Shown here piece after piece: positions 1 through 64,000 of a DNA stretch of 64,000 nt. How positions within the stretch are numbered: the stretch's first letter is position 1; the number at the start of each line of letters is the position of its first letter. Source of the DNA: an uncultured Gammaproteobacteria bacterium (GTDB lineage: Bacteria; Pseudomonadota; Gammaproteobacteria; UBA9214). Below the pieces are notes generated by a model. That model searched no databases. It had not been told where the DNA came from and worked only from the letters and a program-made list of their open reading frames with translations. Where the stretch lies: NCBI GenBank assembly GCA_963748215.1, contig CAVVHS010000005.1:32001-96000 (forward strand). The letters are read 5' to 3'. Both the position numbers and the translations under genes were made by a program.

Positions 1-330
1 CATGTCCTTCTCGCTGACCTTCTTGATCAGCTCGTGGCGCACGCTGCTCAGGCGCTTTTCACTGAGGTCGGTGCGCGTTGCCAGCTCGATCAGGGTGCCA
101 TCGAATATGTACTTGCCGTCGTTGGTGACATAGAACAGCTTGGTCCCGATCAGGACCTCGGACATCCCGGCCATCGGTGCCGGCGTAATGGAATCGACGG
201 TGACGTCAGGCAGCACGTTCCTGATCGCCTTGCGCACGGCGTCATCCGTACCGGTCCCGGCATTGACGAGGTGAACCGCCAGCGCCCCCAGGCCCAGCAG
301 GCAGACAGCAAAGAGTTGTTTTGTTTTCAT
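1..330 (-). CDS. dsbC: Disulfide isomerase DsbC, N-terminal part (runs off window start)
   Basis: Manual translation from ATG at 330: MKTKQLFAVCLLGLGALAVHLVNAG (signal peptide)...ITPAPMAGMSEVLIGTKLFYVTNDGKYIFDGTLIEL, the DsbC dimerization domain; directly downstream of xerD as in the conserved xerD-dsbC operon. Confidence 0.85.
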   Translation of the reverse strand, partial: MKTKQLFAVCLLGLGALAVHLVNAGTGTDDAVRKAIRNVLPDVTVDSITPAPMAGMSEVLIGTKLFYVTNDGKYIFDGTLIELATRTDLSEKRLSSVRHELIKKVSEKDM

Positions 331-434
331 AATGAATTCCAGGTTTGTTTTCAGGACAGGTGAAAGCTCTGACAGCAAAGCGGCAGGCAGGGTTCAGGCG
401 GACGTTCAAGCAACCAATCGCGCCTAAACCGTTC

Positions 435-1376
435 TCATCCGCGCGGGTGGTGTTGTGCATGCAGATCCTTGAGACGCTCACGTGCCACATGAGTATAGAT
501 CTGTGTCGTCGACAGGTCACTATGCCCCAGCAGCATCTGCACCACGCGCAGGTCCGCGCCGTGGTTGAGCAGGTGGGTCGCGAAGGCGTGACGCAGGGTA
601 TGCGGTGACAAGTGCTTGTTTATTCCGGCTTTTATAGCATGCAGTCGGAGTCGGTGCCAGAATGTCTGGCGAGTCATGCCCTGGCCGCGGCGCGACACAA
701 ACAGGTGGTGGGACGCCACCGCCAGCTGCGGGCGCGACTCATCGAGGTAGCGCTGCAGCCACTCCACGGCCTCCTCGCCCAGCGGCACCAGGCGTTCCTT
801 GCTGCCCTTGCCCATCAGTCGTACCACACCCTGGGTAAGGTTGACCTGGTCGGTGGTCAGGCCGACCAGCTCGGACACGCGCAGGCCACAGGCGTACAGC
901 AGTTCCAGCATGGCGCGGTCGCGCAGGCCCAGGGCGTCGCCGGTATCCGGGGCGTGTAACAGCTCGTCCACTTCCTGCTCGCTCAGGGTGTCCGGCAACG
1001 GCCGGCCGATACGCGGTGATTCGATGCGCACGCTGGGGTCTTCGGTAATGCGGCCCTCACGCACCAGGTGCCGGTAGAAACGGCGCAGCGAGGACAGCAG
1101 GCGGGCCGTGGTGCGGGGTTTTGCCCCGTCCATCACCCGCGCCGAGAGATAGTCCAGCAGATCCTGGCGCCGGGCCTCCAGCAGCGTCCGGCCCTGCGGC
1201 AGCAGCCAGGCGGCCAGCCCGGCGAGGTCGTTGCGGTAGGCCGCCAGCGTGTGATCGCTCAGGCCGCGCTCCATCCACAGCGCATCGGCGAAATGCTCGA
1301 TCTCGCGCAACTCGGCCGCCAGCGCCGCAGCCTCCGGCGTTTCAGCCGCAGTCACGGCGGGACGGGTTCGCTTCAC
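435..1376 (-). CDS. xerD: Site-specific tyrosine recombinase XerD
   Basis: RDRAMLELLYACGLRVSEL, GKGSKERLVP, SPHTLRHAFATHLLNHGADLRVVQMLLGHSDLSTTQIYTHV, C-terminal HHPRG. Confidence 0.97.
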   Translation of the reverse strand: MKRTRPAVTAAETPEAAALAAELREIEHFADALWMERGLSDHTLAAYRNDLAGLAAWLLPQGRTLLEARRQDLLDYLSARVMDGAKPRTTARLLSSLRRFYRHLVREGRITEDPSVRIESPRIGRPLPDTLSEQEVDELLHAPDTGDALGLRDRAMLELLYACGLRVSELVGLTTDQVNLTQGVVRLMGKGSKERLVPLGEEAVEWLQRYLDESRPQLAVASHHLFVSRRGQGMTRQTFWHRLRLHAIKAGINKHLSPHTLRHAFATHLLNHGADLRVVQMLLGHSDLSTTQIYTHVARERLKDLHAQHHPRG

Positions 1377-1441
1377 GGCGGGTCTGTATCAGGCTATTCT
1401 GCACCCCCGCACCATACGATCACAGCGAAACAACCGCAACC

Positions 1442-2560
1442 ATGACCGATTCACACACACCTGCCACGTCTGTCCGGCAACCGCCGGAAATGAGCGCCCT
1501 GCTCGCGATCGTCCGCGACATGGTGGGCCAGGTGCACCCGAAATGGAAAAACCTGCACTTCACGCCCAACACCCACCTGGAACGGGAACTGGGCCTGGAC
1601 AGTATCGCGCGCACGGAGTTGCATGTGCGCCTGGAACAGGCACTCGAAGTGTCCCTGGCCGAAGGCGCCGGGGTGTGCGCCGCCACACCCCACGACCTGA
1701 TGCGGGCCGTGCGCGCCGCGCTGGCCAGCGATGCCAGCTACCGGCCCTGCCCGGAACAGACCGGGGCCAGCGAGTCCGCCGATCTGCTGATGGGCGAGTT
1801 CGTCAATCCGGCGGATACCACCGCCATCGACCGTCGGCATACCCCGGGCGAATGGCTGTATGCCATCTACACCTGGCCGGTGTTCGTCATCCTCGGGATA
1901 CTGGCCTGGATACTGGTGGTCTTCACGCCGACCGAGCACGGCCGCCGCAAGATGGCGCACTGGTGCGCGCGGCTGCTGTGCTACTGCACCTTCACGCCCC
2001 TGAAGGTGAGCGGCCACGAGCACCTCGACCCGCATCAGGCGCAGATCATCGTCGCCAACCACGCCAGTTACCTGGACGGCTTCATCGTCACCGCGGCGCT
2101 GGACGTACCGATCCACTTCATCGTCAAGGGCGAACTGGCGCGCATCCTGCCGGTACGCCTGATCCTGGAACGCTTCGGCGTGGAATTCGTCGACCGCTTC
2201 AATGCCAACAAGGGCAGCAGCGACGTCAAGCGCATCGCCGACAAGTCGCGCAACGGCCAGTCCATCGTGTTCTTCCCGGAAGGCACCTTCACCACCTTCG
2301 AGGGCCTGCAGCCATTCCGCATGGGCGCCTTCGTCACCGCCGCCCGCGCCCGTGTGCCGGTGGTACCGGTCGCCATCCGCGGCGCCCGCAACATGGTGCG
2401 CGGCGACGACTGGTTCCCGCGCCGCGGCAGCATCGATGTCACGATCTGCGAGCCGATCCAGCCCCGGGGCGAAGGCTGGCAGGTCGCGCTGGACCTGCGC
2501 GACGCCGCACGTCACGAGATTGCAAAGTATTGCGGGGAACCTGATTTGGTCGGCGAGTGA
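1442..2560 (+). CDS. Acyl-carrier (PP-binding) domain fused to 1-acyl-sn-glycerol-3-phosphate acyltransferase (PlsC-like)
   Basis: N-terminal LERELGLDSIARTEL phosphopantetheine-site motif; TM segment; NHASYLD and FFPEGT acyltransferase motifs; start chosen at ATG 1442. Confidence 0.85.
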   Translation: MTDSHTPATSVRQPPEMSALLAIVRDMVGQVHPKWKNLHFTPNTHLERELGLDSIARTELHVRLEQALEVSLAEGAGVCAATPHDLMRAVRAALASDASYRPCPEQTGASESADLLMGEFVNPADTTAIDRRHTPGEWLYAIYTWPVFVILGILAWILVVFTPTEHGRRKMAHWCARLLCYCTFTPLKVSGHEHLDPHQAQIIVANHASYLDGFIVTAALDVPIHFIVKGELARILPVRLILERFGVEFVDRFNANKGSSDVKRIADKSRNGQSIVFFPEGTFTTFEGLQPFRMGAFVTAARARVPVVPVAIRGARNMVRGDDWFPRRGSIDVTICEPIQPRGEGWQVALDLRDAARHEIAKYCGEPDLVGE

Positions 2561-2768
2561 TTCAGCTTGGCCGGGATTCACCACAGCAAGCACCGGGAAC
2601 CCGCAGGATGCGGTGAGCCTGTGAACCGCATCAAGCGAGGATAACGCGTGCACATCCGTGGAAAACCCGGCCTGGCGGGTGATTCAAACCGGTCAATCGA
2701 ATTCAGCCACAGAGGGCGATCTATAGAAAAACGGGCTCTTCCCCGAATCGAGTGGGTAGATTACCGTT

Positions 2769-3020
2769 GCAGGACCGAATTCATTCGGCCAACAGCCTGT
2801 TGCCACTGGAGACAAGGTGGTCTCCACGTCCTGTCGCGCATTGGGCAGGTGAGCGTCATTCCCTGCACCATCAAGTCTATTGCATCACCACGGTTAACCG
2901 CGGTCGTCATACTTTGTTTACGGATATCACCGCAGCACGCCTGCTGGTTCGCGAATGGTCGAATGAATTCGACCCTACAGGTCTGATTGTGAAACACCGT
3001 TGGCCGAATTCATTCGACCA
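2769..3020. repeat. Three REP-like palindromes (GTAGGGTCGAATTCATTCGACCA family)
   Basis: Copies at 2769-2791 (+), 2956-2978 (-, intact GTAG end) and 2999-3020 (+). Confidence 0.75.
2848..2955 (+). pseudogene. N-terminal remnant of REP-associated tyrosine transposase (RAYT)
   Basis: Frame reads GERHSLHHQVYCITTVNRGRHTLFTDITAARLLVRE, resembling the RAYT N-terminus, then is cut by a REP before the HUH motif; no proper start. Confidence 0.65.
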
Positions 3021-3173
3021 ACAACCTTGCCATCAGAAGGAGTGCGTATCGTCTAAATTGAGTGTTACCCACTCAGTCAGGGGAAGATCCAAAAATGTAT
3101 CCGGCCCTGTTATTGACAGATAAACGGGGTAAACACGCATCTCGGGATCAGCACCACCCCGACAGCCGGCCTG

Positions 3174-3545
3174 TTATTGCATTGAATGCAGGCCGAACAT
3201 ATTACCTTCGGTATCCAGCACCAGGGCAATGAAACCGTATTCGCCGATGGATATTTTCTCCCGCTGCACGCGCCCACCATTCGCGGCAACGCGCCCTGCC
3301 TCGACGGCGCAGTCCGCGCAGCCGAAATAGACCAGGGTACTGTTGCCGCCCGAAGGCACGCCGTCCATCCTGACCAGCGAACCACCGGCACCGGGACGGC
3401 CCGGCTCCATCGGGAACCGCCACATCTCGATATCCGGCATGGTCAGGCGTTCCAGGCTGACCTGGAACACTGCTTCGTAGAAAGCCCTGGCACGCGGCAT
3501 GTCCTGCACGTAGATTTCAAACCAGCCTACCGGGTTGTTGGTCAT
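3174..3545 (-). CDS. VOC/glyoxalase family protein
   Basis: MTNNPVGWFEIYVQDMPRARAFYEAVF...DTEGNMFGLHS. Confidence 0.9.
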   Translation of the reverse strand: MTNNPVGWFEIYVQDMPRARAFYEAVFQVSLERLTMPDIEMWRFPMEPGRPGAGGSLVRMDGVPSGGNSTLVYFGCADCAVEAGRVAANGGRVQREKISIGEYGFIALVLDTEGNMFGLHSMQ

Positions 3546-3685
3546 GACTGCCTCCAGCGAATGGTCGAACGGCTGGATCAAGCGTAGTCACTGTGGCCGT
3601 TTTTTTTCCATGCCCGGTTGCCGGGTGCAGCGTTTCGGCCATGACCAGAGGGGTAATAAGGGGACCCCGTCCCCATTCCCCTCGG

Positions 3686-3976
3686 CTACAGATTGGCGGC
3701 TCGCTCGAAAAGACACTCGAATGACCCCATCTCGAATTCACGGCAAACCCATGGCCGCCGCTCGTAAATCGTACAAAGCATGGTGTTTCGATCCAGCGCC
3801 GAACACCAGCCATCGTCCAGCCGTGCCATGCGCCTCCCGCCCCACCGGTCTGTTTCAATATAAGTCTCCGGCACACCGGTTTCGGTAATGAGCAAGACTT
3901 CCAGGCGGCAACAGCAGGCCTCGCAGTTTGCACAGGTCACTTTTGTATCAGGCAGAGTTGTTGCATCGATGCTCAT
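3686..3976 (-). CDS. YkgJ-family CxxCxxCC cysteine-cluster protein
   Basis: CANCEACCC...CSALD...CTIYERRPWVCREF. Confidence 0.9.
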   Translation of the reverse strand: MSIDATTLPDTKVTCANCEACCCRLEVLLITETGVPETYIETDRWGGRRMARLDDGWCSALDRNTMLCTIYERRPWVCREFEMGSFECLFERAANL

Positions 3977-4012
3977 GAATCACGCGTGATGGGTGTCAGT
4001 ACACCAGTAATC

Positions 4013-4125
4013 AGGGAATCTCTGGTTAATTCGTCATGCCGGCGAAGGCCGGCATCCAGGTCATTGAAAAATCTGGATCCCGGCATGCGCCGGGATGACA
4101 ATGAGTGAATTAATCAGAGGCTCCT
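4013..4125. mobile_element. MITE-like repeat with terminal inverted repeats (GGAAYCTCTGRTTAATTC) enclosing GTCATGCCGGCGAAGGCCGGCATCCA palindromes
   Basis: Near-identical second copy at 17171-17271; outer inverted repeats and inner hairpins visible. Confidence 0.75.
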
Positions 4126-4178
4126 CGAAATATAAGTGAAAATTGTGCTCTGACACCCTTTGTACCTGCGCGAGACAG

Positions 4179-4880
4179 CTATGGCATCACCAGTTCGATC
4201 GTCCCGTTTACCGTCACCCGCACCTCGCTCTCCCCGCCTTCCACCGCAACCGGCGCATCCGCGGTCTCCATGGCCATGGTCGCGACGCGCGCGCGGTACA
4301 GGATCGGCGGCTGCTGCGCGGAGGTGCCGACATTGATGGCGACGACCCGGTAATCGCCGGCCTTGAGGTTGGCGCTGACGATCTTCGCACGGGTCTTGAA
4401 CGCCTCCAGCGCGCTGTCGATCAGGCGATTCTCGACGGCGACGCGTTTCTCGTCGGAGACGGTGAAATTCATGGAGTTGATCTTCAGGCGTGCCTGCAGT
4501 TTTCCGACCAGTTCGCTGAGCACCTCGCTGTCGCGGCTCTCCAGCGTCAGGGTTTGCTGACCGCGCCAGCCCTTGGTGGTCAGATTGTCCTTGGACGGCA
4601 GCGGCCAGGTCTGGTAGCCGCCGGTACTGACCTTGACCGTCTTGTGCTGCTTCGCCAGCGACAGCGCCCACTCCATGTCCTGGTTGATCTGCGCCGCCAG
4701 TTTCGTCGCCTCGCGGTGCTCGCCAAAGGTGTTCATGCTCACGTGCATGGTGTCGTTGCTGACCTGTTCGGATACCTGCGCGTCCAGGTTGACCTGGTTG
4801 TAGCGTGGCGCCTCCCCGGCCAAGGCCGGCATAGCGCCGCACAGTCCGGCCAGCAGCCACAGTGTCGCCAGCGTCTTCAT
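4179..4880 (-). CDS. SIMPL (DUF541) domain periplasmic protein
   Basis: Signal peptide MKTLATLWLLAGLCGAMPALA; WRGQQTL, LIDSALEAFKTRAKIV, EGGESEVRVTVNGTIEL; ATGA overlap with thioredoxin stop. Confidence 0.85.
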   Translation of the reverse strand: MKTLATLWLLAGLCGAMPALAGEAPRYNQVNLDAQVSEQVSNDTMHVSMNTFGEHREATKLAAQINQDMEWALSLAKQHKTVKVSTGGYQTWPLPSKDNLTTKGWRGQQTLTLESRDSEVLSELVGKLQARLKINSMNFTVSDEKRVAVENRLIDSALEAFKTRAKIVSANLKAGDYRVVAINVGTSAQQPPILYRARVATMAMETADAPVAVEGGESEVRVTVNGTIELVMP

Positions 4881-5257
4881 GCCTTGTTGTCCTGTTGCGC
4901 GCCCTGCTCGGCCACCTGGCGGCGCACCTCGTCCATGTCGAGTTCCTTCACTTTCTCGACAATCGAGGCCAGCGCGGCGGGCGGCAGCGCACCCGGCTCT
5001 GCATAGACGATGATCTGCTGGCGGAACACCATCAGCGTGGGTATGGAGCGAATCTGGAAGTGCCCGGCAAGTTCGCGCTCCTCCTCGGTATTGATCTTGG
5101 CGAATACGACGTCCGGGTGCGACTCCGACATGGATTCGAATACCGGCGCGAACTGCCGGCACGGGCCGCACCATGGCGCCCAGAAATCCAGCAGTACGAT
5201 GTCGTTGCCGGTGACGGTGCTGTCGAAGGTGTCCCTGGTGATTTCGATGACTGCCAT
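4877..5257 (-). CDS. Thioredoxin
   Basis: DFWAPWCGPCRQF, IRSIPTL. Confidence 0.95.
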   Translation of the reverse strand: MAVIEITRDTFDSTVTGNDIVLLDFWAPWCGPCRQFAPVFESMSESHPDVVFAKINTEEERELAGHFQIRSIPTLMVFRQQIIVYAEPGALPPAALASIVEKVKELDMDEVRRQVAEQGAQQDNKA

Positions 5258-5345
5258 AACCCTGCTCTCCGGAAATTAGCCATGCCGGTAAGTATAACGC
5301 AGCGGGTACAGGGAATGGATTCAGCAAACCCGGAACGAGGTCGGA

Positions 5346-7013
5346 CTACTGGTCGGAACTGCGACGCCTGGGCGCGACGTCGCTGCTTTCCTGCTGATAG
5401 GTCATGTCGAGTTCGATGCGGTTGCGACCCAGGCGCTTGGCACGGTACAGCGCCTTGTCGGCGCGTTCGATGAAAGCGCCGGCCGATTCGCCCGGTTTGT
5501 ACAGCGACACGCCGGCGGAGAAGGTCGGCACGTCGGAGACCGTGCCATTGGACTGCCAGCGCGTCTCGTTGGCACGGCGCCGCACCTTGTTGAGCGCGCG
5601 GATGGTGCCATCGGAGTCGGTGTTCGGCAGCAGCACGGCGAATTCCTCGCCGCCGTAGCGCGCCACCATATCGTGGTGACGGAAGATGGACAGGATATTG
5701 CGCGAATACACGCGCAGCACCTCGTCACCGGCGGCGTGACCGTGCTCGTCGTTCACCGCCTTGAAATGGTCGAGGTCGATCAGCACGAACGACAGCGGGA
5801 AGCCGTAACGCTGCACGCGCGCCACCTCGTCTTCCAGGCGGCGCATGAAGGCGCGCCGGTTCGGCAGCCCGGTGAGTTCATCGGTCAGGCTGAGCAGGCG
5901 CACCCGCGTCAGCTCGTCGGTCAGCTGGCGGCTGTCGGATTCGTAGAGCTGCAGGTAGTGGTGCGTGGTGTCGAGCTTGTCGGCCAGGTCGTGATGACCG
6001 CCCAGCGCCTTCTCGACTTCGCGGATGAGCTTCCAGCGGACATTCTCCAGTTCCGCGGGATCCTCGATCTGGCGCAGCTCGTCGAGGGTCTTTTCCAGCA
6101 CCACGCCGAATTCCTCGTTCTTGCCGATGGTCTCGATGACCTGCTCGCCCAGCGTCGCCTGCAGCTTGGCGATGTCATCGCGGCGCGCCTCCAGCTCGCT
6201 GCGGTGGAGTGACTTGAGATCCTGTCCGGCCGGGATTTCCTCGCTGATTTCCGGCGCAGCCGGTTCCGGTTCAGCCGGCAAGGACCCGGCAGTCTCTTCG
6301 ACGCCGGCCTGCTCTGCCGGCAAGGGCCCGGCAATGTCTTCGACGCCGGCCTGCTCCGCCGGCAAGGGTCCGGTAACGGCTTCGGGCGCGGCCTGCAGGC
6401 GCCGCTCGGGTGCCAGCGAGATCGGCCGCATCACCTCGGCGAGATGCTCCACCGCCTCCAGTGCAGCATCGTCTTCTTCCGTCTCCAGGTCCTCTTCCGG
6501 CTCGGCCACCGGTACAACACTCTCCGCCGCCGTGGCGAAACTTTCCACCTCGGGATAACGCCGCGGCGCATCGGGCACGGCGTCGATGCCGAACGCAGCG
6601 AGCAGCGGGTTGATGGCAGCGAGCATGACATCGGCTTGCAGCGTTTTGCTGTCACGCATCTGTTGCGCACAGTCATCGATGAAGCCGCGCATGGTGACAA
6701 GTTCGGACGAGGTCAGCGGTGGCTGCAGGCGCGCCTGCAACAGCCTGATCTGGAGGTAGGCCGAGGTACCGGGGGTGTGGTGCGCGCTGAAGGCCTCGAG
6801 CAGAACGTTGACGAAGCCGGCATAGGCCATCTGGGACTCGAGGTGGCTGGTGGCCATATCATCCAGCATGCCCTCGACCTGGCGGTAGATGACGGTGCCG
6901 GCTGGCGAGTTGCGCAGCGAGCCGAGCAGCTGCAACAGCTTGCGCATGCCGCTGGGATCAAGCTCCTCCGGTCTGTCCAAACCCGCCGCCATAAAGGTCT
7001 CCTGCCTGTCCAT
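5346..7013 (-). CDS. GGDEF diguanylate cyclase with acidic low-complexity linker
   Basis: TDELTGLPNRR, DLDHFKAVND, RHHD I-site, RYGGEEF, ADKALYRAK. Confidence 0.95.
   Translation of the reverse strand: MDRQETFMAAGLDRPEELDPSGMRKLLQLLGSLRNSPAGTVIYRQVEGMLDDMATSHLESQMAYAGFVNVLLEAFSAHHTPGTSAYLQIRLLQARLQPPLTSSELVTMRGFIDDCAQQMRDSKTLQADVMLAAINPLLAAFGIDAVPDAPRRYPEVESFATAAESVVPVAEPEEDLETEEDDAALEAVEHLAEVMRPISLAPERRLQAAPEAVTGPLPAEQAGVEDIAGPLPAEQAGVEETAGSLPAEPEPAAPEISEEIPAGQDLKSLHRSELEARRDDIAKLQATLGEQVIETIGKNEEFGVVLEKTLDELRQIEDPAELENVRWKLIREVEKALGGHHDLADKLDTTHHYLQLYESDSRQLTDELTRVRLLSLTDELTGLPNRRAFMRRLEDEVARVQRYGFPLSFVLIDLDHFKAVNDEHGHAAGDEVLRVYSRNILSIFRHHDMVARYGGEEFAVLLPNTDSDGTIRALNKVRRRANETRWQSNGTVSDVPTFSAGVSLYKPGESAGAFIERADKALYRAKRLGRNRIELDMTYQQESSDVAPRRRSSDQ
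6274..6373. repeat. Intragenic 42-bp tandem repeat (about 2.4 copies) encoding GPLPAEQAGVEx2A
   Basis: Units start at 6274, 6316 and 6358. Confidence 0.85.
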
Positions 7014-7108
7014 GGGCCAGTGCAGGACGTTCCGTGTCCTGTGATTTTTCTTGGCCCAACCTTACAGGGTGTTCACTCGTTCGCCCAGTCCGTTGCTTGC
7101 GTTGTTCT

Positions 7109-7126
7109 TGTAAACAAGGGGTTACA
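7109..7126. promoter_or_regulatory. 18-bp palindromic operator TGTAAA-N6-GTTACA upstream of the GGDEF gene
   Basis: tgtaaacaaggggttaca; resembles TyrR/PhhR (TGTAAA-N6-TTTACA) and GacA (TGTAAG-N6-CTTACA) boxes. Confidence 0.4.
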
Positions 7127-7235
7127 GGACATTGTTACGACCGCATGTCACATAATTGACGGTGAAAGTGTAACAGGTAAGGTCTGCCGTTTAACAGTGG
7201 TACAAAAGTACTAATCACAGCCTGAAGCCGCCACG

Positions 7236-7260
7236 AAAAAGGCCGGCATGCGGCCGGCCT
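7236..7260 (-). terminator. Rho-independent terminator after adk
   Basis: aggccggc/gccggcct hairpin followed on minus strand by a T run. Confidence 0.7.
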
Positions 7261-7281
7261 GGTTCGCGTAGCAGCAGGTAA

Positions 7282-7983
<702 letters not shown>

Positions 7984-8050
7984 TTATCCCTGCCCGCCCC
8001 GCCAATGGCCAGACAACAGAATAAATGGGGGGATGTAGGGTATTTATGTG

Positions 8051-8105
8051 TAGAACCTGTCTCATAATCCCCCGCGCGCCGCGGGGGATTATGAGACAGG
8101 TTCTA
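8051..8105. repeat. Perfect 26-bp-arm palindrome, possible collapsed IS/MITE (fused terminal inverted repeats)
   Basis: tagaacctgtctcataatcccccgcg-cgc-cgcgggggattatgagacaggttcta with TA at both ends. Confidence 0.7.
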
Positions 8106-8106
8106 T

Positions 8107-9330
8107 TCAATTCAGCTGGATGCGCTGTCCCCAGGGCACCGGGCCGCGCCCCTTGACCAGCCACAGCACCGGGAAACGCGGCTCGCGTTTGGGGAATTCG
8201 CCTTCCGCGTCAGTGAAATACACCAGCAGGTCCGGATTGCAGCCACTCTCGTCCACCCACTCGAACGGCGGCGTGAAGCGGGTGCCACCCCCGCCGCGGA
8301 TGTCCGCTGGCAGTTCGAAGGCCTCCCAGGGCTCGAACACCCAGGGTCCCTCCGGCGACAGCGCCGCGTCGCAGGCCAGCAGCGTGACGCGTGCCCGCAC
8401 CTGGCCCTTGATGGCATCGATCTCGGTGACAAACTCGCGCATCTCCTCCGCCCGGATCGAGCCGCTGGTGTCCAGCACCACGACGATGTCGGTCTGCGTG
8501 CTGCGCAGGCTGGGGAAGATGGCCTCGCCTTCGCGGCGCGAGGGACGCATGTAGCTGTAGTCGTCGCGCGCGACCGCGGTCATGTAGCGTGCCAGCAGCA
8601 TGCGCCACGGCAACTGCGGCTGCAGCAGGTGGTCAACCAGCCGGCGCAGCGCGCCGCCGAGCTTGCCGGCCTGCATGGCCTGCTGCGCGGCACCGGCCAG
8701 ACGCTGCCGCCACTGAATGGAAAGCTGTTCTTTTTCAGCTTCGCTGAGTGCTTGCGGCGCGCCGGCGTCGTGCTCCTCCGTCCCGGCACCCGAACCACCG
8801 CCAGCCCCTTCCTCGCTGCTGTCGTCCGGCTTGTCCGGCTGGCTGTCCTCACCCGGATCCTGCTGCTGGTTCGACTTCGTCTCCTTGCCGTACAGGTGCT
8901 GGTCGTGCGGTTCTTCCTCGTTGTTCTCCTTGACCAGCGGGTAGATCTCCTCCGCCATCATGCCTTCGTAGCCGATGTTGTACAGCGCGCCCGGCACCGC
9001 CGTCATGCCTTCCCTGATCAGGATCGGGTTGATGGCGAGGTCGCAGGCCACGTCCCAGCGCTGGCGGTTGCGGTGTTCGCGACGCGCGAAGTGGGACAGC
9101 GCGCAGTGCAGCGCCTCGTGCGCCAGTGCGAACTGGGTCTGCTCCAGCGACAGACTGTCGATCCAGTCCGGGTTGTAGTAGAACGCGCGTGCGTCGGTGC
9201 CGATGGTCTTGCACCACTTCGGATCCGCCACCTTCATCGGCATGCGCAGCACCAGCGCGCCCAGGAACGGCCGGTCGAGGATCAGCCGCGTGCGCGCGGC
9301 GGAGAGCTTGGTTTCTATTTCATCGGACAT
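8107..9330 (-). CDS. DUF2201-type putative metallopeptidase with C-terminal VWA domain
   Basis: LAHEALH (HExxH), WDVACDLAIN, MIDAS DTSGS, GGGGTRF, YFTDAEG. Confidence 0.9.
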   Translation of the reverse strand: MSDEIETKLSAARTRLILDRPFLGALVLRMPMKVADPKWCKTIGTDARAFYYNPDWIDSLSLEQTQFALAHEALHCALSHFARREHRNRQRWDVACDLAINPILIREGMTAVPGALYNIGYEGMMAEEIYPLVKENNEEEPHDQHLYGKETKSNQQQDPGEDSQPDKPDDSSEEGAGGGSGAGTEEHDAGAPQALSEAEKEQLSIQWRQRLAGAAQQAMQAGKLGGALRRLVDHLLQPQLPWRMLLARYMTAVARDDYSYMRPSRREGEAIFPSLRSTQTDIVVVLDTSGSIRAEEMREFVTEIDAIKGQVRARVTLLACDAALSPEGPWVFEPWEAFELPADIRGGGGTRFTPPFEWVDESGCNPDLLVYFTDAEGEFPKREPRFPVLWLVKGRGPVPWGQRIQLN

Positions 9331-9399
9331 TTCTCCATTTTGCCACAAGTATCAATAGCGATTGTGACTTCGCTATCTCTGGATTTTCTTAGCATCAGG

Positions 9400-9992
9400 T
9401 TTCGCCCTGTCGGGCGAGGTACTTTTCTTTGCTTCGCCAAAGACTAATTCGCCGGGAGCGGATTTGGACAGCCGCAGGCTGGCCCGCAGGGCGAAGTCCA
9501 TGGACGGACTTCGCAAAAGTACCCAACAACGACTGCCCCGGAGGCTGGGTTGTCAAAACACCCAGATATACAAGGCCGCTGCGCAGCCTTGCCCATGCGC
9601 TTCTCGACGGTTTGGGACCATTTCTACAAGCCCGCTACGCAGGCTTGCCCGTCAGGATTTGCCGCGCCTTCGGCTAGCAAATCCAGCTCGACAGGGCGGC
9701 TCGCACTGATACTAAAATCCCGCTACGCAGGATTTGGCTGCGATGCTCGGCTGTGCCTGGCGGGACCAAAATGCACCACCCTTTCCCCGTTGGCCGCGCC
9801 GAGTACCGCAGTCAAGCCGGGATCAAGGCGCGCACCCTGTCCGAGGCAAGCCGGAGCGGGATGAACATCCCGCTCCGGCTCCGAGTTGTGCGCGCCCCCG
9901 GCTTGGCGAGGAACGGAGGTGTTCGGCGAAGCCGACGCGGCCAGCGGGTGCCCTTCTCTTTGGGTACTTTCTCTTGGGCACGCGAGAGTACC
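9400..9992. mobile_element. Composite structured non-coding insertion of MITE-like repeats between the AAA ATPase and VWA genes
   Basis: GGTACTTT(T)CT ends at ~9418 and ~9963, many hairpins, nested GCCGGGAGCGGATTTGGACAGCC...TTCGC unit at 9451-9514; no credible ORF. Confidence 0.6.
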
Positions 9993-9993
9993 T

Positions 9994-11040
9994 TCACCTG
10001 TCGTACAGCATCACATCCGCGACGATGTTCGCCCACTTCGAGAACTGCGGTACGGCGAAGATATCCTGGCCGATGGCGCGGTACATGTCGGAGACCAGCA
10101 TCACGCCCATCTCGCGCTGCGCGAAGGAGCCGGCGTAGTCGAGGATATGCCCGTAGATCTCCGCCGAGTTGGCCTCGCTGCGGGCGCGGATGGCGCGGCC
10201 GACCAGCGCGGCGGCGACCGCGTACTGCAGGTCGGTTTCCTTCGGCACGCGCACCTTCTCGCCGCGCACGATGGCGTCGATGTCCGGCAGCTTGTCGAGG
10301 TTCTCGACGAAGGCGGACAGCTCGATACCGGCGGCCGGTCCCACGCAGGCCTGCAGCGATCCGATCAGCAGGTCCTGCACGTCGCCGAACTTGTGCAGCG
10401 CGCGGTGCGCGAATTCCCAGGAGCGTGGCGAGGGAAACGCCACCGGGTTGTGCGCCGGGTCGAATTCGAACAGCAGCTCGGGACGGAAGCGCAGGAAGGC
10501 GATCAGGCGCTCGTCGATGTCGTGGGCATAGGCCCAGGCCACCCAGTCGTCGAGGTTGATATCGACGTCGAAATGCGAGAAGCGGTTGGCGAGCGGCGCC
10601 GGCATGGTGTAGGTCACACCGCGGTCGCCCTGGCGGTTGCCGGCGGCGAAGATTGCCCAGCCGTCCGGCACGGTGTACGCCCCGAGGCGCCGGTCGAGGA
10701 TCAGCTGGTAGGCCGCCGCGGATACGCTCGGCGGCACCGAGGTGATTTCGTCGAGAAACAGGATGCCCTGCCCGCCGTGGCGCTGCGCATCCGGCAGCAT
10801 GGACGGCACCGCCCATTCGACCTGGTTCTCGACACGGAACGGGATGCCGCGCAGGTCGCTCGGCTCCATCTGCGACAGGCGGATATCGATCACCGGCATG
10901 CCGTGGCGTTCCGCGATCTGCGCCACCATCTGCGACTTGCCCACGCCCGGCGGACCCCACAGCATGACCGGGGTGTGTTGTCCGTGGACGGCGGCCTGAA
11001 ACTCGCGTTCAAGCACGGTAAGCAGCTGGGCTGGGCGCAT
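9994..11040 (-). CDS. MoxR-like AAA+ ATPase
   Basis: Walker A GPPGVGKS, DIRLSQMEPSDLRGIP, Walker B LFLDE, AAGNR, LANRF, FPSPRSWE. Confidence 0.92.
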   Translation of the reverse strand: MRPAQLLTVLEREFQAAVHGQHTPVMLWGPPGVGKSQMVAQIAERHGMPVIDIRLSQMEPSDLRGIPFRVENQVEWAVPSMLPDAQRHGGQGILFLDEITSVPPSVSAAAYQLILDRRLGAYTVPDGWAIFAAGNRQGDRGVTYTMPAPLANRFSHFDVDINLDDWVAWAYAHDIDERLIAFLRFRPELLFEFDPAHNPVAFPSPRSWEFAHRALHKFGDVQDLLIGSLQACVGPAAGIELSAFVENLDKLPDIDAIVRGEKVRVPKETDLQYAVAAALVGRAIRARSEANSAEIYGHILDYAGSFAQREMGVMLVSDMYRAIGQDIFAVPQFSKWANIVADVMLYDR

Positions 11041-11153
11041 GGGATTCCCTTGAAATACGGTGATTCGTCAACTCGGCATCGGCAGGCGCATTCTACTGGC
11101 TTTACCCGCCAAAATCATGGCCGGAACCGCCAGGCCTGACCTCCCCGCACTGG

Positions 11154-12062
11154 TTACTGGCGCTGGCTCAGCCGCGCCAGGCCGTCGAGGATCTGCCGGC
11201 GCACATCGCCCGGCGCATCGACCAGTGTTTCCACCAGCCCGAACAAGGGATAGTTTTCCACCTCGACCAGGCGGTACTTTCTGACCATTGCCAGGGTGTG
11301 GATACCCTCGCCGGTCAGCCTGCCACAGTCGCCGTGCGCCAGCCGCCGGCCGAGTTCACGGTGATGCGAGCCGGCGCTGGTAGCGGTGGTGACGAGGTCA
11401 CCAAGGCCGGCCAGCTGCTGCGCGGTCGCCGCCTGGCCGCCTTTGCCAATGATGATGGCCTGCATTTCACTGAGCGCCTTCACGGTGAGAAAACCGCGTA
11501 CATTGTCGCCCAGCTGCAGCTCATCGGCGGCACCGAACAGTATGGCGTAGACGTTCTTGAGCACCGAGGCCCAGGAAATGCCGGTGATGTCTGCGGAATA
11601 TTCCAGTGAAAGCCCGCTGCCGTCAAACAGGCCGGTGACCGTGGCATAGCTGCCAGGCAGCGACACGCCCACCTGCGCAAAGGCAGGTCGGCCGGCGCGG
11701 ATCTCTTCGGCAATCATCGGTCCGTACAGCACGCCGTAGCGTCGCGTATCGCCATACACCCCGGCGAGGATCTGCGCAGCCGGACGGCCCTGCGCATCCA
11801 GTCCCTTCGCCACGCTCAGCGAGAGGCTTGCCGGTGCCATGACCGGCAGCACGCGCGCCGCCAGCTCGCCCAGCGGCGTGACCGGCACGCAAAAGAGAAC
11901 GCAGTCCGCACTGGCAGCGGCCGTCTCCAGATCCACAACCGGGTGGCCCTCGACCGGCCGGATATCCCAGTACGACAGCCGGTGCCGCGTCCCCAGCAGC
12001 CGCTCCATGGCATGCCCCATCTCGCCATAGCCGATAATGAGGACGGATTTTCCGGTTGCCAT
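11154..12062 (-). CDS. NAD(P)H-dependent glycerol-3-phosphate dehydrogenase family protein (short, divergent GpsA-like)
   Basis: GYGEMG Rossmann motif, VAKGL, GPMIAEEI, LKNVYAI, GDNVRG, GLGDLVTT, EGIHT. Confidence 0.85.
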   Translation of the reverse strand: MATGKSVLIIGYGEMGHAMERLLGTRHRLSYWDIRPVEGHPVVDLETAAASADCVLFCVPVTPLGELAARVLPVMAPASLSLSVAKGLDAQGRPAAQILAGVYGDTRRYGVLYGPMIAEEIRAGRPAFAQVGVSLPGSYATVTGLFDGSGLSLEYSADITGISWASVLKNVYAILFGAADELQLGDNVRGFLTVKALSEMQAIIIGKGGQAATAQQLAGLGDLVTTATSAGSHHRELGRRLAHGDCGRLTGEGIHTLAMVRKYRLVEVENYPLFGLVETLVDAPGDVRRQILDGLARLSQRQ

Positions 12063-12090
12063 CGCTATATCCGTTGAGCGCGTAAGGGCG

Positions 12091-12405
12091 CTACCTGATG
12101 AAGCTGCAGATGTAGTCGGTCGGGGCCCTGACCCGGACGGTGAACGTCGCGGCACCCGGCACGCTGAAGGACCCGCCCGCACCGACCGTTCTCCATTCCG
12201 TGCTGCCGGGCAGCAACACCTCCAGCTCGCCAGCCTGGATATCCATGACCTCCGGGTCAGCGGTATTGAACTCGTATTCCCCCGGCAACATGAAGCCCAG
12301 CGTCTTCAGCGAACCATCGGCAAAGCGCAGCGTGCGACTGCTGACATTGCCGTTGAAATAGACATTGGCTTTTTTTACCACCGTGACATTGCTGAATTCA
12401 GGCAT
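12091..12405 (-). CDS. ppnP: Pyrimidine/purine nucleoside phosphorylase (DUF1255)
   Basis: KKANVYFNGNVSSRT...KTLGFMLPGEYEFNT...DYICSF. Confidence 0.9.
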   Translation of the reverse strand: MPEFSNVTVVKKANVYFNGNVSSRTLRFADGSLKTLGFMLPGEYEFNTADPEVMDIQAGELEVLLPGSTEWRTVGAGGSFSVPGAATFTVRVRAPTDYICSFIR

Positions 12406-12537
12406 TGCGTTTTCCTTTCGTGAACATGATCCAGGTGCACCCATGGTAGAAAATAATGCCGCCGAACACCATTCACCGGTATACGCCTTCAGTGCGTTTT
12501 GAACGATAGGGAAAGGTATTTGGCGAAGTCAGCCGGT

Positions 12538-12969
12538 TCAGCGCAGCGGCGCGACCTGGCCGTGCTCCAGATAATGCAGGTAGTCGGCGATGATCAGGTC
12601 ATGGTCGAAGACCAGTCGCGGACAGAACTGCGGCAGATACAGCTCCAGCTTTTTTGCGTCGTCGGCGGCACGCGGCTCACCCGTGGCTTCTGCAATGTAC
12701 ACGGGCGTGATGGTATGTCCGCGTGGATCGCGTGCAGGATCTGAATAGACCCCCAGCAGCAGCTTGAGCCGGACATCCAGCGTGGTTTCTTCTTTCGCCT
12801 CGCGCACGGCGGCCGCCTCCAGCGTCTCGCCGACATCGACAAAGCCGCCGGGAATGGCCCAGCCATGCGGCGGGTTCCTGCGTTCGATCAGTACGATGGG
12901 CCGGCCCGGCCGGTCGGCCATTTCGATAAGGGTGTCCACTGCGACGGCCGGTGTTTCTGGTCGGCTCAT
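12538..12969 (-). CDS. NUDIX hydrolase
   Basis: Nudix box [25 protein letters not shown]; [11 protein letters not shown]. Confidence 0.93.
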
Positions 12970-13367
12970 GTCGGGTCCTGTTGCTTGAAACGGTGAATGA
13001 GGCGGCGCGTACGCTTGTCCGGGCGCCGTTCGCGCACCCTGGCATGATGGCCTTCCAGCTTGCGCTGCGCAAACAGGGCATGGCGCGTGTCGGCGCTTTG
13101 TTCGGATTCGATATACAGGGTGCGCGCCTCCCCGGCCGGGCGCCGCTGCGCGGACAGCTTCACCACGCTCACCTCGAACCGGTACGGGCCCTTGCGGATG
13201 GTCAGCACGTCGCCCGCCGCGAGCTGGCGCGAGGGCTTGATGCGATTGCCGTTGTGATGCACCTTGCCGCCGTTGATGGCCTCGGTGGCCAGCGCACGGG
13301 TCTTGTAGAAGCGCGCCGCCCACAGCCACTTGTCGATGCGCATGGTTTGTCTTGATTCGTCGCCCAT
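12966..13367 (-). CDS. hslR: Ribosome-associated heat shock protein Hsp15 (S4 domain)
   Basis: [18 protein letters not shown]...[12 protein letters not shown]; start could be 13343. Confidence 0.92.
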
Positions 13368-13375
13368 CAGCTCAT

Positions 13376-13567
13376 TGTCGCGCAAAGGTGCAAAGAAAAG
13401 CCACAGAGGGCACGGTGTACACAGAGATCAATCATGCAATGTAGGGTGCGTTTCACGCACCGGAAACGGTGCGCACAGCGCACCCTACGAAAACCTTTCG
13501 CGACACTCTCCGCAGGGAGACAGGATGCAGCGTTTATTTCCGTGTTATTCCGTGTGCTTCCGTGGCG
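13376..13567. repeat. Intergenic repeat cluster including an inverted GTAG-REP pair (13441-13488) and GCCAC(A/G)GA-type short repeats
   Basis: gtagggtgcgtttcacgcacc...ggtgcgcacagcgcaccctac; gccacagagggcac and ttccgtgttattccgtgtgcttccgtggc, related sequences at 17281-17351. Confidence 0.65.
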
Positions 13568-13591
13568 ATTTTTAAATATTCTTGATAAGTC

Positions 13592-14245
13592 CTACAGTTG
13601 CTGCCCCTGCCGCTGTTGCGAGGCCAGGCCGGCGCGCGCGGTCGACACGAACCGTGCATAGGGCATGGCGCCGTCCAGGCGGTGCTGTTCACTGAAAAAC
13701 ACCGTCGGTGTCGCACGTACCGCGTACTTGCCGGCCGCCGCCAGGTTCTGCTGCAGCGTTTCCACGTACTGCGGATCGGACCAGGCCTTTTCCACGATGT
13801 CCGCCGGCACCCCGCACTCGGCGGCCAGCTGCCGCAGCAGCGCCGTATCACCGATATTAAGACCGTCAACGAAATACGCCTCGAACAGGCGCCGGTGCAG
13901 CACGTAGAAGGTATCGGCACCGGCCTGCTTGGCGGCCTCGGCCAGCAGCAGGGCCTGGTGCGAATTGGCGTTGATCGTCTGCTCACGCAGTGTCACACCC
14001 TCCTCTGCCGCCAGGTGTGCCAGGTTGTCCATCATCAGGCGCCAGCGGGCATCGTCATAGCCGAGATCGGTGATCGGCATGCCCCCGGCCGGCGTCTCGG
14101 GATGGATCTCGAGCAACATCCAGTTGATCTTCAGATCGAAATGTTCGCGCAGGCGGTCCAGGCGCAGGTCGCCGATGTAACAGAACGGACAGATGTAATC
14201 GGAGAATACAGTAGCGAGCAGGACGGGTTTTTCGGTAGCGGACAT
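13592..14245 (-). CDS. DsbA-family (FrnE-like) oxidoreductase
   Basis: FSDYICPFCYIG, EIHPETP, VRATPTVFF. Confidence 0.9.
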   Translation of the reverse strand: MSATEKPVLLATVFSDYICPFCYIGDLRLDRLREHFDLKINWMLLEIHPETPAGGMPITDLGYDDARWRLMMDNLAHLAAEEGVTLREQTINANSHQALLLAEAAKQAGADTFYVLHRRLFEAYFVDGLNIGDTALLRQLAAECGVPADIVEKAWSDPQYVETLQQNLAAAGKYAVRATPTVFFSEQHRLDGAMPYARFVSTARAGLASQQRQGQQL

Positions 14246-14261
14246 GAAGACCTCTCGAAGA

Positions 14262-14289
14262 GCCCCTCTCCCGGACGGGGGAGAGGGGC
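14262..14289. repeat. CCCCTCTCCC...GGGAGAGGGG palindrome (terminator-like/dispersed repeat)
   Basis: gcccctctccc-ggacgg-gggagaggggc hairpin downstream of htpG. Confidence 0.5.
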
Positions 14290-14356
14290 ACATAAAGCTG
14301 CGGCATGGTGGATCACAGCCGCCGGCCCCGGGTTAAGCCCGACTGGCCACCAATGT

Positions 14357-16270
14357 CTATTGACCGCCAGTCACCGGGCTGGTCATCGCCTGCAGCAACT
14401 GGTTCAACCGGTTGACGAAGGACACCGGGTCCTCAAGCTGGCCGCCCTCGCTGAGCATGGCCTGGTCGAGCAGGATGTTCGACCAGTCGGCAAAGCGCAC
14501 GTTGTCCGCCTCATCCTGCAGGCGGCTCACCAGCGGGTGGGTCGGGTTGACTTCCAGTACCGGCTTGCTGACCGGCACCTCGTGACCGGCCTGGCGCAGC
14601 ATGTGCTGCATGTGCACGGGCATGTCCTGCTCGCCCATCACCAGGCAGGACGGCGATTCGGTCAGGCGCTGGCTCACCCGCACCTCCGCGACGCGCTCGC
14701 CCAGCGTCTCCTGCATGCGCCTGACCAGGCCGGCGTACTCTTCCCCGGTCTTTTTCGCCGCGGCTTTTTCCGCTTCATCGGCCAGCTTGTCGAGGTCCAG
14801 CTCGCCCTTGGCTACCGAGGCCAGCGGCTTGCCGTCGTACTCGTGCAGGTGCGACACCAGCCACTCGTCGACGCGGTCGGACAGCAGCAGCACCTCGATG
14901 CCCTTGCGTCGGAAGATCTGCAGGTGCGGGCTGTTTTTCGCCGCGGCGAAGGTCTCGGCGGTGATGTAGTAGATTTTGTCCTGGCCATCCTTCATGCGCT
15001 TGATGTAGTCGTCCAGCGCAACCGTCTGCTCCGCGCTGTCGGCCGCGGTACTGGCGAAGCGCAGCAGTTTCGAAATGCGTTCACGATTGGCAAAGTCCTC
15101 GCCCGGCCCCTCCTTCAGCACGCGGCCGAACTGCTGCCAGAACTGCGCATACAGCTCCGGCTTCTCGCCTGCCATGCCCTCGAGCATGCCCAGAACCTTC
15201 TTGACCGAGCCCGCGCGGATGGTGTCGATCAGCCGGTTGTGCTGCAGGATTTCACGCGATACATTCAGCGGCAGATCGTCGGAGTCCACCAGGCCGCGCA
15301 CGAAGCGCAGGTAATAGGGCATCAGCTGCTCGGCGTCGTCCATGATGAACACACGCCGCACGTACAGCTTGATGCCGTGCCGGCTGTCGCGGTCGTACAG
15401 GTCGAACGGCGCGCGCGTCGGCACGTAGAACAGCGAAGTGTAGGACTGCGTGCCCTCGACGTGGCTGTGCACCCACCGCATCGGGTCTTCGAAATCGTGC
15501 GCGACGTGCTTGTAGAATTCGGTGTATTCCTCGTCGCTGATTTCGCTGCGCGGCCGGGTCCACAGCGCGGAGGCCTTGTTGACCGCCTCGAATTCGCCCG
15601 TGGCCTGCTCCTCGTCCGCGGCCTGCTTCGGCATCTCGATCGGCAGCGGGATGTGGTCGGAGTACTTGCTGACGATGCTGCGCAGCCGGAAGCCGTCGAG
15701 GAACTCGTCCTCGCCCTCGCGCAGGTGCAGCACGATTTCGGTGCCGCGAGCGGCCTTCTCGACTGTCTCCAGGGTGTAGCTGCCGTCTCCGGCCGAAACC
15801 CAGCGCACGCCCTGGGCGGCCGGCAGGCCGGCCTTGCGCGTGGTCAGGGTCACCTTGTCGGCGACGATGAAAGCGGAGTAGAAACCGACGCCGAACTGGC
15901 CGATCAGCTGCGTATCCTTCGCCTGGTCGCCGGTCAGCGATTCGAAGAACTGCCGGGTGCCGGACCTGGCGATGGTGCCGATGTTGTCGACCACCTCGTC
16001 ACGCGTCATGCCGATGCCACTGTCAGACACCGTAACGGTACGCGCTGTCTTGTCGAAATCGATACGGATACCGAGCTGCGTGTCACCCTCGTATAGCGCG
16101 TCGTTGGCGAGCGCCTCGAAGCGCAGCTTGTCGCAGGCATCGGAACCGTTGGAGATCAGTTCGCGCAGGAAGATTTCCTTGTTCGAATACAGCGAATGGA
16201 TCATCAGGTGCAGCAGCTGCTTCACCTCGGTCTGGAATTCGAGGGTTTCTCTCTGTGCATCAACTGTCAT
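14357..16270 (-). CDS. htpG: Molecular chaperone HtpG (Hsp90)
   Basis: [51 protein letters not shown]. Confidence 0.98.
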
Positions 16271-16324
16271 GCGTCATACTCCTGAAAATGCTGTGGATAG
16301 TCGCCAGATGGGGGCAGATCAGCG

Positions 16325-16834
16325 CTATTTCAAGCCCTTGAGGTCGACACCCTCGTGCCCCAGCAGCCAGCGCTTGCGGCGCAGCGGCGGCCCCGACATG
16401 TGGCCGCTATAACCGCCCGCGCCGCTGCTGCTGACCACGCGATGGCAAGGCACCACCACGGGCACCGGGTTGTGCCGGCAGGCATTGCCCACGGCACGCG
16501 CACCGCTGCCGAGCTGCCGCGCGAGCTCGCCGTAGGTGCGCGTCTGGCCCTGAGGAATCGCGCACAGGGCCTGCCACACGCGCTGCTGGAAGTCCGTGCC
16601 GTCCAGCTGCACGGGCAGGCCAACCGGCCGGCTGCCATCAGTGAAATACCGTTCCAGCGCGCGTGCCACGCGGCGCGCACCGGCGCTGCTGCCATCCACC
16701 GGCTGGCGGGAGGCCGGCAGGTAGTCGATGCAGGTCACGGCGTTGTGTTCCAGGCGAATGCCCAGCGGACCGAGTGGCGAGGCGAATATCAGCGCATAGT
16801 CCGGGGCCGGATGCTGTTTTTTTCCTGCAGTCAT
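16325..16834 (-). CDS. ogt: Methylated-DNA--protein-cysteine S-methyltransferase
   Basis: GTDFQQRVW, TYGELA, RAVGNAC, VPCHRVV active site. Confidence 0.92.
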   Translation of the reverse strand: MTAGKKQHPAPDYALIFASPLGPLGIRLEHNAVTCIDYLPASRQPVDGSSAGARRVARALERYFTDGSRPVGLPVQLDGTDFQQRVWQALCAIPQGQTRTYGELARQLGSGARAVGNACRHNPVPVVVPCHRVVSSSGAGGYSGHMSGPPLRRKRWLLGHEGVDLKGLK

Positions 16835-16966
16835 GAAAATATCCTCCCTTCCCGGCATGACCGGAAAATTTCAACTTAACAGGGCTTCAATATCCATTTT
16901 TCACCAGGAACGCTGGAATTATGGCCCATGGTGGTCGATTTTGACTGGATTCCCTGGTCGCTGCGG

Positions 16967-17119
16967 GCATGGCCCAGGCCAGCTCTCGACCCGGGCTATG
17001 CCCGAAAAATGGTCTCTCCTTCTCCAGCCCTCTCGCGACGCTGGCAGAAGTCCGAGTGTCGCGAAGCACAGGGAGAAGGTGAGACCGCGTAGCGGTCGAG
17101 AGGCTGGCCTGGGCTATGT
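16967..17119. repeat. ~150-nt interrupted long hairpin element
   Basis: Nested complementary blocks gcatggcccaggccagc/gctggcctgggctatgt, tctcgacc/ggtcgaga, ggtctc/gagacc, ccttctcc/ggagaagg, tcgcgac/gtcgcga; one arm recurs at 38674-38717. Confidence 0.65.
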
Positions 17120-17170
17120 GCGAGAGCGCCCGCTTGTACTTCACTGTACTTCGTACGCGGGAATGGCATA

Positions 17171-17271
17171 AGAATTCTCTGATTAATTCGTCATGCCGGC
17201 GAAGGCCGGCATCCAGGTCATTGAAGAATCTGGATCCCGGCATGACGATGAGTGAATTAATCAGAGGTTCC
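17171..17271. mobile_element. Second copy of the MITE-like repeat at 4013-4125 (small internal deletion)
   Basis: ctctgattaattcgtcatgccggcgaaggccggcatccaggtcattgaa...gaattaatcagaggttcc. Confidence 0.75.
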
Positions 17272-17394
17272 ATAAATAAACTCTGTGCGCTCTGTTTTCT
17301 CTGTGGCTGTTTTTTATTCATTACCTTGGCGACTTTGCGTCTTGGCGCGAGAAAATCTGTAAATTCCCGATGCAGCGCATCTCCCCACAAACGC

Positions 17395-17424
17395 AAACGG
17401 GCACCCCGTTACCGGGGTGCCCGT
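17395..17424 (-). terminator. Terminator of rpsP-rimM-trmD-rplS operon
   Basis: acgggcacccc/ggggtgcccgt hairpin followed by TTT on minus strand. Confidence 0.7.
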
Positions 17425-17456
17425 CAGTATAGACCGCGAACCGGTTGCGGGGAGGC

Positions 17457-17801
17457 CTAGAGCTTTTCCTTGATGCGGGCGGACTTGCCGGACAGTTCGC
17501 GCAGGTAGTAGAGCTTGGCGCGACGCACGTCGCCCTTGCGCTTGACCTTGATGGAGCCGATCGCTGCGCTGTGGGTCTGGAACACGCGTTCCACGCCCTC
17601 GCCGTGAGAGATCTTGCGCACCGTGAAGGCCGAGTTCATGCCGCGATTGCGCTTGGCGATACACACTCCCTCGAACGCCTGCAGACGCTCGCGATCACCT
17701 TCCTTCACCTTCACCTCGACCACGACGGTGTCACCGGGACTGAAGTCCGGAATGTCCTTGCGCATCTGTTCCTGTTCAAGCTGTTCGATAATGTTGCTCA
17801 T
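17457..17801 (-). CDS. rplS: 50S ribosomal protein L19
   Basis: [37 protein letters not shown]. Confidence 0.98.
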
Positions 17802-17839
17802 GACTCGATCCTCGGTTTCAAAATACGGCGATTGATCAC

Positions 17840-18586
17840 TCAATTGCCTGGTTCATGCTCATTGATAAATTCATCCAGCAGCCGCTGCTGCTCGTCGCTC
17901 AGGCGCATCCGCGCCAGCAGGTCCGGGCGCCGCAGCCAGGTCCTGCCCAGCGCCTGCTTTTGGCGCCAGCGCCGGATCGCGGCGTGGTCACCGCTCAGCA
18001 GCACCGCCGGCACGTCCCTGCCCTCGATCCGCTCCGGCCGCGTGTAGTGCGGATAATCCAGCAGACCGTCCATGAAGGAGTCGGCAAGCGCCGAATCCGC
18101 CGCACCCAGCGCACCGGGCAGGAGCCGCGTCACCGCATCCATTACCAGCAGCGCCGGCAGTTCGCCGCCGCTCAGCACGAAATCGCCGACCGACAGCTCT
18201 TCATCGACTTCCAGCTCGACGAGCCGCTCGTCGATCCCCTCGTAGCGCCCCGCCACGAGGACCAGTCGTTCCTGCGTCGCCAGTTCGCGCGCACGCTGCT
18301 GGTCGAAGCGTGCACCCTGCGGCGACAGGCAGATTACCCGGGCCGCCCCCGATTCCGCCGACCGCGCCGCGCGGATCGCGTCGCGCAGCGGCTGCACCTG
18401 CATCACCATGCCGGGACCGCCGCCGTACGGCCGGTCATCGACGTTGCGGTGCCGGTCGGTGGTGAAATCACGTGGATTCCATGTCCCCAGTTCCAGCACG
18501 CCCTGCGCGATGGCGCGGCCCTGGATACCATAGCCGCTGAGATCCCGGATCATCTCCGGAAACAGCGTCACCACATCGATGCGCAT
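17840..18586 (-). CDS. trmD: tRNA (guanine-N1)-methyltransferase
   Basis: [40 protein letters not shown]. Confidence 0.98.
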
Positions 18587-18596
18587 CGTGCGCCGC

Positions 18597-19130
18597 TCAG
18601 TAATCGGGGTCCCAATCGACCCGTATCACGCGCTGCTCGAGATCAACCGCCTCGACCACCTGGCCGATCACGAACGGCACCAGGATTTCGCGCTCGCCCC
18701 TGACCACCAGGACATCGTTGGCGCCGGTCTCGACCAGGTGATCGACCGTGCCGAGTACCCGGCCCAGCTTCGTCATGACCTGCAGCCCGATCAGGTCATT
18801 CCAGTAATATTCGTTTTCACCGGCCGCCGGCAGCTGGCTGCGCCAGACACCGATTTCCGTGCCGGTCAGACCCATGGCGGCATCGCGGTCCGTACAGTCG
18901 GCCAGCAGCGCCACCAGGCCCTTGCCATGCGGTCGCGCATCCAGCACCTCGGCCTCGCGCCAGTCGCCGTCGTGGCCGAAATACCACGGCGTGTAATCCA
19001 GCAGGCCGTCGGACAGCTCGGTGAACGCGGTTATGCGCACCCAGCCCTTGACGCCGAAGGGTCCTGCAATGCGACCCATGACCAGCATCTCGTCCTGCGC
19101 ATCTCTGTCCGTACCTGCATTCCCGGGCAT
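18597..19130 (-). CDS. rimM: 16S rRNA processing protein RimM
   Basis: [35 protein letters not shown]. Confidence 0.95.
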
Positions 19131-19152
19131 ACCGGCAACCCGAGCCCCCGCG

Positions 19153-19398
19153 TTACTGGGCCTGCTGTACCTTCAGCAAATGCGCCACACGATCGGATAT
19201 CACGGCACCCTGGCTTGCCCAGTGATCCGCACGTTCGGTATCGATGCGCAAACGCACCTCGCCGCCGGTTGCCACCGGGTTGAAAAATCCGATTCGCTCG
19301 ATATAGCGTCCGTCCCGGCGATTACGGCTATCCGTCACCACGATGTGGTAGAACGGACGCTTCTTGGCGCCGCCACGTGACATTCTGATTGTCACCAT
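19153..19398 (-). CDS. rpsP: 30S ribosomal protein S16
   Basis: [41 protein letters not shown]. Confidence 0.98.
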
Positions 19399-19470
19399 AA
19401 AACCTGTCCTCTGCCTGAAAATCCGCCCATGCACCCGCACCTGAAAAATGCGGCTGCTGAAAGCCGGGCA

Positions 19471-19498
19471 ATTCTACGCGAATTCCGGGAAATGTGAA
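19471..19498 (-). promoter_or_regulatory. Probable sigma70 promoter of rpsP operon
   Basis: Minus strand TTCACA...TAGAAT followed by GC-rich discriminator. Confidence 0.5.
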
Positions 19499-19812
19499 GG
19501 GTTGCAGGCAATTAACCCGTGACGGTTGCACGTCACCCGGGATCGATCTTCGTCACGTGACACGCCATGTCGGGACACGCTGCCATCGGCTGGACGATCG
19601 TCCAGGTTGTCGAGATTGGTTACAGTCACTTCACGACGCCATCCCCTGCGGCGCGCAGCCGATTAGTTATTGTTTTCTCGATATTTCTCCCGCGACAGCG
19701 GCACGCGCCAAGGCGGCCGGTCTGTCGGCATTTCTTACGCAGTCGCGCCGGCGCCGGCGCCGCAATTCGGGGCAGCCATCTAACCCATTCTGCTAAATAG
19801 GGTTTTCAAGGC

Positions 19813-19828
19813 TGGCACGGCATTTGCT
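19813..19828 (+). promoter_or_regulatory. sigma54 (-24/-12) promoter
   Basis: TGGCACGGCATTTGCT fits TGGCACG-N4-TTGCW with exact GG-N10-GC spacing; predicted +1 near 19839. Confidence 0.8.
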
Positions 19829-19838
19829 TATTTACCAA

Positions 19839-20023
19839 GGCGAGCAAAGAAGAAAAGAACAAGGGGGGGAGGTAGTTCCAACGACACAAGAACAGGAGCT
19901 CTCTGCACAACAATTACAAGAACCGGCTTGCGCAGTGGTATCTGTACCAGCAGTACAAGAACAACAAATTCGATACCCTTATCGCGCAATGTTTGACGGT
20001 GGCCCAGGCCACCGTATTATTTT
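19839..20023 (+). ncRNA. Candidate CrcZ-like Hfq-sequestering sRNA
   Basis: Between the sigma54 promoter and a terminator; A-rich AAGAAGAA/AAGAACAA/ACAACAA/AAGAACAACAA tracts; no ATG-initiated ORF. Confidence 0.6.
19996..20023 (+). terminator. Rho-independent terminator of candidate sRNA
   Basis: acggtggc-ccag-gccaccgt hairpin followed by attatttt. Confidence 0.6.
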
Positions 20024-20165
20024 GTGCGCCTTCCAGTCTAGCTAGCCCGCATTTCTCACCGGGCGGCGGTTATCCGACTCAAATGAACTGAACTATGAAA
20101 TTAATACTCATTCGGCAATAAACAATGTGTCATTGGCCGCTGCCTATCCCGGTGAGACATGCGGG

Positions 20166-21518
20166 CTAGAACGGCAGGCCCATCGGCCCCTTGCCTTTCA
20201 TGCCGCGCAGCATCTTGCCCATCCCGCCTTTCGACATCTTCTTCATCATTTTCTGCATCTGCAGGTGCTGTTTCAGCAGGCGGTTCACGTCCTGCACCTG
20301 GGTGCCGGAACCCGCCGCGATGCGACGCCGGCGCGAGCCGTTGATTACACCCGGGAAGCTGCGCTCGTGCGCTGTCATGGAATTGATGATCGCCTTCATG
20401 CGATGGACCTGTCCGTCATCGGCCATGGCGTTTTTCGGCAACTGGCCCATCCCGGGCAGCTTGTCCATCAGGCCGGCGAGCCCGCCCATGTTCAGCATCT
20501 GGTCGAGCTGGTCGCGGAAATCGTTCAGATCGAAACCCTTGCCCTTGCTGATCTTCTTCGCCAGCTTGGCGACGGCCTCCTTGTCGACCTTCTGCTCGGC
20601 CTCCTCGACCAGGCTCAGCACGTCGCCCATGCCGAGAATGCGCGAGGCCACGCGGTCGGGATAGAACGGCTCCAGCGCCGCCGTTTTCTCGCCCACGCCG
20701 ATGAACTTGATCGGCTTGCCGGTGACCGAGCGAATCGACAGCGCGGCACCGCCACGGGCGTCGCCATCGGTCTTGGTGAGCACCACGCCGGTCAGCGGCA
20801 GGACCTCGTTGAAGGTGCGCGCGGTATTGGCGGCGTCCTGGCCGGTCATGCTGTCGACCACGAACAGTGTCTCCACCGGGTCGATCGCCGCGTGCACGCG
20901 GCGGATCTCTTCCATCATCTCGTCATCGATGTGCAGGCGGCCGGCGGTGTCGACGATCACCACGTCGATGTGCTGCTTGCGCGCATGCGCGACCGCATCG
21001 CGGGCGATGGTGACCGGGTCCTGGTCGGCACGACTCGGGAAGAACACCGCGCCCACCTCGTTCGCCAGCGTCTGCAGCTGGTCGATGGCCGCGGGCCGGT
21101 AGATATCGCAACTGGCCAGCAGTACCGTCTTCTTCTCGCGTGCCATCAGCCTGCGCGCCAGCTTGGCGCTGCTGGTGGTCTTGCCGGAACCCTGCAGGCC
21201 GGCCATCAGGATCACCGCGGGCGGCTGCACGTTCAGATGCAGCGCGTCGTTGGCATCGCCCATCACGTGCACCAGCTCGTCGCTGACCACCTTGACGAGG
21301 GTCTGGCCCGGGGTCAGGCTCTTGAGCACATCCTGGCCAAGGGCGCGCTCGCGCACCCGGTCGATGAACTCTTTCACCACCGGCAGGGCGACATCCGCTT
21401 CCAGCAGCGCCATGCGCACGTCGCGCAGCGCGTCCCGGATATTGTCCTCGCTCAGGCGCCCCTGCCCGCGCAGGTTGCGGATCGTTTTGGAGAGGCGTTC
21501 GGATAGATTGTCAAACAT
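20166..21518 (-). CDS. ffh: Signal recognition particle protein
   Basis: GLQGSGKTT, DTAGR, TKTDGDARGG, Met-rich M domain. Confidence 0.98.
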   Translation of the reverse strand: MFDNLSERLSKTIRNLRGQGRLSEDNIRDALRDVRMALLEADVALPVVKEFIDRVRERALGQDVLKSLTPGQTLVKVVSDELVHVMGDANDALHLNVQPPAVILMAGLQGSGKTTSSAKLARRLMAREKKTVLLASCDIYRPAAIDQLQTLANEVGAVFFPSRADQDPVTIARDAVAHARKQHIDVVIVDTAGRLHIDDEMMEEIRRVHAAIDPVETLFVVDSMTGQDAANTARTFNEVLPLTGVVLTKTDGDARGGAALSIRSVTGKPIKFIGVGEKTAALEPFYPDRVASRILGMGDVLSLVEEAEQKVDKEAVAKLAKKISKGKGFDLNDFRDQLDQMLNMGGLAGLMDKLPGMGQLPKNAMADDGQVHRMKAIINSMTAHERSFPGVINGSRRRRIAAGSGTQVQDVNRLLKQHLQMQKMMKKMSKGGMGKMLRGMKGKGPMGLPF

Positions 21519-21642
21519 GGCGTCGTGTTCCGGTTCGTCCCGGGCCTGGCAGCAAGGACCGGATTATACCCGCTAATCACCTTACTGTGCGGGTAGCCGG
21601 CCGACTCTTCAATGCCCGCAGCAGTTGTGCGATGATGCCGCC

Positions 21643-22452
21643 ATGGTTCCGATACTGCCCGGCTTGCTTTCCATAGTCCTGTACCTGGCTGCGAGTTCGC
21701 TGCTGGTGATGCGGCTGGCGGGCGGCGGCACCGTGTTCAACTGCCACCGCAAGCAGATCCTCACCGTCAGCGCGGGTGCGATCATTATTCACGCGGGCTT
21801 CCTGTATCCGCTCGTTTTGCAGACCGAAGGCCTGAACCTGGGCTTTTTCTACGCGGCCTCGCTGATCGCGCTCACCTCGGCCCTGCTACTGGTGCTGGCT
21901 AACCTGTTCCAGCCGGTAGACAACCTGGGGATCGGCGTGTTTCCGCTCGCGGCACTGAGCATCGGCCTGCTGCTGGCCTTCCCGGCCGAGCACCTCATCA
22001 CTGAATCCTCGTCCTGGCAACTGGACAGCCATATCCTGCTTTCGCTGCTCGCCTACAGCATCCTGGGCCTCGCCGTCGTGCAGGCCATCCTACTGGCCAT
22101 CCAGGACCGGCATCTGCACAACCGCCAGCCGGGCGGCTTCATCCGCGCCCTGCCCCCGCTTGCCGTCATGGAGACGCTGCTGTTCCAGATGATCGCCGCC
22201 GGCTTTGTCCTGCTGACGCTGGCGCTGGTCACCGGCGCCCTGTTTCTCGAGGATATCTTCGCCCAGCACCTGGTGCACAAGACCGTTCTCTCGATCGTGG
22301 CCTGGCTCGTGTTCGCCATCCTGCTGTGGGGGCGCTGGCGCTTCGGCTGGCGCGGCCGTACCGCGCTGCGCTGGACGATCGGCGGCTTCATCTTTCTGAT
22401 GCTCGCCTACCTGGGCAGCAAGTTCGTGCTGGAACTGGTGCTGGGGCGCTAG
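21643..22452 (+). CDS. ypjD: Cytochrome c assembly family inner-membrane protein (YpjD/CcsA-like)
   Basis: Multi-TM; LPPLAVMETLLF, HKTVLS, GWRGR, LAYLGSKFVLE; divergent from ffh as usual. Confidence 0.9.
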   Translation: MVPILPGLLSIVLYLAASSLLVMRLAGGGTVFNCHRKQILTVSAGAIIIHAGFLYPLVLQTEGLNLGFFYAASLIALTSALLLVLANLFQPVDNLGIGVFPLAALSIGLLLAFPAEHLITESSSWQLDSHILLSLLAYSILGLAVVQAILLAIQDRHLHNRQPGGFIRALPPLAVMETLLFQMIAAGFVLLTLALVTGALFLEDIFAQHLVHKTVLSIVAWLVFAILLWGRWRFGWRGRTALRWTIGGFIFLMLAYLGSKFVLELVLGR

Positions 22453-22649
22453 CCCGCGTTTCCCATCGCCCCAGGCATCGCCCATTGACACACTGTCTGG
22501 TGTCAAACCGGCATCATTTCCGTCATTTCCATCATTCCGGCTCGTGATATGGACAACCGCCGCCCGGCGAGAAGCGCGGGCTGAGCCTGACACATCCCGC
22601 GGTTTTGCGTACACTTGGGCCTCGATAATCAACCAGAGGCTGTCCCCGT

Positions 22650-23945
22650 TTGGACGACACCCCACTAAGCGTGCTGTTTGCGGCGCTGTTCTTCCTGATA
22701 CTGCTGTCCGCCTTTTTCTCCGGTTCCGAAACCGGCCTGATGACGCTGAACCGCTATCGCCTGCGCCACCTGGCCGATAAAAAACATCCCGGCGCCCTGC
22801 GCGCGCAGAAACTGCTGGAACGCCAGGACCGCCTGATCGGGTTGATCCTGCTCGGCAACAACTTCGTCAACATCCTCGCCTCCATCCTGATGACGCTGAT
22901 CGCACTGCGCATCAATGACGATGCAGGCTTCATCTTCGCAGCCGGCATGGTGCTGACCATCGTCATCCTGCTGTTTGCCGAGGTCACGCCCAAGACACTG
23001 GCCGCGCTGCACCCGGAACGCATCGCCTTCCCGGCGTCCTTCGTGTACGTACCGCTGCTGCGCCTGTTGTACCCGCTGGTGTGGGTCGTGAACATGATCG
23101 CCAACGGCCTGCTCAGGCTGCTGGGCGTGTCACCCGAAGGCGGCGCCTCGCAGGCACTGACCAAGGAGGAGTTGCGTACCGTGGTGCTGGAGGCCGGCGC
23201 GATGATTCCCGCGCGCCACCAATCGATGCTGCTGAACCTGATGGACCTCGAACATGTGAGCGTCGAGGACATCATGGTACCGCGCAACGAGGTCACCGGC
23301 ATCGACATCAACGACGACTGGGCCACCATCAGCAAGACGCTGACCGACAGCCAGTACACCCGCATGCCGCTGTACGATGAAAACATCGATCACGTCATCG
23401 GCATCCTGCACATGCGCGACGTGCTGCCGCACCTGTACCGCGGCGAACTCGATCACGCCGCGTTGAGGGACATCGCACGCGAACCCTATTTCATCCCCGA
23501 AACCACCTCGCTGAACCGGCAGCTGCTCAACTTCCAGCGCAAACGCCGGCGCATCGGCTTCGCCGTGGACGAGTACGGCGACATCCAGGGGCTGGTGACG
23601 CTGGAAGATATCCTCGAGGAGATCGTCGGTGAATTCACCTCGGACCCGTCCGCCCAGTTCGAGGATATCCAGCCGCAGGAGGACGGCACCTGGCTGGTGG
23701 ACGGCACGGTCAGCATTCGCACCCTGAACGCCGCACTCGACATGGCGCTATCCACCGACGGACCGAAGACGCTCAACGGGCTCATTATCGAGGAACTCGA
23801 AATGATCCCCGAGACCAACACCAGCCTGCTGCTCGATAACCACCCGGTCGACATCCTGCAGACCAAGGACAACCGGATCAAAACGGTACGCATCCACCCG
23901 GCGCTGAAGAAAGCGGAACCGGACGTGACGGAGCCCGGCACATGA
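22650..23945 (+). CDS. CNNM/HlyC-CorC family transporter (CorB/YfjD-like)
   Basis: SAFFSGSETG, ILLGNNFVN, FAEVTPK, CBS pair, VDEYGDIQGLVTLEDILEEIVGE; TTG start. Confidence 0.93.
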   Translation: MDDTPLSVLFAALFFLILLSAFFSGSETGLMTLNRYRLRHLADKKHPGALRAQKLLERQDRLIGLILLGNNFVNILASILMTLIALRINDDAGFIFAAGMVLTIVILLFAEVTPKTLAALHPERIAFPASFVYVPLLRLLYPLVWVVNMIANGLLRLLGVSPEGGASQALTKEELRTVVLEAGAMIPARHQSMLLNLMDLEHVSVEDIMVPRNEVTGIDINDDWATISKTLTDSQYTRMPLYDENIDHVIGILHMRDVLPHLYRGELDHAALRDIAREPYFIPETTSLNRQLLNFQRKRRRIGFAVDEYGDIQGLVTLEDILEEIVGEFTSDPSAQFEDIQPQEDGTWLVDGTVSIRTLNAALDMALSTDGPKTLNGLIIEELEMIPETNTSLLLDNHPVDILQTKDNRIKTVRIHPALKKAEPDVTEPGT

Positions 23946-24214
23946 AACTCCTGTTCAATCTCGAGGTCATTGAAGGTAACCGTGTCCGGGCGCGCCCCAG
24001 CGATTACCTCAACTCGCTGGAACCGCAGGAACAGCTCGCCGCGGTCCGGGAATTCCTCGCCTGGGCCGAGCAGGAGGTGGCCGGCAACAGCGATCCGCAG
24101 GCACGCGCCGAGGCCGAAATCGGCATCGCCACGGCACGGCAGTTTCTCGACCGGCTGGAACAGACACAGGCACGGATCATCACCGATCCACGCGGGAGCC
24201 AGACGCATGACTGA
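23942..24214 (+). CDS. Hypothetical 90-aa helical protein
   Basis: ATGA overlap with upstream gene, 8-bp overlap with msrB; host-like codon usage. Confidence 0.75.
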
Positions 24215-24608
24215 CAAGATCAGCAAGACCGACGACGAGTGGCGCGCACAGTTGACCACGGAACAGTACCAGGTCACGCGCCGGCACGGCACGGAACGGC
24301 CGTTTACCGGCAAGTACCTCGACTGCAAGGACGACGGCACCTATACCTGCGCCTGTTGCGGCGCGGAACTGTTCCGCTCGCAGGACAAGTTCGATTCCGG
24401 CAGCGGCTGGCCCAGCTTCGTGCGCGCCGGCAACAGTGAAAACATCCGCACGGTCACCGACTCCAGCCACGGCATGGTACGTACCGAAGTGACTTGCGCA
24501 CGCTGCGATGCGCACCTCGGTCACGTGTTCGAGGATGGCCCGGCGCCGACCGGGCTGCGCTACTGCATCAACTCGCTGTCGCTCGGTTTCGACGACGACC
24601 CGTCCTGA
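24207..24608 (+). CDS. msrB: Peptide-methionine (R)-S-oxide reductase
   Basis: [39 protein letters not shown]. Confidence 0.97.
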
Positions 24609-24844
24609 CCCGTAGCGACGCGTCGCGTCGCGGGCCTCCAGCCGATTGATATCCATCAAGCCTGCCGCAATGAACGGATGCCGCCGACGGACAATGGGAG
24701 TATGGTGACTGTTGCAGGATCATCGCCACCTGATGGTTGCGATCACTTACACACGCTGGACGGAATAACATGAACGCGTCTCATCTGTCTTCCCGAAGAT
24801 CAGATCGAAGCGACGCTCGGCCAGCTCAGCCAGGAGACAACACC

Positions 24845-25444
24845 ATGCACAACATAACGATCAGACACTGCGCACTTTTCACGGCCGGCCTGTTGCTTGC
24901 GAGCACCGCCGGTGCATTCGATATGGGCAATATGATGAATCCAACCAAGTGGATGGGCGGCGATAACGATGATGACCGCTATGATGACTACGGCGGCGGC
25001 TATCCGGGTGGTTATGGCGGCGGCTATCCGGGCGGTTACGGCGGCGGCTATCCGGGTGGTTATGGCGGCGGCTATCCGGGCGGTTACGGCGGCGATCCCG
25101 GTTATGGGTATGGCACCACCTACGGCGCGCCCGGCTACGGCGGCATGCCCGGCTATGGCGGCGAGCCCGGTTATGGGTATGGCACCACCTACGGCGCACC
25201 CGGTTATGGCGGCGCGCCCGGTTACGGTGGCATGCCCGGTTACGGCGCCACGCCCGGTTACGGCGGCTCGCCCGGCGTTGGCGGCGTCTCCGGCTATACC
25301 GGCGCACCGCCCCCCAGCGCAACGCAGCCGGATAGCGGCAGTGACGAGGAGATCAAGCAGCTGAAAGCGCGCATACGCAAGCTCGAGGAGGCCAACAAGC
25401 CGGGGCAGCCGGTCTGGGGTCAGGAGGGCTACGGATACCGCTGA
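24845..25444 (+). CDS. Secreted Gly/Tyr/Pro-rich repeat protein, sulfur-globule-protein-like
   Basis: RBS AGGAG; signal peptide ending AGA; GGGYPGGY tandem units, GAPGYG units, C-terminal coiled coil. Confidence 0.7.
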   Translation: MHNITIRHCALFTAGLLLASTAGAFDMGNMMNPTKWMGGDNDDDRYDDYGGGYPGGYGGGYPGGYGGGYPGGYGGGYPGGYGGDPGYGYGTTYGAPGYGGMPGYGGEPGYGYGTTYGAPGYGGAPGYGGMPGYGATPGYGGSPGVGGVSGYTGAPPPSATQPDSGSDEEIKQLKARIRKLEEANKPGQPVWGQEGYGYR

Positions 25445-25646
25445 TCTGCCGTCCGGAGACAGCTGCTCCGGCGTTCCGCACTGACTGTTCCGGACTTATT
25501 CCCGGGTCAGGGTAAGTGTCCGGCCATCGTCAAGCGCCCCCTGCAGCGTGTTTTCGTCAACACGCTGCAGGGTGGCGATATTGTCCTTGCTATAGTCTGT
25601 ACAGACCTGTGACCGTTCACAGTCGAAAGCGACTGGCTGCCGCATT

Positions 25647-26867
25647 ATGAAACGCAGGGAGTTCATCAACTTTTCGATGCTCGCGCCGCTGGCCGCGGCG
25701 TTTCCACCCGGCGTGTTCGCCATGCCAGCCCCAAGCGCCCGCGCACAGACACAGATGCCAGATACCCTCACCCTGTTTCTCGCCGGGGATGTCATGACCG
25801 GGCGCGGCATCGACCAGATACTGCCGCATCCGGGCGACCCGCACATCTTCGAATCCTGGAGCCGCTCGGCGCTGGATTATGTGCAACTCGCCGAGCTGGC
25901 CAACGGGCCGATCCCCCGGCCGGTGGACTTTGGTTATATCTGGGGCGATGCGCTGCCGGTGCTCGAACAGGCGGCACCCGACGTGCGCCTCATCAACCTG
26001 GAGACAGCGATCACGGCGCGCGGCAAGCCCTGGCCACGCAAGGGCATCCAGTATCGCATGCACCCGGACAACATCGCCTGCCTCAGCGTCGCCGCGATCG
26101 ACTGCTGCGTGCTGGCCAACAACCACGTGCTGGACTGGGACTACGCGGGACTCGGGGAGACACTAGCCAGCCTGGATCACGCCGGACTGACGGGCGTGGG
26201 CGCCGGTCGTGACGCGACAGCGGCACGGGCGCCCGCCGTCATCGCACTGCCGGGAGGTGGCCGGCTACTGGTATTCGCCTGGGGCCTGCCCAGCAGCGGC
26301 ATCCCCGCGGCCTGGGCAGCCGCCGCGCACAAGGCGGGTGTCAAGCTGCTGCCCGACCTCTCGCAGCAGGCCATCGATCACGTTACCACTACCGTGGCGG
26401 CACATCGGCAACCCGGCGACGTGGTGGTCGTTTCCCTGCACTGGGGCGGTAACTGGGGCTATCAGGTGCCGGATGCACACCGCCGCTTTGCGCATGCCCT
26501 CATCGACCTTGCTGCAGCCGACCTGATTCATGGCCATTCCTCGCATCATCCGCTGGGGGTCGAGCTTTACCGGGACAAGCTGATTCTCTACGGCTGCGGC
26601 GACCTGATCGATGACTATGAAGGCATCAGCGGTCACGAGCAGTACCGGATCGACCTTGCCCTGCTCTACCTGGTGACGCTGGAAACTGGCAGTGGCAGAC
26701 TGCGCCAGCTGAAGATGGTGCCGATGCAACGCCGGCGCTTCCGCCTCAATCGTGCGGCCCATGCGGACAGCATCTGGCTGCAGGGCATGCTGGAACGGGA
26801 AAGCCGCGTGGCGGGCAGGCGGATCGAACTGTCGGATGACACCACGCTGCGACTGCAATGGAATTGA
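25647..26867 (+). CDS. CapA-family metallophosphoesterase with Tat signal
   Basis: KRREF twin-arginine; GDVMTGRG, INLET, LANNHVLD, SLHWG, HGHSSHH, YGCGD. Confidence 0.9.
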   Translation: MKRREFINFSMLAPLAAAFPPGVFAMPAPSARAQTQMPDTLTLFLAGDVMTGRGIDQILPHPGDPHIFESWSRSALDYVQLAELANGPIPRPVDFGYIWGDALPVLEQAAPDVRLINLETAITARGKPWPRKGIQYRMHPDNIACLSVAAIDCCVLANNHVLDWDYAGLGETLASLDHAGLTGVGAGRDATAARAPAVIALPGGGRLLVFAWGLPSSGIPAAWAAAAHKAGVKLLPDLSQQAIDHVTTTVAAHRQPGDVVVVSLHWGGNWGYQVPDAHRRFAHALIDLAAADLIHGHSSHHPLGVELYRDKLILYGCGDLIDDYEGISGHEQYRIDLALLYLVTLETGSGRLRQLKMVPMQRRRFRLNRAAHADSIWLQGMLERESRVAGRRIELSDDTTLRLQWN

Positions 26868-26895
26868 TGCGCGACGCGGGGTTGAGAAACGACGC

Positions 26896-27975
26896 CTACT
26901 GATCCAGTGCAGGGTAATCGGTGTAGCCATGCTCGTCGCCGCCATAGAAGGTATCGGGGTCGGGTGTGTTGAGCGCGGCGCCCTGCCGGAAGCGCTCAAC
27001 CAGGTCCGGGTTGGCGATGTAGAGGGTACCGAAAGACACCATGTCCGCCGCGCCGGACTGAATGGCCTGCTGTGCGCGTGCCAGATCGTAGCCGGCGTTC
27101 GCCAGGTAACAGCCGCTGAACGCTGCGCGGATCCGGCCATAGTCCAGGGTTCGCACAAACGACGGCATGTCGCCCTCGACGACGTGCAGATAGGCCAGTC
27201 CGAAGCCGTCCAGCATGGCAGCAACCTGTTCGAAGGTGGCCTGCGGGTCGCTGTCGTGCATATCGTTGAAGCTGTTTTCCGGGGAGATGCGCACCCCGAC
27301 CCGTCCTGCACCCGTGACCCCGCACACCGCCGCGGTCACCTCGCGCAGCAGGCGCATGCGGTTTTCCAGGCTGCCGCCATAGAGATCGGTACGCCGGTTG
27401 CTGCCATCGCGCAGGAACTGGTCGAGGAGATAGCCGTTGGCGGCATGGATCTCGACACCATCGAATCCTGCCTGCAGCGCATGATGGGCGGCCTGCGCGT
27501 ACTGCTCAACGAGCGCCGGGAGTTCCTGCGTCTCCAGCGCCCGCGGCGTAACGAACGGCTGCATGCCCGTATAGGTGACTGCGTCTCCTGCCGGGCGGAT
27601 GGCCGATGGCGCCACCGGCAATACCCCGCCGGGTTGCAGTGACGGATGGGAAATACGCCCGACATGCCAGAGTTGCAGGACGATACGGCCGCCCCGGTCA
27701 TGCACGGCCAGAACCACATCCTGCCAGCCAGCCAGCTGTTGTGCGCTGTGGATGCCAGGTGTCGAGGGGTAGCCCAGGCCCTGCGGCGATATCTGGGTGG
27801 CCTCGGCGATGATCAGGCCGGCCGAGGCGCGTTGCCGGTAATACTCCACGTTCATGGCCTGCGGCACGTTGCCCTCACCTGCCCGGTTACGGGTCAGGGG
27901 CGCCATCACGACGCGGTTCGGCAACTCCAGCTGGCCGGCGGTGAGCGGTGTAAAAAGATCCCTGTCTGCAGTCAT
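26896..27975 (-). CDS. Old yellow enzyme alkene reductase (NemA-like)
   Basis: NRVVMAPLTR, QLWHVGR, EIHAANGYLLDQF, NPDLVERF, GYTDYP. Confidence 0.95.
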   Translation of the reverse strand: MTADRDLFTPLTAGQLELPNRVVMAPLTRNRAGEGNVPQAMNVEYYRQRASAGLIIAEATQISPQGLGYPSTPGIHSAQQLAGWQDVVLAVHDRGGRIVLQLWHVGRISHPSLQPGGVLPVAPSAIRPAGDAVTYTGMQPFVTPRALETQELPALVEQYAQAAHHALQAGFDGVEIHAANGYLLDQFLRDGSNRRTDLYGGSLENRMRLLREVTAAVCGVTGAGRVGVRISPENSFNDMHDSDPQATFEQVAAMLDGFGLAYLHVVEGDMPSFVRTLDYGRIRAAFSGCYLANAGYDLARAQQAIQSGAADMVSFGTLYIANPDLVERFRQGAALNTPDPDTFYGGDEHGYTDYPALDQ

Positions 27976-28113
27976 TGCTGTCTCGCTGGCCCGGGGTACC
28001 CCGGGCTGCAAATTATCCATATATGAAATTCAAAACAAGTGACGGCCGAATGGCCATCAGCGGCAACCATCCCGGGAAACACCTTTTCGCGGGGCATTAT
28101 CTGCCCCGGTGAT

Positions 28114-28725
28114 TCAGACAAAGAGTGTGATATCCGCCCCTTTTGCGCTATCCAGATAGGTTGCCGCACCGGCCCATTCGGAGATTTCCGGGATGAAATC
28201 CTCCTGCTTCCAGCCAAACAGGTCGACCGTCATCTGGCAGGCAACCAGTTTGACCTCCGCCTCTATGCACAAATCACGCAGCTCCGGGATGGTCGCGATC
28301 CCATGGTTTTTAACCGTCATTTTCATGAACGATGTCGCCATGTTCTCGAATCCGGGCACACCGGCCATGAGCAGGTTGGGCATGTTCCACTCGACACCCT
28401 GAAACCATTTCGGTCCGAACGGCATTTTCATTGGCATGGCCGGATTGCCCAGGGGACTGATGTGCAGATTCAGATCCTTTTTCAACAGGGCCAGGCCGTA
28501 GAAGGTAAAAAACAGCGTGGCATCCCAGCCCATCGCGGCAGCAGTCGAGCCGACGATAAGGGGCGGATAGGCCCAGTCCAGCGTGCCTTTTGTCACCATG
28601 ATGGAGAGTTTTGGCGTCCGGCTCTCATCCTGCTCCCGCATCTTTTCCTCGAAGCGGCGATCAAACCACGCCTTCAAATCATCCGCCGACATCGCTGCAA
28701 GCGATTTACCTGAAATATCATTCAT
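28114..28725 (-). CDS. DsrE2-like (DsrE/DsrF/DrsH-like) sulfur-carrier family protein
   Basis: TKGTLDWAYPP, LFFTFYGL, ACQMTVDLFG, AGAATYL, ADITLFV. Confidence 0.88.
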   Translation of the reverse strand: MNDISGKSLAAMSADDLKAWFDRRFEEKMREQDESRTPKLSIMVTKGTLDWAYPPLIVGSTAAAMGWDATLFFTFYGLALLKKDLNLHISPLGNPAMPMKMPFGPKWFQGVEWNMPNLLMAGVPGFENMATSFMKMTVKNHGIATIPELRDLCIEAEVKLVACQMTVDLFGWKQEDFIPEISEWAGAATYLDSAKGADITLFV

Positions 28726-28783
28726 ACCAACCCTGAATACCTCCGTCAGTCCCGCCGGTCAGCCCGTGGCCAGCGAAGAATTG

Positions 28784-28797
28784 ATGATGCATATCAT
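28784..28797. promoter_or_regulatory. FNR/CRP-family-like palindrome upstream of DsrE2-like gene
   Basis: ATGAT-GCAT-ATCAT vs FNR TTGAT-N4-ATCAA (8/10), ~60 bp upstream of start. Confidence 0.35.
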
Positions 28798-28920
28798 TAC
28801 CGACCGCTGTCCCTGGCCAGCCCCCGCCACGGCTTTCAGCCGGTTCGCCCGGCGCCTGCGTCCTGGCCGTCGCGCAGTCGCGGCGGCGGACAAAGCCAGG
28901 GACAACCGTAACTGGCGCGA

Positions 28921-29190
28921 TCAGATCGGCCCGACCAGCCTGGCCTCCAGGTTCAGCGAGGTGAAGCTTTTCAGCACCTGCTGCGAGGAAAACATATCGC
29001 GGTCGTATTTCACCAGCAACAGATGATGACGCAACGGGCAAAATTCGGCTGCGCTGATGACATTCATCTGTTTCAGTTTAGAGACCACACGATCACGCTG
29101 TTGCTCCCCCAGGTCATCCTTTACATACACAACCACTTCAACAACACTTTTGACGTTATCAATCGGCATCTGTTCGGCTATCGCATCCAT
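28921..29190 (-). CDS. Small HMA/ferredoxin-fold-like protein, paralog A
   Basis: RBS GAGGAG; VEVVVYVKDDL...AEFCPLRHHLLLVKYDR...ARLVGPI; clear paralog of 32940-33206. Confidence 0.8.
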   Translation of the reverse strand: MDAIAEQMPIDNVKSVVEVVVYVKDDLGEQQRDRVVSKLKQMNVISAAEFCPLRHHLLLVKYDRDMFSSQQVLKSFTSLNLEARLVGPI

Positions 29191-29431
29191 AAGTAGCTGT
29201 CTCCTCACTCGATCAATTACTGTTCTTTCACCCTGTCGTCGGTAACCCGCCACTCGCCCGGGTTACCTGACTGACAGCGCGATACTACTCGCCGGATTAC
29301 AAATTACAAAATGTTAATACACTGTTAGTCCGCTACTCGTATCAGAACGGTGCGTGTCTCACCGGCTTGCAGTAAAAAGACCGCGATGCATGCGACCCTG
29401 CTGTCCGGCCGTGACAGACGGCGTGCAGCCG

Positions 29432-30805
29432 TCAATCGAGTTCGACCATCGCATCCAGCACCTGCGACAGTCTGCCCACCGCAGTCACCTCGATGTCAGC
29501 GGGTGGCTTGCGCGGCCGGTTCGCCGCCGGAATGATGGCGCGCGTGAAGCCGTGCTTGACCGCCTCGTGCAGGCGTTCCTGGCCATTCGGCACCGGGCGC
29601 AGCTCGCCGGACAGGCCCACTTCGCCGAACACGATCAGCTGTTCCGGCAACGGCCGGTTGCGGAAACTGGACATCACGGCCAGCAGCACGGCCAGGTCTG
29701 CGGCGGTTTCCGTGACGCGCACACCGCCGACCACGTTGACGAACACGTCCTGGTCGCCCAGCGCCAGGCCGCCGTGGCGGTGCAGCACCGCCAGCAGCAT
29801 GGACAGCCGGTTCTGTTCCAGGCCCAGCGTCACCCGCCGTGGATTGCCCAGCTGGCTCTGGTCGACCAGCGCCTGCACCTCCACCAGCAGCGGGCGCGTG
29901 CCCTCCCAGGTCACCATCACCACGCTGCCCGGCACGGGCTGTTCGTGGCGCGACAGGAAGATGGCCGAGGGATTGCTCACCTCCTTCAGTCCCTTCTCCG
30001 TCATGGCGAACACGCCCAGTTCGTTGACGGCGCCGAAGCGGTTCTTGATGGCGCGCAGGATGCGGTAACGATCACCCGGGTCACCCTCGAAGTACAGCAC
30101 GGTGTCGACCATGTGCTCGAGCACGCGCGGACCGGCCAGTGTGCCTTCCTTGGTGACGTGCCCGACCAGGAACATGGCGATGCCGCTCTGCTTGGCGAAG
30201 CGCACCAGCTGGGCGGCACTCTCGCGCACCTGCGCGACCGAGCCGGGCGCGGACTGCAGGGCCTCGGTATACAGCGTCTGGATGGAATCCAGCACCATCA
30301 CCTGCGGTCGCTCGCGTGCAGCAGTCGCGATGATGCGCTCCACCGAAGTTTCCGAGTAGAGGCGGATTGCTTGACCGTCGATGCCCAGCCGCCCGGCGCG
30401 CAGGGAAATCTGCTGCAGCGATTCCTCGCCGGTGACGTACAGCGACGACAGGTCGCCGGACAGCGCCGCCAGCACCTGCAGCAGCAGGGTCGACTTGCCG
30501 ATGCCCGGGTCACCGCCCAGCAGCACCACCGAACCGGCCACCAGGCCGCCGCCAAGCACGCGATCGAGTTCCGCGAGACCGACCGAGCTGCGCAGATGGG
30601 CATCGGGCGTGACGGACGCCAGCGGCGTCACCACGCCACCGCTGCCGCCGCTGTAGCCGGCATGGCGTGACGGCGCCGCCGTGGAAGGTGCCATGACACC
30701 TTCCAGCAGCGTGTTCCAGTTACCGCATTCGCCGCACTGGCCTGCCCATTGCGGATACTGGCTGCCGCAGACGCTGCAGGTATAGATTGTTTTCACCTTG
30801 GCCAT
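29432..30805 (-). CDS. radA: DNA repair protein RadA/Sms
   Basis: Zn finger CSVC..CGEC, GDPGIGKSTL, KNRFG motif. Confidence 0.97.
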   Translation of the reverse strand: MAKVKTIYTCSVCGSQYPQWAGQCGECGNWNTLLEGVMAPSTAAPSRHAGYSGGSGGVVTPLASVTPDAHLRSSVGLAELDRVLGGGLVAGSVVLLGGDPGIGKSTLLLQVLAALSGDLSSLYVTGEESLQQISLRAGRLGIDGQAIRLYSETSVERIIATAARERPQVMVLDSIQTLYTEALQSAPGSVAQVRESAAQLVRFAKQSGIAMFLVGHVTKEGTLAGPRVLEHMVDTVLYFEGDPGDRYRILRAIKNRFGAVNELGVFAMTEKGLKEVSNPSAIFLSRHEQPVPGSVVMVTWEGTRPLLVEVQALVDQSQLGNPRRVTLGLEQNRLSMLLAVLHRHGGLALGDQDVFVNVVGGVRVTETAADLAVLLAVMSSFRNRPLPEQLIVFGEVGLSGELRPVPNGQERLHEAVKHGFTRAIIPAANRPRKPPADIEVTAVGRLSQVLDAMVELD

Positions 30806-31030
30806 CGTCGGCAGTAGAGTACCCGGAACGCCGTACGACGTCATCTCCGTCCGCCGCATGCTTCGGAGTGGACTTTACCGGCGCGCGCGGGTTATAAGCG
30901 CTTGAACCCGCCATGCATCTGCCGGCCTGCACAGCACCGGTTTCATGCCCTGCGACTTCAACCCGATGTGAGGAAACGCTTCATGCACTGCCATTCGACT
31001 GACCGTCCCCTGGACGACCTCCGTACCTGC

Positions 31031-32710
31031 ATGCGCCGCGCCTGCCGCCGACTGGTCCTGATGCTGGCACTCGGCCTGCCGCTCCTGGCGCCGCCGGGTA
31101 CGGCGACCGCGGCAGACGAGCCGGCACCGGCCGTCGACACCCAGGTCAGTGAAACCATCAATACCCTGAACTCGCTGCTCGACCTGGAGCGCCAGCTGCG
31201 GGATGACATCGAAAAACTGAATACTCGCCTGGAGGCGACCCAGGGAACTGCGGAAAAGAAAGAGATCCAGGCACAGCTCGACAAGCTGGACAAGGACCTG
31301 CAGACCACGACGAAGAACCTCAAGGAGATCGCCTCCGGTGCAGACATCACCAGCCTGCGCGCCACCGAGGAGACCAAGTTCGACTTCCAGGCCGAATTGT
31401 TTTCGCTGCTGCGTCCGGCGATGAAGGAAATGAAGGAGATGACCGTCCATGTCCGGCAGAAATCCGATCTCAAGGACAAGATCGCCTACTACAGCGCCAA
31501 GCTGCCGGTCACGGAACGCGCGGTCGCCAACATCACCCGCCTGCTGCAGGCCACCGACGACGCGGCGCTGGAGAAGAACCTGCAGGGCATGCTGGCGGAC
31601 TGGAACAAGCAGCTGACCTTCATGCAGAGCGAATTGCAGTCGGCCGAGCTGCAGCTGGAAAAGCTGGAGCGTTCGGAGGCGACGCTGGCCGAGGCCTCGC
31701 AAAGTTACCTGAAGACATTTTTCCAGGCACGCGGCCTGTACCTGATCGAGGCACTGCTGGTCATCGTCGGCGTCCTGCTGGTGTCGCGGCTGTCCTACGC
31801 TGCCATGGTGCGGCTGATTCCCGGCTACCGGGCCGAGCATCGCAGCTTCCGCCTGCGGCTGCTGGATCTGCTGCATCGCCTGGCCACCACGGTGCTGGTC
31901 ATCATCGGCCCGATGGTGGTGTTCTACCTGGTCGAGGACTGGGTGCTGTTCAGTCTCGGTATCCTGCTGCTCATCGGGCTCGGCCTGACCCTGCGCCATG
32001 CCCTGCCGCGCTACTGGCAGCAGATACAACTGTTTCTCAACATTGGTTCGGTACGCGAGGGGGAGCGCATCGATCTCGACGGCCTGCCCTGGCGGGTCCG
32101 GCAGATCAACATCTTCAGCATCCTGGAAAACCCGACTGCCGGGATCAGCCAGCGCGTGCGCATCGACAGCCTGGTGGACCTGAAATCGCGGCCGCACCAC
32201 AAGAATGACCCGTGGTTTCCGTGTGAGCGCGGTGACTGGGTGCTGCTGAGCGACGAGATGCGCGGCAAGGTCGTGGGCATAACCCAGGAACTGGTCGAGC
32301 TGGTGGCGCGTGGTGGCGCGCACCGCACCTACCAGACTGGCGATTTCCTGTCGCTGTCACCACTCAACCTGTCGCGCAATTTCCGCCTCAAGGAAACGAT
32401 CGGCATCAGCTACAAACTGCAAAAGGACAGCGTGACCACCATACCGGCACTGCTCAGGGCCTTCGTGGCACAACGCATAGAGGAATCGGAATACGCCGGT
32501 CAGCTGCTCAATCTGCGTGTCGAGTTCCAGCAGGCCAACACCTCGTCGCTGGACCTGGTGGTGATCGCCGATTTCGACGGTGCGCTGGCCGATCTGTACA
32601 ACCGCCTGCGCCGCACGCTACAGGGCTGGTGTGTCGAGGCCTGCACGACCCACAACTGGGAGATACCGTTCACCCAGCTGACACTGCACCAGGCCGAGGC
32701 CGGCGACTGA
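31031..32710 (+). CDS. MscS-like membrane protein with large periplasmic coiled-coil N-terminus
   Basis: Signal peptide, helical domain, TM cluster, GSVREGERI, C-terminal WEIPFTQLTLH; start uncertain (30983/31031). Confidence 0.75.
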   Translation: MRRACRRLVLMLALGLPLLAPPGTATAADEPAPAVDTQVSETINTLNSLLDLERQLRDDIEKLNTRLEATQGTAEKKEIQAQLDKLDKDLQTTTKNLKEIASGADITSLRATEETKFDFQAELFSLLRPAMKEMKEMTVHVRQKSDLKDKIAYYSAKLPVTERAVANITRLLQATDDAALEKNLQGMLADWNKQLTFMQSELQSAELQLEKLERSEATLAEASQSYLKTFFQARGLYLIEALLVIVGVLLVSRLSYAAMVRLIPGYRAEHRSFRLRLLDLLHRLATTVLVIIGPMVVFYLVEDWVLFSLGILLLIGLGLTLRHALPRYWQQIQLFLNIGSVREGERIDLDGLPWRVRQINIFSILENPTAGISQRVRIDSLVDLKSRPHHKNDPWFPCERGDWVLLSDEMRGKVVGITQELVELVARGGAHRTYQTGDFLSLSPLNLSRNFRLKETIGISYKLQKDSVTTIPALLRAFVAQRIEESEYAGQLLNLRVEFQQANTSSLDLVVIADFDGALADLYNRLRRTLQGWCVEACTTHNWEIPFTQLTLHQAEAGD

Positions 32711-32726
32711 GAGTTTTATCGCCGAT

Positions 32727-32879
32727 AAGATCGCGCTTGCGAAGCGCTCCTACCCCAATAGATGCACCTGTAGGAGCGGACCGCGTCCGCGATCTTTTTC
32801 GCACCGGGAAAAGATCGCGCTTGCGAAGCACTCCTACCCCAATAGACGCAGCTGTCGGAGCGGACCGCGTCCGCGAGCT
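32727..32879. repeat. REP/BIME-like array: two 84-bp units of inverted GTAGGAGCG REPs
   Basis: aagatcgcgcttgcgaagcgctcctac...gtaggagcggaccgcgtccgcgatct repeated twice; same family at 49998-50087 and 62676-62792. Confidence 0.85.
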
Positions 32880-32939
32880 ATACCGGGTGTGAAAAACACC
32901 GGGGGATCCCTCCCCCGGCAATCCACGCCTGACTGCCGG

Positions 32940-33206
32940 TCAAACCGGACCAATCAGTACGGCATGCACATTCTTCGATTTCACCCGGCCCAGCACTTCC
33001 TGCGAGTTCATGCACTCGCGGTCGTACTGCACCAGCATCAGGTGGTAACGCAGCGGGCAGAACTCTGCCGATTCGATCCCATCGGATGATTCCAGAAAAC
33101 TCACCAGCTCCTGCCGCTGCCACTGATCGAGTGATTCATCCACGTGCACGATTATCTCGACATTACTGCCCGGCATGGGAAAAATGCTTGTTGCTGCTTC
33201 AGACAT
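32940..33206 (-). CDS. Small HMA/ferredoxin-fold-like protein, paralog B
   Basis: VEIIVHVDESL...AEFCPLRYHLMLVQYDR...AVLIGPV; G-rich RBS. Confidence 0.82.
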   Translation of the reverse strand: MSEAATSIFPMPGSNVEIIVHVDESLDQWQRQELVSFLESSDGIESAEFCPLRYHLMLVQYDRECMNSQEVLGRVKSKNVHAVLIGPV

Positions 33207-33626
33207 AGTTCACCCCCCTCTTGTTGCGTTCGTCCATTCACCCTTTCTTGTAGATTGTCTGCCAGGTAAGAACAGGACACAGCCGGTACGGCTGTTATCC
33301 ATCAGGTCGCCGGTACCGCTGGCGCGTGATAAGCGGGCTGCGAAACGGTACTGGCACGTTCTGAAAGAATTGCATGACTCCCTCCGGTCACTGTCAAACC
33401 AAGCACGTCAAAATGTCGTCACAACACGTACGTTATGCACGCTGCAATGACCCGAGAAAATGCAATGCTCACGCATTAACACTTACCGTAGACGCTGCGG
33501 GTGCACTGTCAAGGTAGAAAAAGGTACTAGCTCGCTCGAGCGAATCCATCCCTGGACGCGTCGTGATGATGACAGGGCAAGGTTTTCCCTGCCTGTGGGG
33601 ATCGCTCAGGCCACTGCTGCGACCTG

Positions 33627-34700
33627 TCAGCGGTAGTGATATCGCACGCGGCTGCTGACGCCGCTGAGCATTTCGTAGGCAATGGTACCGGCTGCGCGGG
33701 CGATGTCGTCGACCGGCAGGCCGTCGCCCCACACAATGACTTCATCACCGATACTCGCCCGGGGGCAGTTGCGCAGATCGATGCAGATCATATCCATGGA
33801 AACGCGACCAGCCAGCGCCGCGCGCTGCCCGTTCACCAGCACCGGAGTCCCCGGTGGCGTGTGGCGCGGATAACCGTCGCCGTAACCGATCGCCGCCACA
33901 CCGATCTGCATGTCCTCCGGGCAGGACCAGTCGCCGCCGTAACCCACCGCATCGCCCTTGCGCCGCTCGGCAACCGCGATCAATGCACTGGACAGGGACA
34001 TGGCCGGCCTGAGGTCGAGCTGTGCAGCGGATTTTTCCGCGATCGGCGAGGATCCGTACAGCATGATGCCGGGGCGCACCCAGTCGGCATGCGCGGCCGG
34101 CCAGGCCAGCACGGCTGCCGAATTGGCCAGCGTTCGCTCGCCGTCCCGCGTGCCCAGTGTCGCCTGGAAGGTTGCGATCTGGCGTGCCGTGTAGTCCGCG
34201 TCCGTTTCGTCGGCACGAGCGAAGTGGGTCATGTAACGCACCGTACCGATGTGCCGCAATACCCGCAGGCGCGCCAGCGCCGCGTCGACCCCCGCCGGCG
34301 CGAAACCCAGCCGGTGCATGCCGGTGTCGATCTTGAGCCAGACATCGACGGACCGGGTAAGCCGCCCCTGCTCGAGCAGGTCCAGCTGAAAATCGTTGTG
34401 TATGACCAGGTCCAGCCGGTAACCGCATACCAGCGCGATGTCAGCGGCCGTGAACAGTCCCTCCAGCAGCACGATGCGCTGCTCGCAGCCGGCCTCGCGC
34501 AGGCTGACGGCCTCGTCCAGCCCGACGACGCCGAAGGCATCGGCCGCATTGAGTGCCTGCGCGACCTGCACCAGACCGTGACCGTACGCGTTGGCCTTGA
34601 TGACGGCGATGATGCGGCTGCCGGGTGCCATCTGGCGTACCCGGTTGAGATTATGCTGCAGCGCACCGAGCTCGATGTGCGCGCACGCGGGACGCGCCAT
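33627..34700 (-). CDS. alr: Alanine racemase
   Basis: AVIKANAYGHG, KIDTGMHRLG, VRPGIMLYG, GYGDGY, GRVSMDM. Confidence 0.97.
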   Translation of the reverse strand: MARPACAHIELGALQHNLNRVRQMAPGSRIIAVIKANAYGHGLVQVAQALNAADAFGVVGLDEAVSLREAGCEQRIVLLEGLFTAADIALVCGYRLDLVIHNDFQLDLLEQGRLTRSVDVWLKIDTGMHRLGFAPAGVDAALARLRVLRHIGTVRYMTHFARADETDADYTARQIATFQATLGTRDGERTLANSAAVLAWPAAHADWVRPGIMLYGSSPIAEKSAAQLDLRPAMSLSSALIAVAERRKGDAVGYGGDWSCPEDMQIGVAAIGYGDGYPRHTPPGTPVLVNGQRAALAGRVSMDMICIDLRNCPRASIGDEVIVWGDGLPVDDIARAAGTIAYEMLSGVSSRVRYHYR

Positions 34701-34702
34701 GC

Positions 34703-36097
34703 CTATTCGTTACCCGAGTAATAGGCGTCGCGCGCGTGGTTCTCGAAGCGCGTGTACTGGCCGCGGAAGGTCAGCATGCACTTGCCGATCGGGCCGTTAC
34801 GCTGTTTGCCGATGATGATCTCGGCCAGCCCCTTGTGCGGACTGTCCTCGTGGTAGACCTCGTCGCGGTAGATGAACATGATGACGTCGGCATCCTGCTC
34901 GATGGCGCCGGACTCGCGCAGGTCGGACATTACCGGGCGGCGGTCGGTACGCTGTTCCAGGCTGCGGTTGAGCTGTGACAGCGCGATCACCGGCACACTG
35001 AGTTCCTTCGCCAGCGCCTTGAGATTGCGCGAGATTTCGGAGATCTCGGTGGCGCGGTTTTCGCGATTATTGGTCCCCTGCATGAGCTGCAGGTAATCGA
35101 TCACGATCAGCCCGAGGTTGTGCTCGCGCTTGAGCCGGCGCGCGCGGGCGCGCAGTTCGATCGGCGACAGCGCCGGCGTGTCGTCGATGAAGATCGGCGC
35201 CGAATCCAGCAGGCTGACCGCCGAGGTCAGGCGTGGCCAGTCGTCATCGTCAAGATTGCCGGTACGGATCTTGTGCTGATCGATACGTCCGAGCGAAGAC
35301 ATCATGCGCAGCGCGAGGTGCTCACCGGGCATTTCCATACTGAAGATGCCTACCGGGACCTGGTTCTTGATGGCCGCATTCTCGGCGAAGTTCACCGCCA
35401 GCGTGGTCTTGCCCATGGAGGGACGACCGGCGACGATGATCAGGTCGGAAGGCTGCAGGCCGGCAGTCATGTTATCGAGATCGGTGAATCCGGTGGAGAC
35501 ACCGGTGATGTGGTCTTCCTGCTGCGACAGCATGTCGATGCGGTCCACGGCGGTCGCCAGCAGGGTGCGGATATTCGTGAAACCACGCTTGCCGCGCTTG
35601 CCCTGCTCGGCAATCTCGAACACCAGCTTCTCTGCATTGTCCAGCAGCGCGCCTGAATCACGCCCTTCCGGCACGAAACCGCTGTTGGCGATGCGGTTGC
35701 CCACCTCGATGAGCTGCCGCATCACGGAATTCTCGCGCACGATATCGGCGTAGGCCTTGATGTTCGCCGCACTCGGTGTGTTTTGCGCGAGCTTGCCAAG
35801 TGCCGTCAGTCCGCCGACATCGTCCAGCAGGCTGTTCTGGTCCAGCCACTCGGACAGGGTGACGGCGTCCAGCGGGTTGTTCTTTTCCGCCAGCTGCGCG
35901 ATGGCGCGAAAGATCAGGCGATGATCACGGCGGTAGAAATCCTCTTCGCTGACACAATCCGCCACGGTATCCCAGGCGGTATTGTCCAGCATCAGGCCGC
36001 CGAGCACGGCCTGTTCCGCCTGCAGGGAATGCGGCGGCACCTTGAGCATGCTGGTGTCAGTATGAATTACGTCTGCGGAACGAAGAGTTTCTGCCAT
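34703..36097 (-). CDS. dnaB: Replicative DNA helicase
   Basis: PPHSLQAEQ, AGRPSMGKT, IDYLQLM, DLRESGAIEQDAD, KQRNGP. Confidence 0.98.
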   Translation of the reverse strand: MAETLRSADVIHTDTSMLKVPPHSLQAEQAVLGGLMLDNTAWDTVADCVSEEDFYRRDHRLIFRAIAQLAEKNNPLDAVTLSEWLDQNSLLDDVGGLTALGKLAQNTPSAANIKAYADIVRENSVMRQLIEVGNRIANSGFVPEGRDSGALLDNAEKLVFEIAEQGKRGKRGFTNIRTLLATAVDRIDMLSQQEDHITGVSTGFTDLDNMTAGLQPSDLIIVAGRPSMGKTTLAVNFAENAAIKNQVPVGIFSMEMPGEHLALRMMSSLGRIDQHKIRTGNLDDDDWPRLTSAVSLLDSAPIFIDDTPALSPIELRARARRLKREHNLGLIVIDYLQLMQGTNNRENRATEISEISRNLKALAKELSVPVIALSQLNRSLEQRTDRRPVMSDLRESGAIEQDADVIMFIYRDEVYHEDSPHKGLAEIIIGKQRNGPIGKCMLTFRGQYTRFENHARDAYYSGNE

Positions 36098-36222
36098 GTC
36101 GCTTTAGTTATGGATGTGAGTAGCGTTGAAGATGAGGCAGTATAGATATCACAAACACATCATGAAGACACCATTGCGTTGCATCTGCAATTATGCCTCG
36201 TGAAGGCCTGCGCGCCGGAAAC

Positions 36223-36249
36223 AACACAGGCGCCCGCGGGCGCCTGTGT
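36223..36249. terminator. Hairpin after rplI, probable terminator
   Basis: acacaggcgccc/gggcgcctgtgt inverted repeat. Confidence 0.55.
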
Positions 36250-36300
36250 GCTAACTGTTCAGTTACAGGATGTTACGACTTGCGGTAACTGTGCTGTTTA

Positions 36301-36747
36301 TTATTCCGGTGTAATGGTCAGTTTTATTGTTGCATTGACATCCGAATGCAGGTGTAGCTGCACATCGTATTCACCGACCTGGCGGAACACGCCGTTCGGC
36401 AGGCGCACTTCGTGACGCTCGAGCTCGACCCCCTGCGCCGTGATGGCATCGGCGATGTCCGCCGTGCCGACCGAACCGAACAGCTTGCCTTCATCGCCGG
36501 CATTTGCGGCGATGGTGATGCTCATGCCGTCCAGCCGCTCGCGGCGTGCCTCGGCGCCGGCCAGCGACGCGGAGGCGGCCTGTTCCAGCTCCGCACGAAT
36601 GGCTTCGAAGGCGGCGATATTTTCCGGCGTCGCCGGCTTGGCCTTGCCCTTGGGCACCAGGTAGTTTCTGCCATAGCCCGGCCGCACCTTGACCTTGTCG
36701 CCCATGGCGCCGAGATTCTCGATCTTTTCAAGCAGAATGATTTCCAT
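36301..36747 (-). CDS. rplI: 50S ribosomal protein L9
   Basis: [19 protein letters not shown]. Confidence 0.97.
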
Positions 36748-36773
36748 GTTCACAACCTCTGAAAGTAGTTTCG

Positions 36774-37709
36774 TTAATTCCCGCCGCTTCCGCCGCGCTG
36801 GAAGCGGCGACGGAAGTCCAGCCAGGTGTCCAGCAACCCGCCGCCGGCCAGCAACAGACTCGCCTGCGGCAGCAACGCCAGCGCCAGGTACACGGCGACC
36901 AGCCAGCCTGTACCCCGTCCGGCCTGTTTGACCAGGCTGTGTATCACCGCCAGCCCGGTCAGCAGGTAGGGCACCAGCATCACCATGGCCAGCTGCGCGG
37001 CCAGGTCACCCGCCGCATCCGGCACGAAGCGCGCCAGCAACATCATGGCCACTGTCAGCAGCCCGGAGAGGTTTCCCAGCCGCAAGCTGCAGAATTCCTC
37101 GCGGAATGCGCCCGGGTGCACCAGCAATGACTGCCACCAGCGCGCCAGTAACAGGCTGCCGACGATACCGGTGATCAGTGATGCCACGATCACGCCGGTC
37201 ATCAGGGCGGCAATCTGTCCGACCAGCTCGCTGTCGCCGAGCGACTGCACCTTGATGCCGGCCTCGCCCAGTGTCGTCTCGAATTCCTGCAGCCGGACCA
37301 CCCACCAGGGCGCCGGGTCGCCGAAGTAGCCGTACACCGCCAGCATCAGGCAGCCGCCGAACAGCACGGACGCGAGCAGCGCCTGTGACAGCGACCGCGT
37401 CTGCCGCAGCACCAGCGCCAGCATCCAGCACGGCAGCCACAGCAGCAATACCAGCAGCAGGTTCAGCACCACGACCGCGTGCAGGCCGATCAGCTGGTAG
37501 AACAGCAGTGTCGCGGCACTCGCCAGCACCAGCACCTGCAGACCGGGCAGTATGCCGATATGCAAGGTCACCAGCGCAACGGCTGCCGCCGCCAGGTAAC
37601 TCAGTACCGTGGTGAACGGCACCATCAGGTACGTCAATGCACCTGCGGCCGCGGTCACCAGCACGGCCTGCCAGCGCCCTCTGACGATGAGTTCAGCCAG
37701 ACCCTTCAT
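36774..37709 (-). CDS. DUF2232-like membrane protein
   Basis: Highly hydrophobic; [26 protein letters not shown]; usual position between rpsR and rplI. Confidence 0.88.
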
Positions 37710-37758
37710 GTTAACGGATTACCGGTCTGCAACCCCGGCACCCTGCACGATTCCCGTG

Positions 37759-37983
37759 CTAGTGCGCATCCGTATACGGCAGCAGGGACAGGAAGCGCGC
37801 GCGCTTGATCGCTGTGGACAGCTGGCGCTGGTACCTGGCCTTGGTGCCGGTAATGCGGCTGGGCACAATCTTGCCGGTCTCGCTGACGTACTGCTTCAGT
37901 ACGGCAAGGTCCTTGTAATCGATTTCCTTGGTTTCCTCCGCGGTGAAGCGGCAGAACTTGCGGCGACGGTAGAAACGGGCCAT
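37759..37983 (-). CDS. rpsR: 30S ribosomal protein S18
   Basis: [37 protein letters not shown]. Confidence 0.98.
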
Positions 37984-38018
37984 GGTGATTCCTCTTCAGA
38001 TTCGGTAACGGTGCGTTT

Positions 38019-38474
38019 TCAGGATGCGTCGGCTTCGGCGGTTTTGGCGCTTTCGGCGGCTTCGTCGGTTTCGGCAGCGCTATCGTCGTCGGACGCTGCC
38101 TTGACATCACCAGCGGCACGGTCTTCATCACGCGGTTCCCGCTCGCGCTTCTCTTCCGGCCTCTTGATCAGCAGGGACGGCTCTGTCACCGCCGCCTTGC
38201 GGCTGATCACGAGGTTGCGGATAACGGCATCGTTGAAACGGAAGGAACTGTTCAGTTCTTCCAGCACGGGCGTGCTGCACTCGATGTTCATCAGCACGTA
38301 ATGCGCCTTGTGCAGTTTCTGTATCGGGTAGGCCAGCTGGCGACGGCCCCAGTCTTCCAGGCGGTGTATCTTGCCGCCGTCACTCTCGATCGTCGCGCGG
38401 TAACGCTCGATCATGCCAGGCACCTGTTCACTCTGGTCAGGGTGGACCAGAAACACGACTTCATAATGTCTCAT
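38019..38474 (-). CDS. rpsF: 30S ribosomal protein S6
   Basis: [30 protein letters not shown]. Confidence 0.98.
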
Positions 38475-38569
38475 CTCAAAGACCCCTTGTGGATTGGCAG
38501 CCTGCAGTCGCTGCTGCAGGCAAGGAGTTGGTTTTTCAGCTGATAATCAGCCGCTTGTAAAGAGCGCGC

Positions 38570-38598
38570 ATTTTAGGGTAAGCCACCGGGCATGTAAA
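38570..38598 (-). promoter_or_regulatory. sigma70 promoter of rpsF operon
   Basis: Minus strand TTTACA-N17-TAAAAT followed by GCGCGC discriminator. Confidence 0.65.
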
Positions 38599-38645
38599 GC
38601 CCGCGTCCCGCCAGCCTGATGCATCGGTGAAACTCCGGTCTCATT

Positions 38646-38852
38646 CGTCATGCCGGTGCACGACTGCATGGAGGAGGTGAGACCGGGAACCGGTCGAGAG
38701 GCTGGCCTGGGCCATGCAAGAAGGTACGAGTCCATGGACGGACTCGGTAGAGCGAAGCAGGAAGCCAGAGCCGAGAGCGACGCAGGAAGCCAAAGCCGAG
38801 GCCGGCATCCAGGCGTCGGATGGAATGGATTCCGGCTTACGCCGGAATGACG
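38646..38852 (+). repeat. Nested composite repeat rich in GGA-loop hairpins
   Basis: Outer GTCATGCCGG...GCCGGCATCCA...TGGATTCCGG..CCGGAATGAC element with inserted modules; gagtcc-atggac-ggactc at 38728-38745, gcaggaagc at 38757 and 38782. Confidence 0.7.
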
Positions 38853-38920
38853 GAAAATCAAAGATCAGAGCATCCTGAAAGTCCGCAGTCCTCCCGAAAA
38901 ATTCCCCAAATATATCTGTT

Positions 38921-39682
38921 TTATATATTGTTTTTTATACCACCTCGCCGCTGGCGCACGGCCTCGAACAGCAGCACCCCCGCCGCCACCGATACATTCA
39001 GGCTCGACACCGTACCGGCCATGGGGATGCCCAGCTCGAAATCGCACAGTTCCCGGGTCAGCCGGCGCAGGCCACTGCCCTCGCTGCCCAGCACCAGCGC
39101 CAGCGGCCCGGTCAGGTCGGCGTCGTAGACCTGCTGTGGTGCGCTGTCGCTGGCGCCGTACAGCCAGATGCCCGCCTCGCGCAGTACGCGCAGGCTGCGC
39201 GCCAGGTTGGTAACGGTGAAGATCGGCATGGACTGCACGGCACCGCAGGCGACCTTGTGCACCACCGGCGTGATACCCGCGGCACGGTCTTTCGGCAGGA
39301 TCACCGCCTGCACGCCGGCGGCGTCCGCGCTGCGCAGGCAGGCGCCCAGGTTATGCGGGTCCTGCACCCCGTCCAGCACCAGCAGGAAGGCCGGCGCAGT
39401 CAGCGCGGCCAGAAAATCCGGCAGCGCCTTTTCGTCCATCACGCAACTGCCGCCCTGCACCGTGGCGACCACGCCCTGGTGGTTGCGCCCCGGCAGCCGG
39501 CGGTCGAGCGCCTGGCGCGTCACGCGTTCGACCGGAATACCGGCCTCCGTCACGCGCGCCAGCAGCTCCGCGCAACGCCGCTCGGCGCTATCGGCTACCG
39601 CCAGCGCACTTACCGCGGCCGGGCGCGCGGCCAGCAAGGCTGCCACGGCATGCGCCCCGTATACGTACTCCGGCGTAGTCAC
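38921..39682 (-). CDS. rlmB: 23S rRNA G2251 2'-O-methyltransferase
   Basis: HQGVVA, LDGVQDPHNLGACLRS, GSEGSG, SSLNVSVA; GTG start. Confidence 0.96.
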   Translation of the reverse strand: MTTPEYVYGAHAVAALLAARPAAVSALAVADSAERRCAELLARVTEAGIPVERVTRQALDRRLPGRNHQGVVATVQGGSCVMDEKALPDFLAALTAPAFLLVLDGVQDPHNLGACLRSADAAGVQAVILPKDRAAGITPVVHKVACGAVQSMPIFTVTNLARSLRVLREAGIWLYGASDSAPQQVYDADLTGPLALVLGSEGSGLRRLTRELCDFELGIPMAGTVSSLNVSVAAGVLLFEAVRQRRGGIKNNI

Positions 39683-39698
39683 GGCGAATCGGGCTGAC

Positions 39699-41963
39699 TC
39701 ACTTGCGCGACTTACGGTTCAAACCGGAGCCGCGGCGCGACTTGCGCTGCTTCTTGCCGCGCGCCGGCTGGCTCTCGTCCAGTTCGAAGTCGATCTTGCG
39801 ATCGTCGAGGTTGACCTGCACCACCTTGACCGCAACCTCGTCGCCGAGCCGGAAGATGCGCCGGGTGCGCTCGCCGATCAGCCAGTGCCGGGTCGGCTCA
39901 TAATGATAGTAGTCGTTGCCGAGCGCGGTGACATGCACCAGCCCTTCCACGTAGATGTCCTTGAGTTCCACGAAAATCCCGAACGAGGTCGTGGTGCTGA
40001 TGATGCCGGAGAACGTTTCACCGATCTTGTCGAGCATGAACTCGCACTTCAGCCAGTCGACGGCATCGCGCGTCGCCTCATCGGCACGCCGCTCGGTCGT
40101 CGAGCAATGTTCACCGAGGTCGAGCATCGCGGCAGCATTGTAATGGAAGGACTTCGCCTTCTTCTCTGCCAGTACGTGGCGGATGGCGCGATGTACCAGC
40201 AGGTCCGGATAGCGGCGGATGGGCGAGGTGAAGTGCACGTAGTGTTCGTGCGCCAGTCCGAAGTGACCGATATTCACCGGGCTGTACTCGGCGCGCGGCA
40301 TGGAACGCAGCAGCACGGTGTTGATAAGGTGCTCGTCCGGACGCCCGTGCACCTGTTCCAGCAGTGCGGAATAATCGCGTGCGGACGGCTTGGCTCCGCC
40401 GCGCAGCCCGAGGCCCAGCTCGTTCAGGAATTCCTGCAGGTCGGATATCTTCTCGGCCGCCGGCATGGCGTGCACGCGGAACAGGGTTGGCATGTTGTGG
40501 CGTTCCAGCAGGCGTGCAGCGGCGACGTTGGCGGCGATCATGCACTCCTCGATGACCTTGTGCGCATCATTGCGCACCAGTGGCACGATCCGCTCGATCT
40601 TGCGCTCCGCGCCGAACACGATACGCGTCTCGGTAGTCTCGAAATCGATCGCGCCGCGCGTCTGGCGTGCATCGCGCAGTGCCTGGTAGAGCCGGTACAG
40701 TTCATCGAGATGCGGCACCAGCGCCTCGCGCCGCGCACACGCCTGCTCGTCCCGCTCGACCATGATGGCGGCCGCCTCCGCGTAGGTCAGCCGGGCATGT
40801 GAACGCATCAGGCCATCGAAAAAGCGCGAACGCACCAGACTGCCATCGCGCTTGATGATCATCTCGCTCACCAGACACAGGCGGTCGACATCCGGATTCA
40901 GCGAACACAGGCCGTTGGACAGGACCTCCGGCAGCATCGGGATGACGCGCTCGGGGAAATACACCGAGTTGCCGCGCTCCAGCGCCTCGGCATCCAGCGC
41001 CGTATCGGGGTAGACGTAGTGCGAGACATCGGCGATGGCGACCAGCAGGCGCCAGCCGCTGGGCGTGCGCTCGCAGTACACGGCGTCGTCGAAGTCGCGC
41101 GCATCGGCACCGTCGATGGTGACCAGCGGCAGCTCGCGCAGGTCCTCGCGTCCGCGCTTCGCCGCTTCCGGCACCTCCGCGCCCAGCCCGGCGGTCTCCT
41201 GTTCCACGGCCGGCGGCCAGGCCAGCGGCACGTCGTGGCTGCGGATGGCGATATCGATTTCCATGCCCGGCGCCATGTGATCACCCAGCACCTCGATCAC
41301 CCGCCCGACCGGCGGCGTGCGCTTGCTCGGCTGCTCGATGATTTCGACGGTGACGATCTGGCCGTGTGTCGCGCCGCCGGTCTCGCCGGCCGGCACGACC
41401 ACTTCCTGCGGCAGGCGCTTGCTGTCGGGACTGACAAACGTCGCGCCACTTTCATTGTAGAAACGGCCTACCAGCTTCTGGGTGTTGCGCCGGATCACCT
41501 CGACCACCGAGCCCTCGCGGCGCCCGCGCCGGTCCAGGCCGGTGATCCGCACCAGCGCGCGGTCGCCGTGAAACAGCGCGCGCATCTGGCGCGCCGACAG
41601 GAACACGTCGTCGCCGGCATCGTCGGGGACCAGGAAGCCGAAGCCGTCCTGGTGGCCGATGATGCGGCCGGCGACCAGATCGAGCCGGTCCGCCAGCGCA
41701 TAGCAATCGCGCCGGTTGCGCACCAGCTGACCATCGCGCGACATGGCATTCAGGCGCCGGCGCAGGGCCTCGAGCCCGTCCTCGGTGTCAATGGCGAGCA
41801 GCGCGGCGAGTTCCTCCCGGCTGACCGGGTGATCGACATCGTTGATGACCTCGAGGATGTGCTCGCGGCTGGCGATCGGCCGCTCGTAACGGGTCGCCTC
41901 CCGCTCCGCGTGCGGGTCGTCCTGGCGACTGGAGGAATTCTTGTTACCGGGTTTACGTGGCAT
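39699..41963 (-). CDS. rnr: Ribonuclease R
   Basis: TIDGADARDFDDA, IEECMIAAN, HFTSPIRRYPD, C-terminal S1 and basic tail. Confidence 0.97.
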   Translation of the reverse strand: MPRKPGNKNSSSRQDDPHAEREATRYERPIASREHILEVINDVDHPVSREELAALLAIDTEDGLEALRRRLNAMSRDGQLVRNRRDCYALADRLDLVAGRIIGHQDGFGFLVPDDAGDDVFLSARQMRALFHGDRALVRITGLDRRGRREGSVVEVIRRNTQKLVGRFYNESGATFVSPDSKRLPQEVVVPAGETGGATHGQIVTVEIIEQPSKRTPPVGRVIEVLGDHMAPGMEIDIAIRSHDVPLAWPPAVEQETAGLGAEVPEAAKRGREDLRELPLVTIDGADARDFDDAVYCERTPSGWRLLVAIADVSHYVYPDTALDAEALERGNSVYFPERVIPMLPEVLSNGLCSLNPDVDRLCLVSEMIIKRDGSLVRSRFFDGLMRSHARLTYAEAAAIMVERDEQACARREALVPHLDELYRLYQALRDARQTRGAIDFETTETRIVFGAERKIERIVPLVRNDAHKVIEECMIAANVAAARLLERHNMPTLFRVHAMPAAEKISDLQEFLNELGLGLRGGAKPSARDYSALLEQVHGRPDEHLINTVLLRSMPRAEYSPVNIGHFGLAHEHYVHFTSPIRRYPDLLVHRAIRHVLAEKKAKSFHYNAAAMLDLGEHCSTTERRADEATRDAVDWLKCEFMLDKIGETFSGIISTTTSFGIFVELKDIYVEGLVHVTALGNDYYHYEPTRHWLIGERTRRIFRLGDEVAVKVVQVNLDDRKIDFELDESQPARGKKQRKSRRGSGLNRKSRK

Positions 41964-42012
41964 GGTCGGGTTCACTCAGGTAGGGGTCGATGCGCGTCCT
42001 GGAACGGGCAAA

Positions 42013-42041
42013 TTGACAAGATAAAAAGCAGACGGTAGAGT
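42013..42041 (+). promoter_or_regulatory. sigma70 promoter of tRNA-Leu
   Basis: TTGACA-N17-TAGAGT. Confidence 0.7.
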
Positions 42042-42080
42042 TCGCGGCTCTCCAGGCAGCTTCAGGCTGTACTGCATCAC

Positions 42081-42167
42081 GCCGAGGTGGTGAAATTGGT
42101 AGACACGCTAGCTTCAGGTGCTAGTGGGGGAAACCCCGTGGAGGTTCAAGTCCTCTCCTCGGCACCA
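42081..42167 (+). tRNA. tRNA-Leu (CAG)
   Basis: GCCGAGG acceptor stem, anticodon loop TTCAGGT, long variable arm, GTTCAAG T-loop, 3' CCA. Confidence 0.96.
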
Positions 42168-42201
42168 CTTCAATCCCGTTCCGTCATCCACGCACCCGTG
42201 C

Positions 42202-43572
<1,371 letters not shown>

Positions 43573-43618
43573 TCATGCAAACATGCCCGCGCGCGAGTCA
43601 CAGGTCCGGTGAAATGCC

Positions 43619-44806
43619 TCACTCGAGCGCCCGTACGACCCAGGTGCCGGCGTCCCGCACCAGCTGCCGGTCACAGCCCATGTCCCGCGCCCCCCCGGCC
43701 TGGCCGGGCAAGGCCATCACCACCCGCTCACCCTGACCGCGCAATGTCGCGACCGCGTCGTCAAGCCGGGCATCATTCTCCGCGGGGGCGAATACTGCAC
43801 CCGGGCGGCCATCGAAGTCACGCGGACTCAGGTCCATCAGGGTCCGCAGGTCGGTGCTGAAGCCGGTCGCAGGCCGGGCGCGCCCGAATACCTCGCCGAT
43901 GGCATCGTAACGACCGCCACGGGCGACCTCCTGCCCGCAACCGGGCACGAACACCGCGAACACCATGCCGGTCTGGTAGCGGTAGCCGCGCAGTTCCGCA
44001 AGATCGAAATCGATCTGCACGTCGCCGGCACGCTGCTGCAGGCGATCGGCTATGGCACGCAGGTTCTCCAGCGCCTGGATCACCTGCACGCCGGCGCCGT
44101 CCAGCACCTCGCGCGCGCCGTAGAGTACGTCCCAGCCGCCGTTTAGCCCGGCCAGCACCGCCAGCCGTTCGCGCTGGCCGGCATCGCGCACGGTCTGGTC
44201 CAGCATCTCGCCGATCTCGGCAACCGCCTTGCGCTGCAGCGCTTCGAACAGGTCGTTTTCCTGCCCGGCGTTCAGCCCCGCGTCCCGCGCCAGGCCACGG
44301 AAAATGCCGACATGCCCGAGATTGACATGCACGTCCGGGATTTCCAGCAATGCCAGCGATTCCAGCACCAGCAGCAGGATCTCGACGTCGCTCTCGATGC
44401 CGGCATGGCCGAACAGCTCGGCGCCCACCTGCAGCGGGCTGCGCGAACTGCCGAAGCCGTCGCTGCGCGTGTGCAGCACCGTACCCATGTAGCAAAGCCG
44501 TGTCGGCGCATCGCGCCGCAGCGGGTGCGCGTCGATGCGTGCCGCCTGCGGCGTCATGTCGGCACGCACACCCATCATGCGCCCGCTCATCAGGTCGGTG
44601 ACCTTGAAGGTCTGCAGGTCGAGGTCGTTGCCGGCGCCGGTCAGCAGCGATTCGAGATACTCGATAAGCGGAGGCATTATCAGCGCGTAGCCCCAGCCTG
44701 CGAACAGGTCGAGCAGTTCGCGCCGCGCGGACTCGAGCCGCCACGCCTCGGGCGGCAGCACCTCTTCGATGCCTTCCGGTAATAACCATTGGTCCTCGCG
44801 ACTCAT
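43619..44806 (-). CDS. hisZ: ATP phosphoribosyltransferase regulatory subunit
   Basis: WLLPEGIEEVLP, RADMTPQAARID, QVGAELFG, ARGGRYD, RPATGFS. Confidence 0.95.
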   Translation of the reverse strand: MSREDQWLLPEGIEEVLPPEAWRLESARRELLDLFAGWGYALIMPPLIEYLESLLTGAGNDLDLQTFKVTDLMSGRMMGVRADMTPQAARIDAHPLRRDAPTRLCYMGTVLHTRSDGFGSSRSPLQVGAELFGHAGIESDVEILLLVLESLALLEIPDVHVNLGHVGIFRGLARDAGLNAGQENDLFEALQRKAVAEIGEMLDQTVRDAGQRERLAVLAGLNGGWDVLYGAREVLDGAGVQVIQALENLRAIADRLQQRAGDVQIDFDLAELRGYRYQTGMVFAVFVPGCGQEVARGGRYDAIGEVFGRARPATGFSTDLRTLMDLSPRDFDGRPGAVFAPAENDARLDDAVATLRGQGERVVMALPGQAGGARDMGCDRQLVRDAGTWVVRALE

Positions 44807-44940
44807 GTCGGTTTCCTAGCCCGCAATGCTCGCCGGGGCAGTCAGCGACCGATGACACACTGTTTGTTGCCGAATAGGTATTGGTTTCATCGTTTCAGCT
44901 CAGCATTTTTGTATAACCGCCGCCCGGTGAAACATGCGGG

Positions 44941-45138
44941 CTAGCGCACCAGGTACAGCATAACGATTCCGCACAGCATGCTGGCCAGTCCGGCCACGCG
45001 CAAGGTGCGGTCATCGAGCTGCGACGCGGTCTCCAGCATGCGCCGCAGGTAGCCCGGATTGAGAAAGGGGATCACGCCTTCGATGACCAGCACCAGTGCC
45101 AGCGCCGCCAGCAGATCAGTCCAGTTCAGCTCCAGCAT
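44941..45138 (-). CDS. DUF2065 small membrane protein (YjeT-like)
   Basis: ALALVLVIEGVIPFLNP; conserved position after hflC. Confidence 0.88.
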   Translation of the reverse strand: MLELNWTDLLAALALVLVIEGVIPFLNPGYLRRMLETASQLDDRTLRVAGLASMLCGIVMLYLVR

Positions 45139-45140
45139 TC

Positions 45141-45167
45141 AAAAAGCCCCGGGGGTCCGCCCGGGGC
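45141..45167 (-). terminator. Terminator after hflC
   Basis: gccccggg/cccggggc hairpin then TTTTT on minus strand. Confidence 0.65.
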
Positions 45168-45188
45168 ATCCTGTCGCATGCAACACTC

Positions 45189-46061
45189 TCAGGGAGCCTG
45201 CTCGCCGCTGGCGCTGCCGAAGTACTTGAAGAACTCGGAATCCGGCTCCAGCACCAGCACGTCCTGCTGGCTCGAGAGCGCCGTGCGGTAGGCATTCATG
45301 CTGCGGTAGAAATCGTAGAACTCGCGGTTCTTGCCGAAGGCCTTGCCGTAGATCTCCGTGGCTTTTGCATCGCCCTCGCCGCGGATCTTCTCGGCATCGC
45401 GCTGCGCCTCGGCGAGCAGCACCGTGCGATCCCTTTCGGAGACGGCACGAATGCCCTTGGCCGACTCCTCGCCCTGGGCGCGCAGGTCTTTGGCAATACG
45501 TTCACGCTCGGTGCGCATGCGCTCGTATACCGAGTTGCGCACGTCCTCCGGCAGTTCGATCTGCTTGATACGGGTATCCACGATAACGATACCGAATGCC
45601 GCAATCTGCTCATTGGCTGTATCGGTCAGGTTATCCGTCATCCGGGCACGATCCTCGGCCACCACCTGCTGGATGGTGCGCTGATCGAACTCCAGCTGCA
45701 GACCGTTCTTGATGATCTGCAACAGGCGCAGACTGGCCTGGCGCTCGTCGCCCATGAACGAGGTGTAGTAGGCAGCAGGATTGAGGATGCGCCACTTGAC
45801 GAAGAAATCCACCGTGACGTTTTTCTTCTCGCCGGTCAGAAAGCGCTCCGGGCGAGTGTCAAGCGTCAGGATGCGCTTGTCGAACTTGCGCACGTTGTTG
45901 ACAGGCCAGGGCGCCTTGAAATGCAGGCCAGGCTCGTAGGACGAGTCGACGACTTTACCCAACTGGAATTTGATGGCGTATTCGCGCTCATCGACGATGA
46001 AGACACAACTCAGGCCGACCAGTGCGGCCAGTACGAATATGACTATCAGTAAACGGACCAT
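45189..46061 (-). CDS. hflC: Protease modulator HflC
   Basis: PGLHFK, FDKRIL, YERMRTER, FYDFYRSM, DSEFFKYF. Confidence 0.96.
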   Translation of the reverse strand: MVRLLIVIFVLAALVGLSCVFIVDEREYAIKFQLGKVVDSSYEPGLHFKAPWPVNNVRKFDKRILTLDTRPERFLTGEKKNVTVDFFVKWRILNPAAYYTSFMGDERQASLRLLQIIKNGLQLEFDQRTIQQVVAEDRARMTDNLTDTANEQIAAFGIVIVDTRIKQIELPEDVRNSVYERMRTERERIAKDLRAQGEESAKGIRAVSERDRTVLLAEAQRDAEKIRGEGDAKATEIYGKAFGKNREFYDFYRSMNAYRTALSSQQDVLVLEPDSEFFKYFGSASGEQAP

Positions 46062-46063
46062 GG

Positions 46064-47194
46064 CTATCGTCCTCCCTCGCTACGCGAGCTGCTGCGCAGA
46101 CGGATGTCGGTCTGCTCGCCGGACGGCGATTTGCTGTTGTACGACGCACCCTCATCGGGCGAATTCAGATAACTGCCGCGCGGCTCCATCAGCTTGTCGA
46201 GCGGGATGTACATCAGGTTGTTGCCGTCCTTGACCCCCATGACCACCTTGCTGGTATTCGCCAGCACGTATTCCATGGTCTCGATGTACAGGCGCTTGCG
46301 CGTCACAGCGGGCTCCTTCTCGTATTCGGTCAGCGTCTGCAGGAAACGGCTGGACTCACCCTCCGCCTTGGCGATGACCTGCTCGCGGTAGGCATTGGCC
46401 GCCTCGCGCAGGCGCGTGGCATCACCGCGCGCCCTGGGCAGGATATCCAGGGAGTAGGCCTCGGCCTGGTTGCGATAGCGCACCTGGTCCTCGCGCGCCT
46501 TGATGGCATCCTCGAACGCGCCCTGCACCTCTTCCGGCGGCTGCGGGTCCTGCAGGTTGACACTGGTCAGAATCAGGCCGGTCTGGTATCTGTCGAGCGT
46601 CTCCTGGGTCAGCTCCTTGGTCAGGCGCACGATCTCGCCACGACCGCCGCTGAAAAACTCGTCCATGGTGCTGGATCCGATTACCTCGCGCAGTGCACTC
46701 TCACTCGCTTCCTGCAGGGTGAAGTCCGGATCGCGCACCCGGAACAGGTAATCCTTGGCGTCCTTGACCTGGTATTGCACGGCCAGCTCGACCTGGATGA
46801 TGTTCTCGTCCTTGGTCAGCATCTTGGCCCGGTGACTGACCGTGCGCAGCCGGTCGACATCGACCACGTTGATGGTGTCGATACCGCGCGGATACCAGTG
46901 CGGTCCCGGGCCTGTGATGGTGTGGAATTCGCCCAGGCGCAGTACCACGCCGCGCTCGGCCGGCTCGATGATATAGATGCCGGACAGCACCCAGGCCACC
47001 AATGCCACCACCAGCAGCAGGCTGAAGTTGAACGGCTTGCCGGTCCCGGCGCCGCGCCCGGACTTGCCGCCGAAAAAGCTGTTCATTCGCTCGCGCAGCT
47101 TGCGCGCCACTTCGTCGAGGTCCGGCGGTCCGTCGTTCCCGCCACCGCCACCCCACGGGTCACGCTTGCCACCACCCGGTTCATTCCAAGCCAT
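46064..47194 (-). CDS. hflK: Protease modulator HflK
   Basis: MAWNEPG, DPWG, GPPDLDE, MLTKDENI, PPEEVQGAFEDAIKARED. Confidence 0.96.
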   Translation of the reverse strand: MAWNEPGGGKRDPWGGGGGNDGPPDLDEVARKLRERMNSFFGGKSGRGAGTGKPFNFSLLLVVALVAWVLSGIYIIEPAERGVVLRLGEFHTITGPGPHWYPRGIDTINVVDVDRLRTVSHRAKMLTKDENIIQVELAVQYQVKDAKDYLFRVRDPDFTLQEASESALREVIGSSTMDEFFSGGRGEIVRLTKELTQETLDRYQTGLILTSVNLQDPQPPEEVQGAFEDAIKAREDQVRYRNQAEAYSLDILPRARGDATRLREAANAYREQVIAKAEGESSRFLQTLTEYEKEPAVTRKRLYIETMEYVLANTSKVVMGVKDGNNLMYIPLDKLMEPRGSYLNSPDEGASYNSKSPSGEQTDIRLRSSSRSEGGR

Positions 47195-47263
47195 ACATTC
47201 GCTCCAGTCAGCAAAAATGCGCCCTGCATGACAGGCATGCATGCGCGTCGAAAGTGTGCAAGT

Positions 47264-48583
47264 TTAAGAAGCTTGCGCTGTGCCCGCAACAATTGCGGCG
47301 GGATCAGCAGGATGAAAATCGCATTTTCCGCCCGATTCGCGGATCAGCCGGTCGATGTTGCGCTGCGCCATGCAGACTTCCAGCCAGCAGCCGCCCTGCT
47401 CGTCCACGCGTTCCGACATCACCTGGCCGATATTGTACAGCGAGGAACGCGCGGCGCCGGCCGTGACCGGCATGTGCAGCCAGCCGTGCACCTGGCGGCC
47501 CTGGAAATGTCCGCTCAGGGCGTCGGACAGCAGGTCCAGGCCCGTGCCGGTCACCGCCGAAACCCACACCCGGTCAGGCAGGCCGTCCGCTCCGTATTCC
47601 ACGTGCGGCTCGATATCCGACAGGTCGATCTTGTTGTAGACCCTGATCTGCGGGATCTCCGCGGCCCCGATTTCGGCCAGCACGACATTGACCTGCTCGA
47701 TATGGGCCATTTTTTCCTCGTCCTGCGCATCCACCACATGCAACAGCAGATCCGCACGTCGCGTTTCCTCCAGCGTGGCACGGAACGCGGCCACCAGGTC
47801 GTGCGGCAGGTGACGGATAAAGCCGACCGTGTCCGCCAGCACCAGCGGCCCGACGCCCTGTACCTCGATCCGGCGCAGGGTTGGATCCAGCGTGGCAAAC
47901 AGCTGGTCTGCCGCGTAGGCATCCGCACCGCTGAGGGCGTTGAACAGCGTGGACTTGCCGGCATTGGTATAGCCGACCAGCGACACCGTGGGGACCTCGG
48001 CGCGCGCCCGCGCGCGGCGCCCCTGGTCACGCTGGCGCTCCACCTTTTCCAGGCGCCGGTTGATCATCTTGATGCGCGCATTGATCATGCGCCGGTCGGA
48101 CTCGAGCTGGGTCTCGCCCGGACCGCGCAGGCCGATACCACCCTTCTGCCGTTCCAGGTGGGTCCAGCCACGTACCAGCCGGGTCGACAGGTGGCGCAGC
48201 TGCGCCAGCTCCACCTGCAGTTTGCCTTCGAATGACCGCGCGCGCTGCGCGAAGATGTCCAGGATCAGGCCGGTACGGCCCAGCACCCGGCACGACAGCA
48301 GGCGTTCGAGGTTGCGCTCCTGGCTGGGGCTCAGCGTGTGATTGAAAATCACCACGTCGGCCTGGTGCTCATGCACCGCGGCCAGGATTTCCCCGGCCTT
48401 TCCCTGACCGATATACAGACGCGGGTCAGGTACAGCCCGGGTCGCGGTGATGGTCGCAGCCGGCACGGCGCCTGCGGAGCACACCAACTCGGTGAATTCC
48501 TGCAGATCTTCCTGCCCGGCTGCGTCGGGAAAGTACACGTGGACCAGTATGGCCCGCTCACCGGTCTCAGGGCGTTCGAACAA
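47264..48583 (-). CDS. hflX: Ribosome rescue GTPase HflX
   Basis: GPGETQLE, GYTNAGKST, LFATLD, DTVGFI, YNKID; TTG start. Confidence 0.97.
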   Translation of the reverse strand: MFERPETGERAILVHVYFPDAAGQEDLQEFTELVCSAGAVPAATITATRAVPDPRLYIGQGKAGEILAAVHEHQADVVIFNHTLSPSQERNLERLLSCRVLGRTGLILDIFAQRARSFEGKLQVELAQLRHLSTRLVRGWTHLERQKGGIGLRGPGETQLESDRRMINARIKMINRRLEKVERQRDQGRRARARAEVPTVSLVGYTNAGKSTLFNALSGADAYAADQLFATLDPTLRRIEVQGVGPLVLADTVGFIRHLPHDLVAAFRATLEETRRADLLLHVVDAQDEEKMAHIEQVNVVLAEIGAAEIPQIRVYNKIDLSDIEPHVEYGADGLPDRVWVSAVTGTGLDLLSDALSGHFQGRQVHGWLHMPVTAGAARSSLYNIGQVMSERVDEQGGCWLEVCMAQRNIDRLIRESGGKCDFHPADPAAIVAGTAQAS

Positions 48584-48612
48584 ATAACTGTACCGTCATG
48601 GAGGAATCGCGA

Positions 48613-48867
48613 CTAGGCATTGCCCGGATCGGGCGCGCCCTGTTCGTCGTTGCCGGGAATGCGCACATTGCGCGCCGGTACCACGGTTGAAATAGCGTGC
48701 TTGTAAACCATCTGGCTGACGGCGTTCTTGAGGAGCACGACAAACTGGTCGAATGATTCAATCTGGCCTTGCAGCTTGATGCCGTTTACCAGGTAGATGG
48801 ATACCGGGACTCGCTCTTTGCGCAGTGCATTCAGAAATGGATCCTGCAAAGATTGTCCTCTATTCAT
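48613..48867 (-). CDS. hfq: RNA chaperone Hfq
   Basis: [28 protein letters not shown]...[10 protein letters not shown]. Confidence 0.98.
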
Positions 48868-49008
48868 TTCTTTATCTCCTTTTTGTTGTGCTGCCAGCCA
48901 GCTTTGGCCACCAGGCCGCTAATTTCGCAGAAATATTAGTGGAATAAGCCGTGTAATACCATGATCTGGATCATACCTGTTTTCCCGCCGAAACACAGGG
49001 TTGTTTCA

Positions 49009-49953
49009 CTATTCCGTCAACCATTCAGCCACCCGGGCGGCGATCCGCGCGGGGGTCTCCGGCGCCTCGGCCGTGAAGCGCTCGGCATCCTGCTCCCCGC
49101 GCAGCCAGGTGAGCTGCCGCTTGGCGTACTGACGGGTGACCACGATGATTTTCCTGATCATTTCCTCGTGCGTCATGTCCCCCTCGAGATAGTGCCACAT
49201 CTGGCGGTAACCGACTGCACGCAGGGCCGGAAGTTCAGGCTCGAGATCACCGCGCGCCCTCAGCCGGCGCACCTCGGCCTCGAAGCCGGCTGCGAGCATG
49301 GCCTCCAGCCGGGCCACCATCCGCGCCTGCAGCCAGTCGCGGTCTGCCGGTATCAGGGCCAGTTTCAGTACTCGGCTGGGCAGCGCCTCGCCTCGCCCGC
49401 GGGACAGCAGCTCGCTCATGGGTTTTCCTGTTATTTCATAGACTTCCAACGCCCTGAGGATGCGTTGCGGGTCATTGGCATGGAGCCGGGATGCGCTGAC
49501 CGGGTCCACGACCGCCAGGCGTCGGTACAGGGTATCGAGTCCCTGCCCGGCCAGCAGCCCCTGCAGCATGGCGCGCACACCCGGGTCAGAGGCCGGCAGC
49601 GCGGACAGTCCCTGCTGCAGGGCACGAAAATACAGGAAGGTCCCACCGACCAGCAGCGGCACGCGGCCCTGCGCACCAATTTCAACCATGGCGGCCAGCG
49701 CATCGGCGCGGAACTCCGCCGCCGAATAGGGCCGCTTCGGGTCGCGGATGTCGATCAGACGGTGCGGCGCCCGGCGCAGCACATCCGCGTCCGGCTTGGC
49801 GGTGCCGATGTCCATGCCGCGATACACCAGCGCGGAGTCGACGCTGATGATTTCCAGGGGGAAGCGGCGCACCAGCTCGACCGCCAGCCCGGTCTTGCCC
49901 GAGGCAGTCGGGCCCATGAGGAATATGGCAGGTGGTAGTGAATGTTCAGGCAT
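49009..49953 (-). CDS. miaA: tRNA dimethylallyltransferase
   Basis: [44 protein letters not shown]. Confidence 0.97.
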
Positions 49954-49997
49954 CGAAAAAAACCATCTAACGCACAGGCGGAAAGAAATTCACTGAG

Positions 49998-50087
49998 GTA
50001 GGACCGGACCGCATCCGCGATCTTTTAGCCGACGAAAGATCGCGCTTGTACCCGATAAAGCGCCGGGCATAAACGAAGCGCTCCTAC
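49998..50087. repeat. Inverted GTAG-REP pair; second REP carries a 25-bp insertion
   Basis: gtaggaccggaccgcatccgcgatc...gatcgcgcttg[tacccgataaagcgccgggcataaa]cgaagcgctcctac. Confidence 0.75.
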
Positions 50088-50119
50088 ATCAATAGAAATT
50101 CCCGCAGGTACGGAACCGA

Positions 50120-51895
50120 TCAGCGCCCGCGCAGGAACAGTTTGTCGAGTTCCGCCATGCCGAGCTGCACCCAGGTCGGGCGGCCGTGGTTGCACTGGCC
50201 GCTGCGCTCGGTGCGTTCCATGTCGCGCAACAGGGCATTCATCTCGTCCGGCGTCAGGCGCCGGTTGGCGCGTACCGAACCGTGACAGGCCATGGTCGAC
50301 AGCAGCGCGTTGACGGATTCCTGCACGCGCCGGCTGCTGCCATGCTCGAGCATGTCCGCCAGCACATCGCGCACCAGCGCACCGATGTCGGCATTGTGCA
50401 GCAGCGCTGGAATGGCGCGCACCACGATCTGTTCGCGACCCAGGCGGTCGATGTCGAGACCCAGCTCGCAAAACGCCGCCTGCTGTGCCTCGCAGGCATC
50501 GGCCTCGCGCGCGCTGACATCCAGTCGCAACGGCACCAGCAGCGGCTGTGAACGGATGCCCTCGCCGACCTGGGCCTGTTTCAGCTGTTCGTAGGTGATG
50601 CGCTCGTGGGCCGCGTGCATATCCACCAGTACCAGCCCGGCCGCGTTCTGCGCCAGGATGTAAACACCGTGCAACTGTGCCAGCGCAAAGCCGAGCGGAA
50701 AGTCGTCCGCACCGGCATCGGCCGGCGATGCCGGTGCGGGCTGCGGGGCCACCGGGTGCAGGGCGGCGTAGCGGCTGATCTGCTCGCGCACATCTAAACG
50801 CAGGCCGGGCTGGGCGGGCGCCGTACCATGCGCGCGGTCCAGCGGCAACGCCGCGACTGGCTGCGCCGGCTGCGGCACCGGCTGATCGGGCGACGGCCGT
50901 ACCTGTGCCAGCGCCTCGTGGAGGGTGCGAAACAGGAAGTCATGCACCAGTCGGCTGTCGCGAAAACGCACCTCGTGCTTGGTCGGATGCGCATTGACAT
51001 CGACCGTGGCCGGATCGATTTCCAGGAACAGCACATAGGCCGGATGGCGGCCGTGGAACAGCACATCCTGGTAGGCCTGGCGTACCGCGTGCGTGACCAG
51101 CTTGTCGCGCACCATGCGGTTGTTGACGTAGAAATACTGCAGGTCGGGCTGGCTGCGCGAGAACGTCGGCAACGCCACCCAGCCATGCAGCTTCAGCCCG
51201 GCTGCGGCATGCTCGATGTGCAGGGCCTGTTCCATGAAGGCCTTGCCGCACAGGTCGGCGACACGCCGCTCCTGCGCCTCGAGGCCGGGCGCGGCCGGCA
51301 GGTGCAGGACCGCGCGCTGGTTGTGTTGCAGGGTGAAGGCCACCGGAAAGCTGCTCAGCGCGATGCGCTGCACGACTGTCTCGATATGCTTGTACTCGGT
51401 GGCATCGGTGCGCATGAATTTGCGCCGTGCCGGCGTGTTGAAAAACAGGTCGCGCACATCCACCGTGGTGCCGCGCGGGTGCGCCACCGGCGCGGCCGTC
51501 AGCGACCGGTCCGAGCCGTCGCCCTGCACGGTCCAGCCCGATTCCGCGTCCGCGCTGCAGGAACTCAGCCGCAATCGCGACACCGAGGCGATGCTGGGCA
51601 GTGCCTCGCCGCGAAACCCGAGGCTGGCGATGCGCTCCAGGTCCTCCAGCGACGCGATCTTGCTGGTCGCATGCCGCGACAGCGCCAGCGACAGCTCGTC
51701 GCGCGGAATGCCGCTGCCGTCATCGCGAACCCGGATGCGCTGCCGGCCGCCATTCTCGATATCGATGTCGATGCTGCGCGCACCGGCATCGATGCTGTTT
51801 TCCAGCAATTCCTTGACGACCGAGGCCGGCCGCTCGATAACCTCGCCGGCGGCGATCTGGTTGATCAGGCGGGATGGCAGGATCTGGATGGGCAT
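50120..51895 (-). CDS. mutL: DNA mismatch repair endonuclease MutL
   Basis: [40 protein letters not shown]. Confidence 0.98.
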
Positions 51896-51988
51896 TACGG
51901 CATGATGTGGTGGCAGCTCGGGCCACCGATCATACCGTCAGGGGCGCCGGCAGAGTACCCCGGCAGAAAAACACGCGGATGGCACCCG

Positions 51989-53308
51989 TCAGCTGTCCTG
52001 GGTTGGCGGGATGCGCAGGGTATCGCCGACCCGCAGCGTGTCGGTCTTCAGGCTGTTGTAGCCGCGCAGACTGTTGAGCGAAACGCTGAATTGCTGTGCG
52101 ATATCGCTCAGGGTATCGCCGCGCTTGATCACGTAGTTGCGCGCCATCAGCGTGCCGGGCGGCGGATGCTTGCCGAAATAGTCACGAATCCCGCGCAGCA
52201 TGGAGGTCGCCAGCTGCTGCTGATGTTTCGCGTCGCGCAGCTTCTGCTCTTCCGCCGGATTGGAGATAAACGCCGTTTCGACCAGGATGGAGGGAATATC
52301 CGGCGATTTCAGCACCACGAAGCCGGCTTGCTGTACGCTTGATTTATGCGTCTTGCCCATGCGCTTGAGCTCACCGAGCATGTTGTCGGCAACGGAAAAA
52401 CTCGCCTCCAGCGTCGCGGTCTGCGACAGGTCCAGCAGCACCTCGCGCAGCAGGTCATCCTTGTCGTCCAGGCTCACGCCGCCCACCAGGTCGGCGGCGT
52501 TTTCGCGCGCCGCCAGCACCCGCGCCATTTCCGAGGAAGCACCACCCCGCGACAGCACGTAGACCGAGGAACCTGAGGCACGGTGATCCTTGAAGCCATC
52601 GGCATGGATCGAAATGAACAGGTCGGCCTTGTGCTTGCGCGCCTTTTCGATGCGCTGGCGCAGGCCGACGTAATAGTCGCCTTCGCGAATCAGCACCGGC
52701 CGCATGCCCGGCTCCTTCTCCACCAGGCGGGCCAGACGCTTGGCGATGGCCAGCACCACGTCCTTTTCACGTGTCTTGCGCCGGCCGACCGCACCCGGGT
52801 CGTCGCCGCCGTGGCCGGCGTCGATTGCGATCACCAGGTCACGCGCCGTATCGGGCGGTGTGATCATGGCCTGCTTGATATCCCGCTTCACGGGCGCCGT
52901 GGCAGTACGGGTCGCTGCCGCGGCCGGGTCATCCGCATACAGGTCGATGACCAGGCGATGGCCGTACTGGCCGTTCGGCGTGAGGTGAAAGCTGCGCGGC
53001 TTGGCCGCCGTAGTGAGATCGAGCACGATGCGCAGGGTGTCCGGTTTGTTTTTTGCCGCGCGGATGCCCTTGATCACCCCGCCGGTGGCCTGCAGGGCCG
53101 CTGGCGCCTGCGCCGACGGCACATCGACCACCAGCCGATGCGGATTCTGCAGGGTGAGCAGCTTATGGGTGACCGGGCCGCTGGTGTCGAAGACTACCCG
53201 GGTGTGGTCGGGGGCCGCCCACAGGCGTACGCTCAAAAAGTCTGCGTCAGCGAACGCAACTCCCTGTCCTGCAACCAGAAAACACAATCCTGTGAGCAGT
53301 TTTCGCAC
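51989..53308 (-). CDS. N-acetylmuramoyl-L-alanine amidase (AMIN + Amidase_3 + LysM; AmiB/AmiC-type)
   Basis: DAGHGGDDPGA, FISIHAD, VLKSPDIPSILVETAFISN, C-terminal LysM; GTG start. Confidence 0.95.
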   Translation of the reverse strand: MRKLLTGLCFLVAGQGVAFADADFLSVRLWAAPDHTRVVFDTSGPVTHKLLTLQNPHRLVVDVPSAQAPAALQATGGVIKGIRAAKNKPDTLRIVLDLTTAAKPRSFHLTPNGQYGHRLVIDLYADDPAAAATRTATAPVKRDIKQAMITPPDTARDLVIAIDAGHGGDDPGAVGRRKTREKDVVLAIAKRLARLVEKEPGMRPVLIREGDYYVGLRQRIEKARKHKADLFISIHADGFKDHRASGSSVYVLSRGGASSEMARVLAARENAADLVGGVSLDDKDDLLREVLLDLSQTATLEASFSVADNMLGELKRMGKTHKSSVQQAGFVVLKSPDIPSILVETAFISNPAEEQKLRDAKHQQQLATSMLRGIRDYFGKHPPPGTLMARNYVIKRGDTLSDIAQQFSVSLNSLRGYNSLKTDTLRVGDTLRIPPTQDS

Positions 53309-53451
53309 GGTTCTCGCGCCCCCTATACCCTGACCATTTTAGGGGATTCTAGCCATAAACGACGGGGAATTGCAACAAATATTGTTTATTCTCCTCAAGA
53401 TAGCGCTCAAACCTGTGCGTCAAGAAGAGGTCACGTAGCTAACGAACTCAA

Positions 53452-53904
53452 TCACAACGACTCGAACAAATCCAACATATGCCGTCCACGGACACTTGCA
53501 GACACCAGATCGACGCTTCGCCCCCCGTTGGCAGGGGCGATCCTGACGACCAGGTCCGGCGCCGGCAGGCTGCCGGCGCCACGCTCCGGCCACTCGATCA
53601 GGAGCAGCGTTCCGGGATCCAGCATGTCGCGCAGACCGAGCCACTCCAGCTCCTCGGGATCGGCCAGCCGGTACAGGTCCAGGTGGTACACCATGCCCTG
53701 CGCGACCGGGTACGGCTCGACCAGCGTATAGGTCGGACTGCGCACGCTGCCTGCGTGACCCAGTCCGTGCAGGATGCCGCGCGCCAGCGTGGTCTTTCCC
53801 GCGCCGAGGTTGCCCTCGAGAAAGACGATGCCGCTGTCCAGCACGCGTGCCAGGCGCCCCCCGAGCGCCGCCATGGCGGCGGCATCCGCGACCTCGATGT
53901 TCAT
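53452..53904 (-). CDS. tsaE: tRNA threonylcarbamoyladenosine biosynthesis ATPase
   Basis: GNLGAGKTT, SPTYTLVEPY, HLDLYRL, IEWPE. Confidence 0.95.
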   Translation of the reverse strand: MNIEVADAAAMAALGGRLARVLDSGIVFLEGNLGAGKTTLARGILHGLGHAGSVRSPTYTLVEPYPVAQGMVYHLDLYRLADPEELEWLGLRDMLDPGTLLLIEWPERGAGSLPAPDLVVRIAPANGGRSVDLVSASVRGRHMLDLFESL

Positions 53905-55403
53905 TCCTGGCAAGCAGCGATCACGGCACGCAATGCACCGATGACATCGCGCGCGAGCAGGCCGCGCTCCCCGCCGCGCGCGGCATGGTCGGCGGCCCGG
54001 GCATGCAGGCAGACGCCGGTAACCGCCGCCTCAGGCAATGCCATGCCCTGGGCCAGCAAGGCGCCCAGCAACCCGCTGAGCACGTCGCCCATGCCGCCGG
54101 AGGCCATGCCGGGATTGCCGGCCGCACAGATCACCGGCACGCGGCCGGGTGCCTGCACGATGCTGCCGGCCCCTTTCAGCACCGTCACCCCGCCGTAACG
54201 CGCGCTGATTGACTGCGCCGCGGCGAAGCGGTCGGCCTGTACGGCCCGGCTGTCGAGGCCTGCCAGGCGCGCGGCCTCGCCCGGGTGCGGTGTGAGAATA
54301 CTGTGTGCGCACACCACCGGATCCTGCGCCAGCAGGTTGAGGGCATCGGCATCGATCACGCGTGGCTGCCGGGTGGTCAGCACGCAGGCCAGCAGGTCCT
54401 GTGCCCAGGATGAACGACCCAGACCGGGTCCGATCACGATGACCGTGGCCTTCACCAGCAAGGGTTGCAGGTCGCGCGCGGTGGCCACGCCGTGACACAT
54501 CAGCTCCGGACAGCCGGCGCTGATCCAGGCGGCATGCTCCGGGCGCGTCGCCACGCTCACCAGTCCGGCACCGCTACGCAAGGCCGCCTCGCCGGCCAGG
54601 CGCGCGGCCCCGGCCATACCATGATCGCCGCCGATCACCAGCACATGCCCGAAGTCCCCCTTGTGCGCCGTGCGCGCCCGCGGCGTGGACAGCAGGCCAT
54701 CGGGCGGTCCGTGCCGCAGCTCGGCCGCCGGCGCGACGCGCTGCAACACGCCGCCCGGTATATCGAGATCGGCACAGACGATAGTGCCGCACTGCGCCGG
54801 CCCCGCGCCCGTGTACAGCCCCGGCTTGTGACCGATAAAGGTCACCGTCAACTGCGCACGAACGGCGGTGTCCGCCACGTGGCCGGTATCGGCGTGCAGG
54901 CCACTGGGAATATCCATGGCCATGACCGGCACGCCCGCTCCATTGATGGTATCGATCACCTCGATCCAGTGCGTGTCGAGGCGGCCGGCGAAGCCGGTGC
55001 CCAGCAAGGCGTCGACGATGAGGTCCGCATCCGCCAGTGTGGCGGCATCGAATGGTGCCACGCTGCCGCCGGCCTCCAGCCAGGCGCTGCGCGCTGTCAG
55101 GGCATCGCCGCGGATACGCTGTTCATCGCCCAGCTGCAGCACCCGCACGCTGCGCCCGTCCGCACGCGCCAACCGCGCCAGCACATAGCCGTCACCGCCG
55201 TTGTTGCCGGCCCCGCACAGCACGACCAGCGTGCGCGCCTGTGGCCAGCGCGTGCGCAAGGCTGTCCAGGCCGCGCCGGCGGCCCGCTGCATCAGGGTGT
55301 AGCCGGGAATACCGGCCGCCTCGATGGCGAGCCGGTCCAGCTCGCGCATCTGCGCCGCGCGGTAGAGCGGGATGCCGTCGCCTGTCAGGGTGTTCGCCGT
55401 CAT
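53901..55403 (-). CDS. nnr: Bifunctional NAD(P)H-hydrate epimerase/dehydratase
   Basis: GAGNNGGDG, DALLGTG, DIPSG, HKGDFG, GPGLG, DADAL, TPHPGEA, GGMGDVL. Confidence 0.96.
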   Translation of the reverse strand: MTANTLTGDGIPLYRAAQMRELDRLAIEAAGIPGYTLMQRAAGAAWTALRTRWPQARTLVVLCGAGNNGGDGYVLARLARADGRSVRVLQLGDEQRIRGDALTARSAWLEAGGSVAPFDAATLADADLIVDALLGTGFAGRLDTHWIEVIDTINGAGVPVMAMDIPSGLHADTGHVADTAVRAQLTVTFIGHKPGLYTGAGPAQCGTIVCADLDIPGGVLQRVAPAAELRHGPPDGLLSTPRARTAHKGDFGHVLVIGGDHGMAGAARLAGEAALRSGAGLVSVATRPEHAAWISAGCPELMCHGVATARDLQPLLVKATVIVIGPGLGRSSWAQDLLACVLTTRQPRVIDADALNLLAQDPVVCAHSILTPHPGEAARLAGLDSRAVQADRFAAAQSISARYGGVTVLKGAGSIVQAPGRVPVICAAGNPGMASGGMGDVLSGLLGALLAQGMALPEAAVTGVCLHARAADHAARGGERGLLARDVIGALRAVIAACQE

Positions 55404-55469
55404 GAGCTGCCTTGCAATTGCGGAGAATACGGCAACATACTCTGAAGCCGACCGCCAAATCCAGTCCTC

Positions 55470-56549
55470 ATGAGCCACCCACCCGCAGCTGACAACCCGA
55501 TCGATTACGGCGCACTGGCCGCACAAATCCGGTCCTGGGCCCTTGAGCTCGGCTTTCAGCAGGCCGGTATCGCCGGCATCGAGCTGGCCGCGGACGAGTT
55601 GCGCCTGCTCGAGTGGCTGCGTGCCGGGCATCACGGCGAGATGGACTACATGGCGCGTCACGGGACGCGGCGCAGCCGGCCGGCGGAACTGCTGCCGGGC
55701 ACACTGCGGGTCATTACGCTGCGCATGGATTACTGGCCCGGCACGGCCCGCCCCGCCGGGGCGGTGCTCGACGATCCGCAGCGCGGTTATGTGTCGCGCT
55801 ACGCGCTTGGCCGCGACTACCACAAGCTCGTCAGGCAGCGCCTGCAGCGGCTGGCCGACCGCATCAGCGCCGTGACCGGCCCGTTCGGCTACCGCGCCTT
55901 CACCGACAGCGCGCCGGTGCTGGAAAAGCCGCTGGCGCGCAACGCGGGCCTGGGCTGGATCGGCAAGCACACCAACCTGATCAACGAACGCGCCGGCTCC
56001 TGGTTCTTTCTCGGCGAGCTGTATACCGACCTGCCATTACCCATGGACCGGCCCGCGGACGACCACTGCGGCGACTGCCACGCCTGCATCGACGCCTGCC
56101 CGACCGGTGCGATCATCGCACCCTACACCCTCGATGCGCGGCGCTGCATTTCCTACCTGACTATCGAGCTGCGCGGCCCGATCCCGGAGCCGTTACGCCC
56201 GCTGATCGGCAACCGCATCTACGGCTGTGATGACTGCCAGCTGGTCTGCCCCTGGAACCGCTTCGCCCGGCCGACCGGCGAACGTGACTTTGCACCGCGG
56301 CACGCGCTCGATGCCGGGACACTCGTGGAACTGTTCGAATGGAGTGCGCAGGACTTCGACCGGCATACCCGCGGCAGCGCGATTCGTCGTATCGGCCACG
56401 ATTGCTGGCTGCGCAATATCGCCGTGGCACTGGGCAACGCGCCCGCCGCGCCGGCGATCATCGCCGCCCTCGAGCGCCGCAGGGCGCACCCTTCCGCCCT
56501 GGTGCGCGAACATGTCGAGTGGGCGTTAGGCCGTCACGACAGCGCGTGA
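55470..56549 (+). CDS. queG: Epoxyqueuosine reductase
   Basis: SRYALGRDYH, DSAPVLEK, CGDCHACIDACPT, YGCDDCQLVCPWN. Confidence 0.97.
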   Translation: MSHPPAADNPIDYGALAAQIRSWALELGFQQAGIAGIELAADELRLLEWLRAGHHGEMDYMARHGTRRSRPAELLPGTLRVITLRMDYWPGTARPAGAVLDDPQRGYVSRYALGRDYHKLVRQRLQRLADRISAVTGPFGYRAFTDSAPVLEKPLARNAGLGWIGKHTNLINERAGSWFFLGELYTDLPLPMDRPADDHCGDCHACIDACPTGAIIAPYTLDARRCISYLTIELRGPIPEPLRPLIGNRIYGCDDCQLVCPWNRFARPTGERDFAPRHALDAGTLVELFEWSAQDFDRHTRGSAIRRIGHDCWLRNIAVALGNAPAAPAIIAALERRRAHPSALVREHVEWALGRHDSA

Positions 56550-58501
56550 TGGCGGCACCCGCGGTGCCGGCGCGCGAGAAAGACCAGCGCCGCGAGCATC
56601 AGCCCGGGTAACAGGGGATCGATCCGGCCCGCACTCCCCAGGCTGCAGCCGCCGCCACCAGCACTCGCAGCCAAGGGCGCAGCCGGAGGCGCCGCGACCG
56701 GCACGGTCACGACCCGGCTGTCGCTCGCCAGCGTCTCGGCGGTGGGTGGATTGTTCTGGTACAGCGCCTTGAAATCGATCACCCGCGCGTTGTTGCTGCT
56801 CAGGCCCAGGACGAAGCCGGGGCGGATCGTCTGGAACAGCAGCTCCGCATCGACGGTATATGGCCCGTTCGCGCCGCCTGTCGGGACACGGTAATGGACG
56901 GTGTCGGAGCCGGTGCCCTCCACCGGCCCGGCCAGGTTGAAATCGTTGTCGCCGGCAGTGCCAACCGGCAGCGTCTGCGGTTCGATCGCATTCGCCATGG
57001 CCGTGGTGAACCCTTCCGGCGGCAGGCGGTTGTCCTTCAGATACGCTTCGGCGTACAGCACGATATAGGTGATGTCGGCATTGGTATCACCCAGCACGGC
57101 TTCGTACACCGCGACCTGTGACGCATTGTCGATGACATCGCGATGCGGCTCGTAGCAGGCACTGCTGTCGAAATTCTGCGGCTTGGTCGCCGCCAGGCAT
57201 CCCGCCGCCAGGTGCGCGGCATCGGTGGTGATGCGGCCATTGGCATCGACCGCGCCCGACTCGAAAATGACCTGGTTGGCCGCATCCCTCACCGTCAGGT
57301 GTATCCAGGCGCGTCGACTGGGAAAGCCGCTCGGAAACTTGTGACCGGTGCGGTTGGTGATTTGCACATCGATAGCCAGCTCGTTATTGGCAATGTTCGC
57401 CGCATTGATCACCAGGTCGGCCGTTGCCGTCTGCAGCAGGTTGCGGGTCACGGCGATCTGCGCATCGAACCCGGCCACGGTGGTGCTGGCGTCGATACCC
57501 AGCTGCACACGATTGTCCCGTAGCAGCTCGAGCAGGTAGGTGTTGCCACCGGCAAGGATATGGCTGAAGTACGGACTGCGCACCGGCCAGTTTTCGTTGA
57601 CCGCGCCATTCGGCTGGACACTGATGCGGGTACTGTACAGACCGGGATCCGGCTCGGGCATGTGGCAGCCCTGGCATTCCTGCGCCTTGGCCGCACCCGT
57701 GGTGTAGACGCTGTTTTGCCATTCGAGGAACGCGCCCTGCTCCAGAAAATCATTGCCCGTGGCGGTATCGGTATTGATGTCCACGACCGGTGTATACAGG
57801 GTGTGGCAGGTGGCACAGTGGCCGGATCCGGTCACCTGCTGGCCGAACTGCGGCGTGTAGCCGGTGTTGTTGAACATGACATTTGCGCCACCCGGGTGGG
57901 GGTTTTGATACGGCCCGTAAATGGTCATGGCATCCGCGTCGCCGGGCGCCGGGATCTGGAAGCCACCTGTGAAAGATGCCGCGGTGCCGAGGCCGGCGTC
58001 CCTGACCTGGTGACAGAGCGTGCAGCTGACCCCTTCCCGCGCGGGGTCCTGCGCCTCGGCCGTCGCCAGCCGGTAGCAGCCATCGTTCAGCGTGCAGCTG
58101 GCATCCTGGGTCAGATCGACGCCGGCCATGTGGGCATGCGTGCGGGCCATGGGCGTATGGCAGGTCAGGCACTTGTCCTCGATAAACCCGGCCAGCGCCG
58201 GCAGCACGGCAGCCTCGTCTTCAACGGCGGCACGGAAATAGGGATCATCCAGGGCATGCGCCATGACGCTGTGCTGCCACTGGCTCGGCGGGCTGACATC
58301 CGCGCCGCTGTCGGATGCGGGATAGCGCATCACGGGAGAAATATTAACGTCCTGATCGCTGCTGGCGCGATGGCAGCGGGCGCAGTTGCTTGCGGCGCTG
58401 AACACACCGAGCGTGCCCCAGTCGGGATCGAACGGCACGGCCTGTACGCCGGTGGCGCAAGCCGCGAGCATGATGACGACCAGCCCGTTGAATGTGTGCA
58501 T
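56534..58501 (-). CDS. Secreted five-heme cytochrome c with C-terminal GlyGly/JDVT-CTERM-like membrane anchor
   Basis: CXXCH x5 (CARCH, CLTCH, CTLCH, CATCH, CQGCH); signal peptide; tail GGGGCSLG...DPLLPGLMLAALVFLARRHR; RBS AGGAGG. Confidence 0.9.
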   Translation of the reverse strand: MHTFNGLVVIMLAACATGVQAVPFDPDWGTLGVFSAASNCARCHRASSDQDVNISPVMRYPASDSGADVSPPSQWQHSVMAHALDDPYFRAAVEDEAAVLPALAGFIEDKCLTCHTPMARTHAHMAGVDLTQDASCTLNDGCYRLATAEAQDPAREGVSCTLCHQVRDAGLGTAASFTGGFQIPAPGDADAMTIYGPYQNPHPGGANVMFNNTGYTPQFGQQVTGSGHCATCHTLYTPVVDINTDTATGNDFLEQGAFLEWQNSVYTTGAAKAQECQGCHMPEPDPGLYSTRISVQPNGAVNENWPVRSPYFSHILAGGNTYLLELLRDNRVQLGIDASTTVAGFDAQIAVTRNLLQTATADLVINAANIANNELAIDVQITNRTGHKFPSGFPSRRAWIHLTVRDAANQVIFESGAVDANGRITTDAAHLAAGCLAATKPQNFDSSACYEPHRDVIDNASQVAVYEAVLGDTNADITYIVLYAEAYLKDNRLPPEGFTTAMANAIEPQTLPVGTAGDNDFNLAGPVEGTGSDTVHYRVPTGGANGPYTVDAELLFQTIRPGFVLGLSSNNARVIDFKALYQNNPPTAETLASDSRVVTVPVAAPPAAPLAASAGGGGCSLGSAGRIDPLLPGLMLAALVFLARRHRGCRHHALS

Positions 58502-58538
58502 CGATCCCCCTCCTGCGGCAACAGCAGATTTGAATGGT

Positions 58539-58557
58539 GATAAGCAAAATCATTATC
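58539..58557. promoter_or_regulatory. Fur box upstream of multiheme cytochrome
   Basis: GATAAGCAAAATCATTATC, 16/19 to GATAATGATAATCATTATC, 38 bp upstream of the start codon. Confidence 0.7.
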
Positions 58558-58755
58558 ACCGGCATTTATGCCAACCGCATTGAGGATGATCATAATTAGG
58601 CCGAATTCGTGCCACAGTCTCGCCATGCCAATCGTGCCGGATCATTGACGGCGGCAAGACCGGCTACTGCTGCGGCCACCGCCTGGCCTGGGGCCGCACG
58701 CGGCATGCGCGCAACGGGGAATGGCACAGGACGCCTGGCCCCGCGTATCGACACA

Positions 58756-59616
58756 TCAGGACAACCGGTTTTTCAGCTCCAGACCGTACTCGTACAGCCG
58801 GTTTTTCGAGACGCCACTGATGCCGGCCGCCAGTGCCGCGGCCTGCCGGAGCGGCAGTTGCCCGAGCAGGACCTCGAGCGTGTGGCGTGCGGCCTCATCC
58901 AGCTGGTCCGGATCGTGCGCCGCGCCCTGCACCAGCACCACGAACTCACCCTTTTGCTGATCGGTATCGTGGCGCAACCGCTCGAGCAACTCCGCCAGGG
59001 TTCCCTCGATGAGGGTTTCAAAGGTCTTCGTCAACTCGCGCGCGATTACCGCATGACGTGCCGCATCCAGGCAGTCCGCCATATCGACCAGGCTATCGAG
59101 GATGCGGTGGCTGGATTCGTAGAACACCAGCGTGACCTCCGAGCCGCGCAATGCCTGCAGGCGTTGCCGGCGCGCCGCCTGCCGGGGTGGCAGAAAACCC
59201 TCGAACAGAAAACGGTCCGTCGGTAACCCGGACACGGAGAGTGCGGCCACCAGCGCCGACGGCCCGGGCACCGGTACCACGCGCACGCCGGCCTGGCGCG
59301 CCGCGCGCACCAGCACGAATCCGGGATCGCTGATCAACGGCGTGCCGGCATCGGATACCAGTGCAATCCGTTCCCCGGCCAGGAGCCGGTCCAGCAGCCG
59401 TCTGCTGATATCGCGCTCATTGTGCTCGTGCAATGCCAGCAGCGGCGTGGCAATGCCGTAGTGCGCGAACAGCTTGCGGGTATGCCGGGTATCCTCGGCC
59501 GCAACCCGATTCACCGACTTGAGGGTATCGACGGCACGCCATGTCATGTCCTGCAAATTGCCGATCGGCGTCGCAACGATATACAGCACACCTTTTTCAG
59601 TCGCGTCTCGGGACAT
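58756..59616 (-). CDS. rsmI: 16S rRNA C1402 2'-O-methyltransferase
   Basis: LYIVATPIGNL, AEDTRHT, VSDAGTPLISDPG, RELTKTFE. Confidence 0.97.
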   Translation of the reverse strand: MSRDATEKGVLYIVATPIGNLQDMTWRAVDTLKSVNRVAAEDTRHTRKLFAHYGIATPLLALHEHNERDISRRLLDRLLAGERIALVSDAGTPLISDPGFVLVRAARQAGVRVVPVPGPSALVAALSVSGLPTDRFLFEGFLPPRQAARRQRLQALRGSEVTLVFYESSHRILDSLVDMADCLDAARHAVIARELTKTFETLIEGTLAELLERLRHDTDQQKGEFVVLVQGAAHDPDQLDEAARHTLEVLLGQLPLRQAAALAAGISGVSKNRLYEYGLELKNRLS

Positions 59617-59729
59617 GGCAGCCGCATCCTAGCAGAGATAGCCACCTGCGGTCGGCCGGCACGGTTAAAAGTGGACGCCACAGCCGCTTTTCAGTAGAGT
59701 CTGCCGCACATCCATGCGCCTGATTTCAC

Positions 59730-61631
59730 ATGACTGTTTTCACGTTTAACTGGAGAATCCGGCTGTGTGCCGGCCTGCTGGCCGCCCTGCTCGCCGGGTG
59801 CGGTGGCATGCCCCCGCTCGTCAAACCCGGCACCGACCGCTTGCAGACGCAGGCGCAGGCACTGGAGGACGCCGGCAACTACCAGGGTGCCGCGCAGGTC
59901 TACCTGCAGGCCGCGACCGGGGCGGCCATCCCGGAAAAATACCGCCTGCAACTGCTCGCCGCGGGCAGCCTGATCCGTGGCAACGAGCTGGCGAGCGCCG
60001 CGCCCCTGCTTGACCAGCTGCAGGCGGCGGGTCTTACCGGTGTCCTGCAGCAGCACTACGACATTCGGCGCGCGGCGCTGGAACTTGCCCAGCAGCATCC
60101 GGAACAGGCACTGGCCCTGCTGCAGACCCCACCGGCCGATGAAACCTTGCGGATCGAGTATCACCGGCTGCGCGCCGAGGCCCTGCTGCAGAATTCGCAG
60201 TTTTTCCCCAGTGCCCGGGAACGTATCCTGCTCGACCCCCTGCTGAGCGATCCCGCACAGCAGCTGGCCAACCAGCGCGCGCTCTGGGACGCACTCAACA
60301 ACCTGACCGACAACGAATTGCAGCAGCTGCGCAAGGCACCACCACCCGACGCGCTGAGCGGCTGGATGGAGCTGGTCGAACTCACGCGCCTGTACCTGCA
60401 GCAGCCGGATGCCCTGGCCGAGGTGATTCCGCACTGGCAGCAGCGCTATCCCGAACATCCGGCCAGCCGCCAGTTCACCGCGCGGCTGCTGGAGACCATG
60501 CGCACCGCCGGGCAAGCGCCGGAACAGGTGGCAGTCCTGCTACCGCTGCAGGGCGAGCTTGCCGAGGTCGCCGGCGCCGTGCGCGACGGCATACTGGCTG
60601 CCTACTACGACACGCCCGAGGGCAGCAAGCGCCCGGTGTTGCGTATCTACGATTCCGGCACCTCGCCCGACCAGGCCGTCGCGGCCTACCAGCAGGCGGT
60701 GGCCGACGGGGCACGCTTCGTGATCGGCCCGCTGCGCAAGGAAGCGGTGGATGCGCTGGCGGGCCTGCAACCGCTGACGGTCCCGGTGCTCGGACTGAAC
60801 CAGAGTGAGGACCAAGGCCTCATGAATCCGGGCCTGTACCAGTTCGGCCTGGCGCCGGAGGACGAGGCCCGCGAGGCGGCGCGCCTGGCGTGGCGCAACG
60901 GCCTGACACGCAGTGTTGCACTGCTGCCGGACAATGACTGGGGTGAACGTGTCTACAGCGCGTTCGCCGATGAATGGCAGGCACTGGGCGGACGTATCCT
61001 GGAAACCGGGCGCTACAACGACAGCGAGGCCGACCACGGCAAGGTCATCAGCGCCCTGCTGAACCTGGATGCGAGCAAGGCACGTTACCAGCAACTCGCC
61101 CGGGCACTGGGTACGCGTCTGGAATTCGAACCGCGGCGCCGCCAGGATATCGATTTCGTATTCCTGATCGCCTCCCCCAGGCAGGCACGCCTGATCCGCC
61201 CGCAGCTCAGCTTCTACCACGCCTCCTCCCTGCCCGTGTATGCCACCTCGCGCGTGTACACCGGCATCCCCGACGACGCGCGGGACAGCGACATGAACGG
61301 CATCGTCTTCTGCGACATGCCGTGGACACTCGAGAGCCGCGAGAACTGGTCACACCTGCAGGGCTCGGTCGCGGAATTCTGGCCGGACAGCAGCAGCCGC
61401 TATGCCCGCCTGCTGGCGCTGGGTATCGATGCCTACCGCATCATTCCCTACCTCGGCGAACTCGGCAACAACATGCCCGGTGCCTACCACGGCGTCACCG
61501 GCAACCTGTCGCTGGGCGAGCACGGCCGGCTCAATCGAACACTGCGCTGCGCCCGTTTCCAGGACGGCGTGCCCGTGCTGCTCGAGCAGACCACCAGCGA
61601 CAGCGCGACGGACAGCGGCGGCTTGCGTTGA
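59730..61631 (+). CDS. lpoA: Penicillin-binding protein activator lipoprotein LpoA (LppC family)
   Basis: Lipobox LAGC; VLLPLQG, IGPLRK, FGLAPEDEA, RRRQDID, LGIDAY. Confidence 0.93.
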   Translation: MTVFTFNWRIRLCAGLLAALLAGCGGMPPLVKPGTDRLQTQAQALEDAGNYQGAAQVYLQAATGAAIPEKYRLQLLAAGSLIRGNELASAAPLLDQLQAAGLTGVLQQHYDIRRAALELAQQHPEQALALLQTPPADETLRIEYHRLRAEALLQNSQFFPSARERILLDPLLSDPAQQLANQRALWDALNNLTDNELQQLRKAPPPDALSGWMELVELTRLYLQQPDALAEVIPHWQQRYPEHPASRQFTARLLETMRTAGQAPEQVAVLLPLQGELAEVAGAVRDGILAAYYDTPEGSKRPVLRIYDSGTSPDQAVAAYQQAVADGARFVIGPLRKEAVDALAGLQPLTVPVLGLNQSEDQGLMNPGLYQFGLAPEDEAREAARLAWRNGLTRSVALLPDNDWGERVYSAFADEWQALGGRILETGRYNDSEADHGKVISALLNLDASKARYQQLARALGTRLEFEPRRRQDIDFVFLIASPRQARLIRPQLSFYHASSLPVYATSRVYTGIPDDARDSDMNGIVFCDMPWTLESRENWSHLQGSVAEFWPDSSSRYARLLALGIDAYRIIPYLGELGNNMPGAYHGVTGNLSLGEHGRLNRTLRCARFQDGVPVLLEQTTSDSATDSGGLR

Positions 61632-61984
61632 CCAGCGTGACCGCCGCCCGCGGCAGGGACGCGGAACAGCACGCCCGGGAACACCTGCAGGCACACGGAC
61701 TGAAGCTGTTGCAATGCAACTACCACAGCCGGCACGGCGAGATCGACCTGGTCATGCAGGACCGGGACAGCGTGGTCTTCGTTGAGGTACGATACCGCCG
61801 CCAGGCGTGCTTTGGCTCGGCGGCCGAAAGTGTGGACCGGCGCAAGCAGTCGCGTCTCATCGCCTGTGCGCAACACTACCTGCAGACACATCCGCACAGC
61901 GCCAGGCTGCCCTGCCGATTCGATGTGGTCACGATCAACGGCAACGACAGCCTGGACTGGATCAGGAATGCATTCAGCGCATGA
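61628..61984 (+). CDS. yraN: YraN-family putative endonuclease
   Basis: GRDAEQ, GEIDLVM, VFVEVRYR, CRFDVV, WIRNAF; TTG start overlapping lpoA stop. Confidence 0.9.
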   Translation: MTSVTAARGRDAEQHAREHLQAHGLKLLQCNYHSRHGEIDLVMQDRDSVVFVEVRYRRQACFGSAAESVDRRKQSRLIACAQHYLQTHPHSARLPCRFDVVTINGNDSLDWIRNAFSA

Positions 61985-62074
61985 AGACACCGCGCCGCGG
62001 AACAACCGCCCGGACGCGGGGTCGCATAGCGAGTGATAACCGATAACCGCAGCATCGAGAGGAGAATCCCTTAC

Positions 62075-62659
62075 ATGAAATCCGCCAGCACCCTGCTACT
62101 GATCAGTCTTGCCCTCACCACTTTCTATGGCTGCGCCCCCATCGTGGTGGGGGGCGCCGCGGCCAGCGGTAGCGCGCTGCACGACCGTCGCACCGTCGGC
62201 ACCTTTGTCGATGACGAGGGCATCGAGCTGAAGAGCCGCCTCGCCATACTTGATAACAAGGAACTGAACAGCCAGATCCATATCAACATTATCAGCATCA
62301 ACGGCGTGGCGCTGATGGTAGGCCAGGCACCCACCGAGGCACTCAGGCAGCAGGCGCAGGGCATCGTTGCCGCAACGGAAAAAGTCCGCATGGTGCACAA
62401 TGAGATGACCATCGCGGCGCCCAACTCGCTCATGACCCGTTCCAGCGACACGCTGATCACCGCCAAGGTCAAGACCGCGCTGTTCAATATCAAGGGCCTC
62501 GAAAAATTCGATCCGACCCGCGTCAAGGTGGTCACCGAGGACGGTATCGTCTACCTGATGGGCTTGCTGTACCGGAACGAGGCGGCTGCCGTGAGCGACC
62601 AGGCGCGCCAGGTCGGCGGCGTGGAAAAGATAGTCAAGGTGTTCGAATACCTGGACTAG
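62075..62659 (+). CDS. Dual BON-domain lipoprotein (DolP/YraP-like)
   Basis: Lipobox-like YGC; DRRTVGTFVDD, DTLITAKVK, VKVVTEDGIVYLMG. Confidence 0.92.
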   Translation: MKSASTLLLISLALTTFYGCAPIVVGGAAASGSALHDRRTVGTFVDDEGIELKSRLAILDNKELNSQIHINIISINGVALMVGQAPTEALRQQAQGIVAATEKVRMVHNEMTIAAPNSLMTRSSDTLITAKVKTALFNIKGLEKFDPTRVKVVTEDGIVYLMGLLYRNEAAAVSDQARQVGGVEKIVKVFEYLD

Positions 62660-62675
62660 GCTGTATCCGGGTGTT

Positions 62676-62792
62676 GTAGGAGCGGACCGCGTCCGCGATC
62701 TTTTCTGGAAATAACATCCCGCGATGTACATGGACGTACAAGTGCCGCGAGAGGGCATGGATGCCCGTAGCGGCCTTGCGAAGCGCACCTAC
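62676..62792. repeat. Inverted GTAG-REP pair; second REP interrupted by a ~52-bp module with two ATGGAY-loop hairpins
   Basis: tgtac-atggac-gtaca (62725-62740) and gggc-atggat-gccc (62753-62766). Confidence 0.75.
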
Positions 62793-62837
62793 AACACTCG
62801 GTCTATTTCACGAACAGGCGTTCGTGTTGACGGCCGG

Positions 62838-63251
62838 CTAGCGCCGCCTTTCCGCCCAGGACCCGGTCCTGCCGTTGAACGACAGCACCCGGCTGGTCGT
62901 GACGATAACGGCCGACGTGTCTTCCGCCTCGGTACTGACTACCTTTTCCCCGGCCACACGGCGGTTACTCGACCAGCCCGTGGGCCACACGCCAACACCG
63001 GCAAAACGCTGGTTGGTGATGACAATGGCGACCCCCTTGGCCACGACACGCTGCTCGACCACCTCCTTGGCACTCATGTCGAGGTCGAAGAACTGGCCGG
63101 TCTCGGCGTTGACCGCGGTCACGCGCCTGTCTTCCTTCACCAGGAATATGGCCTTGCCGACCTCTTCGCCGCCTGCCGTGGCGGCGCTGGCCAGCAACAG
63201 GACGCCGACCAGACCGCACAGGCCGAATGTGGAAACTCTTGATACTGGCAC
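62838..63251 (-). CDS. Hypothetical secreted beta-rich protein
   Basis: RBS GGAGA before GTG 63251 (alternative ATG 63281); signal peptide; internally repeated VA/AV(I/V)VITxxR..W strands. Confidence 0.7.
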
Positions 63252-63398
63252 TGGATTCTCCCGAATGGTTGTCCAGTCCATTATAGGCCCTTGCGGTGTC
63301 GCCGCCCCGGCAGCGGCACCACCCGCCGCGGACCGGATGGCGGGCCTGTGCACCCGCACATTATAATAATGTCCCGATTTCCCCAGCGAGCACGCCCC

Positions 63399-64000
63399 AT
63401 GGACAATACCGCCCACCCGATCGTCGTCTGCGCCCTGTACCGGTTCGTTCGCCTGGACGATTTCCGCGATCTGCGCGATCCTCTGCAGCAGGTAATGGAA
63501 CAACACGGCGTCAGCGGCACCCTGTTACTGGCCGGGGAAGGCATCAACGGCACGGTCGCCGGCACGCGCGCCGCCATCGATGCCCTGCTCGCGTGGCTGC
63601 AGCGCGATAGCCGCCTGGCCGGCCTCGAATTCAAGGAATCGGTGACCGACCGGCCGCCGTTCAAGCGCAGCCGGGTGAAACTGAAAAAGGAAATCGTCAC
63701 CATGGGCGTGGCGGACATCGATCCGAACCGGGTAGCGGGCACCTACGTCAGCCCGTCCGACTGGAACGCCCTGATCAACGACCCGGATGTACTGCTGGTG
63801 GATACCCGCAACGATTACGAGGTCCGCGTCGGCACCTTCCGCAACGCCATCAACCCGGGCACTGCCACGTTCCGCGAATTTCCGGACTTCGTGCACGAAC
63901 AGCTCGACCCGGCGCGTCACCGCAAGGTGGCGATGTTCTGCACCGGCGGCATCCGCTGCGAGAAGTCCACCGCCTACCTGAAGCAGCAGGGCTTCAGCGA
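63399..64000 (+). CDS. trhO: tRNA uridine(34) hydroxylase / rhodanese-related TrhO (runs off window end)
   Basis: Manual translation: [52 protein letters not shown]. Confidence 0.93.

Follow-up and report, generated by a model that had tools for sequence, protein, structure and literature searches.

A conserved sigma-54-type RNA gene between rpsP and ffh in uncultured Gammaproteobacteria is a candidate Hfq decoy

The interval between rpsP and ffh in an uncultured gammaproteobacterium carries a gene for a non-coding RNA of about 185 nucleotides. Comparison among relatives confirms this as a real, stand-alone, sigma-54-type RNA gene, for which transcription itself is predicted from sequence. 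The RNA family is uncatalogued, being new both to Rfam and to the literature that we searched. Because three or four A-R-N tracts lie in its loops and linkers, because it ends in a U-tail, and because its composition is kept over its sequence, the RNA is best read as a binder of the distal face of Hfq, with binding predicted from motif statistics on related, non-independent sequences. We assign a probability of about 0.45, slightly below even odds, to the more specific proposal that the RNA is an Hfq decoy that works like CrcZ, is driven by sigma-54 and is co-regulated with matrix proteins.

The RNA gene and its distribution

The window analysed is a stretch of 64,000 nucleotides, on whose minus strand lie ffh, rpsP, rimM, trmD and rplS. 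An initial annotation of this DNA had placed a sigma-54-driven, A-rich small RNA in a gap of about 770 bp between ffh and rpsP, and most of what it had read from the letters was borne out. The gap measures 767 bp, the proposed promoter is a perfect match to the consensus, the four A-rich tracts are present where they had been placed, and the hairpin with its T-run was recovered by a terminator scan (Table 1). The full promoter pattern, TGGCACG-N4-TTGCW, occurs six times in the 3.52-Mb genome, compared with two occurrences of a reversed control, and rpoN is present. The G+C content of the genome was computed as 60.5% rather than the 65% that had been assumed.

Open reading frames inside the RNA region are all TTG-initiated, in agreement with the earlier statement that no ATG-initiated frame lies there. 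No conserved frame was found among 48 homologues, in which the longest frames vary in position, start codon and length. A coding gene was rejected because of this lack of conservation and because the long frame at this locus, a TTG-initiated frame of 73 aa that spans the RNA, begins within the promoter.

Table 1. Positions of the RNA gene, its parts and its neighbours in the window
Feature	Position	Strand	Detail
rpsP	ends at 19398	-	
Distal enhancer box TGTCGAGATTGGTTACA	19608..19624	+	24.1 bits by box matrix
Proximal enhancer box TGTCGGCATTTCTTACG	19723..19739	+	24.6 bits, best matrix match in genome
Sigma-54-type promoter TGGCACGGCATTTGCT	19813-19828	+	-24 TGGCAC, -12 TTGC; perfect TGGCACG-N4-TTGCW
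Non-coding RNA, ~185 nt, terminator-bounded	19839-20023	+	Start predicted from promoter geometry; model R1, 181.7 bits, E 1.7e-42
Helix P1	19842..19901	+	GAGC 19842-19845 pairs with GCUC 19898-19901 (consensus fold)
A-tract 1	19846-19862	+	Enclosed by P1
G-box GGGGGGGAGG	19863-19872	+	Inside P1 loop
A-tract 2	~19886-19894	+	Enclosed by P1
Unpaired linker	19902..19927	+	(CA)UUGCACA block and A-tract 3 (~19907-19923), from alignments
Helix P2	19928..19990	+	UUGCGC..GGUAU with AUACC..GCGCAA
A-tract 4	~19955-19968	+	P2 apical loop
Intrinsic terminator ACGGUGGCC-CAGG-CCACCGU and U-run	19996..20023	+	Terminator scan; hairpin 19996-20015 is ACGGTGGCC-CAGG-CCACCGT, then T-run
ffh	20166..21518	-	
hfq	48613..48867	-	

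BLASTN homologues were collected within the genus, and eight of these were aligned to obtain a consensus fold, from which the covariance model R1 was built. R1 matches 34 of the 37 genomes of the genus and 49 of the 54 genomes of the order, which were drawn from one family and six genera, and the RNA is almost always present in a single copy. A promoter-pattern search recovered a diverged fiftieth copy in the sixth genus (genome G064); it is missed by R1, adjoins ffh and carries the same promoter and boxes. The four genomes of the order without the RNA are 64-91% complete. Among 150 other gammaproteobacterial families sampled, R1 gave no match. A pattern scan for the 3' domain covered 185,579 species, with one genome per species, and yielded 52 stretches, 43 of which are confirmed by R1 and come exclusively from uncultured metagenome-assembled genomes of the same clade; the other nine are chance terminators. 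A match labelled as Woeseia was rejected as a mere terminator after a coding gene.

The RNA gene lies between a divergent rpsP upstream and a convergent ffh downstream in 46 of 48 loci, and the remaining two are cut by contig ends. Upstream of the RNA, the pattern TGGYAY-N5-TTGC is found in 48 of 49 homologous loci, with the forty-ninth having a spacer of 4 nt. Promoter, A-rich tracts and terminator are thus all conserved in aligned relatives, a comparison on which the initial annotation had let its own reading depend. When positions 19300-20250 were compared with Rfam by cmscan on both strands at E<=10, only two chance matches to unrelated families were returned, and the whole window yielded only a tRNA at gathering scores. 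Our literature searches found no relevant publication on a small RNA or sigma-54 in the ffh-rpsP intergenic region.

Fold and A-R-N tracts

The predicted RNA folds into two helices, P1 and P2, followed by the terminator hairpin, and covariation among the aligned homologues supports all three. Three of the four pairs of P1 change on both sides, and 96% of the cells in this helix are paired. The lower stem of P2 is nearly invariant, and seven of the eight pairs in its upper stem change on both sides. The terminator stem, almost invariant across six genera, includes two pairs that do so. Over the whole fold, two-sided changes are seen in 13 of 27 pairs and 90.6% of cells pair, as counted in an alignment of 49 sequences that was fitted to the model and hence favours the structure. 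None of 500 shuffles reaches the observed covariation score, and sliding the 3' partners lowers pairing to 29-49%. An extra helix within the P1 loop was sought by applying MAFFT and alifold to that domain, which gave no consensus.

The four unpaired segments between the helices consist of 45-55% A. Runs of at least three A-R-N triplets occupy at least two of these segments in 42 of the 48 distinct RNAs; such runs are found in the linker segment (19902..19927 in the window) in 34 RNAs, and runs of at least four triplets in the P2 loop in 22. The motif AANAANAA was observed 146 times in the 48 RNAs, compared with 26.1 +/- 5.6 times in dinucleotide shuffles, and (ARN)4 was observed 115 times, compared with 21.8 +/- 5.6, an enrichment of about fivefold that is descriptive rather than an independent test or a probability because the homologues are kin. 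Column identity in the unpaired segments is 0.60-0.74, whereas the P2 lower stem and the terminator reach 0.90-1.0. Low column identity together with a retained A-R-N periodicity suggests that selection acts on the composition and periodicity of these segments and not on a sequence for pairing. Two blocks outside the stems are conserved, namely a Shine-Dalgarno-like G-box, GGGGGAGG, in the P1 loop and the unpaired CAUUGCACA that follows P1.

Enhancer boxes, PEP-CTERM genes and candidate activators

Two copies of a conserved 17-nt box (TGTCG-N7-TTACA) lie upstream of the RNA promoter, roughly 110 and 225 nt from the predicted start of the RNA; at this locus they end in GTTACA and CTTACG. The proximal box ends 74 nt before the -24 element in the window. 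As located by a regular expression, its distance upstream from the TGG is 90-96 nt in 44 of 46 loci, and the other two have a CGTCG variant at the aligned position. The distal box has the form TGTCGrnATTnrTTACA in all 46 homologous loci with enough upstream sequence. The RNA locus is the one place in the window genome where a strict box precedes a strict sigma-54 promoter. We regard these two 17-nt sites, which resemble the box of PEP-CTERM genes, as the conserved enhancers, and presume that an activator binds them. The initial annotation had suggested instead two palindromes near 19519 and 19552; these exist in the window but are absent from all seven relatives compared, including the closest.

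Proteobacterial PEP-CTERM genes are described as preceded by a 17-nt motif that ends in TTTACA, is sometimes repeated, and is separated by a spacer of 32-92 nt from -24/-12 elements, and PrsR is the predicted binder of this module (Haft et al. 2006, PMC1569441). In Aquincola, one PEP-CTERM gene is reported to be RpoN-dependent (PMC9850573). The RNA locus resembles the module in its repeated 17-nt box ending in TTACA, 74 nt upstream of -24/-12 elements, and the same type of box precedes PEP-CTERM genes in the window genome and its relatives. It differs in that the product at the ffh-rpsP locus is an RNA rather than a PEP-CTERM protein, and in that the box ends in (A/G/C)TTAC(A/G) rather than TTTACA, as judged against the text description in that source rather than its logo.

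The link to a regulon rests on a pattern derived from the RNA locus itself, since the box matrix was built from the boxes found there; with this matrix, the next-best matches in the genome (22.0 and 21.6 bits) form a tandem pair ahead of another sigma-54 promoter, TGGCACGCAATCTGCA. The product of the gene that follows ends in ...VPVPAAVWLFGSGLLGLVGVARRKKAA, a VPVPAA-CTERM tail of the PEP-CTERM sorting type. The window genome encodes prsT, xrtA, prsR and prsK, all four of which pass their NCBIfam cut-offs. Within 8 kb of these genes are three regular-expression matches to the box, in two cases followed by a sigma-54 promoter and a canonical VPEP-tailed PEP-CTERM gene. The box module is thus found before PEP-CTERM genes at the C8 and C4 loci, and the region C6:740-765 kb contains further boxes with sigma-54-like promoters. 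Only about 24 PEP-CTERM-tailed open reading frames occur in the whole genome.

Throughout the order, a box followed after 70-100 nt by a promoter is found in 50 of 54 genomes, whereas the reversed control matched only twice overall. Of roughly 25 matches outside the RNA locus, 18 were examined, with intragenic-looking ones left out. One proved to be the diverged copy of the RNA, eight of the other 17 precede a PEP-CTERM-tailed open reading frame, and several more have signal-peptide proteins downstream. The presence of the same box-plus-promoter module before PEP-CTERM genes suggests that the RNA would be switched on along with the matrix or floc programme. Our searches found no published link between PrsR or PrsK and a small RNA, Hfq or floc.

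Eleven sigma-54 activators are encoded in the window genome. A PrsR protein above the cut-off is encoded by 40 of 54 genomes. Neither PrsR nor PrsK is present in G024, G050 or G019, all of which are well assembled, and only fragments are present in G062, but these four genomes keep the RNA and intact boxes. This persistence of RNA and boxes in genomes without PrsK and PrsR sets the locus apart from a PrsR regulon. A GlrR-like regulator (628 bits, below the cut-off of 763) has an orthologue in 36 of the 54 genomes. In an orthologue profile drawn up to name the activator, PrsR and the GlrR-like protein both proved patchy. Reciprocal-best orthologues of PilR, a PAS-domain activator and a FleQ-type protein were found in all five well-assembled genomes tested. 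The PilR gene adjoins PilS, and the spacer between PilR and pilin genes contains GTGTCAC-type repeats, not the box.

The FleQ-type protein scores 60 bits to the FleQ domain, and its gene neighbours encode a FleN-like ATPase and a globin GGDEF-EAL protein. Homologues with 50-69% identity exist in 60 of the 150 other families. One of these 60 is the unpublished genome G092. FlhA is present in 19 of 54 genomes. The FleQ-type protein is also kept in five genomes without an intact FlhA: a search for FlhA found none in G024, G050, G051 or G062 and only pieces in G008. No box accompanies the roughly nine sigma-54-like promoters in the flagellar cluster of the window genome, which is of no help to the FleQ-type candidate. 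The consensus proposed for Pseudomonas FleQ, GTCaNTAAAtTGAC (PMC6120874), resembles the box only loosely. PrsR, which fits the box, and the FleQ-type protein are equally tentative candidates, and neither on its own is likely to be the activator; some other protein appears more probable than either, though still short of even odds.

Proposed action on Hfq and its alternatives

The RNA resembles CrcZ, CrcY and CrcX in having what appear from its sequence to be a sigma-54-type promoter with enhancers, a bounding terminator and no coding function. With CrcZ it also shares several unpaired A-rich (AANAANAA or A-R-N) stretches, four of which are present in the window RNA, and the presence of hfq, which the initial annotation had correctly noted in the window. 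To this extent its description of the RNA as a CrcZ-like Hfq sponge holds; the part that fails is kinship, in that the RNA is no relative of CrcZ by sequence or structure and no Crc accompanies it. The CrcZ model of Rfam, which we take to be RF01675, gave no match at E<=10 on either strand of 19300-20250. The search for crc and cbrAB that had been suggested revealed no Crc and no CbrA-type transporter-kinase in the genome, where the only SSF-domain protein is a transporter of roughly 520-600 aa with no kinase fusion. The Xth paralogue nearest to Crc scores 279 bits to 4jg3, compared with 335 bits to an active Neisseria AP endonuclease, and it keeps the catalytic E, D-N, D and D-H, whereas Crc has D, S-Y and Q-H. 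Its identification as Crc was rejected because every catalytic residue lost by Crc is retained.

Other differences from CrcZ are evident. The RNA, at about 185 nt, has three or four tracts compared with the six stretches of CrcZ. Its locus is rpsP-ffh with no cbrB adjoining, as previously noted, and the contig of the window is without any enhancer-binding-protein gene. The TGTCG-N7-TTACA boxes contrast with the CbrB subsites TGTTAC/GTAACA given in a source that also describes the CbrAB system as exclusive to Pseudomonadaceae (PMC6296734). Because there is no match to the model, no CbrB subsite, no CbrA-type kinase and no Crc, the RNA is not a member of the CrcZ family.

The mechanism that we propose begins with an enhancer-binding protein that would activate sigma-54 RNA polymerase from the two boxes, leading to transcription of the stand-alone RNA. 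The folded molecule, with its two helices and terminator, would display three or four single-stranded A-R-N tracts and carry the U-tail at its end. On Hfq hexamers, the tracts are predicted to bind the distal face and the U-tail the proximal one. Once induced, the RNA could compete with the A-rich ribosome-binding regions of mRNAs for Hfq, such that Hfq-dependent repression would be relieved. This action would be as in CrcZ, but without Crc or CbrAB. According to PMC5501646, the six A-rich stretches of CrcZ occupy the distal face of Hfq and out-compete mRNAs, and Hfq residues Y25 and K56 serve A-rich and U-rich binding, respectively. The Hfq protein encoded in the window has the distal motif SIYLVNGIK with Y25, plus K56.

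Some of the same features are also found in other kinds of regulatory RNA. Class II Hfq-dependent sRNAs, such as ChiX and MgrR, carry one or more A-R-N motifs and an intrinsic terminator with a U-tail, and the U-tailed terminator and A-R-N tracts of the present RNA would suit this class equally well. If it were a base-pairing RNA of this type, its tracts and U-tail would anchor it on Hfq while GGGGGAGG or CAUUGCACA paired with mRNAs, such as the transcripts of the matrix programme. Across the six genera, no non-stem sequences are more conserved than the G-box and the GCUCAUUGCACA block, which could be the pairing seeds. However, the CAUUGCACA block differs among the closest relatives of the window genome, where it reads CUCUGCACA, AAUAACAUA or CACUGCUAA, and four separate tracts, rather than the one of ChiX and MgrR, exceed what an anchor needs. 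We therefore consider base pairing possible, but less probable than the decoy function. A main role in cis is a good deal less probable still. In this case, sigma-54 transcription, directed against read-through from ffh and away from rpsP, would modulate ffh or rpsP-rimM-trmD-rplS by transcriptional interference or antisense pairing, which would agree with the position fixed between rpsP and ffh in 46 of 48 loci, with a terminator that lies a few tens of nucleotides from the ffh stop codon in relatives, and with the absence of a T-run for this hairpin on the minus strand. Yet covariation in the helices, the invariance of the terminator and the A-R-N periodicity are signs that the RNA product itself has a function, and rpsP has its own conserved sigma-70-like promoter.

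The least credible alternative is an RNA that titrates CsrA/RsmA by presenting GGA motifs. The genome has csrA and the G-box contains GGA, but each RNA has only one or two such motifs, whereas RNAs of the CsrB or RsmZ type carry many. Only marginally more plausible, and very improbable in its own right, is an RNA that resembles GlmY or GlmZ of Enterobacteriaceae, is controlled by a GlrK/QseG-like/GlrR-like system and acts via RapZ and glmS mRNA. Those sRNAs, like the one described here, have a length of about 185-200 nt, a sigma-54 promoter and activator sites at about -100 to -240. The window genome also contains rapZ and, arranged as glrK-qseG-glrR, genes for a HAMP kinase, a 180-aa unknown protein and the GlrR-like regulator, and the left half of the box, TGTC, agrees with the GlrR consensus TGTCN10GACA (PMC3045617). 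Against this, no GlmY or GlmZ match was found in Rfam at E<=10, the box is one nucleotide shorter than the GlrR consensus and differs in its right half, and the GlrR-like orthologue is restricted to 36 of 54 genomes. In addition, 24 glmS leaders (those of the window genome and 23 relatives) were compared, and in most of them the glmU-glmS spacer is only about 10-25 nt, which leaves no leader to remodel. A GlmZ-like action on glmS was rejected because most relatives have almost no such spacer. The Shine-Dalgarno sequence in the glmS leader of the window genome, GGGGAAGGTAGGG, resembles the G-box of the RNA.

For the RNA as an Hfq decoy, the closest functional precedent is CrcZ. To our knowledge, the only dedicated RNAs documented to titrate Hfq are the CrcZ-type RNAs of Pseudomonadaceae. 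We propose that the present RNA acts like this known kind of RNA, while its fold, locus and regulatory input are all new. If true, a CrcZ-like design in an unrelated RNA would mean that the device evolved more than once and can be wired to a different signal. The covariance model defines, for use in annotation, a new RNA family of about 50 members. Among the outputs of the sigma-54 module found before PEP-CTERM matrix genes, the RNA seems to be the first that is not a protein. A broader and decidedly speculative possibility is a sigma-54 'matrix switch' of which this RNA would be the best-conserved output: one activator, perhaps the FleQ-type sensor of c-di-GMP that is retained in these lineages after the loss of flagella, would induce exosortase-sorted matrix proteins and at the same time, by way of the RNA, free Hfq-repressed mRNAs. 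In this view, the RNA would be one of several sigma-54, A-rich Hfq decoys of independent origin in marine sediment Gammaproteobacteria, and protein-sponge control of Hfq would be a common device rather than a Pseudomonas speciality. Such a switch, if true, would couple the decision for a sessile lifestyle to global post-transcriptional control.

Flanks of the predicted sRNA

Two further elements lie in the rpsP–ffh interval that carries the predicted ~185-nt sRNA (see table). The sigma-70-like promoter assigned to rpsP falls within a block that is kept among relatives, GAAAGCCGGGCAATTCTACGCGAATTCCGGGAAATGTGAAG. On the ffh side, an inserted hairpin element separates the sRNA terminator from the stop codon of ffh, and the right arm of the element overlaps this codon. 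Relatives have no such element at the matching position. Because dozens of full or partial copies (82–100% identity) are distributed over all contigs of the genome, the element looks like a MITE-like repeat.

Features of the sRNA flanks and of related loci elsewhere in the genome (contigs C6 and C8)
Feature	Location	Strand	Description
rpsP promoter	window 19471-19498	-	sigma-70-like, TTCACA-16-TAGAAT; predicted from sequence
Hairpin element	window 20041-20169		~130 nt; 22-nt terminal inverted repeats, TAGCCCGCATTTCTCACCGGG; AT-rich centre
Box + sigma-54 promoter locus	C6:740118-740800, outside window		box type as at sRNA
Box + sigma-54 promoter locus	C6:755270-755860, outside window		box type as at sRNA
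VPVPAA-CTERM gene	C8:436446-437070, outside window		downstream of second-best box pair
GlrR-like operon	C8:480965-484411, outside window		HAMP histidine kinase, 180-aa protein, GlrR-like sigma-54 regulator
FleQ-type cluster	C6:669418-674746, outside window		FleN-like ATPase, protoglobin-GGDEF-EAL protein, FleQ-type activator

Other loci with the presumed enhancer box

At both box loci on C6, the promoter is followed by similar leaders (..GGGGATTAnCATG) and then by small ORFs of ~76-100 aa that contain Cys, neither of which has an evident PEP-CTERM tail. In the VPVPAA-CTERM gene, the signal-peptide start (MKKLLIATAVG...) is out of frame with the remaining ORF, owing to a frameshift or else to a fault in the assembly.

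Candidate activators and flagellar genes

The three-gene operon encoding the GlrR-like regulator, one of several candidate activators of the sRNA promoter, has the gene layout of enterobacterial glrK-qseG-glrR, and its 180-aa protein is without a family match. This genome carries the operon without a recognisable GlmY or GlmZ. The cluster encoding another candidate, the FleQ-type protein, is apart from the flagellar cluster, which is on contig C9, and orthologues of the FleQ-type gene are retained in relatives where FlhA was not found or is in pieces. In three well-assembled relatives (G008, G018 and G019) flhA is fragmented or has internal stops, and these broken genes suggest that flagella are being lost at present within the genus.
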